Sequence record: DRR723986_11253
Length of the DNA: 45,261 nt
Direction: 5' to 3' (one strand)
Shown: one piece after another, positions 1 to 45,261 of the stretch
Layout: each line of letters starts with the position of its first letter
Numbering within the stretch: position 1 is the first letter of the stretch
Made by a program: the position numbers and the translations under genes
The notes under the pieces: generated by a model
The model's database searches: none
Told to the model about the DNA's origin: nothing
What the model saw: only the letters and a program-made list of their open reading frames with translations

Positions 1-90
1 TTTTGCTTCTTCAGCAGCAGGAGCTTCTTCAGTCGCAGCTTCAGCAGCCGGAGCCTCTTCAGTTGCAGCTTCTTCAGCTGGTGCTTCTTC
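1..90 (-). repeat. Three imperfect 30-nt coding repeats in the S16 tail
   Basis: Translate to [10 protein letters not shown] / [10 protein letters not shown] / [10 protein letters not shown]. Confidence 0.85.
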
Positions 91-555
91 AACAGCAGGA
101 GCTTCTTTTGCAGCAATTTCAGCAGCTTTCGCTTCTTTCTTAGCAGTTTCAGCAGCTAATGCAGCTGCAGCTTTATCAGCGTTCGCTTTAGCAATTGATT
201 CAGCTTTTCCTTCAATCTTCGCTTCTTTTTCTTTCATCCAAGCAGCAAATTTCTTGTCTGCTTCTGCTTCAGTTAAAGCGCCTTTTGCTACACCTTTATC
301 TAAGTGATTTTTTAACATCACACCTTTGTAAGAAAGTATTGCTCTTGCAGTATCTGTTGGCTGTGCACCAATTTTTACCCAATGCAATGCTCTGTCAAAC
401 TTTAAATCGATTGTAGCAGGATCTGTATTTGGATTGTAAGTACCGATTTTCTCAATAAATTTACCATCTCTTTTTGCTCTTTCATCCGCAATTACTACGT
501 GATAAAATGCAGCTCTTTTTTTTCCGTGTCTTTGTAATCTAATTTTTGTTGCCAT
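1..555 (-). CDS. rpsP: 30S ribosomal protein S16 with long Ala/Glu-rich C-terminal extension (3' end runs off the window)
   Basis: Manual translation from ATG at 555: [46 protein letters not shown]..., a typical S16 N-terminus. No stop before position 1, so it is absent from the ORF track. Confidence 0.97.
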
Positions 556-571
556 TTAGCATTTATAATTT

Positions 572-623
572 GGAGTACGAAACTCCCGTTAATAATTTAA
601 TTTATCCTGATCCATATCAAGAT
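572..623 (-). promoter_or_regulatory. Structured 5' leader of rpsP (two hairpins), candidate ribosomal-protein leader
   Basis: Minus strand ATCTTGAT-ATGG-ATCAGGAT (623-604) and GGAGT-TTCGT-ACTCC (586-572) lie between the promoter box and the ATG. Confidence 0.5.
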
Positions 624-631
624 TGAGTCGG

Positions 632-662
632 CAAAGATAGTGAGTTTTCGTTTATTAACAAA
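632..662 (-). promoter_or_regulatory. Bacteroidota sigma-A promoter of rpsP
   Basis: TTTG (662-659), 19-nt spacer, then TATCTTTG (639-632); matches the -33 TTTG / -7 TAnnTTTG consensus. Confidence 0.75.
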
Positions 663-690
663 GCTATTGACAGAATTTACCAGGCGTGAT

Positions 691-2148
691 CTAATTTTCA
701 GTCTGATCTTGATCTGCTTGTTCATAAAATCCGAATAAACCTGGTCGATCCCCAGGTTCTGGAAATGCTGCTTTATATTCTTCAAAGCGCTGGATTACTT
801 CAATAATATATTCGTAAGTTTCTGTTCCTCTGCAATAACCATTTTTCACGACTTCATCTCTGTAATATTTGGGCTTTGATAAATTGAGGAGCATTTCATT
901 TACATGTCCATCCCAAACATCAGGATTCTTCTCGTATTTCTCGCACAAGGCTCTTGCATCATCAATGTGCGCACGTCCGGAGTTAAAATTGGCCAATGTA
1001 AACTTTAAACATTCGCTTGAATCAGGAATTTCTTCAAGCCATTGATTAAAGTTCTTATTCAATTTTTTTACGCCAGCTTTTATTTGGGCATCTGCTGAAG
1101 AATTTCTGGTAATACCATATGAGGCGGCAGTTGCCGGCATGAATTGAAAAATCCCGAATGCTCCTGCCCATGAAACTTTCCAAGTTTCGAATTTTGATTC
1201 CTGATAAATAATTGCAGAAATCAATCTCCAATCCCAACCAATTTTGGCGCTTTCCCTTTTGATGATATCGTCATACGGAGATAGAGCCCCATCTTGCAGT
1301 GACGAAAATTCCTTATTTGCTTTATTGGTAAGATTTTTTCGTTCAAAATACTTTCGTTTTACCTCACCTATAGTGGATTGGTTCTCTTTAGAATTCAGCC
1401 AATGATTTAAGGTGTCGAGCAATCTTCCCGAACCTTTTCTTAATCCAAAAGCAATTTCTTGCTGCTCACTAACTTTTAATGAGATATCGATATTATTATA
1501 AAAATTCAAATCTATTTTTGCTACGTTTTCATCAGCAATTGTATAGTCTATTTCACCAGTTGAAACTTGCTTTATCAATTCCTCGGTGATCAAATCCCCT
1601 TCAGTTGGAACAATCGTCATGTTCAAATTGAGATTCTCATTAATTTTTAAAATATGTTCATAAAAAGAAGAGTTCTTCCAGACATGAATTTTCTTATCCT
1701 TGAGTTGTTCAATTTCACTTATTAGCGTGTTTACCGTATCCGTGTCATGCGGAATTCGTTGAACCAATACTTCGTGCGTTTGAACGTATGAGGTTGAAAA
1801 GTCGAGTAGTGATTTACGTTGGTCGGTAACTGTCAAATGACAAGCGATAATATCTCCTTCACAATTATCTAACAACTCCAGCATTTCATCTAAATCGTTC
1901 ACCATTCTAATTTGAATTCGGATGTCCATATCCTTAGCAAATTCATAGAGCAATTCATACTCAAAGCCCATATTACGTCCTCGGTAAATAAAGTATGAAG
2001 CAGGACTATTTTCAGCGAGAACGGTAATTACACTGTCCTGATCAATTTCTTCCCAGTCTCTTTGGCACTTTTCTTCTTCGATTATTTCTACCTCTTCTGA
2101 ACAAGAAAAAATAATCAATAGTGAGAAAAGGGGGATCCAAAAACGCAT
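691..2148 (-). CDS. MltF-like lytic transglycosylase (substrate-binding domain + SLT domain), lipoprotein
   Basis: Lipobox IIFSC; GFEYELLYEFAK and DIIACHLTVT of the SBP family 3 domain; SLT motifs WRLISAIIYQES, GAFGIFQFMP, NSGRAH, RGTET. Confidence 0.88.
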   Translation of the reverse strand: MRFWIPLFSLLIIFSCSEEVEIIEEEKCQRDWEEIDQDSVITVLAENSPASYFIYRGRNMGFEYELLYEFAKDMDIRIQIRMVNDLDEMLELLDNCEGDIIACHLTVTDQRKSLLDFSTSYVQTHEVLVQRIPHDTDTVNTLISEIEQLKDKKIHVWKNSSFYEHILKINENLNLNMTIVPTEGDLITEELIKQVSTGEIDYTIADENVAKIDLNFYNNIDISLKVSEQQEIAFGLRKGSGRLLDTLNHWLNSKENQSTIGEVKRKYFERKNLTNKANKEFSSLQDGALSPYDDIIKRESAKIGWDWRLISAIIYQESKFETWKVSWAGAFGIFQFMPATAASYGITRNSSADAQIKAGVKKLNKNFNQWLEEIPDSSECLKFTLANFNSGRAHIDDARALCEKYEKNPDVWDGHVNEMLLNLSKPKYYRDEVVKNGYCRGTETYEYIIEVIQRFEEYKAAFPEPGDRPGLFGFYEQADQDQTEN

Positions 2149-2170
2149 ACTTCAATCTACGAAAAAAGAC

Positions 2171-2764
2171 TTATAAAGTCGAAATAAATTCGATTGAAGC
2201 CTGATCTATTTCGACTAAAAAGTGCTTAAAATGTTCATCAAACGTTTTCTTTTCGTTTAAATAGATTTCAAAGCACTCTTTAAGTTTGTTTTCAAAGCCT
2301 ATTCGCCGTGAGAATTGTCTGAATATTTTACGCATCCCCTTTTCAGATTCATAGTCTTTCATCCAACCGTATTTCTTAACACGGTAGTAAAGTTGATCAA
2401 ATTCATCATCTAGGTGATGTAAGTTTTCGTCAGTGTATTGATAGACATAATTAAGGAATTCGTCATAAGTCATATCTGAAAAATCTGACCAGTTTTCTGC
2501 CAAATAGTAATCTACCAAAATATCGGTTGCGATAAATGCAATTTTTTGAATTCCTTTCGATTGTAGATGTTTTCCTGCTGCTAAAATATGAGGAGAATGA
2601 TCAGTGAAGTTATCTATGAAACGGTGCAGTTTTATACCATCAAGTATATGCTTTGGTAAAAAATCAAACTTATTTAAATTCCCCTTGTATGAATCGCCAC
2701 CAAAATTTCCCGCAATTAATTCAGGGTGTTTACGGGCGATATAAGCGTGACCTAGAAAATTCAC
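2171..2764 (-). CDS. acpH: Acyl carrier protein phosphodiesterase (DUF479)
   Basis: MNFLGHAY, GNFGGDSYKG, GIKLHRFIDNFTDH motifs. Confidence 0.85.
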   Translation of the reverse strand: MNFLGHAYIARKHPELIAGNFGGDSYKGNLNKFDFLPKHILDGIKLHRFIDNFTDHSPHILAAGKHLQSKGIQKIAFIATDILVDYYLAENWSDFSDMTYDEFLNYVYQYTDENLHHLDDEFDQLYYRVKKYGWMKDYESEKGMRKIFRQFSRRIGFENKLKECFEIYLNEKKTFDEHFKHFLVEIDQASIEFISTL

Positions 2765-2770
2765 CTTTGC

Positions 2771-3775
2771 TTATGATTTAATAACCTTCTGGTAGTGAAT
2801 TGTTGTATTGTCAATGCTGTTGATCTTTAGAATATATACTCCACTAGGAAAAGATTCTAAGCTAAGTTGTGTAGTTCCAGATAATTCTGAGCCATCTAAC
2901 ACGAGCACTCCTATAGAAGAATAAAATTCGAATGAAAAAGCAGTATTAGCAGTAATCCGAATTTGGTCGGTTGTCGGATTAGGGTAAACAGCATAATTTT
3001 GAATATCTCCTTCTGGATTCGATAGTACGCAATCAACGCTAAATACACATCCAGCAGGAATATCACTAGAACAGCAGCTTTGAGCTTGCGTAACATTGTT
3101 TACAAGTATGCAAGTTAGGTTCGGATTGTCCTTGGCCGAGAAAAATTCTATATAAGAGCTGCCACCGTGTTTCAAGTTTAAATAAGTCAATTCATTGTTA
3201 TCACAATAAAGTTTGTCTATTGATGGAGAACTAGAAAGGTCTAAAGAATCAATGTTGTTCAAAGAGCAATACAATTGTTCAAGATTGGTTAATGGTGGAA
3301 TGATCAACTCATCCATATTATTTCCTGAACAATAGATACCCACCATATTCGGATTGTTACTTAGATCAAGTGTGTCAATTTGGTTATCGGTAATAGCGAT
3401 TGTCACTAGATCGCTGAGCATGGATACATTTATTGAGTTCAGCAGGTTCTCTTCGAGATTAATAATTTTTAAATTCAAATTTTGACTAAAATCAATGCTG
3501 GTAATATTATTCTCATTTGCATACAAGTTGGTAAGGGCGTCAAAACCTTCCAAACCAGTTAAATCATTAATGTTGTATGCGGCGACATTTAAATTCGTGA
3601 TGGACTGAATGTCCGTTGTTAATACCTGAGCATTGATTGTTCCGTCTGAATCTATTCCTAAATCTATCAGGGCTTGTTCAAAATTCGCATCAGGAATCGC
3701 TGTGACTTGACTAAGTGACGTTGTGCCAGAGGCTAAACTTAAGAAAATAATTAAGACCTGTAGAGTAGTTTTCAT
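2771..3775 (-). CDS. Leucine-rich-repeat protein with T9SS type A C-terminal sorting domain
   Basis: Signal peptide, IPDANFEQALID N-cap, LxxLxCxxNxI repeats, C-terminal VYPNPT...GVYILKI...KVIK. Confidence 0.9.
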   Translation of the reverse strand: MKTTLQVLIIFLSLASGTTSLSQVTAIPDANFEQALIDLGIDSDGTINAQVLTTDIQSITNLNVAAYNINDLTGLEGFDALTNLYANENNITSIDFSQNLNLKIINLEENLLNSINVSMLSDLVTIAITDNQIDTLDLSNNPNMVGIYCSGNNMDELIIPPLTNLEQLYCSLNNIDSLDLSSSPSIDKLYCDNNELTYLNLKHGGSSYIEFFSAKDNPNLTCILVNNVTQAQSCCSSDIPAGCVFSVDCVLSNPEGDIQNYAVYPNPTTDQIRITANTAFSFEFYSSIGVLVLDGSELSGTTQLSLESFPSGVYILKINSIDNTTIHYQKVIKS

Positions 3776-3792
3776 GGGTCTAATGTAGTGAT

Positions 3793-5382
3793 TTATTGAA
3801 TCTTAAAATCACTTGTGAAATGAAAAGTAATCTCGGGATAATCCGTTTGTGCCATCTGTAATAAGAAAGGCGTCTCAGCTAAAAATACATGGTTGTCATC
3901 CTTATCAAGAGCGATATAGATTGACTTCGCCTTAATGAATTTATTGAGTTGATCCTTGTTATCAGTAGTCATCCAACAAGCTTTATAAAATCTTTTAGGA
4001 GCAAAGCTACATTTGGCACCATACTCATGTTCTAAACGATAGGCAATTACTTCAAATTGAAGTTGACCAACAGTTCCAACAATTTTTCTGTTTCCAGGCT
4101 GTTGAACAAATAATTGGGCAACGCCTTCATCAGTTAATTGTTGAATTCCTTTTTCTAACTGTTTGGATTTCATAGGGTCTTTATTCTCAAGCTCCATAAA
4201 AATCTCTGGAGAGAAACTCGGTATACCTTTAAAAGAAAAGGTGGTGCCCTCGGTTAGTGTGTCTCCGATTTTAAAGTTTCCTGTATCATATAAACCAACT
4301 ACATCTCCAGGAAAAGCTTCGTCTATAATGCTTTTGTCTTGAGCCATAAAGGAAGTAGGGTTAGAGAACTTTAGTTTTTTGTCTAAGCGAACATGATTGT
4401 AAAATTTATTTCGCTCAAATGTTCCGGATACTATCCTTAAAAAGGCAATCCTATCTCTATGTTTAGGATCAAGATTCGCATGGATTTTAAAAATAAACCC
4501 GGAAAAATCATTGTCTTGAGGTGTCACAAATCCATCAGACGTATCTCTTCCAATTGGAGAAGGGGAGATATCTAAAAACGTCTCCAAAAGTTCCTTTACA
4601 CCGAAATTATTAATGGCCGAACCGAAAAAAACCGGAGCTACTTGTCCTGACAAATAGGCTTCTTTATCAAAAGCGTCATAAACTCCATCTACAAGTTCAA
4701 GCTCTTCTTTTAATTCTGCTGTTGGCTCATCTCCAATTATTTCATTCAATTTAGGATCTGATAAATCATTGATTTTAACGACATCATCAGAGATCTTCGT
4801 TTTATTAGCAGAGAACAAGTTAAGCTCCTTGTTGTACATGTTGTACACACCTTGAAATGTATGTCCAATACCAATAGGCCAAGATAAAGGTCTGACCTTA
4901 ATTTTTAGCATGTCTTCCAATTCATCCAATAATTCAAATGAATCTCTCCCTTCTCTATCCATTTTATTAATGAATATAATTACAGGAGTGTTTCGCATTC
5001 TACACACTTCCATCAATCTTTCTGTCTGTGGCTCAACACCACTTGCACAGTCTATTATTAGGATTACACTGTCCACTGCAGTTAATGTTCGGTATGTATC
5101 TTCAGCGAAATCTTTGTGCCCTGGCGTGTCTAGGATATTGATTTGCTTACCTAAATACTGAAAAGCCATAACGGATGTAGCAACAGAGATTCCTCTTTGT
5201 TTCTCAATTTCCATGAAATCAGAAGTTGCTGTTTTCTTGATTTTATTGTTTTTAACAGCACCCGCAGTTTGGATGGCACCTCCAAAAAGAAGTAATTTTT
5301 CAGTTAAAGTTGTTTTACCGGCATCTGGGTGTGAGATAATGGCAAATGTTCTTCTTTTTTCAATTTCTACGTCCTGTTTCAT
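3793..5382 (-). CDS. prfC: Peptide chain release factor 3
   Basis: [42 protein letters not shown]. Confidence 0.98.
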
Positions 5383-5418
5383 CCTCTGTTTTAGGCTTGT
5401 TTAACATCTTAAGCGGAA

Positions 5419-5445
5419 CAAAAGTAGCAGTTTTCCGTATCTTTG
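5419..5445. promoter_or_regulatory. Back-to-back -7 promoter boxes for prfC and the L,D-transpeptidase gene
   Basis: TACTTTTG on minus strand (5426-5419) and TATCTTTG on plus strand (5438-5445). Confidence 0.65.
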
Positions 5446-5448
5446 TGC

Positions 5449-6231
5449 ATGATGCGTGCAAGGAATACGAAAAAAGCAATGATTTTTTTCGGCTTATTCT
5501 CGCTAATGGCAATCAACGGCTTTGGATCCAATCGTGGTAGTGGTGATCCTGTAGTCAGTGAATTGCTAAAAAATGATTCAATAGTACAAATTGCAAAAGC
5601 AGAGTTTTCTGTTTACGCAAAGTACGTATATGATGAAATTGGCGAAATGGAGCTGAGTTTTGAAGCCTTTGAACAAGGCTTGACGGGTTATACCAATCTA
5701 TATAAGCGAAATGAAATTTCTCGTTTCGACACCCTTACGATTATTGATTTTTCTAAACCTTCTAATGAGGTCAGACTTTTCATCATTGATTTATGTGCTC
5801 AAAAAGTCATACATAAATCATTGTGTTCCCATGGAATTAATTCAGGCAGATTGTATGCTAGAAAGTTTTCAAATGAAAATAATTCTAGACAAAGCAGCAT
5901 AGGTTTTTACGTAACAACGTCAACTTACCATAGCCGAAAGTATGATTTAGCCTTGAGATTAAGAGGGATGGAATACACGAATTCCCATGCAAGCAGTAGA
6001 GGAGTAGTCATGCATGCCGCGCATTATGCAACCTATGAATTTCTTGAGAAAAATGGATGTCAACTTGGACGTTCGTATGGTTGTCCGGCAGTTCCTGCAG
6101 ATAATTTTGATAAGGTTGTTAAAGATATTAAAGAGGGTTCTTGTTTATTCATTTATTATCCTTCTAGATCCTACAAAAGATATTCTAAATACCTCAATCA
6201 CAAGAACTATCTTGAGGATTTTGTTTTGTAA
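5449..6231 (+). CDS. Murein L,D-transpeptidase catalytic-domain family protein (YkuD_2-like)
   Basis: LTIIDFSKPSNEVRL, HGINSG, FSNENNSRQSSIGF, VMHAAHYA...LGRSYGCPAV (catalytic His/Cys). Start moved from TTG 5443 to ATG 5449 because 5443 lies inside the -7 box; 5452 is also possible. Confidence 0.9.
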   Translation: MMRARNTKKAMIFFGLFSLMAINGFGSNRGSGDPVVSELLKNDSIVQIAKAEFSVYAKYVYDEIGEMELSFEAFEQGLTGYTNLYKRNEISRFDTLTIIDFSKPSNEVRLFIIDLCAQKVIHKSLCSHGINSGRLYARKFSNENNSRQSSIGFYVTTSTYHSRKYDLALRLRGMEYTNSHASSRGVVMHAAHYATYEFLEKNGCQLGRSYGCPAVPADNFDKVVKDIKEGSCLFIYYPSRSYKRYSKYLNHKNYLEDFVL

Positions 6232-6252
6232 AAAGTAAAGGAATCTATTCTA

Positions 6253-8457
6253 TTATCGGAGAATAGTCAATCTTTTCGATTCGATCAATTCACCATTTCG
6301 ATAAATCAACACAGAATAATTGCCATTTTCAAGATGTGAAACATCAAGTGTTGTTGATGATAGAAATGTTGAACCATTCAGGACCGATCTTCCCATCAAA
6401 TCAACAACTTCAATTGAAGATGGAACTTCAGATTTTTGTTCTAGATTAATGGTAACTAAATCTTTAGAAGGATTAGGGTATAGGGAGTATTCATAGTTAA
6501 AATCAATGGCAACTATGTCCGACATGGATTGTACATCACCCTCATGGTCGAACTCATATTTGTAATAATTTGTTCCTTCAAAAGGCGAATTGTCTTGATA
6601 CTTATAATTAAGTTCTCCTTCAGGTGTAAAATGAGTTATTGTCTCCCAATTTTCACCGTCTTTAGATTTCATAAGGCGCATCATATTAATGCCTTCTTCA
6701 TTTTGTAAATCTAAATTCAAATCAATACCACTTCTGTTTTTAAGACCTGAAAAATCTTTAATCTCTACATTCAATGGACAACCAATATCAAAAGTTGCAG
6801 TTACCGTGGTCCCGCACGCGTCTGTGACATCAACTGTATAAGTTGATACTGTTCCTGGTACAGAAACCGTAGGACTAGTAGGGCCATGACTCCAAGAATA
6901 AGAATAAGGACCTACGCCATATAAGGGTGTCGGGTTTAAGGTTTGAGAACCCGCACAATCTGCATCATATATATTTTGAGTACCATTTCCAGTTGCTGTA
7001 TTTCCCAAAGTCTCAATACTACGACCTTGCACGGTTATCGACCAGTCATTTAAAGATTGACAATAACTATTTGCCCAGACGCAATTATCAAATCCATAAT
7101 TAGAAGCACAAGTTAGGCGATTCAGTGAAATGGTAAAAGTTAAATTTTGATTTGCACAGGATGCTGAATAGCATTGTGCTAATGATTGTGTACCGGCCTG
7201 ATTAAATCCAATAGTTGGCGTCCAAGATCCAATGGTGTTACATCCAGGACAAGTCCAAACTGTTGCTGCTCCGGGTGAGGCACCTCCACAAGAACTGGTT
7301 ACTCTGACCTGAGCTTCTGACATCAAACAGTCAATAAAAACACCGAAATCAACAAAAATCCAAGCGCAAAAATCGGATATAACGGTCCATGTAATTTGTG
7401 TGTCCCAAGGTGTTGAACCACCAGGGAAATTCACAACAATATTGTTAGTGCAAGATGCTGGAGACGGAAGGGATCCCATGACTCCGCCCCCGTTAGCTAC
7501 AGGACCAACAGCAGTAAATGTAGGGTCTACTGTTATGGGGTATACACGACTTGGGTCATTTAAATGAATAGAGTCACATTTAATTAATAAGTTGTTTCCT
7601 AGAATTTCATATTCACTCAACCATGACTCGGCGTTTCCACTAGCGTCAAAAGTTCGTGCTGGATCAACAACAACTTCAGTTACCCCAGATTCTGTATCGT
7701 AAATTTCAACAAAATTCATGTTGAACGGATTGTTATTGCTTAAAATCGCATTGTATCCGACAGGAAGGCCAAGATTATCAATGAAAGTAATTTCTTTAGC
7801 ATTTAAGTTTTGCTTAATGATTAGATTTGATTTTACACGTCCCTCCGCGTATTTAACTTCTAAATCAATAAAGGGGAAAATATCTACCACATAATAACCG
7901 AAGTTATTCACGTTAACAGTGCTCCAGTTACTTTCCAATATTTCAATTGAATTGTCGTTGTTTAGCCGTTTTAATTGAAAGTTATTAAAAGTCAACAAAC
8001 CGTCCGCGATTTTCATTCCCGAGTTTTTATCTTGTAGATTCACTGAAGTCACATTTTTTTGAAGGCCTGATTCGTAAAAACTTGCTGTCTGCTGATGAAG
8101 GCTAAAGTCAATGGCTCTCATTATTCCATCAACTTCCATGTTAATGGCTTTTGTTGATCGCTCAATGTAAAAAAAATGAGGATTATCTATGTCAATATAA
8201 TGTCTTTGGTGAGTTTGCCTTCTGCCTATCACTTCCACAACATTAACACCGTACGGTGCTGCAAAAGTTAATTTGCCGAAATCAGGATGGTCCTTAAATT
8301 CTTCTTCATTATACTTCAATCCTTCTTCCGCTGAGTATGAAGGATGGTCCACCATAGCTGGTTGTTCTTGAAGATAAATTGAAGGTCCATTCTGACTGAA
8401 AATTATATTCCCAGCAAAAACAAATATTACAATCGATATAATCTTGTTTAAAGTCAA
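6253..8457 (-). CDS. T9SS type A cargo protein, multi-domain, with Cys-rich central region
   Basis: Signal peptide; N-terminal domain ending YPITVDPT; Cys-rich domain; SprB/PKD-like GPYSYSWS...YTVDVTDACG; PLNVEIKDF Ig-like domain; C-terminal LYPNPS...GNYSVLI. Confidence 0.85.
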   Translation of the reverse strand: MTLNKIISIVIFVFAGNIIFSQNGPSIYLQEQPAMVDHPSYSAEEGLKYNEEEFKDHPDFGKLTFAAPYGVNVVEVIGRRQTHQRHYIDIDNPHFFYIERSTKAINMEVDGIMRAIDFSLHQQTASFYESGLQKNVTSVNLQDKNSGMKIADGLLTFNNFQLKRLNNDNSIEILESNWSTVNVNNFGYYVVDIFPFIDLEVKYAEGRVKSNLIIKQNLNAKEITFIDNLGLPVGYNAILSNNNPFNMNFVEIYDTESGVTEVVVDPARTFDASGNAESWLSEYEILGNNLLIKCDSIHLNDPSRVYPITVDPTFTAVGPVANGGGVMGSLPSPASCTNNIVVNFPGGSTPWDTQITWTVISDFCAWIFVDFGVFIDCLMSEAQVRVTSSCGGASPGAATVWTCPGCNTIGSWTPTIGFNQAGTQSLAQCYSASCANQNLTFTISLNRLTCASNYGFDNCVWANSYCQSLNDWSITVQGRSIETLGNTATGNGTQNIYDADCAGSQTLNPTPLYGVGPYSYSWSHGPTSPTVSVPGTVSTYTVDVTDACGTTVTATFDIGCPLNVEIKDFSGLKNRSGIDLNLDLQNEEGINMMRLMKSKDGENWETITHFTPEGELNYKYQDNSPFEGTNYYKYEFDHEGDVQSMSDIVAIDFNYEYSLYPNPSKDLVTINLEQKSEVPSSIEVVDLMGRSVLNGSTFLSSTTLDVSHLENGNYSVLIYRNGELIESKRLTILR

Positions 8458-8482
8458 AGTAGTAGCTCTAAAAATCTAAATG

Positions 8483-8624
8483 CAAATTTAGTTTATTTTA
8501 CATCATTTGTCAACAAGAATTATACCTAAAAGGATTTAGTAATCTAGGAACTTCATTAAAAAGCATTTATTTTAAAAATATAACAGACAATAAATTGTCT
8601 ACTGTCTGAGATTCAATAAATTTG
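8483..8624. promoter_or_regulatory. Divergent -7 promoter boxes
   Basis: TAAATTTG on minus strand (8490-8483) and on plus strand (8617-8624). Confidence 0.6.
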
Positions 8625-8625
8625 C

Positions 8626-9255
8626 ATGCAAATAATGAAGTATTTACTTGGCATAGGATTATTAATTTTAGGTGGCTTGATCGGCTACTTTATTGGCGCA
8701 CATACTTTTGATAGTGATGTCCAGTTAGATGAGGCTCCAAAAACTGAGTTTATTACTCAAACTGTGCACGATACGATTGTTAAAACTGAACAAGTTAATA
8801 TTGCCTTACCAATTGAAGATGAGGATTCGATTGAAGTCATGAATGACAGTTTGTTTTCACTCAATGATAGTTTGGATATCTTAAACCCACAGGATACACT
8901 AGAGGATATAACGATTAGTCGGGAGGTTTTAGAAAAGTCGAAGTGGCTAGATGTTCAGGTTTTAAAGGAGTTTGAAGATAAGGACTCATTGATTAAAGAA
9001 ATGTTAGGCATCACTGAGAATTTACCAAAATCAATGTTAGTGGAGTTTTGGAACTCACCGTTGAACTATTCTGGCTATAAATTCTCGCGTTCTAAACTTG
9101 TATTATACGGAATGCCGTCTCAATTAGAGTATAAACTGTATCGTAAAAAAGAAACCTATTTTCTTTCTACACAAAATGTTTATTATCAGCTGAAAGAGTC
9201 AGATGATTTCCTGACTTACTCAGAAGTCAGCAAAGACAAAGTTTTCAATGATTAG
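8626..9255 (+). CDS. Hypothetical protein with N-terminal membrane anchor
   Basis: 209-aa ORF with hydrophobic N-terminus; overlaps the dapF start. True start may be ATG 8635. Confidence 0.8.
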   Translation: MQIMKYLLGIGLLILGGLIGYFIGAHTFDSDVQLDEAPKTEFITQTVHDTIVKTEQVNIALPIEDEDSIEVMNDSLFSLNDSLDILNPQDTLEDITISREVLEKSKWLDVQVLKEFEDKDSLIKEMLGITENLPKSMLVEFWNSPLNYSGYKFSRSKLVLYGMPSQLEYKLYRKKETYFLSTQNVYYQLKESDDFLTYSEVSKDKVFND

Positions 9256-10021
9256 ATTTTACAAGTATCAAGGGGCTGGAAATGATTTTATCATGATAGA
9301 TAATCGGACTTTACAGTTTGAAGGCGATAAAATTCAATTTGCAATTCGTTGGTGCAATAGAAAATTCGGGATAGGTTCTGATGGATTGATTTTCATAGAA
9401 AAAGAGGATGCATCAGATTTTAAAATGGATTTTTATAACCCTGATGGTTCTCAAAGTTTCTGTGGTAATGGATCACGTTGTGCTGTAGCCTTCGCTCGTA
9501 AATTAGGAATGATTGGTGACCAGTGCAAATTTCTTGCTGTTGATGGTTACCATCAGGCCAGAATTGAACAGGACACCTATCACATTTTAATGGCAGATGT
9601 CAATGCCATCACAGAAATAGGTCAGGATAAAGTGTTGGATACCGGCTCACCACATTATATTAAGTTTTGCGAAAATGTTCAAGACATTGATGTGGTAGTG
9701 GAAGGTCGAAAAATTAGATATTCAGATCAGTTTAAACAGCAAGGTATCAATGTGAATTTTCTAGAAAAATTAGACCCTAATGCCATTCGTTTAAGAACTT
9801 ATGAGCGCGGTGTTGAAAATGAAACTTTAGCTTGCGGAACTGGTGCAACTGCGGCAGCATTATCTTTTGCCGACAAAGAACAAATAATAACGGGAATTAT
9901 AGATGTCAAAGTGGAGGGAGGAGATTTGAAAGTTGCTTTTAAAAGAAGTGATTCGGGCTATACAGATGTATGGTTAATTGGACCTGCAGTGGAAGTGTTT
10001 AAAGGTGAATTGAATGTCTAA
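9248..10021 (+). CDS. dapF: Diaminopimelate epimerase
   Basis: FYKYQGAGNDF, GIGSDG, FYNPDGS..FCGNGSRC, TGSPH, RTYERGVENETLACGTG. Confidence 0.97.
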   Translation: MIRFYKYQGAGNDFIMIDNRTLQFEGDKIQFAIRWCNRKFGIGSDGLIFIEKEDASDFKMDFYNPDGSQSFCGNGSRCAVAFARKLGMIGDQCKFLAVDGYHQARIEQDTYHILMADVNAITEIGQDKVLDTGSPHYIKFCENVQDIDVVVEGRKIRYSDQFKQQGINVNFLEKLDPNAIRLRTYERGVENETLACGTGATAAALSFADKEQIITGIIDVKVEGGDLKVAFKRSDSGYTDVWLIGPAVEVFKGELNV

Positions 10022-10523
10022 AATAATAGCAGTTCAGCAGTTGGATAAAATAGATCCGAATGCAACTTACATCTTGTTAATAAATCCTGAAAAAATCCCT
10101 CATTTGGTTTATATCGAAGAGGGGAAATATTTCACTTTAACATACAATGAGAGCGTTTGTGGCGAAAATTTTGAAACTTATTTGAAAAAGCTCAAACGCC
10201 TGAAAAAGAAGATGATTTTCTTAAAATTGAAAAATGTGCGCGGTGACGCCTCAGCAGAGTTCCAACAATTCACCGCTGCCGATTCTTCAAGTATTACCTG
10301 CTTTGTACCTGTTAAAAACTGTGTGTTGCCAGAATCTAAAGCGCAGATGATTCATGAGCTAATTCCTGAATTGTATGAGAATCAAATCATTGAGTCAGCT
10401 TATCATTTGAATGCAATAGAAATTCTCAATGAATCAAAAGAATTTACACTTTCTGTCTATACAAAAAAGATGATATTTTCGTACATTCAACATCTCAAAA
10501 ATAAAGATGTTAGTAGGAAGTAA
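10014..10523 (+). CDS. Hypothetical protein
   Basis: 169-aa ORF overlapping both dapF and the GNAT gene. Confidence 0.8.
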   Translation: MSKIIAVQQLDKIDPNATYILLINPEKIPHLVYIEEGKYFTLTYNESVCGENFETYLKKLKRLKKKMIFLKLKNVRGDASAEFQQFTAADSSSITCFVPVKNCVLPESKAQMIHELIPELYENQIIESAYHLNAIEILNESKEFTLSVYTKKMIFSYIQHLKNKDVSRK

Positions 10524-11022
10524 AGTAAGATTAAGACCTATCGAACCCTGGGATGTCGATAAGATTTTAGAATGGGAAAACAATTCAAAGAATTGGCGAG
10601 TAAGTAATACGTTAGTTCCTTTTTCTAAAGAATTGATTATGCAATATATCAATAGCGCCCAAGATATTTTTGCGGTAAAACAAGTCCGTTTCATAGTCAC
10701 AGAGTTGGATAGTTTGAGTGCAATCGGTTCACTTGATTTATTTGAGTTTTCACCAAGACATCAAAGAGCAGGAGTAGGGATATTAATTGAAGAAGAATAT
10801 AGAGGTAAAGGATATGCCTCTGAGGCTTTAAGTTTATTGGATGACTACGCTTTAAATGTAGTCGGGATCCGAAATTTATTCTGTAATATCCTAGAGGACA
10901 ATGAGAATAGCCAGGCTTTATTCGAAAAAGCTGGTTACGTGGAGGTAGGAAGAAAAATTAAATGGTTCAATGATCAAGTTGATTGGTTAGATGAAATCAT
11001 GTATCAAAAAGTCTTAGTATGA
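10507..11022 (+). CDS. GNAT (RimJ/RimL-like) N-acetyltransferase
   Basis: LRPIEPWD, RAGVGILI, YRGKGYASEAL, NENSQALFEKAGY. Confidence 0.92.
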   Translation: MLVGSKVRLRPIEPWDVDKILEWENNSKNWRVSNTLVPFSKELIMQYINSAQDIFAVKQVRFIVTELDSLSAIGSLDLFEFSPRHQRAGVGILIEEEYRGKGYASEALSLLDDYALNVVGIRNLFCNILEDNENSQALFEKAGYVEVGRKIKWFNDQVDWLDEIMYQKVLV

Positions 11023-12065
11023 AAAAAAGAAGTTTGATTCTTCTTGTGTTTTGCGGCCTGATTATCACGGCAGTTGTAATTGGGAAGCCTTATTATGACT
11101 TACATTTTGGTAAATTAAAGCTAGATGAAGAAGAAGTGGTATTCTATATCCCTTCTGGTAGTAATTTAGATGATGTTGCTGAGGTACTGAATTCTCAAAA
11201 TATTTTAATGCAATCGGTATTCATTGATTATGCCGAAAAGTTAGATTATGATGAGTCTAAAATCGAACCTGGAAAATACAAGGCTGTAGACGGGGCTACC
11301 ATTAAATCTTTGATTTACGGATTAAAAAATGGAAATCAAGAAATTAAAGACACCCGTATCACCTTTAATTATTGTCAGGACATTGAAGATATGGCAGGAA
11401 AGGTTGCGCCGAATATTGAAGCTGATTCTGCAGAAATAGTAGCTTATGTGACTGATCCCAAAACCATGGAAAAGTATGGTTTTAAAGAAGAAACAATCGT
11501 TGCCTTGTTTTTACCAGACACTTATGAAGTAGGAGAATGGGACATGTCAGCAGAGGATTTTGTCCAATTCATGGCAGATCAATTCAAGTCGTTCTGGTCC
11601 GAGGAATCAGGCAGAGCAGCAAAGTTAAAGGCCCTGAATTTGTCTCAGTCAGAGGTGGCAACAGTGGCGTCTATCATAGAATCAGAACAGGGTGTCTTTT
11701 CGCAAGAATGGGGAACAATAGCCGGACTCTATTTAAACAGAGTACGAAAAGGTATGAAGCTTGAATCTGACCCAACATTTAAGTTTTGTTGGGGTGATGA
11801 GTTGGAAGGTGTCCAACGGCTTTTAGATGTTCATAGAGAAATTGATTGTCCGTACAATACGTATAAGTATGCTGGATTACCTCCAGGACCTATTAGAATG
11901 CCTTCTAAAAAAGCAATTGACGCGGTCTTAAATGCAGAGGATCATGATTATATTTTTATGTGTGCAAAGCCTGATAATTCTGGGCTACATAATTTTGCTG
12001 TGACTTATAGCGAACACCTAAAAAACGCTAAATTGTTTTGGCGATACATGGATAGTCGAAATTAA
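11019..12065 (+). CDS. mltG: Endolytic transglycosylase MltG
   Basis: N-terminal TM helix, FLPDTY, ASIIESE (catalytic Glu), LESDPT, YNTYKYAGLPPGPI. Confidence 0.95.
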   Translation: MKKRSLILLVFCGLIITAVVIGKPYYDLHFGKLKLDEEEVVFYIPSGSNLDDVAEVLNSQNILMQSVFIDYAEKLDYDESKIEPGKYKAVDGATIKSLIYGLKNGNQEIKDTRITFNYCQDIEDMAGKVAPNIEADSAEIVAYVTDPKTMEKYGFKEETIVALFLPDTYEVGEWDMSAEDFVQFMADQFKSFWSEESGRAAKLKALNLSQSEVATVASIIESEQGVFSQEWGTIAGLYLNRVRKGMKLESDPTFKFCWGDELEGVQRLLDVHREIDCPYNTYKYAGLPPGPIRMPSKKAIDAVLNAEDHDYIFMCAKPDNSGLHNFAVTYSEHLKNAKLFWRYMDSRN

Positions 12066-12077
12066 TTCTTTGCTTAT

Positions 12078-12569
12078 CTACAGAACATATTCATGTAGAT
12101 CCATCTTGCGCATTAATTGGTAAATGGCATCATTGCAGTCGCTTTTAGGGTGACCTAAAACAAGATAGAATAATTGCCAAATTACTAGTATTGGGAAAAA
12201 CACGGTCAAAAGCCCTAGAATTGGGTGTTCTGTCATCACAATAACAGAGCTTAATGAAATCAATAATCCACCTACGGCAAGCGTAACAAAAACAAAAGCG
12301 ATTAATTTCATGATTAAAAACTCTCCTTTTATTTCTAATCGTGTTTGATTCATGTTTTCAGAACTCAATTTTCCTTTTAGCTTGATGGAGGCAGATGATA
12401 AATTAGGGATGATCGAAAATCCATCTTCTTTAACCGTTCCGGTGAATGGCTTTAAATCGTAATTTTCACGAATCAATTTTCCATATTCTCCGGTGATTTT
12501 CTCTAAAACAGCCTGAGCTTTGTCTTTAGGGATGTTCAGTAAAATACTATGTGATTTAAACATGCTCAT
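12078..12569 (-). CDS. Hypothetical membrane protein (2 C-terminal TM helices)
   Basis: 163-aa ORF; 4-bp overlap with the upstream gene. Confidence 0.75.
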   Translation of the reverse strand: MSMFKSHSILLNIPKDKAQAVLEKITGEYGKLIRENYDLKPFTGTVKEDGFSIIPNLSSASIKLKGKLSSENMNQTRLEIKGEFLIMKLIAFVFVTLAVGGLLISLSSVIVMTEHPILGLLTVFFPILVIWQLFYLVLGHPKSDCNDAIYQLMRKMDLHEYVL

Positions 12570-12898
12570 TCAAAAGATGCAAAAAACGCAAAAGCGCTTC
12601 CTATCGCCAAGGGATATAGTAGGGCACCTGCCGACAAATATTTCGGAACCACCATTTCTTCAATTGAATGGTTTAGCATTAAATCAACAGGTCCACTAAT
12701 ACCAGGTTTAAACTGCGTCTTGCACTTACGACAGTTTGCCGTTGCAAATTTAGTTTTGGCATATATCGGCATAGCGTTAAATTGGAAAAAATTGACGTAT
12801 CGACTGACAAAAATGCCTTGCTCATTGCAGCTCGGACACTGACCTAGTTCTTGGTCAAAATCAGTGAGGTTGTATGGTCGTGTTCCAAGGCTAATCAT
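12566..12898 (-). CDS. Zinc-ribbon domain protein with C-terminal membrane anchor
   Basis: CPSC...CRKC pairs flanking a FFQFNAMPIY segment; hydrophobic C-terminus. Confidence 0.8.
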   Translation of the reverse strand: MISLGTRPYNLTDFDQELGQCPSCNEQGIFVSRYVNFFQFNAMPIYAKTKFATANCRKCKTQFKPGISGPVDLMLNHSIEEMVVPKYLSAGALLYPLAIGSAFAFFASFE

Positions 12899-13366
12899 CT
12901 AAACGATATCGTCTATAACCTCCGCGTTTTGAGGTTTTTGACCAATTTTCTCAAATTGGATAGTTTGCACTAAAAATACAATAGAAAAAGCTAGCATTAT
13001 TGGGCCAACGACTAAGTTGATTAATCCAGCTTCATCATAAGTACCTGCTTCGGCCATTAATGCTAAATTAATGAGCAAGGCGATTCCCATTAAAGAAACT
13101 CCTATAATTGCTAGCACCTTTGATGTCATGGTTTTGATCTTCACTAAATTGATGATGGATTGGAAGATAAAGAAACTAACCAGGACAGCAGATAAACCAG
13201 CTCCTTCTAAAGTTACTTCGGCAGCAGATGGTCCATAGTAGGTCGAGTATTCATTGAAAAAATCCCAACTTGCCCAGCGCGCAGCACTTGTTTCATCCAC
13301 ATAGTAAATGCATAATGGTACAATTGCAACAGCTAAAATAATTCCAATAATGTTTACTGCCTTCAT
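12899..13366 (-). CDS. Hypothetical membrane protein (about 4 TM helices)
   Basis: 155-aa hydrophobic ORF, tightly packed in the operon. Confidence 0.8.
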   Translation of the reverse strand: MKAVNIIGIILAVAIVPLCIYYVDETSAARWASWDFFNEYSTYYGPSAAEVTLEGAGLSAVLVSFFIFQSIINLVKIKTMTSKVLAIIGVSLMGIALLINLALMAEAGTYDEAGLINLVVGPIMLAFSIVFLVQTIQFEKIGQKPQNAEVIDDIV

Positions 13367-13370
13367 AGAT

Positions 13371-15419
13371 TTATTTTAAGAATCCGTATTGCTTAGAATA
13401 ACTTAACATTTGCTCTTCAAAGCTTGCCGGCTGAGAAATTTTAATATCTGTGATATTGCCATTTTCATCAGTTACCGGAGTGAGAATAGGATTAACAAAC
13501 CCGTTATAAGGAGGGATATTTAATGCATCCGCTCTTTCTAGTACTTGATCGTGTAGGTCTTTGTCAACTTTTACACCGTAGTTCTCAACCAAGGCTGCTC
13601 CAGCGTCATAATCTCCTTCAGACTTGATTCGTTGGATTTCTTTCAACAGGTCACCGAAAATCACTCTTAATTTTTCATAATCATGAATTTCAAAATAAGT
13701 TTTACCATCTCGTTCAATACGCTCAATTACATTGTCAGCTTGACCTTTTTCAAATGCCCAAGAAGCAACTAATTGTCTATTTCTCATGTGTGCTTCTTCA
13801 ATGTCTGCTCCAGGTTCTAATCTTCTCATTTGGACCATCATCCCATTTCTGATATAGTCGTCATATTCTGCTTTTCCAACATCAATAGTCTCAATCAGAC
13901 CTAATTCCACTAATTTTTCATCTAATAGATAATACAAGGCTACCAAATCAGCTCTTGCCTCTTCTAACGTAGATGAATAATTTTTTAAAGTCTCCTTAGG
14001 TGTTCCGATTCCAGGATTGATTTGACCAGATGCATGTCCAATTACTTCGTGTAACGCCGTGTGCATTTTAGAACCTATTTTGCCCCATTTAACCGTTCTA
14101 TCAATTTCTTCTTGATCATGTGCAAACTCATTTAAAATGCCTTCACCACCAACATTGTTGTAGGCTTGAACTATATTTCCAAGGCTCACAGATTTTGAAC
14201 CGTGTACTTTTCTAATCCAGTTAGAATTTGGTAAATTAACACCAATTGGAGTTGATGGTGATGCATCTCCTGATTCTCCTGCAACGTTTACCACTTTATA
14301 AGATACGCCAACGACATTGGCTTTCTTGTGTTCATCCATGATAGGAGAATTGTCTTCAAACCATTGTACGTTATCAGCAACCACTTTCATTCTAGCTGAA
14401 GCTTCAAAGTCTTTTATTTGAACGATTGACTCGTAAGATCCTCTCATTCCGTTTGGATCGCCGTAAACCTCCACAAACCCTTGAATATAATCTATGTCTC
14501 CTGCTGTTGCTTGTGACCATGTAATGTTGAATTCAGCCCACTTCTCTAAATCTCCTGTTTCGTAATATTCAATTAAAAGTCCCAAGGCCTTTCCTTGTTC
14601 AGCATTTTCTGCCACACCTTGCGCTAACTTCAACCATTTTACGACTTCAACAATCGCATCATTGTACATTCCACCAACTTTCCAAACTCTTTCTTCTATT
14701 TCACCATTCTCGTTTTTTACCAATTGAGAATTTAATCCGTATTCAACCGGAGTTTCATCAGTTGTGTCGATTTTCTGAGCATAGAATTGATCAACATCAT
14801 TCTGAGTAACATCAGGACCGTAGAAATTAGTTGCAGAGCTTAATGTAAGATCTTTACTAGCATCAAGACTTACACGCTTGTTATCAGTGTTGGGGTCGAA
14901 TAAAACATCTAGAATCTCAGCATCTAATGTTGTTTCGGTTTCACTTAATAATCCTTCTAAATATTCTCTAGAAAATTCAGGAGTGAATTTATCCATAGAA
15001 TAGTGATGATGGATTCCATTTGAAAACCACATTCTTTTCAAGTATACTTCAAAATTATTCCATTCTGTGGTTGATTTATCTCCTTCATAAGATGAATAGA
15101 TGTTTTCAAAGGCCGATCGGATAGCTAAGTTATGTCTGTAGTTCTGATCCCAAATCATGTCACGACCTGCCAATCCAGCCTCGTATAAGTAGTAAACCAA
15201 TTTTTTTTGATCCAATGATAATTTATCAAAACCTGTCACTTCGTATTGCAAAACTTGAACGTCTGCAAAGACATTTCCATCATTTTTTTGAGCAACAAAA
15301 CCTGATGTGTTGGTTGAATCTGAATTTTCTACACCCTCATCACTGTTTCCGCCACAGCTGAAAAGCATTAATGAACTAATAAATAATGCTGATTTGGTTA
15401 ATTTCTTTCTACTTGTCAT
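13371..15419 (-). CDS. Dipeptidyl-peptidase III (family M49), lipoprotein
   Basis: Lipobox LFSC; GFVEVYGDP, PIGVNLPN, GSKSVSLGN, HEVIGH hexapeptide, EEARAD. Confidence 0.93.
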   Translation of the reverse strand: MTSRKKLTKSALFISSLMLFSCGGNSDEGVENSDSTNTSGFVAQKNDGNVFADVQVLQYEVTGFDKLSLDQKKLVYYLYEAGLAGRDMIWDQNYRHNLAIRSAFENIYSSYEGDKSTTEWNNFEVYLKRMWFSNGIHHHYSMDKFTPEFSREYLEGLLSETETTLDAEILDVLFDPNTDNKRVSLDASKDLTLSSATNFYGPDVTQNDVDQFYAQKIDTTDETPVEYGLNSQLVKNENGEIEERVWKVGGMYNDAIVEVVKWLKLAQGVAENAEQGKALGLLIEYYETGDLEKWAEFNITWSQATAGDIDYIQGFVEVYGDPNGMRGSYESIVQIKDFEASARMKVVADNVQWFEDNSPIMDEHKKANVVGVSYKVVNVAGESGDASPSTPIGVNLPNSNWIRKVHGSKSVSLGNIVQAYNNVGGEGILNEFAHDQEEIDRTVKWGKIGSKMHTALHEVIGHASGQINPGIGTPKETLKNYSSTLEEARADLVALYYLLDEKLVELGLIETIDVGKAEYDDYIRNGMMVQMRRLEPGADIEEAHMRNRQLVASWAFEKGQADNVIERIERDGKTYFEIHDYEKLRVIFGDLLKEIQRIKSEGDYDAGAALVENYGVKVDKDLHDQVLERADALNIPPYNGFVNPILTPVTDENGNITDIKISQPASFEEQMLSYSKQYGFLK

Positions 15420-15595
15420 ATTTGATTATTAAGGAGGCTAAAAATAACAATACTTTCTTTGATTCTTCAATTCAATACTTATAAATTCAACCAATTAGGC
15501 CTTAAACTTGTTAATAATAGAAAAGCTTTGTATTTTAAGTCAACGCTTTCATAATTAATTACGTTTATCTTTATACCAGAATTAATTCCATAACA

Positions 15596-17845
15596 ATGAA
15601 CATCAAAAAAGGCTTAATCACAACATTATTATTATTTGCGTTGAATTTAAATGTAAATGCTCAATTTGGTTTTGAAAGAATTGACACCATTAACGTGATC
15701 AACGGTTCGAGCTTAAACATGGCATGGACTGGTGGGCTTGATTATCCGCAGTATTCTAATATCGATTTGAATTGGGATGGAGTAGAAGATCTATTTGTGT
15801 TTGATAAATCATGCGATAAGGTCTTGACTTTTATTCATACTGGAGGTCCTGGAGCTAATTATATTTACGATCCGTCTTATGAGGATTTGTTTCCCAAATT
15901 AACAGATTGGTGCCTATTGGTTGATTACAACTGTGATGGCCTAAAGGATATTTACACCTACACCATTGGTGGTGGAAAAGTCTATAAGAATGTGGGGAAT
16001 TCAGGAACAGGGCATTCGTTTCAATTGGTGAAGGCTAACCTTAAAACGTGGCTGTGGGGTTCTGAAGGATATATGTACATCTCTGCCGTAGACATGCCTG
16101 GAATCGTAGATATTGATGGAGATTCGGATATTGATATTCTTGCTTTTGGGGTGGGTGGACAAACCATTGAGTACCATAAAAATATGAGTATGGAGACATA
16201 TGGGGTTTGTGATTCATTGATTTATGAAACTAGGAATTTGTGTTGGGGAAGATTTACAGAAAGCGCTTCTACCAATGCGGTGACTTTGAATGATACCATG
16301 AATTATCCATGTAACGGAACGATCTCTGGCGAAGAAAGCTGGATGCAAGAATTCTCTAGAGATGATCGTCATGCGGGTTCAACAATCTTAGCCCTAGATA
16401 TGAATAATAACGGTGTAATGGAAGTGGTTTTAGGAGATATCTCTTACAAAAATATGACCTTATTAATGAATGAGGGAACAGTCCCAAATACCAATTCTTC
16501 AATGATTTCGCAAGATAATGCGTTTCCTTCTAACACAGTGAGCGTGAATGTTGCTATACATCCTGCTGGTTTCCATGTGGATGTAAATAATGATGGCATC
16601 AGAGATTTATTGGTTGCGCCATCATCAAAAGTAGGATCAGAAAATCGTGAAGGTGTTTATTACTACGAAAATACTGCTGCAGATTTAGCACCAGTCTTTA
16701 ATTATAATGAGATCGGATTTATGCAAAACCAAATGTTTGATGTTGGTTCGGCTTCTTATCCAGTTTTCTTTGATCATAATGCAGATGGTTTAATGGACTT
16801 GTTAATTTCAGCTCAGGGACAATACAATTCAGTTACGCAAAATCAAATTTCTAAAATTTCGTACTTTGAAAATACAGGTACTCCAACATCTCCTGAGTTT
16901 ACATTTGTAACAGATGATTATCAAAATATATCGAGCCTTGGTTTAGGCAATTCATTGTGTTTTTATCCAACATTTGGAGATTTAGATAATGATGGTGATC
17001 AAGACATGATTTTGGGAGAGTACACAGGGTATTGCTATTATATGGAGAATACAGGAGGAGCCGGTAATAATGCCATTTTCAACACCTATACTATTCTTGA
17101 GGATGATCAAGCCAATCCAATTTTTGAAGGTACTTTTATTTATCCTCAATTGATTGATTTAGATCGTGATGGAGATCTAGATTTGGTAAACGGAAAGCGT
17201 AATGGAAAGCTTACTTATTTTGAGAATATTGGGAATGCCAATGTGAAGCAATTTCAACAAGTAACAACCACTTTGGGTGGTGTTGATGTATCAGAGTGGT
17301 GGACAACTGAAGGTCATTCTATTCCTCAATTTATTGATATCGATAATGAGTATCATTTAATCCTTGGATCTAAAACAGGTTATTTGCATTATTACAACAA
17401 TATTGACGGCAACTTAACAGGCAATTTTACGCTAGTTGACAGCACGCTTGAAGATATCAATATTGGTAATAATTCTGCTCCTGCAATTCTTGACCTTAAT
17501 GGAGACAACAGGGCTGAAATGGCTCTTGGAAATTTAAGAGGAGGTTTGGCACTTTATATTTCGGCACCACTTACTGATGTTGGTTTTGAATCTGAAATAA
17601 TCAATGAATTTAAAATGTATCCGAATCCTACTGATGGGGATATCACTATCGAAATTCCTACTGAGTTATTAGTAGATCAATTGCACTATGAAATAAGAGA
17701 TTTGAGCGGTCGCCTGATTCTGAGAGATAAAATTGCATCAAGCAGTTCTGTGATACGGACTGATGGAATTGCCTCAGGAACTTATATCGTTACCATTACG
17801 GACGGTATTCAAAAGTCAAGTCAGAAAATAGCGATTAACAGATAG
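15596..17845 (+). CDS. FG-GAP/VCBS-repeat beta-propeller protein with T9SS type A CTD
   Basis: Many DxNxDGxxDL Ca-binding repeats; C-terminal MYPNPT...GTYIVTI...QKIAI. Confidence 0.9.
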   Translation: MNIKKGLITTLLLFALNLNVNAQFGFERIDTINVINGSSLNMAWTGGLDYPQYSNIDLNWDGVEDLFVFDKSCDKVLTFIHTGGPGANYIYDPSYEDLFPKLTDWCLLVDYNCDGLKDIYTYTIGGGKVYKNVGNSGTGHSFQLVKANLKTWLWGSEGYMYISAVDMPGIVDIDGDSDIDILAFGVGGQTIEYHKNMSMETYGVCDSLIYETRNLCWGRFTESASTNAVTLNDTMNYPCNGTISGEESWMQEFSRDDRHAGSTILALDMNNNGVMEVVLGDISYKNMTLLMNEGTVPNTNSSMISQDNAFPSNTVSVNVAIHPAGFHVDVNNDGIRDLLVAPSSKVGSENREGVYYYENTAADLAPVFNYNEIGFMQNQMFDVGSASYPVFFDHNADGLMDLLISAQGQYNSVTQNQISKISYFENTGTPTSPEFTFVTDDYQNISSLGLGNSLCFYPTFGDLDNDGDQDMILGEYTGYCYYMENTGGAGNNAIFNTYTILEDDQANPIFEGTFIYPQLIDLDRDGDLDLVNGKRNGKLTYFENIGNANVKQFQQVTTTLGGVDVSEWWTTEGHSIPQFIDIDNEYHLILGSKTGYLHYYNNIDGNLTGNFTLVDSTLEDINIGNNSAPAILDLNGDNRAEMALGNLRGGLALYISAPLTDVGFESEIINEFKMYPNPTDGDITIEIPTELLVDQLHYEIRDLSGRLILRDKIASSSSVIRTDGIASGTYIVTITDGIQKSSQKIAINR

Positions 17846-17880
17846 CCTGATGAATTTCAGGAACGTTTAGAAATTAGAAA

Positions 17881-18558
17881 CTAATCGAGCAATATATCAA
17901 ATAGTTCTTGCACCTGTTTCTCGTATTCTTCAAAATCAATTTTTTCTAAATCTGGATCTCTAGTAAACTCTTCATCTTTTACCTCACGTTGTGTAAAGCT
18001 AGTTGCTGCACAATGCATGAATAAGCCATAGCGTTCAACGTCATAAACAATTGGCATTCCCTTTACGTCTTTATAGGCAGAGAACCATGCTCCCTTTTGA
18101 ATTTCGAAATCTTCAGTGAACCAGGCGTCTCCAGGCTGCAAGCTATCTGTGGATGAAACAGTACTCTTAATTGCCCAAACCCCATTTATACTATCCGCCT
18201 CTTCGGTTTTCTTAATCGTGTACTCCGGAGCTGAAGCAATTAGTCCATCAACTTCAGCTTTAGTTAGTTCACAATAAAATTTTTGACTCCCAAAGTCTAA
18301 TCTCATTTCAATCGAATTGTCAGCTTCATCTGTGATCACTTCAGTAGAGAATATTTTCCCTCGTGCAATAGTAGTCTTCATTTTTGTTCCCTTGAAAACG
18401 ATATTCATTTCCTTAGGTAAAATTGCTGACATAAGTCCAGTTACTTCCATGTATGGATAGGTAATATCATACGTTAATTCCCCTTCTTTAATTTTGTCTT
18501 TTCCACATGATGCTAAAAAGAGGATTGGGAATACAAGTAAAACTAAGAGCTTCTTCAT
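17881..18558 (-). CDS. Lipoprotein, DUF4412/GLPGLI-like
   Basis: Lipobox LASC; EGELTYDITY; W-FT and GMPI motifs resemble that family. Confidence 0.7.
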   Translation of the reverse strand: MKKLLVLLVFPILFLASCGKDKIKEGELTYDITYPYMEVTGLMSAILPKEMNIVFKGTKMKTTIARGKIFSTEVITDEADNSIEMRLDFGSQKFYCELTKAEVDGLIASAPEYTIKKTEEADSINGVWAIKSTVSSTDSLQPGDAWFTEDFEIQKGAWFSAYKDVKGMPIVYDVERYGLFMHCAATSFTQREVKDEEFTRDPDLEKIDFEEYEKQVQELFDILLD

Positions 18559-18584
18559 TGAGGTTTTGATAATTATTTGATTAA

Positions 18585-18654
18585 CAAATATATCATTTTA
18601 TTGATATCATGAACCTCATTAATTTAGATATCCATTTTAAAAAGATTAAATTTG
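18585..18654. promoter_or_regulatory. Divergent -7 promoter boxes
   Basis: TATATTTG on minus strand (18592-18585) and TAAATTTG on plus strand (18647-18654). Confidence 0.6.
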
Positions 18655-18672
18655 CAGACTTAAGTATGGATT

Positions 18673-19629
18673 ATGGCAACGATTAAAATTATTGAAAACA
18701 CATCAGAAATTGGGGCAGGAACTCGGGGTGCTAGCCTAGGAGTAGGGGCCTTGAAGGTCGTTGCACATAATCAAAGAAGCGGTTTTTTTGGTAAGTACAA
18801 TCGCATAATTGTCGACAACGAAAACGACTTGTTAAATGATGTTACAGATTTTCAATACGCTAAAAGAATTAATGGTTTAGTAAAAGTGTATGAGAATACT
18901 ACTAAAATCGTTTCAGAAGTTCTTGAAGCAGATGATTTTCCATTAGTGCTATCAGGAGATCATGCGTGTGCAGGAGGAACTATTTCAGGTATTAAGAAAA
19001 GATTTCCGAATAAGCGATTGGGAGTAATTTGGATTGACGCACACGCTGACATCCATACACCTTACACAACGCCAAGTGGAAATATTCATGGAATGCCATT
19101 GGCTACTGCCTTGGGTACAGATAATCTTGAATCAAAAGTAAATGAACCAATTCCTGAAACTGTTGAGTTTTGGAATAAATTGAAAAACATGGGGGGAGTG
19201 AATCCTAAGGTTTTACCTGAGGATATTGTTTTTATATCGGTAAGGGATACTGAAAAACCAGAAGATGATTTCATTGAAAGAAATAGTATTAAAAATTACT
19301 CTGTGGATGAGGTAAGGACTAAAGGTCTTGAATTAGTATCATCCGAAATCAGGTCAAAATTAGAAGCATGCGACATTGTTTACATTTCTTTTGATGTTGA
19401 TTCTATGGATTGTATACTAGTTTCAAAAGGAACCGGAACGCCTGTTGAAAATGGTTTGAATCCAGAAGAAGCAAAATTCTTTTTAAATGATTTTGCCAAG
19501 TGGAAAAAAACATGTTGTATTGAAATGGTTGAGATTAACCCGTGCTTAGATGACAAAATCAATCGTATGGCTGAAGTAGCCTATGATATCTTAGAAGAAT
19601 TCACCTTACATATTGAAAACAGACTATAA
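18673..19629 (+). CDS. rocF: Arginase
   Basis: SGDH, WIDAHADIHT, SGNIHGMP, SFDVDSMD, GTGTPV, EINP. Confidence 0.93.
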   Translation: MATIKIIENTSEIGAGTRGASLGVGALKVVAHNQRSGFFGKYNRIIVDNENDLLNDVTDFQYAKRINGLVKVYENTTKIVSEVLEADDFPLVLSGDHACAGGTISGIKKRFPNKRLGVIWIDAHADIHTPYTTPSGNIHGMPLATALGTDNLESKVNEPIPETVEFWNKLKNMGGVNPKVLPEDIVFISVRDTEKPEDDFIERNSIKNYSVDEVRTKGLELVSSEIRSKLEACDIVYISFDVDSMDCILVSKGTGTPVENGLNPEEAKFFLNDFAKWKKTCCIEMVEINPCLDDKINRMAEVAYDILEEFTLHIENRL

Positions 19630-21515
19630 TGAGTTTGGAAACAACCCTACTACCAGAAATACAGAAAATCATTTCTGAATTGTATGCATCTGACATTGAT
19701 GCCAATCAAATCCAATTACAAAAAACAAAGAAAGATTTTGCTGGAGATATCACACTCGTTACGTTTCCTTTTTTAAAGATATCTAAAAAAGGACCCGAGC
19801 AAACAGGTGAAGAAATTGGAGCTAAAGTGCTTGAGAAAGTTGATGTAGTGAGCGGTTTTAATACGGTTAAAGGCTTTTTGAATTTTGAAATCGCAGATAA
19901 TTATTGGCTGAATGAATTGGCACGTATAGATGCGATAAAAGATTATGGGATAGAAACGGCGAAGAAGGATTTAAAAATGGTGGAATATTCTTCTCCAAAC
20001 ACGAATAAACCACTTCATTTAGGACATTTAAGAAATAACTTTTTAGGGCATTCTGTTTCGCGAATAATGGAAGCTAACGGATCTGAAATGGTCAAAACCC
20101 AAATCATTAATGACCGAGGAATTCATATTTGTAAAAGTATGTTGGCATGGCAAAGATTTGGTAATGGCGAAACACCCGAATCTTCTGGATTAAAGGGCGA
20201 TAAGTTGGTAGGAAAATACTATGTGGAGTTTGACAAAGCCTTGAAAAACGAATCCGCTAGTCTGTTAATCGAGTGGGAGAAAGGTGAATTTGGCCAAGCT
20301 GAAGAAGCTATTGTTCAAGAATTTAAAAAACTTTCTGCAGCAGCGGATGAAAAAGAAGACGAAAAAGCTAGAAAAGCTATTGATGGTAAAATCAAGGAGT
20401 TGATTAATAATCAAACTCAGATTATGCTTGACGTTAAAGAAATGCTACTTAAGTGGGAGGCTAAAGATCCAGAAGTTTATGCGTTATGGCAACAAATGAA
20501 TGGATGGGTTTACGAAGGCTTTGATGTGACCTATGAATCAATGGGGGTAAGTTTTGATAAGCTTTATTACGAGTCAGATACCTATATTACCGGCAAAGAA
20601 TTGGTAGAAAACGGCTTATCTAAAGGAACTTTTTATCAAAAAGATGATGGCTCAGTTTGGATTGATTTGACGGATGAAGGACTTGACGAAAAATTAGTGT
20701 TGAGATCTGACGGTACGGCTGTTTACATGACGCAAGATATCGGAACTGCTTATCAACGATTCAAAGATTATTCGAATTTAAATGGAGTAGTGTATACGGT
20801 TGGAAATGAGCAAGATTACCATTTTAAAGTTTTGTTTCTGATTCTGAAAAAATTAGGCTTCAAATGGGCTGAAAACTGTTTCCATTTATCTTACGGTATG
20901 GTAGATTTACCAACAGGGAAAATGAAATCACGTGAAGGAACAGTAGTTGATGCTGATGACCTGATTGCAGATGTTGTTTTAAAAGCCAAAGAAATGACGC
21001 AAGAGCGCGGTCACATTGAAGGAATGTCGGAAGAGGAGAAAGAAGCTTTATATCATATGATCGGATTGGGTGGCTTAAAGTATTACCTGTTGAAAGTAGA
21101 CCCTAAAAAACGAATGATGTTTAATCCAGAAGAGTCTGTGGATTTGAATGGAAACACAGGTCCTTTTATTCAATATGCTCATGCTAGAATTGCATCTCTA
21201 TTGAGAAAGGCAGATGGCATTGGTACAGTAAATACAGATTTGTCCTTAGAAGAAGCAGAGCGAAATTTAATCAAACATTTAGCCGATTATCCAGATACAG
21301 TAAAACAGGCCGGAACTGATTATTCACCAGCTTTGATTGCTAATTATTCTTTTGATTTGGTGAAATTATATAATTCGTTCTATCAAAGTGTAAGCATTTT
21401 TAAAGAAGAGAATCAGGATCTTATGACTATGCGTTTAATCCTCAGCCGTAAAGTTGGCCAAGTGATTAAATCTGCAATGGGCATGTTGGGAATCCAGGTC
21501 CCTGAAAGAATGTAA
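19629..21515 (+). CDS. argS: Arginine--tRNA ligase
   Basis: VEYSSPNTNKPLHLGHLRN, KMKSREG, GNTGPFIQYAHAR, C-terminal VPERM. Confidence 0.98.
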   Translation: MSLETTLLPEIQKIISELYASDIDANQIQLQKTKKDFAGDITLVTFPFLKISKKGPEQTGEEIGAKVLEKVDVVSGFNTVKGFLNFEIADNYWLNELARIDAIKDYGIETAKKDLKMVEYSSPNTNKPLHLGHLRNNFLGHSVSRIMEANGSEMVKTQIINDRGIHICKSMLAWQRFGNGETPESSGLKGDKLVGKYYVEFDKALKNESASLLIEWEKGEFGQAEEAIVQEFKKLSAAADEKEDEKARKAIDGKIKELINNQTQIMLDVKEMLLKWEAKDPEVYALWQQMNGWVYEGFDVTYESMGVSFDKLYYESDTYITGKELVENGLSKGTFYQKDDGSVWIDLTDEGLDEKLVLRSDGTAVYMTQDIGTAYQRFKDYSNLNGVVYTVGNEQDYHFKVLFLILKKLGFKWAENCFHLSYGMVDLPTGKMKSREGTVVDADDLIADVVLKAKEMTQERGHIEGMSEEEKEALYHMIGLGGLKYYLLKVDPKKRMMFNPEESVDLNGNTGPFIQYAHARIASLLRKADGIGTVNTDLSLEEAERNLIKHLADYPDTVKQAGTDYSPALIANYSFDLVKLYNSFYQSVSIFKEENQDLMTMRLILSRKVGQVIKSAMGMLGIQVPERM

Positions 21516-21887
21516 TTAAGGTTTAGTTCCAACGTAAACTGCAGTATCACCATTTTTATTGAAAGTAAAAGACAATTCTTTTAATTCACCTTGATACAAA
21601 AATGCTGAAACCTCCTCATCTGTTGAAACAGGATCTACATTGATTCCTTGTTGAGTGACCAATACTTCAAAGCTACCGTAGATTGAATCAATTTCGACCA
21701 TACATTTATTCTTTGTGGTAGTGCTAACTCTAACCCCGTGGTTACCCAATAAAATGTCATTTCCATCATGCTTACCCTGCAATACACCTGAGTATGTTCC
21801 TGCAACATTTTCAGCAGGCTGTTCTTTTTCACAAGATGCAAAGCTTATAAGACCTGCGGCAACAATTATAGATAATGACTTTTTCAT
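21516..21887 (-). CDS. Hypothetical lipoprotein (calycin-like beta protein)
   Basis: Lipobox FASC followed by VAGTYSG; -7 box TAAATTTG at 21914-21907. Confidence 0.75.
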   Translation of the reverse strand: MKKSLSIIVAAGLISFASCEKEQPAENVAGTYSGVLQGKHDGNDILLGNHGVRVSTTTKNKCMVEIDSIYGSFEVLVTQQGINVDPVSTDEEVSAFLYQGELKELSFTFNKNGDTAVYVGTKP

Positions 21888-21998
21888 GATTAAGATTTAG
21901 TTTATCCAAATTTATGAAAAAAAATAATCGCTTATTCAATTAACTGTATTGTTCGATAAAATATTCTTCGTAACTTCAGTAGAAGATTAAAGAACACT

Positions 21999-22298
21999 AT
22001 GAAAACTGAAATTAGATTTGTACATGCCGTTCAAAACATAACCTTGGAGGAGCAAGTAAATGAAAAATTGGAAGGCTTAGAACGTAAATACGATTGGATA
22101 ATTAGCGCATCTGTTACTTTTAAAGAAGAGAAACATCCAAACGAAGAAAATTATGTTTGTGATATTAGCGTGAATGTACCCGGTACGCAATTGTTTGCCA
22201 GCTCAAATGAAATCAATTTCAATAAAGCCATTAACACCTGTGTTCAGCAGCTTTCGGTGAGACTTGAGAAACACAAAAGTAAAATGGTTGCACATTAA
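21999..22298 (+). CDS. hpf: Ribosome hibernation promoting factor / RaiA family (short form)
   Basis: KLEGLERKYDWIISASV, VPGTQLFA, FNKAINTCVQQL..RLEKHK. Confidence 0.85.
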   Translation: MKTEIRFVHAVQNITLEEQVNEKLEGLERKYDWIISASVTFKEEKHPNEENYVCDISVNVPGTQLFASSNEINFNKAINTCVQQLSVRLEKHKSKMVAH

Positions 22299-22774
22299 AG
22301 CAATGCAATGATATCTGATTCAATTTTTTCTGGAGTAGTAGTGGGGGCATAGCGATTAACCACTTTACCTTCTCGATTTACTAAGAATTTAGTGAAATTC
22401 CATTTAATTCTTTTACCAAAAATGCTCCCTTTTCTCGATTTTAGATATGCAAATAGGGGATGTTCGTTTTTTCCGTTAACATCAATCTTTGAAAACATTT
22501 GAAAGCTTACGCCATAATTGATAACACATCCTTCTGCAATAGATTTTTCATCTCCAGGTTCTTGTCCTCCAAACTGATCACAAGGAAAACCTAGCACTTC
22601 TAATCCCGCATCTTTGTGTTTTTGATTGAGTTTTTCTAGGCCTTCATATTGTGGGGTAAATCCACACTCGCTAGCCGTATTTACGATTAACATAACTTTT
22701 CCTTTGTATCGATCAAATTCAACCAAATCTCCGTTCAAGGCGTTTGCCGAGCAATTGTATATTGTATCTATCAT
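22295..22774 (-). CDS. Glutathione peroxidase (Cys-type)
   Basis: IVNTASECGFTPQY, LGFPCDQFGGQEPG, IKWNFTKFLV. ATG at 22774 preferred over TTG 22783. Confidence 0.95.
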   Translation of the reverse strand: MIDTIYNCSANALNGDLVEFDRYKGKVMLIVNTASECGFTPQYEGLEKLNQKHKDAGLEVLGFPCDQFGGQEPGDEKSIAEGCVINYGVSFQMFSKIDVNGKNEHPLFAYLKSRKGSIFGKRIKWNFTKFLVNREGKVVNRYAPTTTPEKIESDIIALL

Positions 22775-22936
22775 GTTTATCAAAATTAAAACAACTAAAC
22801 TTTTACTAGCGATAAGAACATAAATTTTAGGAATATGTTTTCAACATTTCTATTTTTTTGTTGAATTTATTGAGGATTTAATTGAATTCAAGTTTCGTTT
22901 TAGAACAATATTTAGAGATTTGTAAAAAAAAAAGCT

Positions 22937-23569
22937 TTGAAAACCATAGTTGAACACTTAATTGAAGGATTCCCGAATTTTTCTGATCAACTCAGAGCAG
23001 AGATAATTTTGCGGGCTAAACTGATTTCAATAAACGAAGGAGAAGAATTGATGTCAATTGGTGGGAATTTCAGAACAATTCCCTTAATAGTTAAAGGATC
23101 AATAAAAGTTGTAAGGGAAGATGATGAGGGGAATGAGATATTTTTATACTACTTAAGACCAGGTGAAACCTGTGCAATGTCAGTCAATTGTACTATGTCA
23201 GGAAGATTGAGCGAGGTAAATGCTACCGCAGAAGAGGATTCAATTATTATTGCGGTTCCTTCAACCGAAGCTGGAGATTGGTTGAGTAAGTTTGATGAAT
23301 GGAGAGCATTTATCTTGAATACTTATCAAAATAGGTTTACTGAATTATTGCATACCATTGATGGCATAGCCTTTAAGCAACTAGATATTCGAATTTTAAA
23401 TTATTTAGCTGATAAGTCGGCACTTTCAGGTGTTAAGATCTTGCATTTAAGTCATCAGGACATAGCGACCGATCTCAATTCGTCACGAGAGGTAATTTCT
23501 AGAGTCTTAAAAATCCTAGAGAAGCAAGGGAAATTGAGTTTGGGTAGAAATAAAATTGAACTAATGTGA
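22937..23569 (+). CDS. Crp/Fnr family transcriptional regulator
   Basis: cNMP-like domain (GNEIFLYYLRPGETC) and C-terminal HTH HQDIATDLNSSREVISRVLK; TTG start. Confidence 0.93.
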   Translation: MKTIVEHLIEGFPNFSDQLRAEIILRAKLISINEGEELMSIGGNFRTIPLIVKGSIKVVREDDEGNEIFLYYLRPGETCAMSVNCTMSGRLSEVNATAEEDSIIIAVPSTEAGDWLSKFDEWRAFILNTYQNRFTELLHTIDGIAFKQLDIRILNYLADKSALSGVKILHLSHQDIATDLNSSREVISRVLKILEKQGKLSLGRNKIELM

Positions 23570-23580
23570 CATCCGTCACT
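23565..23580. promoter_or_regulatory. CRP/FNR-type palindromic site
   Basis: TGTGA-CATCCG-TCACT, one mismatch to TGTGA-N6-TCACA; core GTGAC-N4-GTCAC is a perfect inverted repeat. Confidence 0.7.
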
Positions 23581-23625
23581 GAACATCAACTGCTGATTGT
23601 GTTACTTTGAACTATTATTAATAAG

Positions 23626-24027
23626 ATGATCAAAAAAGGAACGAAACTTTATAGCATTTTCAAGAATAAATGCCCAAGATGTCAAGAAGGTGAATTTTTT
23701 GAAACCACCAATCCCTATGATTTGAAAAGAATGGGGAAGATGCATGAAAAATGCTCAGTTTGCGAACAAAAATTTGAACCTGAAACAGGGTTTTATTTTG
23801 GAGCTATGTATGTGAGTTATGCATTGGGTGTTGCCATTTTTGTTTCGATCTGGGTAGCTTGTTTAGTATTAAGTCCTGACATGCATCCAGCTGGAATTTT
23901 TGGCTTAGTAGTTCTAGGACTATTGGTGTTGTTCCCGATTTCTTTTAGATTATCCAGAAGAATTTGGATTAATCTATTTGTAAAATATGAAGAAAAGGAA
24001 GTAAGATCATCCAATCAAACGAATTAA
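23626..24027 (+). CDS. DUF983 family zinc-ribbon membrane protein
   Basis: CPRCQEG...CSVC..FEPETGFYFGAMYVSYAL, then two TM helices. Confidence 0.9.
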   Translation: MIKKGTKLYSIFKNKCPRCQEGEFFETTNPYDLKRMGKMHEKCSVCEQKFEPETGFYFGAMYVSYALGVAIFVSIWVACLVLSPDMHPAGIFGLVVLGLLVLFPISFRLSRRIWINLFVKYEEKEVRSSNQTN

Positions 24028-24029
24028 AA

Positions 24030-24341
24030 ATGGGATTATTAGGAACCTTATTAGGAAGAAAAAACGAAGCAGCGCAAAATTTGATTAATCAAGGAGCGGT
24101 AATTATTGATGTTAGAACACCTGGAGAATTTTCTGGAGGTAAAGTTGCTGGATCTAAAAACATTCCTTTGAATGAAATTCAGAAGCGAGAGAAAGAAATC
24201 ATGAAAATTAATAAACCAATTGTTTTTTGTTGTGCATCTGGTGGCAGAAGTGGACAGGCAACTTCATATTTTAAAAGCAAAGGCTTAAATTGTGAAAATG
24301 GTGGTGGTTGGATGACCGTTAATGGAATGGTGAATCAGTAG
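24030..24341 (+). CDS. Rhodanese-like domain protein
   Basis: IIDVRTPGEF, GSKNIPL, CCASGGRS active-site loop, NGGGW. Confidence 0.93.
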   Translation: MGLLGTLLGRKNEAAQNLINQGAVIIDVRTPGEFSGGKVAGSKNIPLNEIQKREKEIMKINKPIVFCCASGGRSGQATSYFKSKGLNCENGGGWMTVNGMVNQ

Positions 24342-24429
24342 CTAGCATAGTTTCTGACAAAATAAAAATAGAAAGATGTAACTTTTCGTAGTGCTGGTTT
24401 GTTCAACTTACAAACCCAAAATAAGTACT

Positions 24430-25326
24430 ATGAAATATTTAATACTTCTTCTATCAGTCATTTCAATTTCAGGTTATTCTCAACAAGACCCTTACTTCGT
24501 AAGTGATGGATTCACTCCTTTTTGGAATAATCCAGCAGGAACAGCAAGTAAGAATACTTTATCTGCGAATACCATCTACAGAAACCAATGGCCAGCCCTA
24601 AGTTGGAATGTTCAGAATTTGGCATTCAATGTTGAGGCTGATGTGCATATTGGCGGCAAAAGTGATTACAAAAATGGTTTGAATATTCCTTTGGGCATCA
24701 ATGCTATTTTCGAAAAGAACGGCCCTCAACGGATACAAACCATTAATATTCCCATTGCGGTTCCAATTACTCTAGGGAATTCTAAATTAGCTGTAGGTGT
24801 TTCAGCTGGTGTAAAAAATATGAGTGTGAATTGGGCTTACGTGACATTTGGAGATCCTGTTCCCAATCAAGATGGTGCGCGATTTGATTTGAATGCAGGC
24901 TTGTTTTGGTACGGAAAAAGACACTACGTAGGTATTTCAGGAACCAATTTGACAACGCCAAATTTTGGAGGTTTTCAATCTGCAAGACATTTCTATTTGC
25001 AGGCCGGGTATCAATTCAAGGTTGGACAGCATGCAATATACCCTATGTTAAATGCAGCCTATGTTGCCGGATTCCAAACCGTAAGAACAATGGCCTATTT
25101 TCAATTTAAAGAAGATGTTTTCTCCATAGGTGTAGGATATAATTTTAGGTCTTCAGCAGCCTTTGGAGCAACGGTTCGCATCAAGAAATTTAAATTAGCC
25201 TATTATTTTGAGTACTTCCAAAGCACATTAGGCAATGCAAACGGCAATGCGCATGAAGTTCGGTTGAGTTATTCTATTCCTAAAAAATCAACTCCAATTG
25301 TTGCTACTGGAAATCCTCCATTTTAA
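24430..25326 (+). CDS. PorP/SprF family T9SS outer-membrane protein
   Basis: SQQDPY...NPA, YRNQW, HFYLQAGY, HEVRLSY. Start moved from GTG 24391 to ATG 24430, which gives a clean signal peptide. Confidence 0.88.
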   Translation: MKYLILLLSVISISGYSQQDPYFVSDGFTPFWNNPAGTASKNTLSANTIYRNQWPALSWNVQNLAFNVEADVHIGGKSDYKNGLNIPLGINAIFEKNGPQRIQTINIPIAVPITLGNSKLAVGVSAGVKNMSVNWAYVTFGDPVPNQDGARFDLNAGLFWYGKRHYVGISGTNLTTPNFGGFQSARHFYLQAGYQFKVGQHAIYPMLNAAYVAGFQTVRTMAYFQFKEDVFSIGVGYNFRSSAAFGATVRIKKFKLAYYFEYFQSTLGNANGNAHEVRLSYSIPKKSTPIVATGNPPF

Positions 25327-25345
25327 TAATTGCTAATTCGTTAAA

Positions 25346-26230
25346 ATGAGGATTTTTATCACGATTATATTATTATCATCAATGGTTAGTTTTGCTCAGC
25401 AGGACCCGAATTTAAGGTCTGACGGTTTCTCGCCTTTCTGGACGAATCCGGCTTCATATGGAGTTAATAATAATTTAAGCACTCATTTAATAGGGAAACT
25501 TCAGTGGACGGGACTAGAAGGCGCACCAAAACTTTTTATGACCAACACGGAGGCCTATTTACATGTTGGTCCTTCTCAAGATAACCCGAAAGTTAAATTT
25601 GGAACAGGAATAATGTATACGGGATTTTTAATAGGTTTCCAAAAGACTCAAATTTTGAAAATACCGATTAATATAATCACCAATTTGGGAAAATGTCAAC
25701 TTGGGGTAGGTGTAGGATTAGGATTTCTAAGAAACGGTTTCACTTCTAATTGGGTACCACCAATGACCACTAACGATCCGCTTCTCCCAGCTGCAAGTAG
25801 CCAATCAAAATTTGACATGGATGCAGGCATCTTTTTAAATCATAAAAATTTTTACGTAGGAATTTCTAGTACACATTTGTTTCAACCACTCTTTAGCGAA
25901 ATCAATTTTCAATCTGCTAGGCATTACTATTTGCAAGGGGGATGTCGATTTAAAGTTGGAGAACATCACATAGTACCTCAAGTAAATTTAAAGGCTGATG
26001 GAGCAAGTATTTTGTTTTGGAATTTGAACTATTTCCAATTTAAGGAGGATATCTTCTCAATCGGTGCAGGATTTGGTATGGGACGGGAATTGCTGTTGGC
26101 GGCTACCTATAGATTTAAAGCGTTTAAGATTGCTTATAATTTCGATTTAAATTTTGGCCCTTTGTCTAATCAAACGTCAGGATCTCACGAGTTAAGATTG
26201 AGCCTTGTGTTTCCGAAAAGTCTTGACTAA
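25346..26230 (+). CDS. PorP/SprF family T9SS outer-membrane protein (paralog)
   Basis: AQQDP...NPA, QWTGLEGAP, HYYLQGG, SGSHELRL. Confidence 0.9.
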   Translation: MRIFITIILLSSMVSFAQQDPNLRSDGFSPFWTNPASYGVNNNLSTHLIGKLQWTGLEGAPKLFMTNTEAYLHVGPSQDNPKVKFGTGIMYTGFLIGFQKTQILKIPINIITNLGKCQLGVGVGLGFLRNGFTSNWVPPMTTNDPLLPAASSQSKFDMDAGIFLNHKNFYVGISSTHLFQPLFSEINFQSARHYYLQGGCRFKVGEHHIVPQVNLKADGASILFWNLNYFQFKEDIFSIGAGFGMGRELLLAATYRFKAFKIAYNFDLNFGPLSNQTSGSHELRLSLVFPKSLD

Positions 26231-26256
26231 ATGAGATGCTTGAAAAAAATAATAGG

Positions 26257-26619
26257 CTAGAATGGCCCTAACTCATTAGGAGAATCTTCCATCATGACCT
26301 GACCGATATCCCATAATTCAACGATTTGATCTCCAACAATTTTGAAAATATGGATGACAACGATTTCCATATCTTTTTTTGAGACAATAGAATGCGTAAT
26401 CACCTTGTTGTTTGCTTCGAAAACCTCTTTAACCTCAATTGCAGTATTCGGGTTGCTTAGATGATCTTCTAGCATTGCATCCATTAGAGATTGCCGATCA
26501 CTTTTAAAATATTGATTGTGATGAACAAAATTTAAGGCTACATATTTATCGTAGGCCTCTTGCACTTTTCCGGTCCCCGCAAGTTTTAGGAAATCTACTG
26601 CAATTTCTTTTTGGGTCAT
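26257..26619 (-). CDS. SnoaL-like / NTF2-fold protein
   Basis: FVHHN, IHIFKIVGDQIVELWD, C-terminal SPNELGPF. Confidence 0.85.
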   Translation of the reverse strand: MTQKEIAVDFLKLAGTGKVQEAYDKYVALNFVHHNQYFKSDRQSLMDAMLEDHLSNPNTAIEVKEVFEANNKVITHSIVSKKDMEIVVIHIFKIVGDQIVELWDIGQVMMEDSPNELGPF

Positions 26620-26638
26620 TTTAATTTAGATTTTCAGT

Positions 26639-26773
26639 TTATTCTTCTTCGAGTCTTATCCTCCGCCATTCTTTATCAGATTTAACCTTGTTGTGATATG
26701 CTATAAATATTAATGAAACAGGAAAGAAAATTATTACCAGTGTCCATTTCAATATATTAATTAAGAATTTCAA
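26639..26773 (-). CDS. Small single-TM protein (44 aa)
   Basis: TTG at 26773, 7 nt after the upstream stop: MKFLINILKWTLVIIFFPVSLIFIAYHNKVKSDKEWRRIRLEEE; fills the gap between same-strand genes. Confidence 0.55.
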   Translation of the reverse strand: MKFLINILKWTLVIIFFPVSLIFIAYHNKVKSDKEWRRIRLEEE

Positions 26774-26780
26774 TTTGACC

Positions 26781-27176
26781 TTATCTTTTAACAGCAAATA
26801 TTTCCTGTACACCAACGCCCATTTCTGAAGTGGTATAAGGCAAATAGAATAGTGGAGCTTCATCCACCGGATTGCTGATGTTAATGCATACAGTGGTCAG
26901 TATTTCTTCTTCAGATAGGGCAACTTCTGCCTCACAACAAATTGCATAGGCTTTCATGCGAGATTCAGCTACTTCTTTTTTACAATAATCTTCTAAGCCT
27001 TGTAGAACAGCACCAACCTTAGGCATGTTTTTAGGGTCATATTCTAATTCTAAAGGATGAACTTGACCTGCCATATCAATGTAGGCTGCAAATGGATAGC
27101 ATTCTCCAGTATCTTTTAGTATTTCTGTGGCGTATTCGTCACAATGTTCTAGTAAGTTTTCGTTTATATCACTCAT
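26781..27176 (-). CDS. Hypothetical acidic protein
   Basis: 131-aa ORF with GECYPFAA motif; no family recognised. Confidence 0.8.
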   Translation of the reverse strand: MSDINENLLEHCDEYATEILKDTGECYPFAAYIDMAGQVHPLELEYDPKNMPKVGAVLQGLEDYCKKEVAESRMKAYAICCEAEVALSEEEILTTVCINISNPVDEAPLFYLPYTTSEMGVGVQEIFAVKR

Positions 27177-27183
27177 TTCCTTT

Positions 27184-27232
27184 TAATTCTTTAATACTGT
27201 AATTCAGCTAATACTTTAATTCTATAATTATT
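27184..27232 (+). repeat. Tandem degenerate octamer array (6 units) at the 3' end of the four-helix-bundle gene
   Basis: TAATTCTT TAATACTG TAATTCAGC TAATACTT TAATTCTA TAATTATT. Confidence 0.9.
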
Positions 27233-27575
27233 TGTACGATTTTTTCTTTGATGAACTGATGATGGAAGATAACAATCTGCTTATTTCGTTGATGTCTTTT
27301 AATAATTCTCCTGGGTCTGGATAGTTCTTTGACTCTTTGCAGATTTGAAGCCAATACTCAGTTTCACTCGCCTCTTTTGCAGCTATCACAAGTTTAGAAA
27401 TAAAATCAGCTCTACTGTGCGGATTTTGAGATTCTCTAATGTTTGCACCAACTGAGGTTCCAGATCGGACTAATTGATTAGAAACAGCAAATTTTCTTTC
27501 CTTATCAAGTAATTCACAAAATTCAATGATTTTCACCGCGAATTTGAAGCTTTTATCTACAATTGGATTATTCAT
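27228..27575 (-). CDS. Four helix bundle protein (23S rRNA IVS-protein / TIGR02436-like family)
   Basis: KSFKFAVKII, QLVRSGTSVGANIRE, SRADFISKL, KEASETEYWL. Confidence 0.93.
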   Translation of the reverse strand: MNNPIVDKSFKFAVKIIEFCELLDKERKFAVSNQLVRSGTSVGANIRESQNPHSRADFISKLVIAAKEASETEYWLQICKESKNYPDPGELLKDINEISRLLSSIISSSKKKSYK

Positions 27576-27581
27576 TTTTAT

Positions 27582-27675
27582 TAATGTTCTAATACTTTGT
27601 TTAATGTTTTACTTAATGTTCTAATGCTTTAATACTGTAATTATAGTATTAAGTTATTACAGAATTATAGCATTA
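27582..27675. repeat. Octamer array plus inverted octamer array (imperfect hairpin) 5' of the four-helix-bundle gene
   Basis: TAATGTTC TAATACTT tgtt TAATGTTT tact TAATGTTC TAATGCTT TAATACTG, centre TAATTA (27638-27643), then inverted units TAGTATTA AGTTATTA CAGAATTA TAGCATTA. Confidence 0.9.
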
Positions 27676-27679
27676 ATAT

Positions 27680-27713
27680 CAAATTTAATTAGGAAACCAA
27701 TTTACTTTTCAAA
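27680..27713 (-). promoter_or_regulatory. Promoter of the four-helix-bundle gene
   Basis: TAAATTTG (27687-27680) with TTTG (27713-27710) 22 nt upstream. Confidence 0.6.
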
Positions 27714-27745
27714 CTCAAACGGTCATTGAAATGTACCTCCCAAAA

Positions 27746-29788
27746 TCACAGAATATTGGACTTCGAATTCATTTCTTTCAACTTCTGCTGCATATAAAAC
27801 ATCTCATCTCTTAACCTCGCTGCCTCAATGAAGTCAAGTTTTTTAGCCGCCGCCTCCATATCTTTTTGAGATTTCTTAATGGCTTCTTCTAATTGGCCTT
27901 TAGTCATGTATTGAATCACTGGATCCGCAGCCATGGCCATTTCACTTTCTTCCGGCAGCTGGTAAACAGCCGGGCCGTCACCATCAGCTACTTTAGTTTG
28001 TTTTAAGATGCTCTCTTTCGATTTCTTGATCTGTGTTGGCGTAATGCCATGATCCTTGTTGTATTCTTCTTGTAAGGCCCTTCTCCGGTTTGTCTCGTCA
28101 ATCGTCTTCTGCATTGATTGTGTGATGTTATCGGCATACATTATCACGCGTCCGTTTACATTTCTTGCTGCTCTTCCTACTGTTTGCACTAAGGCTCTTT
28201 CAGATCTCAAAAATCCTTCTTTATCAGCATCAATGATAGCGACTAATGAAACTTCAGGTAAATCCAATCCTTCTCTTAATAAGTTAACTCCAATGAGCAC
28301 ATCAAAATCTCCAAGACGTAATTGTCTCAGGATTTCAACTCGTTCCATGGTATCAACATCCGAATGAATGTATCGGCAAGGAATTGCCAATCGATCCAAA
28401 TATTTTTGCAGTTCTTCGGCCATTCGTTTTGTTAGCGTAGTTACTAACACTCGCTCATCCAATTCTTTGCGTTGATGAATCTCTTCTATTAAATCATCAA
28501 TTTGATTTTTACTTGGCCTGATTTCAATGATTGGGTCAAGTAAACCAGTAGGACGAATCACTTGTTCCACATAAATTCCCTCCGAATTTTCTAATTCGTA
28601 ATCCGCTGGTGTGGCGCTAACATAGAGTGTTTGACCTGTGATGGCTTCAAACTCTTCAAATTTCAACGGTCGATTATCCATAGCGGCAGGCAAACGGAAT
28701 CCGAACTCCACCAAATTTTGTTTTCTTGATCGGTCACCACCATACATTGCTCTCACTTGAGGCAAGGTTACGTGACTTTCATCTATCATGAGAACAAAAT
28801 CATCTGGGAAATAATCGATCAGACAAAAGGGTCTTGAACCTGGAGATCTTTGATCAAAATAGCGTGAGTAATTTTCAATACCCGAGCAATAACCCAGTTC
28901 ACGAATCATTTCCAGATCATAATTTACCCGATCCTCAATACGTTTGGCTTCAATTTCTTTGCCTTCTCCTCTTAAAAATTCTAAATGTTTTCCTAAATCC
29001 AATTCAATTTCACCAATAGCCGCATTTATTGTAGCTTGTGAAGTCACGAAAATGTTTGCTGGAAAAATGTTAATATCCTTAAAATCCTCAATTTTAGAAT
29101 TATTTATAGGATCAAAAGTGTAAATTTCTTCAATTTCATCACCCCAGAAAACAATTCTCAAAGCATAATCCACATAGGCTAGAAAGACATCTATTGTATC
29201 TCCTTTAACCCTAAAATTACCACGTTCAGGTGCTGTATCATTTCTTGAATATAAATTCTCTACTAATCTCAGTAGGAACTTATTACGAGAAATCATCATG
29301 CCTTTTTTAATGCTGACAATACTCTCTTCAAATTCTTTTGGATTTCCAATACCATAAATGCAAGATACAGAAGCAACAATGATTACATCTCGTCTTCCTG
29401 ACAATAAAGAAGATGTCGCGGCTAATCGCAGTTTTTCAATTTCATCATTGATTGACATGTCCTTCTCAATAAAGGTGTCAGTTGTTGGGAGATATGCTTC
29501 TGGCTGATAATAGTCGTAATAAGAAACAAAATACTCGACAGCGTTCTCCGGGAAGAATTGTTTGAATTCGCCATAGAGTTGTGCGGCTAAGGTTTTATTG
29601 TGTGATAAAATCAAAGTTGGGCGTTGAATTTTTTCAATTACATTGGCCATGGTAAATGTTTTTCCACTACCTGTAACACCTAATAATGTTTGGAATTCAG
29701 TTCCATCATTGAACCCTTCAACAATTTGGCGAATGGCTTCTGGTTGATCTCCGGTTGGTTGATAATCTGAATGTAATTTAAATTCCAT
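27746..29788 (-). CDS. uvrB: Excinuclease ABC subunit B
   Basis: PTGDQPEAI, GVTGSGKTFT, YYDYYQPEAY, DESH, GRAARN, C-terminal UVR domain. Confidence 0.98.
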   Translation of the reverse strand: MEFKLHSDYQPTGDQPEAIRQIVEGFNDGTEFQTLLGVTGSGKTFTMANVIEKIQRPTLILSHNKTLAAQLYGEFKQFFPENAVEYFVSYYDYYQPEAYLPTTDTFIEKDMSINDEIEKLRLAATSSLLSGRRDVIIVASVSCIYGIGNPKEFEESIVSIKKGMMISRNKFLLRLVENLYSRNDTAPERGNFRVKGDTIDVFLAYVDYALRIVFWGDEIEEIYTFDPINNSKIEDFKDINIFPANIFVTSQATINAAIGEIELDLGKHLEFLRGEGKEIEAKRIEDRVNYDLEMIRELGYCSGIENYSRYFDQRSPGSRPFCLIDYFPDDFVLMIDESHVTLPQVRAMYGGDRSRKQNLVEFGFRLPAAMDNRPLKFEEFEAITGQTLYVSATPADYELENSEGIYVEQVIRPTGLLDPIIEIRPSKNQIDDLIEEIHQRKELDERVLVTTLTKRMAEELQKYLDRLAIPCRYIHSDVDTMERVEILRQLRLGDFDVLIGVNLLREGLDLPEVSLVAIIDADKEGFLRSERALVQTVGRAARNVNGRVIMYADNITQSMQKTIDETNRRRALQEEYNKDHGITPTQIKKSKESILKQTKVADGDGPAVYQLPEESEMAMAADPVIQYMTKGQLEEAIKKSQKDMEAAAKKLDFIEAARLRDEMFYMQQKLKEMNSKSNIL

Positions 29789-30989
29789 GCTGTTGTTCTA
29801 ATCTTTTTAAGGCGCCTTCAATATCAGCATTTTGTCCCTTAATTGAAAGAACTTTGCGAATTAGGTGCTCAATTACCGAATCTGGGCAAGAGGCTCCACT
29901 TATAATTGCAATGCTGTTAATTCTGGTCCAATTAATTTCGCTTTGTTCAATTTGTTCACTACTTAAGTTGTAATGACGAATCAATTGAGTATCTATTTTA
30001 TCTGGAGTATCTATAAAATAAGTAAGGTGTTTTTTGCTGTGTATTTCTGCCAAATGGCTTGTATTGGAACTATTAAATCCACCAACCACTAGTGCTAAAT
30101 CAATTTGATATTCTAGTAAGTTTAGGTTAGCTTGCTGATTGTCGTTTGTAGCGTAGCATAATGTGTCTCGCGTATTAGCGAATTCACCCTTTGCTTTATT
30201 CGTCAGAATAGCTGATTCAATGAGTTGAGCAATACCTTTAGTTTCATCCGCCAACATAGTAGTTTGGTTAATCACTGCAACTTTTTTTAAGGCAGATTCA
30301 GGCTTGAAATTTGGGGAGCATTTATGGCCAAAATCATTTTCCCAATTAGAAAAATCTTGTTGCCGGATGTAATCCGCTAATTTTTGTGCGTCTTGAATGT
30401 TTTCAACAATTAGAGCATTTCCATTTTTGGCCATCCTTGAAAATGTTGCTCTTGTTTCTTCATGACCGATTGTTCCATGTATTACAAGCGTAAAATCTTT
30501 TTGACTCAATTCATTGCCTTTATTCCAAACGCGTTCAACAAATGGGCAAGTGGTATCAAAATGTTCGGTTTGAATTTCTTTGGTTTTCAAAAGTTCTAAA
30601 ACCTCTAAGGATGTTCCAAAGGCTGGAATAATGACAATGTCATCCTTAGAAATTGTGTCCCATGTAATCAGTTGATTGCCTTCAGTATCTTGAATGAAAT
30701 GTAAGCCGTGGTCTTTTAGATCTTTATTAACCCCAGGATTGTGAATCATTTCACTGATCATGAAAATGCGTTTGTTGGGATGCGCATTTATGATTGAATA
30801 AGCCTTTTCTACAGCGTTTTGCACCCCGAAACAAAAACCAAAATGTCTGGGTAAATAGATTTTGAAATTTGAAAAATCAAGTAAACTTGGATTAAAGTCT
30901 TTTTTTCTTGGGTCGAATTGTGTTCTGATGGATTTGACCCGATCAAGAATTGAAGATGTGAAATTTAAGGGAATATTGAACTGCTTCAT
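29778..30989 (-). CDS. ispH: 4-hydroxy-3-methylbut-2-enyl diphosphate reductase
   Basis: FGFCFGV, MIHNP, DTTCPFV, NQTTM, DTLCYAT, VGGFNSSNT, SGASCP. Confidence 0.95.
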   Translation of the reverse strand: MKQFNIPLNFTSSILDRVKSIRTQFDPRKKDFNPSLLDFSNFKIYLPRHFGFCFGVQNAVEKAYSIINAHPNKRIFMISEMIHNPGVNKDLKDHGLHFIQDTEGNQLITWDTISKDDIVIIPAFGTSLEVLELLKTKEIQTEHFDTTCPFVERVWNKGNELSQKDFTLVIHGTIGHEETRATFSRMAKNGNALIVENIQDAQKLADYIRQQDFSNWENDFGHKCSPNFKPESALKKVAVINQTTMLADETKGIAQLIESAILTNKAKGEFANTRDTLCYATNDNQQANLNLLEYQIDLALVVGGFNSSNTSHLAEIHSKKHLTYFIDTPDKIDTQLIRHYNLSSEQIEQSEINWTRINSIAIISGASCPDSVIEHLIRKVLSIKGQNADIEGALKRLEQQHGI

Positions 30990-31004
30990 TTCACCTCACA
31001 GTTT

Positions 31005-31700
31005 TTACAAATCCAAAAAATAATCTAAAGTAGAGAAATTGATATGATCACCAGACCAGAAATTTAATGTATTACCATCTTTATCAATCAAATAAGTAGC
31101 TGGAAAAGTGTTGCCTGCGTTTTGGACAAAGAGTTCTCCATCTATTGTGAATGATTTAAATTCAGTTCCATTATTTTCATTGATAAAAGATTCTCGTGCC
31201 TCATTTTCACCAGGAAAGAAAGCATTCACCTGAATGTTTTGACCACCTTGTATATTCATTCCTAATTTTCTGCTTAAGGCTTTACAATGGGGGCAAGTAG
31301 AAGTGAAAAAACATACGATTTGTTGTTCTCCGTTCAATTCAAAGGCATTATTGGTAGCTTCTTGAAGACTAGCCATAGACAATTCAGGAAGTTGGCTATT
31401 TTGAACATAGCCATAATCTCCTTCATAAATTGGGGCGATAAAAGATATTCCAATTCCAGGCAAAATAGCAATGATAAAGGTGATCCAAAACTTTAGTTTT
31501 CTAGTTTTCTCAAATGCTTTGAACAAGAAATTAAGGCTTACGGCTAAAAAGATAATGACCATTAATCTTAGATAGATTGTTGAGAATACCCAACCCGAAC
31601 CTAATTTAACGACCAATATTTGAAGTAAGTCGTTGAAATAAATTGGAATGAGAAAACAGAGTAGGAGTGCGGCAATAGCGCCTGAAATTCTTGCTAACAT
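31005..31700 (-). CDS. Membrane-anchored thioredoxin-fold protein
   Basis: Three N-terminal TM helices, FFTSTCPHCK, cis-Pro motif TFPATYLID. Confidence 0.8.
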   Translation of the reverse strand: MLARISGAIAALLLCFLIPIYFNDLLQILVVKLGSGWVFSTIYLRLMVIIFLAVSLNFLFKAFEKTRKLKFWITFIIAILPGIGISFIAPIYEGDYGYVQNSQLPELSMASLQEATNNAFELNGEQQIVCFFTSTCPHCKALSRKLGMNIQGGQNIQVNAFFPGENEARESFINENNGTEFKSFTIDGELFVQNAGNTFPATYLIDKDGNTLNFWSGDHINFSTLDYFLDL

Positions 31701-31716
31701 TCGGTAAATTTAGGAT

Positions 31717-31750
31717 AAAAAAAAAGGTTAATCAATTAAGATTAACCTTT
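31717..31750 (-). terminator. Intrinsic terminator after the 66-aa lipoprotein gene
   Basis: AAAGGTTAATC-N6-GATTAACCTTT perfect stem followed by a T-run on the minus strand. Confidence 0.85.
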
Positions 31751-31769
31751 AAATTTAGTTTTTTATAAA

Positions 31770-31970
31770 CTATTGAGGTACACAAGTTTCAACTGGTACA
31801 CCTAATACTTTATCTTCTGCATCATTACAAGCTTCACCAGCATCTTTTCCTTTACCAGTTTTTTCGTAAACTTGTCCATTATCAGTACAGTCACATTTAA
31901 ATTCTTTTTTACAAGAAGTCATTGCTGCAGTACCTGCGATAAGTGCAGCGATCATAATTACCTTTTTCAT
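31770..31970 (-). CDS. Small Cys-rich lipoprotein
   Basis: Lipobox MTSC, CKKEFKCDC...C...C; own -7 box TATATTTG (32008-32001) and terminator. Confidence 0.85.
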   Translation of the reverse strand: MKKVIMIAALIAGTAAMTSCKKEFKCDCTDNGQVYEKTGKGKDAGEACNDAEDKVLGVPVETCVPQ

Positions 31971-32092
31971 AATTAATTTTTTTTTTCAGTTAATTGGAAC
32001 CAAATATAATAAATCGTTTTAAAATTAATGGCTCGATAACTTTTTAATTTGTTAAGATTACGTTAAATATTAACAAAGGGTTTCAAAAAGTG

Positions 32093-32126
32093 AAAAAAAA
32101 ATGGAAATTCTGTGGAGAATCCCCAT
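32093..32126 (-). terminator. Intrinsic terminator after the 79-aa lipoprotein gene
   Basis: Minus strand ATGGGGATTCT-CCAC-AGAATTTCCAT (2 G-U pairs) followed by a T-run. Confidence 0.8.
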
Positions 32127-32144
32127 TCAAAAAATGTTGGTATA

Positions 32145-32384
32145 TTATTTTAACTCACAGTCCGTATCCCAAGAGTATCCCCCAAAGCTTCCAGAGCTTT
32201 CTAAAGAGTTACATTTAGTTTCGGCGTCAGATTTTGTGATGTCTGTAAATGTGGTGTCACCTGATCCGGTCACGGTTCCGCTACCAGAAGTTGTAGTAGT
32301 TGTGCATCCGCAGATGTAATCTTTTTTACATGAAACGACAGCAAACGCTGCCAAAATCAGTGAGAATATTATTACTTTTTTCAT
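32145..32384 (-). CDS. Small Cys-rich lipoprotein (paralog of 31770-31970)
   Basis: Lipobox VVSC, CKKDYICGC...C...CELK. Confidence 0.85.
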   Translation of the reverse strand: MKKVIIFSLILAAFAVVSCKKDYICGCTTTTTSGSGTVTGSGDTTFTDITKSDAETKCNSLESSGSFGGYSWDTDCELK

Positions 32385-32391
32385 AATTAAG

Positions 32392-32796
32392 TTATTTTTT
32401 CTTGTATTCAGTTACAGTTGATTGTCCTAATATAGATAAAGATAAAACTAATTTCGATTCAGTTAATTCCACAATATTAGAAGTTAATGTAATCTCACCA
32501 AAAGTAGGGTCATCAACATTGAAAGACAATTTTGTTCCTTTTTCTTTTACTTGAAAATTATATTCCAATACATCTCCGTCTGCGCTCGTGTAAAAAGCTT
32601 TACAAAATTCTTCTGATTTTAACTTACAACTTTCAAATCTGTACTCTCCTTTCGAAGAATCTGGTACTGGTTCTTCATTTATCGAAACTTCTTCCCAGGT
32701 TCCATCTAATTGGTTTACGGCCTCCTGGTCCTTATTACATGCGACCAATGCTAAAAAGGCTACAAGTGAAATCATTAAACTAATTTTTTTCATCAT
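32392..32796 (-). CDS. Lipocalin-like lipoprotein
   Basis: Lipobox LVAC, LDGTW, IVELTESKLVL. Confidence 0.8.
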   Translation of the reverse strand: MMKKISLMISLVAFLALVACNKDQEAVNQLDGTWEEVSINEEPVPDSSKGEYRFESCKLKSEEFCKAFYTSADGDVLEYNFQVKEKGTKLSFNVDDPTFGEITLTSNIVELTESKLVLSLSILGQSTVTEYKKK

Positions 32797-32805
32797 CTTT
32801 TAAAT

Positions 32806-33978
32806 TTATGTAAGTGCTAAGCACAGTAATGTTTCTATTCCAGTTTGAATTGCTTTCTCGTCAATATTAAATTCTGCATTGTGAACAGGATGAACGATTC
32901 CTTTTTCTTCGTTTCGTACACCTATCCTGATAAATGTTGCAGGAATTTCTTGTGAATAATAAGCAAAATCTTCACCGGTTAGTCGAATTGGTAAATCTAT
33001 AACCCTATTGGTGCCAAAAAAGTTCTCGGTTTTCTCTTTGGCCTTTGCGGTTAATTGAATGTCATTCTCTAAATAGGGGTAACCAACTTGAATATTGATG
33101 TCTATTTTTCCGCCCATTCCTTCCACAATTCCTTTGCAATGTTCTTCAATAAGCTGATGTGCTTTTGCCCTCCAATTTTCGTCCATGGTTCTAAAAGTTC
33201 CTTGAATTTCTACGATATCTGGAATAACGTTAGTGGCTCCCAAGCCTTCAATTCTACCAAATGATAATACGCAAGGTAAGTTTGGTGGGCATTTTCGACT
33301 CACGATTTGTTGTAAAGAAGTGATCAGCTGGGCACTAATGGCAATTGGGTCAATATTTTGATGAGGCATGGCGCCGTGTCCTCCTTTGCCTTTTACGGTG
33401 AGATAGATTTCGTCACATGACGCCATGTACATGCCAGACTTCAACCCAATTTTACCCGCTTCTAGTTCTGGGAAAACATGCAAAGCGTAGATTTCATCCA
33501 CTTTCGGGTTCTGTAATACGCCAGCCTCAATCATTAATTTAGCTCCACCTGGCAATTTTTCCTCACCAGGCTGAAAAATCAACTTTACGCAACAATTTAA
33601 GGCGTCTTTTTGCTCTTGTAATATTTTGGCGGTGCCCAATAACATAGCTGTGTGAACGTCATGGCCACAGGCGTGCATGACGCCTTCATTCTGTGATTTA
33701 TATTCTACCGTATTTAATTCTTGTATAGGTAAAGCGTCTAAATCAGCACGTAAAGCAATGCATTTTTCATTCGCTTTTTCAGGGTTAATGGTAGCTAAAA
33801 CTCCAGTTTCAACAATACCTGCGGTAAAAGGAATGCCCCACTCAATAAGTTTTGATTGAACGTATTTAGAGGTTTCAAATTCTTGAAACGATAATTCAGG
33901 ATGCTGATGCAAATGCCTTCTAATGGCAATGGCTTCATCCAAAATTTTACTCGATTGTTGTTGTATGAGTTGTTTCAT
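32806..33978 (-). CDS. M20D family amidohydrolase
   Basis: RRHLHQHPELSFQE, LRADLDALP, MHACGHDVH, FQPGEE, GKGGHGA, GEDF. Confidence 0.95.
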   Translation of the reverse strand: MKQLIQQQSSKILDEAIAIRRHLHQHPELSFQEFETSKYVQSKLIEWGIPFTAGIVETGVLATINPEKANEKCIALRADLDALPIQELNTVEYKSQNEGVMHACGHDVHTAMLLGTAKILQEQKDALNCCVKLIFQPGEEKLPGGAKLMIEAGVLQNPKVDEIYALHVFPELEAGKIGLKSGMYMASCDEIYLTVKGKGGHGAMPHQNIDPIAISAQLITSLQQIVSRKCPPNLPCVLSFGRIEGLGATNVIPDIVEIQGTFRTMDENWRAKAHQLIEEHCKGIVEGMGGKIDINIQVGYPYLENDIQLTAKAKEKTENFFGTNRVIDLPIRLTGEDFAYYSQEIPATFIRIGVRNEEKGIVHPVHNAEFNIDEKAIQTGIETLLCLALT

Positions 33979-34366
33979 TTTTTGAGAATTCTCCTTTATA
34001 ACCTGAATAAATCATTTTAATTGAGATGTATAACATCAATACTCCAAATACCAGTTTAACAATTGCCGGAGATAGTTTCAAAGCTATTTTTGATCCAAAA
34101 TATCCGCCTACAACGAATGCTAAAGCAATGATAATTCCATAAGTCCAATTCACCTGACCAGCTTTGTAATAATTAAGAAAGGCCAAAATTCCGATAGGAG
34201 GAAGCATTAGTAAAAGACTAGTTCCTTGGGCCATGTGTTGGTTCATTCCTAAAATATATACCATTGCCGGAACCATAATGACGCCACCGCCAATTCCTAT
34301 AAATCCTGACATTGCCCCGGCGGCAAGCCCTATAAGTATTAAGAGAATGATCGTTTGAGTTGTCAT
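33947..34366 (-). CDS. TauE/SafE (sulfite exporter-like) family protein, half-length
   Basis: GLAAGAMSGFIGIGGGVIMVP, AQGTSL; about 4 TM helices. Confidence 0.88.
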   Translation of the reverse strand: MTTQTIILLILIGLAAGAMSGFIGIGGGVIMVPAMVYILGMNQHMAQGTSLLLMLPPIGILAFLNYYKAGQVNWTYGIIIALAFVVGGYFGSKIALKLSPAIVKLVFGVLMLYISIKMIYSGYKGEFSKNETTHTTTIE

Positions 34367-37300
34367 ATATCTTTTGAAAGTGAAAGGTATGGTAAAGGTT
34401 TTTGAATTTCGAAATCTTCAACTCCCCATGCAGCATCTAATCTAATAAAATATCCCCAGATTTTTGTTCTCACACCAACTCCAAATCCACCAATTATGGG
34501 TTCTCGTAGATTTTCAAGATTAATGGTTACGGGCTTATCATCAATTACTTGCGTATTAAAATAATTGTCAGGGTGGAATGGGTGAGGGCCTGTCCAAGCA
34601 ACTCCAATATCACCAAAAGCAACAATTTGAAAATGCTTCACAATGTCACTTTTAATTGGGTATGAAGAGAAATAAGTGAATACCGGCATACGTAATTCGG
34701 TGTTGAATAAAGCAAAGCTGTTTCCATTTCTTTTATTCTGGATAAACCCTCTCATTGGGGTTGCTATTGTTTGAAAACCAAAGTTCTGGCTTGGGTCTAC
34801 GGCAATGTTTTGATCAAAATCAGGAGTCCGTCTTAGCACCCAATTATCTACACCGCCCAGATAATAAAGGAGTTTTCTATCTCCCAGTGAAGTTGCCGCA
34901 GCAAATCTATTGACCCAAATGAAGTTTCTTTTAATTCGTGTGTAATTTCTGAAATCAATTCCCAGGTTGAAGGTAGGGTCATAATTGCCTCCCAATTCCT
35001 GTAAATACTCAGCAAATATTTTGAATCTCAGGCCTCTTCGAATGTTTAATTCCATTGGGATGGTATTGTCAAAAACAAGCTCTGCTTTTAAGCCGGAATT
35101 GTAGCTGTCAATGTTTTCACTAATTAATGAATTGTCACTAACCGGAATAAATACTTGCTTGTCTTTTCTGATGTTAACGGTTGTTCTGACTGATAAAATT
35201 TCAGATATCGGCATATTGATTCGATAGCGAATATCATGTGTCAACCATTTGTAAGGAGAAGACAAGGTGCCCTCAACTGATTTTTGTCTGTAAAAAAGAA
35301 TTCTGTGATCAAATCTGTTTTCAAGATTTTCTGCCATTAATAAGAACTCTCCACCTGGGTTTGGTAGTCTCATAGGGATTCTCACTCCTCCCAATAATTT
35401 AAAATCATCAAAAAGATCACTTGCTCCTAATTTGAGCATAAGGTTTAATCCAGGATTAAAATAGACAGAGCCAGGTCCAGAATAAGGTTGGTAGTTTGGA
35501 AACAAGAAATTGTTGTCAAACTGTGATAACACATAATCTTTGGCGAAATTGGGTTTGTAAATGGTATAAGCAGATGGTTTCCATTTTGGTTTTTTATAGG
35601 TTGAATCACTGCTGGTTGAATCACTTAAACTGCCCGTATTATTTGAAGCTCCTATTTCAACTATTTCCTTCTGGTATTTGTGTTGCTCAAGATAGATGGT
35701 ATCGTTTTCTATTTTATTCCCAAGTGTTTCTTTGTCTTTTATTTTCTTGATATCATTCAGTCTTTTCTGCATGTACGTGGTGTTCCATAGCACATCTATT
35801 CTGTTCTCATTGACTTTTTCATGCAGCACTTTAAATGTGTTGTTTTGATAAATTAACTGAATGGACTCGTTATTTTTATTGATGTTATGCTCTCGGATTG
35901 ACGAAACATAATTGGTTTGAGGAGAAGTTGTTCTTGTATACTGATAGTGTGTAACAGTATCAATGAAACTGATAGAACTATCTTTTACAGTAATGAACCT
36001 GTTGTAAAGTCCATTTCTATCACTCAAATAAACATATTTCCCTCTGTCAACTTCAAATGGCATGATTTCATTTTCATAAGGAGTATTTGTGACTCTCTCT
36101 AAATATTTATAATTCCTATTCATTTCAATTAAATTGAAGATAAACAGGTCATTTTTTTGATCAATAAAGTTGATATCAGGTTTTTTAAATATGGTGTCAT
36201 TGTCTCTGTTAGATGAGAATAAAATACGAGAATCGTTGTCAATAAATTGAGGATGCAAATCATCATAAATGTCGTCAGTAACTCGTGTTATACTTTTTGA
36301 GAGAATATTATAGATGTACAAATCTGATTGCCCCTTAACAACAGCAGACATTACCATTTTTTTACCATCATCTGAATAAGAGAAGTCGAGAACCTTGTCC
36401 ATGTCCTTCATGGTTTTATCCACTAAAGACTTATCATCAAAGGAATAAATAAAGAGTTTCAACTCGCCTTTAACTTCAGAGAAAAATGCTAACGCATTTC
36501 CGCTTGGATGCCATTGAAGGGTAGGGAATGAATAGTCTTGAAGACGCATCATTTTGGTCTCTTTCGCGTAAATTTTTTGAGTTTTACCCGTCAGTGTATC
36601 CAAAACTTTTACTCGGTATCTACCTAATTGATTTTCAACATAAGCTACTTTGGTTCCATCAGGACTAAGTCGCACAGAATAATACACTGATTCTTTTTTG
36701 TTTTTTAACTTGATTTTCGATCCTTTCGGTTCTTCCTGAGAATCGTACTCATCAATATATCTGCTCCTATAGAATGCAATGTAATTTCTGGTCAATTTTG
36801 CAAAATCCATTCCCAACAAAGAGAAGAATCCTCTTTCAACGTTTTTAGTTACCCGAGTAATGTAAATGATATTTGGAATAATGGTTTTACCATGAGTCTC
36901 TGCAATATAATTCCAGACAGCTACTCCAGCATAAGCTTTTTCCTCATCAGTCAAATCATTGAATCGATCAATTTTTTTTGTGAGGATAAGGTCTTTAACT
37001 CTGCTTTCAATGTCAGCATCCCATTCTTTTACGAAATAAGTGATAAGCCCTTTTTCTAGCCAAACCGGAATGCCCGAATTTACGGTAGATTTTAATTGAT
37101 CTTTCCAATCACCTCCAAAAAACATGTGTTTCAACAAAACTTCATATACTGCTGCCTTAATGTTGTTGTTGAATTTTTGATGGTCACCTTCAAAGTACAT
37201 GAATATTTTTGAGCCAACAATTCTTGTGGTTCCACCTACTGTACTCATTTCATCATTGGTGACCCCAATGTTACTTTGACGGAATTTTTGTTGAGATTCG

Positions 37301-37587
37301 TAGACAATGACTTCAAGCTTTTCAGGAAAATTATAATCTAATTTTTCTTCTGCTAATCCTAGATAATGATGCATAGTACGAGCCACATAGATGGCAACAT
37401 CTTCATTCAACCCGCTATAGTATATTCTGAATCTTTTATAAGCATGAAACTTCCAGCTAAACCCGTTATACTGAACCCTACTTTTGCCAAATTCTTGATA
37501 TGACCCTTGGTAAAATTGGGCATCTGATTGAACTGGAATTAGTAAAATAAAAGCCAGAAAAAATATGTACCGTATTTTTTGTTGCAT
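34363..37587 (-). CDS. Large outer-membrane protein: peptidase-MA-like N-domain, TolB/PD40 beta-propeller, Omp85-like C-terminal barrel
   Basis: FGKSRVQY N-terminus, IPVWLEKGL, SPDG/WHPSG/YSDDG propeller repeats, PMRGF loop motif, C-terminal GFGVGVRTKIWGYFIRLDAAWG. Confidence 0.75.
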   Translation of the reverse strand: MQQKIRYIFFLAFILLIPVQSDAQFYQGSYQEFGKSRVQYNGFSWKFHAYKRFRIYYSGLNEDVAIYVARTMHHYLGLAEEKLDYNFPEKLEVIVYESQQKFRQSNIGVTNDEMSTVGGTTRIVGSKIFMYFEGDHQKFNNNIKAAVYEVLLKHMFFGGDWKDQLKSTVNSGIPVWLEKGLITYFVKEWDADIESRVKDLILTKKIDRFNDLTDEEKAYAGVAVWNYIAETHGKTIIPNIIYITRVTKNVERGFFSLLGMDFAKLTRNYIAFYRSRYIDEYDSQEEPKGSKIKLKNKKESVYYSVRLSPDGTKVAYVENQLGRYRVKVLDTLTGKTQKIYAKETKMMRLQDYSFPTLQWHPSGNALAFFSEVKGELKLFIYSFDDKSLVDKTMKDMDKVLDFSYSDDGKKMVMSAVVKGQSDLYIYNILSKSITRVTDDIYDDLHPQFIDNDSRILFSSNRDNDTIFKKPDINFIDQKNDLFIFNLIEMNRNYKYLERVTNTPYENEIMPFEVDRGKYVYLSDRNGLYNRFITVKDSSISFIDTVTHYQYTRTTSPQTNYVSSIREHNINKNNESIQLIYQNNTFKVLHEKVNENRIDVLWNTTYMQKRLNDIKKIKDKETLGNKIENDTIYLEQHKYQKEIVEIGASNNTGSLSDSTSSDSTYKKPKWKPSAYTIYKPNFAKDYVLSQFDNNFLFPNYQPYSGPGSVYFNPGLNLMLKLGASDLFDDFKLLGGVRIPMRLPNPGGEFLLMAENLENRFDHRILFYRQKSVEGTLSSPYKWLTHDIRYRINMPISEILSVRTTVNIRKDKQVFIPVSDNSLISENIDSYNSGLKAELVFDNTIPMELNIRRGLRFKIFAEYLQELGGNYDPTFNLGIDFRNYTRIKRNFIWVNRFAAATSLGDRKLLYYLGGVDNWVLRRTPDFDQNIAVDPSQNFGFQTIATPMRGFIQNKRNGNSFALFNTELRMPVFTYFSSYPIKSDIVKHFQIVAFGDIGVAWTGPHPFHPDNYFNTQVIDDKPVTINLENLREPIIGGFGVGVRTKIWGYFIRLDAAWGVEDFEIQKPLPYLSLSKDI

Positions 37588-37655
37588 GCGAAAGGTTAAA
37601 GATACAAATATCCGCTTGTAAAAGCTACATTTGTGGTATTCATAACGCTTAAATC

Positions 37656-38300
37656 ATGATTGAAGTTCATAAACTCACATTTAATCCCTTTTCAGAAAAT
37701 ATGTACATCCTCAGTGATGAGACGAAAGAATGTGCAATTATTGACCCGGGTTGTTTTTATCCTGAAGAACGCCAAGCACTGAAAAACTATATCCAACAGA
37801 AAGGATTAAAGCCTACTAAACTTTGGAATACACATTGTCATTTAGATCATGTTTTTGGGAATTATTTTGTGGCGAATGAATGGAATTTAGAATTAGGAAT
37901 TCATGAACTGGATTTACCCACACTTGAATTTTTTCCGACAGCCGCTAAAATGTACGGAATTGATGGATTTCAATTATCACCAGATCCAGCTTATTTCATT
38001 AAGGAAGGAGAGAAGATCGGTTTTGGAAATTCTGAGTTGGATGTTCTATTTGGCCCAGGGCATGCACCGGGACATATCGCATTTTACTCGTTGGCAGATA
38101 AATTTATTATCAATGGTGATATTTTGTTTGAGGGTTCATTTGGTCGGTATGATTTACCGGGAGGTGATTTCAATGTGTTGAAAAAAACGATAGTAGAAAA
38201 GATGTTTAAGTTGCCAGAAGATATGACAGTTTATACAGGTCATGGTGGTGAAACAACAATCGGTCGTGAGAAAATAACGAATCCGATATTGCACATGTAA
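37656..38300 (+). CDS. MBL-fold metallo-hydrolase (glyoxalase II-like)
   Basis: THCHLDH, PGHAPGH, GDILFEGSFGRYDLPGG, GHG; -7 box TACATTTG at 37626-37633. Confidence 0.93.
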   Translation: MIEVHKLTFNPFSENMYILSDETKECAIIDPGCFYPEERQALKNYIQQKGLKPTKLWNTHCHLDHVFGNYFVANEWNLELGIHELDLPTLEFFPTAAKMYGIDGFQLSPDPAYFIKEGEKIGFGNSELDVLFGPGHAPGHIAFYSLADKFIINGDILFEGSFGRYDLPGGDFNVLKKTIVEKMFKLPEDMTVYTGHGGETTIGREKITNPILHM

Positions 38301-38301
38301 T

Positions 38302-38538
38302 CTATTCTACAATAAAAGCTCTATTGGGTTTAAGTGTGTCTCTCAGAATACGGACATCTTTTTCATTCACAGTTAAGCAAGCCATATGATGCTCGTCATT
38401 AGCTGAGTCAACAAACGTTCTTAAAGTTTCAAGTTGTTCTCTTTCCATGAATTGGATGAGATGTCTCACATGATGTTCCGCCGTACCTTTAGAATCTCCG
38501 CCATGAAAATCCCAAACCAATCTTATTTTTCTATTCAT
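38302..38538 (-). CDS. Small hypothetical protein
   Basis: 78 aa, LVWDFHG...TAEHHVRHL; ATGA overlap with the nuclease gene. Confidence 0.75.
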   Translation of the reverse strand: MNRKIRLVWDFHGGDSKGTAEHHVRHLIQFMEREQLETLRTFVDSANDEHHMACLTVNEKDVRILRDTLKPNRAFIVE

Positions 38539-39578
38539 TGAACAACGACTTTTCGCTTAACAATCTGTTCATCAACAGTAACGGATAAGATATAGGTGCC
38601 CTTTTGAAGATGATCCACAGAAACACCGCCATTATTTACAATTTGATCTACATCAAAATTCTGTAATAATTGTCCTGAAACTGAATACATTTGAACTTGT
38701 TCAACATCCAAAGTCATTAATCCAGAAACATAAAAAATATCTTCAGTTACTGGCATTGGGTAGACGGTGATAAACTCAAAGTCTTCTTTACTAGCACTCA
38801 AGGTTCCCCATGTATCTTCTGCCAATGGACCACCCCACAATTTATAGGCAATTCTTGGATTGTCAATGAAAGGATTTCGATTCCCTTGATGGTCTTGAAT
38901 CGCATCATTTCTATCTCTCTCAAACTGCGATACTGGATCTTCATAATTCCAATCTAAAAACAAGTTAGCTACGTTTGGATCTACCGAGTTTAGACTTCCG
39001 GTACCAACATCAGCAGGGATACATCTTGTATTGTACCTTAAGTACATGTATAGGATAATTCTGGCGCAATCACCTTTCCATTCGTCTCCTGGATACCAGT
39101 TAGAACTTACAGAACCCGCTGTTCCTGTACTATTCGTATACTTTTTATTGGCTCTATTCCCATTTTGCGTTACATCACAGGCTCTTAAATTGTGTGCGTC
39201 AGCACCAGGTCCGTCTGTACCTAAATCGGGATCACCAAGAGATTTCGGAAAAATATGTTCACGATTCCATTCTCCAGCATTTCCACCATTTAAGTTTACA
39301 CCTCTAGTTCTATCCGTTACAGGATTTCCGTCCGTATCATCAAAGCCATAAATCAGGGCTACAAAACCTGTTGAACCGGTTTCTAAGTCTGCATCTTTTA
39401 AGGCATCCCAGCATTCAGAATATGTAATTTGATTATGTGTATTTGTTACCAATGAGGCCAGCTGACTATAAATATTAGCGCTAGATTGGTTGAAATTGAT
39501 GCCACTGTAATAAGCTGGAACTTGTCCGATACCTCTTAATGCAGCACCAATTAATAATATAGATAAAGTTGATTTCAT
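38535..39578 (-). CDS. Extracellular endonuclease I (His-Me finger) with T9SS type A CTD
   Basis: WNREHIFPKS, DAHNLRACD..NGNRAN, KGDCARIILYM, QGNRNPFID; C-terminal VYPMPV...GTYIL...KVVVQ. Confidence 0.92.
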   Translation of the reverse strand: MKSTLSILLIGAALRGIGQVPAYYSGINFNQSSANIYSQLASLVTNTHNQITYSECWDALKDADLETGSTGFVALIYGFDDTDGNPVTDRTRGVNLNGGNAGEWNREHIFPKSLGDPDLGTDGPGADAHNLRACDVTQNGNRANKKYTNSTGTAGSVSSNWYPGDEWKGDCARIILYMYLRYNTRCIPADVGTGSLNSVDPNVANLFLDWNYEDPVSQFERDRNDAIQDHQGNRNPFIDNPRIAYKLWGGPLAEDTWGTLSASKEDFEFITVYPMPVTEDIFYVSGLMTLDVEQVQMYSVSGQLLQNFDVDQIVNNGGVSVDHLQKGTYILSVTVDEQIVKRKVVVQ

Positions 39579-39680
39579 TCAGAAGTGTTGTTGTCTGTAG
39601 TGTAAACGCAAGTTAGTCAAATTCGTTGGTATTCACCTAAAGCTTTAGCCGAATGACCCAAAATAGACGACAAACTAGAA

Positions 39681-40652
39681 TTAATCGAAAGATTGGTTGG
39701 CATTGGTGGCCATATCAATTAGTCGCTCATACTCTTCAGGAGAGATATCTGAGTGGAAAAAATGGATTGGGTTAATCTTTTGGCCATTTTTTTCAACTTC
39801 GTAATGCAAGTGTGGAGCGGTTGATTTACCGGTCGATCCAACTAAGCCAATAATCTGACCACGAACAACTTTATCTCCGGGTTTACATTTGAATTCACTT
39901 AAATGCGCGTATCTCGTACGATAACCGTAACCGTGATCAATGATTACTGATTGCCCATATCCCCATCTTTTTACCTCACATTCTACAACAACACCATTAC
40001 CAGTTGAATAAACTGGTGTTCCGGTATCCGCAGTAAAATCTAAACCTGTATGCATTTTCTTGGTTTTATAAATGGGATCAATTCTGAAACCAAAACCTGA
40101 TGCAATTCGAGTCAAATCTTCGTTTGAAACTGGCTGAATTGCTGGGATAGATGCCAACATCTCTTCTTTCTCTTTTGCTAAATTTATTACTTCGTCAAAT
40201 GAGATCGACTGAGCATATAATTTGCGCTCTAATTCTTTAATGAGTTTTGTGTTTTCAATGACTTTTTCAGAAGTGTTAAAGCCAATCAAATCCGCATATT
40301 CATCTGATCCACCTGTTCCCATTTGTCTTAATTCATCAGGAAAAGGTTCAGCATTAAAAACCACTCTATAAATTTCGTTATCTCGCTCAGAAATATCATC
40401 CAAAACAGCCATTGCTAGAATAACCTTGGAATTCATTTCGTCAATTTGCTCATTTAAAAAAGCATTCTCTATTTCCAGCTCTTTTTCATAAGGAGATTCA
40501 AATAGACCAGCAAAAATTAATTGAAACACAAAACCCAAAACGATAGCGGGTGCTATAACCAGGGTCGCTTTTAGAATACGCTCTTTCCAGGTAATCTGTA
40601 CTTTCTCATATGAAAGCGTCTCCGGATTATACTTAAACTTTTCTTTCTTCAT
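39681..40652 (-). CDS. M23 family metallopeptidase
   Basis: N-terminal TM plus coiled coil; HTGLD, YAHL, STAPHLHYEV. Confidence 0.95.
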   Translation of the reverse strand: MKKEKFKYNPETLSYEKVQITWKERILKATLVIAPAIVLGFVFQLIFAGLFESPYEKELEIENAFLNEQIDEMNSKVILAMAVLDDISERDNEIYRVVFNAEPFPDELRQMGTGGSDEYADLIGFNTSEKVIENTKLIKELERKLYAQSISFDEVINLAKEKEEMLASIPAIQPVSNEDLTRIASGFGFRIDPIYKTKKMHTGLDFTADTGTPVYSTGNGVVVECEVKRWGYGQSVIIDHGYGYRTRYAHLSEFKCKPGDKVVRGQIIGLVGSTGKSTAPHLHYEVEKNGQKINPIHFFHSDISPEEYERLIDMATNANQSFD

Positions 40653-40697
40653 GGTTTTTCACCCAGTTAAAAGCATAAAAACATGCTTTCTTGGGGG

Positions 40698-40724
40698 CAA
40701 ATTTACGTATAAAAGATAAATTTG
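40698..40724. promoter_or_regulatory. Back-to-back -7 boxes for the M23 gene and alaS
   Basis: TAAATTTG on minus strand (40705-40698) and on plus strand (40717-40724). Confidence 0.65.
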
Positions 40725-40758
40725 CAATTCGATTAACAATCGTTAACATAATATAAAG

Positions 40759-43377
40759 ATGAAAATCAACGATATACGCAAGACGTTTTTAGATTATTTT
40801 GAGTCAAAAGGCCATCAAATAGTGAGTTCTGCTCCAATGGTGGTGAAGAATGATCCAACCTTGATGTTTACCAATGCAGGTATGAATCAATTCAAAGATT
40901 ATTTTTTAGGGTATAATGAAGCCAAAACAAAACGTGTTGCAAATACTCAAAAATGCTTGCGTGTTTCAGGTAAACACAATGATCTTGAAGAAGTAGGTGT
41001 TGATACTTATCATCATACTATGTTCGAAATGCTAGGAAACTGGTCATTTGGAGATTATTTTAAAGAAGATGCCATTAAATGGGCTTGGGAGTTGTTGATT
41101 GATGTTTACAAATTAGATAAAGACCGGCTGTATGTGACGGTTTTTGAAGGAGATGAAACAGATGGATTAAAGATGGATGAAGAGGCTTCAGCTATTTGGT
41201 CCACTTTGATTGATCCGAATCGAATAATTAAAGCCAATAAAAAAGATAATTTCTGGGAGATGGGAGAAACTGGACCTTGTGGTCCATGTTCTGAAATCCA
41301 TGTCGACATTAGAAATGCGGATGAACGCGCTAAAATTGATGGGAAATCATTGGTCAATCAAGATCATCCTCAAGTTATTGAGATATGGAATTTGGTTTTC
41401 ATGCAATACAACCGTAAAGCGGATGGGAGTTTAGAGCCTCTGCCGAATAAGCATGTTGACACAGGAATGGGGTTAGAACGTTTGGCTATGGTGATGCAGT
41501 CTAAACAATCAAATTACGATACAGATTTGTTTCAAATGTTGATTCAAAGTTTAGAAAGTGTTTCTGGTAAATCATACGGAAAATCTGAAGAAACAGATAT
41601 TGCACTTCGTGTAATTGCCGATCACGTCAGAGCTATCGCATTTTCAATTGCTGATGGACAATTGCCTTCAAATACAGGAGCGGGCTATGTGATTAGAAGA
41701 ATTTTGAGAAGGGCAATTAGATATGGATACCAAACGCTTGGATTGAAAGAACCATTTATGTTCCATTTAGCAAATGACTTGTCAAAGGCTATGGGAGAAG
41801 CTTTTCCGGAGCTAACTGCTCAGAAAGACTTGATTTTAAAAGTGATTCAAGAAGAGGAAGTCTCTTTTTTTAGGACTTTAGAAACAGGTCTTAAAAAAAT
41901 TGAAGCCCTAATTGAAACTGCAAAATCAAACAATTCTGCCGAATTGAATGGTGCAGATGTTTTCGAGTTATTTGACACTTTCGGTTTTCCTTTTGACTTA
42001 ACGGCTTTAATAGCTAGAGAGAATGGACTGACCATTGATGAAGATGCCTTTGCCATTGAATTGAATAAACAAAAAGATAGATCACGTGCTGCTTCAGCTA
42101 TTGAATCTGATGATTGGGTAGTGATTAAAGAAGATGATGTTGAAGAATTTGTTGGGTATGACTTATTAGAAACAGACGTTTACATCACCAAGTACCGTAA
42201 GGTGAAGCAAAAAAATAAAGAGTTTTATCAATTAGCATTTAACATAACACCTTTTTATGCAGAAGGAGGAGGACAAGTAGGAGATAAGGGTTGGATAGAA
42301 TCTGACCAAGAGAAGGTGGTTATCTTCAATACTAAAAAAGAGAATAACTTAATTGTTCATTTTGCGACAGATTTACCGAAGCAGCTGACGGCTAAGTTCA
42401 GAGCTAAAGTAAACAAGGAGGCGAGAAGACTTTCAGAAGCGAATCACTCAGCAACACATTTATTGCATCATGCATTGCGTCAACATTTAGGAACGCACGT
42501 TGAGCAAAAAGGATCTTTGGTAAATGCTGATTATCTGAGATTTGACTTCTCACATTTTTCAAAAGTGACAGATGAGGAATTGGCGGCGATTGAAAAGCAA
42601 GTCAATGAGGATATCAAACGAAACATTGCCTTAAATGAAAAGCGTTCGGTTCCTATGGAAGTGGCACAAGAAATGGGAGCCATGGCTCTGTTTGGTGAAA
42701 AATATGGTGATGTTGTTAGAGTAATCCAGTTCGATAAGTCTGTGGAATTGTGCGGAGGAACTCATGTTCAATCAACGGGAGAAATTAGAAGTTTAAAAAT
42801 TATCTCTGAAGGATCTGTAGCTGCTGGAATTAGAAGAGTAGAGGCGATCACTGCTGATGCTGCAGATGCTTATTTTAAAGAAAGAGCTGAGCAATTTAAT
42901 GAGTTGTCTGAACTTTTGAAAAAACCTAAGAATTTAGTAGCTGCTGTTCAAGAACTTATGGATAAAAATGCTCAAATGACCAAGGAGATAGAAGGATTGA
43001 AGAGAGGTCAGGTTAAGCAAATCAAAGCAGATGTTATTGCTAAGGTTGAAGACAGGGCCGGGGTTAATTATGTCTCAGAAATAATGGATTTAGATGGTGG
43101 ATCAATTAAAGATTTGTGCTTTCAATTGAAGTCAGAAATCGATAATTTATTTGCTGTTATTGGTGGAAAGTCGGATGGTAAAGCTACGTTGAGCATTGTT
43201 ATTTCAGATGAATTGGCTAAATCTAAAGATTGGCACGCAGGCAATATGGTACGTGAAGCCGCTAAGCACATCCAAGGTGGAGGAGGAGGACAACCTTTCT
43301 TTGCTACAGCTGGAGGTAAAGACGCATCAGGTTTAGCCAATGCAATTAAACATGTTGAAGCTAAAATATTCAATTAA
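40759..43377 (+). CDS. alaS: Alanine--tRNA ligase
   Basis: LMFTNAGMNQFK, HHTMFEMLGNWSFGDYFK, GPCGPCSEI, editing HSATHLLH and ELCGGTH, C-terminal GGGGG. Confidence 0.99.
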   Translation: MKINDIRKTFLDYFESKGHQIVSSAPMVVKNDPTLMFTNAGMNQFKDYFLGYNEAKTKRVANTQKCLRVSGKHNDLEEVGVDTYHHTMFEMLGNWSFGDYFKEDAIKWAWELLIDVYKLDKDRLYVTVFEGDETDGLKMDEEASAIWSTLIDPNRIIKANKKDNFWEMGETGPCGPCSEIHVDIRNADERAKIDGKSLVNQDHPQVIEIWNLVFMQYNRKADGSLEPLPNKHVDTGMGLERLAMVMQSKQSNYDTDLFQMLIQSLESVSGKSYGKSEETDIALRVIADHVRAIAFSIADGQLPSNTGAGYVIRRILRRAIRYGYQTLGLKEPFMFHLANDLSKAMGEAFPELTAQKDLILKVIQEEEVSFFRTLETGLKKIEALIETAKSNNSAELNGADVFELFDTFGFPFDLTALIARENGLTIDEDAFAIELNKQKDRSRAASAIESDDWVVIKEDDVEEFVGYDLLETDVYITKYRKVKQKNKEFYQLAFNITPFYAEGGGQVGDKGWIESDQEKVVIFNTKKENNLIVHFATDLPKQLTAKFRAKVNKEARRLSEANHSATHLLHHALRQHLGTHVEQKGSLVNADYLRFDFSHFSKVTDEELAAIEKQVNEDIKRNIALNEKRSVPMEVAQEMGAMALFGEKYGDVVRVIQFDKSVELCGGTHVQSTGEIRSLKIISEGSVAAGIRRVEAITADAADAYFKERAEQFNELSELLKKPKNLVAAVQELMDKNAQMTKEIEGLKRGQVKQIKADVIAKVEDRAGVNYVSEIMDLDGGSIKDLCFQLKSEIDNLFAVIGGKSDGKATLSIVISDELAKSKDWHAGNMVREAAKHIQGGGGGQPFFATAGGKDASGLANAIKHVEAKIFN

Positions 43378-43380
43378 GTT

Positions 43381-43545
43381 ATGGATAAAAGAACACAAAC
43401 GATATTAGTAGCAATTGTTGCAATAGTGGCAACGGTTTTGGTGTTGAAATTCATTTTCGCTTTTTGGTGGACATTGCTTGTTGCCGCGACATTTTTCTTT
43501 CTAGGTTATTCGTATTTTAAAAAGAGAAATTCAAAGCGCGATTAG
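43381..43545 (+). CDS. Small membrane protein (54 aa), absent from the ORF track
   Basis: MDKRTQTILVAIVAIVATVLVLKFIFAFWWTLLVAATFFFLGYSYFKKRNSKRD; starts 3 nt after the alaS stop and abuts the next ORF. Confidence 0.7.
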   Translation: MDKRTQTILVAIVAIVATVLVLKFIFAFWWTLLVAATFFFLGYSYFKKRNSKRD

Positions 43546-43908
43546 GTGGCTTTTAAAATAATTGATAAAAAACTTATTTCAGAAGGCTGGGCAGGACCTT
43601 TTCACTTCAGGTTTTTATTTCCTTTCATACTTTTCTCTGCATTCACTTACGTGTCTGTAATGCTTTTGTACTCACTTTTTTTGTACCTGTTATTCTATAA
43701 TGAAGGATATGATTACTGGGTGTTTGTATTAAATTTCACGTTATCACTTATTACCCTGGTGTTGATAGAAGTGCCAATTTATAAGGCTTTTTACAGGTTG
43801 AATTATTTGCATTATTGTAAGTCCATGCTGATAGGACAGCTATTTATTTTAGGAATGTATGTCTTTTTTCTGACCTGGTCATATTTAAGTTGGATGCCGG
43901 CATATTAG
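43546..43908 (+). CDS. Hypothetical membrane protein (about 3 TM helices)
   Basis: GTG start directly after the previous stop; highly hydrophobic. Confidence 0.6.
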   Translation: MAFKIIDKKLISEGWAGPFHFRFLFPFILFSAFTYVSVMLLYSLFLYLLFYNEGYDYWVFVLNFTLSLITLVLIEVPIYKAFYRLNYLHYCKSMLIGQLFILGMYVFFLTWSYLSWMPAY

Positions 43909-43965
43909 AACGCTTTTTCATTCCAATTATAGCTTGATTTTACTTTTAGCGTATATCTTTGCAGC

Positions 43966-45180
43966 ATGAGAGTAGCGGTTATCGGAGGTGGAGCAGGTGG
44001 TTTTTTTTCAGCACTAGCTGTCAAAGAAAATTATCCAAATGCAGAGGTCGTCATTTTTGAAAAATCTAAAAAGGTACTTTCCAAAGTGAAAATATCTGGT
44101 GGAGGCCGTTGTAACGTGACCAATGCAGAAACTTCCATCAAATTACTTTCAGAAGCTTATCCTAGAGGAGGGAAAAAGTTAAAAAATGCCTTCACAGTTT
44201 TTAGCACGCAAGATTGTCAAGAGTGGTTCAAAAAAAGGGGAGTGCCCTTGGTCACTCAAAATGATCGTTGTGTATTTCCAGAATCGCAGAGTTCGCAAAG
44301 CATCATTGATTGTTTTTTACAAGAATCCGTGCGGCTTGGTGTATCTATTCAATTAAGTTCAGGAATTCGTGAAATACAGTCAATGGGTGATGTTTTCGCT
44401 TTGCATTTTCACGATATTGAAAGGCAAGTTGATATTTTTGATAAAGTGATTATTGCGACTGGTGGCTCACCAAAACGCTCAGGTCTTGTTTGGTTAGAGA
44501 AATTAGGTCACAAAATTGAAGACCCTGTTCCGTCTTTATTTACCTTCAATATGCCCAATGAATCGGTAACGAAGTTGATGGGAATTGTAGTTGAAAATGC
44601 CAGAGTGAATATTCAATCTACCAAACTTAAATCAGAGGGACCATTATTATTGACGCATTGGGGAATGAGTGGTCCTGCCATTTTAAAGTTGTCTGCTTTT
44701 GGAGCAAGAATTTTGGAAGGATTAAATTATGAGTTCACCATTCAAGTGAATTGGGTAGATGAACTCAACAATGATATTGTCAAAAGTAAACTCGCCGAAA
44801 TCGTTGAAGAACATCCTTTGAAAAAAGTGTCATCTATAAAACCTTACGGTTTGCCTGAACGATTATGGGATTATTTATTGGAGAAATGCGATATTCCTCA
44901 AGACAGAAAATGGCCTGAATTGGGTAAAAAAGGACTCAATAAATTGGTGAATGTATTGACCAATGACACCTACCAAGTGCAGGGCAAGACGACCTTTAAA
45001 GAGGAGTTTGTGACTTGCGGTGGTATTAGTTTAGACAGTATCGATTTCAATACCATGCAAAGCAAAGTTGTTCCAAACCTCTATTTTACAGGAGAAGTAA
45101 TGGATATTGACGGCATAACTGGCGGCTACAATTTTCAAGCTGCATGGACTACTGCATTTATAGCTGGGAAACTGGGTTGA
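43966..45180 (+). CDS. NAD(P)/FAD-dependent oxidoreductase, HI0933/YhiN (BaiN) family
   Basis: IGGGAGG, KVKISGGGRCNVTN, IATGG, THWGMSGPAIL, GEVMDIDGITGGYNFQAAW; -7 box TATCTTTG at 43954-43961. Confidence 0.93.
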   Translation: MRVAVIGGGAGGFFSALAVKENYPNAEVVIFEKSKKVLSKVKISGGGRCNVTNAETSIKLLSEAYPRGGKKLKNAFTVFSTQDCQEWFKKRGVPLVTQNDRCVFPESQSSQSIIDCFLQESVRLGVSIQLSSGIREIQSMGDVFALHFHDIERQVDIFDKVIIATGGSPKRSGLVWLEKLGHKIEDPVPSLFTFNMPNESVTKLMGIVVENARVNIQSTKLKSEGPLLLTHWGMSGPAILKLSAFGARILEGLNYEFTIQVNWVDELNNDIVKSKLAEIVEEHPLKKVSSIKPYGLPERLWDYLLEKCDIPQDRKWPELGKKGLNKLVNVLTNDTYQVQGKTTFKEEFVTCGGISLDSIDFNTMQSKVVPNLYFTGEVMDIDGITGGYNFQAAWTTAFIAGKLG

Positions 45181-45185
45181 AAAGT

Positions 45186-45232
45186 AAAAAGCCCACATGA
45201 AATTAAAACTAAACGATTCATTTCATGCGAGC
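45186..45232 (-). terminator. Probable terminator of a convergent gene outside the window (may be bidirectional)
   Basis: Minus strand GCTCGCATGAAAT-N16-ATTTCATGTGGGC followed by TTTTT. Confidence 0.6.
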
Positions 45233-45261
45233 GCTTTTACTATCTGTATTTTGATTATTTC

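Follow-up and report, generated by a model that had tools for sequence, protein, structure and literature searches.

The window, a stretch of DNA of 45,261 nucleotides (DRR723986_11253), contains a discrete PF05635/TIGR02436 cassette which is enclosed by mutually complementary arrays of short units and inserted between two protein-coding genes, uvrB and a gene of 131 aa (p131). That it represents an inserted cassette of a kind typical of its family is considered very probable. Taken as a whole, the data are best explained by a cassette of the intervening-sequence (IVS) type that resides in an operon and encodes a ring-shaped protein, which probably recognises the cassette's own repeats, an explanation to which we assign about an even chance; the reading of the repeats by the protein, taken as a separate element, is somewhat less assured than that. 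The original prediction of a self-contained insert, with arrays linked to the protein family and a fold akin to that of Avd, was borne out in these parts, and the recognition of the repeats, which it also put forward, is kept here as a conditional proposal.

Insertion between uvrB and the 131-aa gene

The inserted unit of about 570 nt and its two host genes comprise the following features.

27746..29788, minus strand: uvrB, which encodes Pfam UvrB_inter, UvrB and Helicase_C domains; host gene upstream of the insert, bordering it on the left with its stop codon
27676..27745, minus strand: leader without repeats, about 70 nt, part of the insert
27640..27679, minus strand: canonical upstream arm, 5 units (ATTAnnnn on the plus strand), complementary to the downstream arm
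27582..27641, minus strand: extra array, proximal, which separates the ATG from the upstream arm; its 7 TAAT marks are oriented like those of the downstream arm
27228..27575, minus strand: gene of the predicted four-helix-bundle protein, 115 aa, pI 9.1 (PF05635, TIGR02436)
27184..27232, minus strand: downstream arm, 6 units (TAATnnnn on the plus strand)
26781..27176, minus strand: p131, host gene on the downstream side, coding for 131 aa, which borders the insertion on the right

The first unit of the downstream arm, in gene sense, overlaps the stop codon of the 115-aa gene and the last one adjoins the start of the next gene. Profile searches gave no Pfam or NCBIfam match for p131, and the Rfam search of 26900-27900 gave no rRNA or other curated RNA family match (two sub-threshold chance matches).

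The positions of the repeated words agreed with the predicted six TAATnnnn units on the 3' side (27184, 27192, 27200, 27209, 27217 and 27225), one of which has 9 nt, and the stop codon (27228-27230) lies within the last of them. The array of the same orientation that had been described on the 5' side is present, but it contains seven marks and not six (27582, 27590, 27602, 27614, 27622, 27630 and 27638), and since their spacings are 8, 12, 12, 8, 8 and 8 nt it is less regular than that account. The inverted ATTA units number five (27640, 27648, 27656, 27664 and 27672) and not four, as had been claimed. In gene sense the unit of the cassette is ATTAnAGn. The TRF analysis gave period-8 rows at 27182-27233, 27613-27641 and 27640-27675, and a direct repeat of 24 nt (92% identical) connects 27619-27642 with 27181-27204.

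The insert-like position of the gene, and the empty site that was to be sought in close relatives, were both found on comparison of the uvrB loci. A homolog of p131 follows uvrB directly in 8 of the 29 loci of relatives (L038-L066), namely L038-L041, L043-L045 and L047, which come from the same-genus genomes G007 and G003 and from six other genera. The 131-aa gene normally starts 10-60 nt past the uvrB stop codon. Among the relatives' loci examined, the cassette was present at the uvrB junction only in the window, in G001, which is the nearest genome and 96% identical at the locus, and in G002; relatives that lack the small gene also lack arrays at this junction. The G002 ortholog has kept the gene, with arms that are partly decayed, and the comparison indicates that the cassette has been kept since before the split of the window lineage and G002.

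Such an insertion could be the work of a mobile element acting at the DNA level, the arms being terminal inverted repeats composed of multiple binding sites, like the ends of certain transposons, and the protein marking the DNA ends for a host recombination or repair enzyme which moves or copies the cassette. The empty sites in relatives, the 3-10 PF05635 matches that a genome of the genus contains, the inverted orientation of the arms and the occupation of many different gene junctions by cassettes are all in accordance with this explanation. However, neither the Pfam and NCBIfam models nor those of PADLOC revealed a catalytic or enzyme domain in the 115-aa protein, and a target-site duplication is not readable at the uvrB site: the comparison with the empty site of G007, in which the spacer has diverged, showed no clear one. 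Moreover, the same junction is apparently used in different genera and families, for example in L014/L016/L017 and in L034/L035/L015 (shared flanks, judged by eye), and movement should therefore be rare. The solved precedent for the four-helix fold is, in the available text, one of RNA binding (10.1101/2023.10.23.563531). A DNA-level mobile element is regarded as improbable.

Repeat arrays as a trait of the protein family

The arrays accompany the protein family. When the 150 nt on either side were examined, 126 of 185 relatives gave a strong call of periodicity, compared with 1 of 205 control stretches, in agreement with the predicted periodicity of the flanks of family members; 125 of the 126 strong calls had a period of 7 or 8 and one (L135) a period of 5. 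TRF detected arrays of the 7/8-nt type at most 100 nt from 23 of 30 homolog loci. The density of ATY marks spaced by 8 nt is 30.4 per kb in the flanks, as against 3.5 per kb at a distance of 200-450 nt. The unit motif common across Bacteroidota is A-T-Y-n-n-C-A-M. The paralogs in G001 have arrays of their own, and elsewhere such arrays are rare: a search of five same-genus genomes with the strict five-unit pattern gave 45 matches, 8 of them at 5 cassettes, while the flanks of the 36 PF05635 matches make up roughly 0.05% of the DNA. The locus scan was performed with an alignment of the 8-nt clade (A2), the profile of the broad alignment (A1) being too diverse; the A2-based sample is biased toward the clade of the window, and the metagenome sample leaned the opposite way. 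Full-text literature searches yielded no family-wide description of array-flanked PF05635 cassettes.

The window has a G+C content of 36% and TAAT and ATTA are common words in it (412 and 358 copies, respectively), which could suggest chance low-complexity sequence in AT-rich spacers. However, chains of at least three TAAT or ATTA words 8-9 nt apart occur in the window only as the three arrays around the 115-aa gene, and the claim that other intergenic regions lack the 8-nt periodicity holds but for a single further TRF row of period 8 (31494-31510, 2.1 copies). Only 4 of 210 shuffled flanks attained three units, and the reversed pattern gave 1 match against the 45 of the strict one. These controls, together with the single strong call among the 205 control stretches, reject chance, whose probability is negligible.

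The arrays resemble long simple sequence repeats, including the heptamers of cyanobacteria (STRR) or of Beggiatoa, in being composed of head-to-tail units of 7-8 nt which lie in spacers, undergo slippage and have no agreed function. The reports on those repeats deal with a genome-wide mutational or regulatory feature, whereas the arrays of the cassettes belong with a single gene family and, unlike those repeats, form inverted pairs with a preferred size. Tandem 7-nt repeats upstream of start codons in other bacteria, for which no explanation is given, and long simple sequence repeats with units of 5-11 nt (Mrazek 2007) are described in the available text of PMC4679880, which contains no mention of the PF05635-family terms searched for. 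This precedent, the variation of unit number between near-identical strains and the hairpin downstream of uvrB could suggest host regulatory simple-sequence repeats, that is contingency repeats or a terminator or attenuator tuning uvrB or p131, among which the gene merely happens to lie. Against this stand the lack of arrays at the junction in relatives without the small gene and the presence of arrays beside members of the gene family at unrelated junctions. Furthermore, a scan for sigma-70-type promoters and terminators, which is uninformative for Bacteroidota, found no terminators and 4 promoter-like sites where 4.1 are expected. Host regulation is held to be very improbable.

A promoter box belonging to the gene itself had also been predicted. 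A match to the Bacteroidota-type consensus, TTG-N22-TAAATTTG, is present on the minus strand at 27680-27712, but matches of this type number 2 in the window against 1.43 expected by chance and the evidence for a promoter is therefore weak; in addition, the leader looks, by eye, unlike that of the G002 ortholog. In a strain of run X3 a stretch within the leader (27676..27745) is replaced. The contigs of the single metatranscriptome run lie over uvrB only (27831 onward), so that this run says nothing on expression of the cassette.

A strain in run X3, which is 95-99% similar, contains one extra unit (9 nt) after 27189 and lacks 12 nt at 27601. Head-to-tail units whose number varies between strains, as found here, are what characterizes simple tandem repeats.

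The period of the arrays follows the protein clade, being 8 nt in the "C..YP" clade, to which the window belongs, and 7 nt in the sister clade. Members with the C-x(4-6)-Y[PF] motif gave 47 strong calls at period 8, one at period 7 and one at period 5, while members without it gave 73 at period 7 and 4 at period 8, the latter all falling within the 8-nt clade on the tree. A second 8-nt group was found inside a third, mostly 7-nt subfamily, and only two changes of period were seen. Both periods occur in one genome, G001. These observations indicate that the repeat period and the size of the arms depend on the lineage of the cassette rather than on the genome that hosts it. The modal arm has five units in the 8-nt clade (n = 86; 30 downstream and 27 upstream arms) as well as in the 7-nt clade (n = 66; 29 and 25 arms), and the five-unit peak survives de-replication to 93 clusters, beside a second peak at 2 units. 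Since the mode is five at both about 35 and about 40 nt, it is the count that is conserved and not the length.

The predicted co-variation of the repeat unit with the protein clade is seen in the period, but at the level of letters and residues the test is confounded by shared ancestry. When mutual information was calculated over 85 8-nt cassettes, many protein columns scored high against unit position 6; these scores are dominated by clade signatures, the independent switches being too few, and the same applies to the 7-nt tree clusters. The link between clade and period could also be one of plain co-inheritance, because arrays maintain their own period by slippage of whole units. The arrays mix unit types (for example ATTTTCAA and ATTAGCAC) that reappear in protein subclades far from one another, which argues against a fine residue-to-base code.

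A gap of two residues, by which the 8-nt clade is marked in alignment A1, was considered as a "ruler" for the 8-nt period and was rejected, as it is common to the 7-nt members L021, L036 and L031; the second 8-nt group, in which the length does not change, contradicts it as well.

The encoded protein and the pairing of its arms

The 115-aa protein belongs to the family of 23S rRNA IVS proteins and matched PF05635 with an E value of 7.6e-25 (87.6 bits, cut-off 33.8) and TIGR02436 with 102 bits (cut-off 24); none of the PADLOC defence models matched. The AlphaFold2 model (pLDDT 96.4) consists of four helices (4-25, 29-48, 55-81 and 89-114) and fits the up-down four-helix bundle of solved members, with TM-scores of 0.84-0.86 for 2RLD (BT_0352 of Bacteroides thetaiotaomicron), which is 48% identical in sequence, and 0.82 for 2GSC. 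Comparison of the model with Avd (4DWL) gave a TM-score of 0.75 at a sequence identity of 14%. The predicted fold family and the kinship to Avd are supported by these values and by the five-chain relatives: 2RLD and 2GSC each contain 5 chains in the crystal entry, and the Xanthomonas protein is termed a homopentamer in the available text of PMC4990558. By analogy with its solved relatives, which appear to do so, we infer that the encoded protein may form a ring of five subunits. The pN/pS ratios were 0.04-0.17 at pS of 0.6-0.79, and 0.14 against the G002 ortholog, indicating that the gene is under purifying selection.

The two arms can pair with each other. The inverted repeats I1 and I2 are 79-80% complementary to 27175-27233, and pairing of the upstream with the downstream arm is predicted in both the MFE and the centroid folds, so that the PF05635 ORF is enclosed by complementary, stem-forming termini, as in an ORF-bearing IVS of 23S rRNA. 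Across cassettes, the identity at variable positions was 0.67 for a cassette's own arms, 0.51 for other registers and 0.47 for other cassettes, own arms surpassing those of other cassettes in 78 of 84 cases, and the mean arm-to-arm duplex energy was -45.7 kcal/mol compared to -31.6 kcal/mol for shuffles. The mismatches amount to 25-38% at every variable unit position. The upstream arm can also be engaged in a local hairpin with the extra array (27622-27641 with 27656-27675; 20 nt, 90% complementary, loop of 14 nt), for which a fold energy of -18.4 kcal/mol and a z of -2.2 were calculated. For the fold of the whole cassette z was only -1.17, and the stems are AU-rich; stems with such imperfect pairing, base composition and z would be a weak substrate of RNase III.

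An ORF-bearing 23S rRNA IVS, according to the available text of PMC4990558, has tandem heptamers preceding the ORF and a terminal stem of 28 bp at which RNase III cuts; in IVS with an "S23p" PF05635 gene the number of heptamers varies between strains, and such elements are viewed as selfish and possibly once mobile, with decay of the ORF being reported. The window cassette shares with them, as they are described there, the protein family, the complementary stem-forming termini and the short tandem repeats in an arm. Unlike them, it is situated outside any rRNA helix, between two genes that code for proteins, has units of 8 nt instead of heptamers, contains an extra array which offers an alternative local hairpin, and carries a gene that is clearly under purifying selection, in contrast to the decay reported in that source.

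This precedent is also the basis of the most serious alternative, in which the cassette is a pure IVS-like insulator: the arms would matter only as a stem, whose cleavage by RNase III frees the host message of the cassette RNA, slippage would have produced the tandem structure incidentally, and the protein would be a cargo which does not touch the repeats and has an unrelated role. The complementarity of the arms beyond chance, the closing stem in the MFE fold and the indels of whole units between strains speak in its favour. A stem, however, needs no tandem units, no fixed period, no conserved unit motif and no fixed count, and all four are seen; it is the count of five, at about 35 and about 40 nt in the two clades, that is conserved and not the length. 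Poor pairing at the variable positions and strong conservation of the protein likewise speak against a mere insulator, which we consider unlikely, although it is the strongest of the alternatives.

Possible recognition of the repeats by the protein

In the preferred explanation, that of an IVS-type cassette with a ring-shaped protein, the ring would read the repeat units of its own arms, each subunit taking about one unit and each arm of five units accommodating one ring. The five-unit mode in both clades and the five-chain relatives lend indirect support, by analogy, to the suggestion of "about one octamer per subunit". The likeliest target would be the transcript. In it the upstream arm could have two alternative partners: the extra array, giving the local hairpin that precedes the ATG, and the downstream arm, giving a stem that encloses the whole ORF as in a 23S rRNA IVS. 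Binding would then set the level of protein output and, possibly, the release by RNase III of the cassette RNA from the messages of uvrB and p131. Arrays unaccompanied by the gene, at L147 and L148, and the partly decayed arms of the G002 ortholog speak against this explanation.

TRAP (the trp RNA-binding attenuation protein) is a ring of identical subunits, each of which binds one of the evenly spaced repeats in a leader RNA; the binding decides between alternative structures of that RNA. Its likeness to the cassette protein is an analogy of mechanism only, as TRAP has an unrelated fold, 11 subunits, triplet repeats, no cassette and no self-regulation via flanking arrays.

Closer in structure is Avd, which has the same four-helix-bundle fold and forms a pentameric barrel with repeated identical RNA contacts. 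In the DGR particle, as far as it is described in the available text of 10.1101/2023.10.23.563531, all five Avd subunits touch one RNA stem-loop, and flipped-out RNA bases enter crevices between the subunits (8UB7 and other RNP structures). The proposed target in the cassette differs from the 11-bp stem-loop of Avd given in this source in being a periodic array. No match to a reverse transcriptase was obtained among the ORFs of at least 300 aa within about 5 kb of the cassette, which are four in number (PorP/SprF, UvrB, LytB and peptidase M20); the profile scan took in 17 of the 33 window ORFs of at least 150 aa, and the repeat search was confined to 27100-27800. A single periodic mismatch position which might mimic the flipped-out bases of the Avd RNA was looked for in the arms and not found, the mismatches being spread over all variable positions.

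Proteins of PF05635/TIGR02436 are common, yet two of their crystal structures (2RLD and 2GSC) carry titles or names that give the function as unknown. The data presented tie this family to a countable candidate partner among nucleic acids, namely its own flanking arrays, with a period fixed by clade and a preferred number of five units. This link joins the rRNA IVS, the free-standing Avd-like proteins and the unexplained heptamer and octamer tandem repeats. For annotation it shows that short repeats beside these genes at operon junctions belong to an inserted unit rather than to the regulatory sequence of the host.

It is tempting to speculate further that PF05635 proteins in general are ring readers of periodic nucleic acid, each of the five subunits reading one unit of 7 or 8 nt, although we regard this wider reading as doubtful. 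A five-unit arm would then be the footprint of one ring and the protein lineage would fix the period; the gene and its two arms would constitute a self-regulating, occasionally moving cassette, of which the rRNA IVS would be only the best-known habitat. If true, it would also explain part of the long-unexplained 7-8-nt repeats in bacterial spacers.

Gene order and insertion beside uvrB

The window represents unremarkable chromosome of a member of the Bacteroidota; among its genes are those for type IX secretion and tRNA synthetases, along with uvrB and ispH. An inserted, family-typical cassette under selection, whose arms are able to pair and which in this copy allows alternative pairings, lies between uvrB and the gene p131. 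It consists of a 115-aa four-helix-bundle (4HB) gene and its arms of short tandem units:

27746-29788, minus strand, uvrB, then a 170-nt spacer
27228-27575, minus strand, 115-aa 4HB gene, then a 51-nt spacer
26781-27176, minus strand, p131 (131 aa), no Pfam or NCBIfam match
27184-27225, chain of six TAAT marks
27614-27638, chain of four TAAT marks
27640-27672, chain of five ATTA marks
27182-27233, period-8 array (TRF)
27613-27641, period-8 array (TRF)
27640-27675, period-8 array (TRF)

The 115-aa protein, encoded by the sole PF05635-type ORF of the window, matched PF05635 with 87.6 bits (cut-off 33.8) and TIGR02436, "four helix bundle protein", with 102 bits (cut-off 24). The structure predicted from 80 relatives contains four helices (pLDDT 96.4); its top structural match was BT_0352 (2RLD; TM 0.84-0.86, 48% identity), and a TM of 0.82 was obtained with XCC0516 (2GSC), both entries containing five chains. 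The comparison with Avd, the accessory protein of diversity-generating retroelements, gave TM 0.75 (4DWL) and 0.71 for RNP entries such as 8UB7.

The uvrB junction was surveyed with the last 150 residues of uvrB in 41 genomes of the family, and 30 loci were fetched. Among these, a 4HB gene 3' of uvrB was present only in the near-identical G001, and in 8 of the 29 other loci uvrB was followed directly by a p131 homolog; the original view that the gene sits there like an insert was thereby borne out. The eight empty sites belong to G007 and G003, both of the same genus, and to six other genera; that of G007 reads TAA-AGGAATTGAA-ATG. With this query p131 was not found beside uvrB in the other 21 loci, and no target duplication was clearly readable on comparing the window junction with the empty site. 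In a further genome of the genus, G002, the cassette occupies this position too, its arms having partly decayed. The proteins are 85% identical, and pS of 0.79 (synonymous sites saturated) together with pN/pS of 0.14 indicates an old insertion whose protein has been maintained.

As a separate observation, p131 directly follows uvrB, at a distance of 10-60 nt, in eight relatives' loci from seven genera of the family; this conserved neighbour may be an uncharacterised uvrB-linked gene. Elsewhere, inspection of flanking sequence by eye suggested that one two-gene junction carries a cassette with differing units in several genera (L034, L035 and L015; L100, L108, L109 and L111 by their flanks), which could reflect an insertion of great age or a favoured site; L014, L016 and L017 seem, again by eye, to share another junction of this kind.

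Repeat arms of the window copy

The words TAAT and ATTA occur 412 and 358 times in the window, and chains of at least three marks at 8-9 nt spacing occur only three times, all at the cassette; beyond the three arrays listed, no period-8 array detected by TRF in the window exceeded 2.1 copies. These counts confirm the observation of a 4HB gene wrapped in octamer arrays and the claim that the 8-nt periodicity is confined to its surroundings.

Read in gene sense, a 70-nt non-repeat leader is followed by an upstream arm with five units. Between this arm and the ORF lies an extra array, oriented oppositely to the arm, whose seven units are less regular. The downstream arm after the ORF has six units, with the stop codon within the first and the last touching the next start codon. 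The upstream arm is 90% complementary to the extra array over 20 nt, with a 14-nt loop, and 79-80% complementary to the downstream arm. MFE and centroid folds of the whole cassette RNA alike pair the upstream with the downstream arm, the overall z being only -1.17; folded by itself, the leader forms the local hairpin at -18.4 kcal/mol (z -2.2). The downstream arm and the extra array share a direct repeat of 24 nt (92%), which suggests exchange between arrays. The layout with an extra array may be recurrent, as an upstream arm and then an opposite-sense array before the ATG, with a local hairpin and a weak downstream arm, were seen around the 4HB gene at L011 (G008:C35).

The arrays gain and lose whole units: in a 95-99% similar strain the downstream arm has one additional 9-nt unit and the extra array lacks one of 12 nt. 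The non-repeat leader also varies between strains, since in a near-identical strain (sequencing run X3) about 67 nt of it (27674-27742, between uvrB and the upstream arm) are replaced by about 25 other letters; by eye, it is also unlike the G002 leader. The gene had been credited with its own promoter box; a promoter-like match does occur in the leader, but it is weak evidence, and transcription by read-through from uvrB is equally possible.

Arrays as a trait of the protein family

Relatives were collected in four sets. The first comprised 30 loci in 41 related genomes, the second 80 loci from across the Bacteroidota in named genome records, located with a profile of the window's clade, and the third 80 metagenome loci; the fourth sampled a third subfamily, a more typical one, at 30 loci drawn from 151 genomes in the phylum. 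For 23 of the 30 loci in the first set, TRF reported arrays with a period of 7, 8 or a multiple at most 100 nt from the gene. A strong call, defined as a self-match of 69% or more over 32 nt at one lag between 5 and 12, was obtained for 126 of 185 cassettes with complete genes (lag 7, 74; lag 8, 51; lag 5, 1) and for 1 of 205 control stretches 230-380 nt away. Among the 105 cassettes whose flanks were complete, 74 had three or more in-phase units on each side and 101 had them on one side or both; 4 of 210 shuffled flanks contained three units. G001's other paralogs have arrays of their own (ATCGAAA about eight times; ACCAAAC-type units). Five ATY marks at 8-nt spacing occurred 45 times in five genomes of the genus, the reversed pattern once. 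Eight of the 45 matches were located at five cassettes, and two loci were gene-less arrays, described below; most of the rest lacked a tandem-array look by eye, and the one of these that was fetched (L150) lies within coding sequence. Paralogs and orthologs are thus accompanied by flanking arrays, which are not equally frequent elsewhere.

Gene-less 8-nt arrays were seen between convergent ORFs at L147 (G006:C10:63900-65100) and L148 (G006:C2:147300-148600), one with units resembling those of G006's own cassette (ATTGCATC type) and the other with AAGTCRAT repeated at least 12 times; such arrays may remain from cassettes since lost or may stand on their own.

In the open full-text literature searched, no description was found of flanking 7-8-nt arrays as a trait of the PF05635/TIGR02436 family, nor of such cassettes in protein-coding operons. 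In the parts of the sources consulted, PMC4990558 notes heptamers in one 23S rRNA intervening sequence (IVS), PMC4679880 discusses unexplained heptamer repeats without the terms "four helix", "S23", "intervening sequence" or "Avd", and PMC10053308 merely equates PF05635 with Avd. The window cassette is one more member of a type related to the rRNA IVS as a variant. It is distinguished by its AU-rich ATTAnAGn unit, by the extra array, which offers a hairpin as an alternative pairing, and by a clean empty site within its genus.

Period, unit number and possible reading of the repeats

The period tracks the protein lineage and not the host. Proteins in which helices 3 and 4 are joined by a C-x(4-6)-Y[PF] turn, the window's clade, gave strong calls at period 8 in 47 cases and at 7 and 5 in one each; those without it gave period 7 in 73 and period 8 in four, all four lying within the 8-nt clade on the tree, with variant turns. 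Both periods are present within G001. Among 25 analysed loci of the third subfamily the best lag was 7 in 19 and 8 in six, and the six share protein signatures such as "REIERM"; this 8-nt group represents a second change of period.

The unit of the 8-nt clade, in gene sense on the downstream side, is A-T-Y-n-n-C(65%)-A(61%)-A/C(87%) and is strand-specific. The window's subclade (six proteins) deviates in its units, ATTRnAKn, and in otherwise conserved residues (E53H, H60S, K63V); a tie between the two, as a single event, is only suggestive. The arms lie close to the ORF: of 70 downstream arms, 15 overlap the stop codon and 29 start at most 5 nt away; of 72 upstream arms, 30 end no more than 10 nt before the ATG and 17 at least 60 nt away, that of the window included (64 nt).

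On a stem-only explanation, the arms would act simply as two pairing strands. Arm-arm pairing is stronger than in shuffles, and identity at variable positions is 0.67 within a pair vs 0.47 with other cassettes' arms, the own arm being better in 78 of 84; mismatches affect 25-38% of variable positions. Arms most often contain five in-phase units, a sharp mode seen in the 8-nt clade (30 and 27 of 86) as well as in the 7-nt clade (29 and 25 of 66). The peak persists in 93 clusters at 70% identity (15 and 8 of 36; 12 and 11 of 46), where a second peak at two units stems from decayed or irregular arms. A unit count conserved across two periods is the prediction of a five-subunit reader and not of a pure stem-length constraint.

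The interpretation offered originally is supported in part: it stands as regards an inserted family cassette with its own arrays; for array reading by the oligomer, we infer from the conserved motif, lineage-fixed period, five-unit mode and Avd precedent that the 115-aa protein would act as a pentamer reading the units. In the part of the Avd RNP report consulted (10.1101/2023.10.23.563531), the five Avd subunits all touch a single RNA stem-loop, and flipped-out RNA bases are held in inter-subunit crevices. One ORF-bearing IVS is described in the portion of PMC4990558 consulted as having a terminal stem of 28 bp that RNase III cleaves and, 5' of the ORF, two to three tandem heptamers, depending on strain, plus one degenerate copy. 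With these precedents RNA would be the favoured target, the effect being autoregulation and/or processing; beside the stem-only explanation, the main alternative is a DNA-level role of the protein in rare movement.

Two minor features of the window may be recorded. Two tandem paralogs of PorP/SprF-family type IX secretion membrane proteins lie at 24391-26230 on the plus strand (E 1e-32 and 3e-34), and tandem repeats of period 15/30 (GCTTCTTCAGCAGCAGGA-like) at 5-157, inside an open-ended ORF (1-555, minus strand), probably encode a repetitive low-complexity protein segment.
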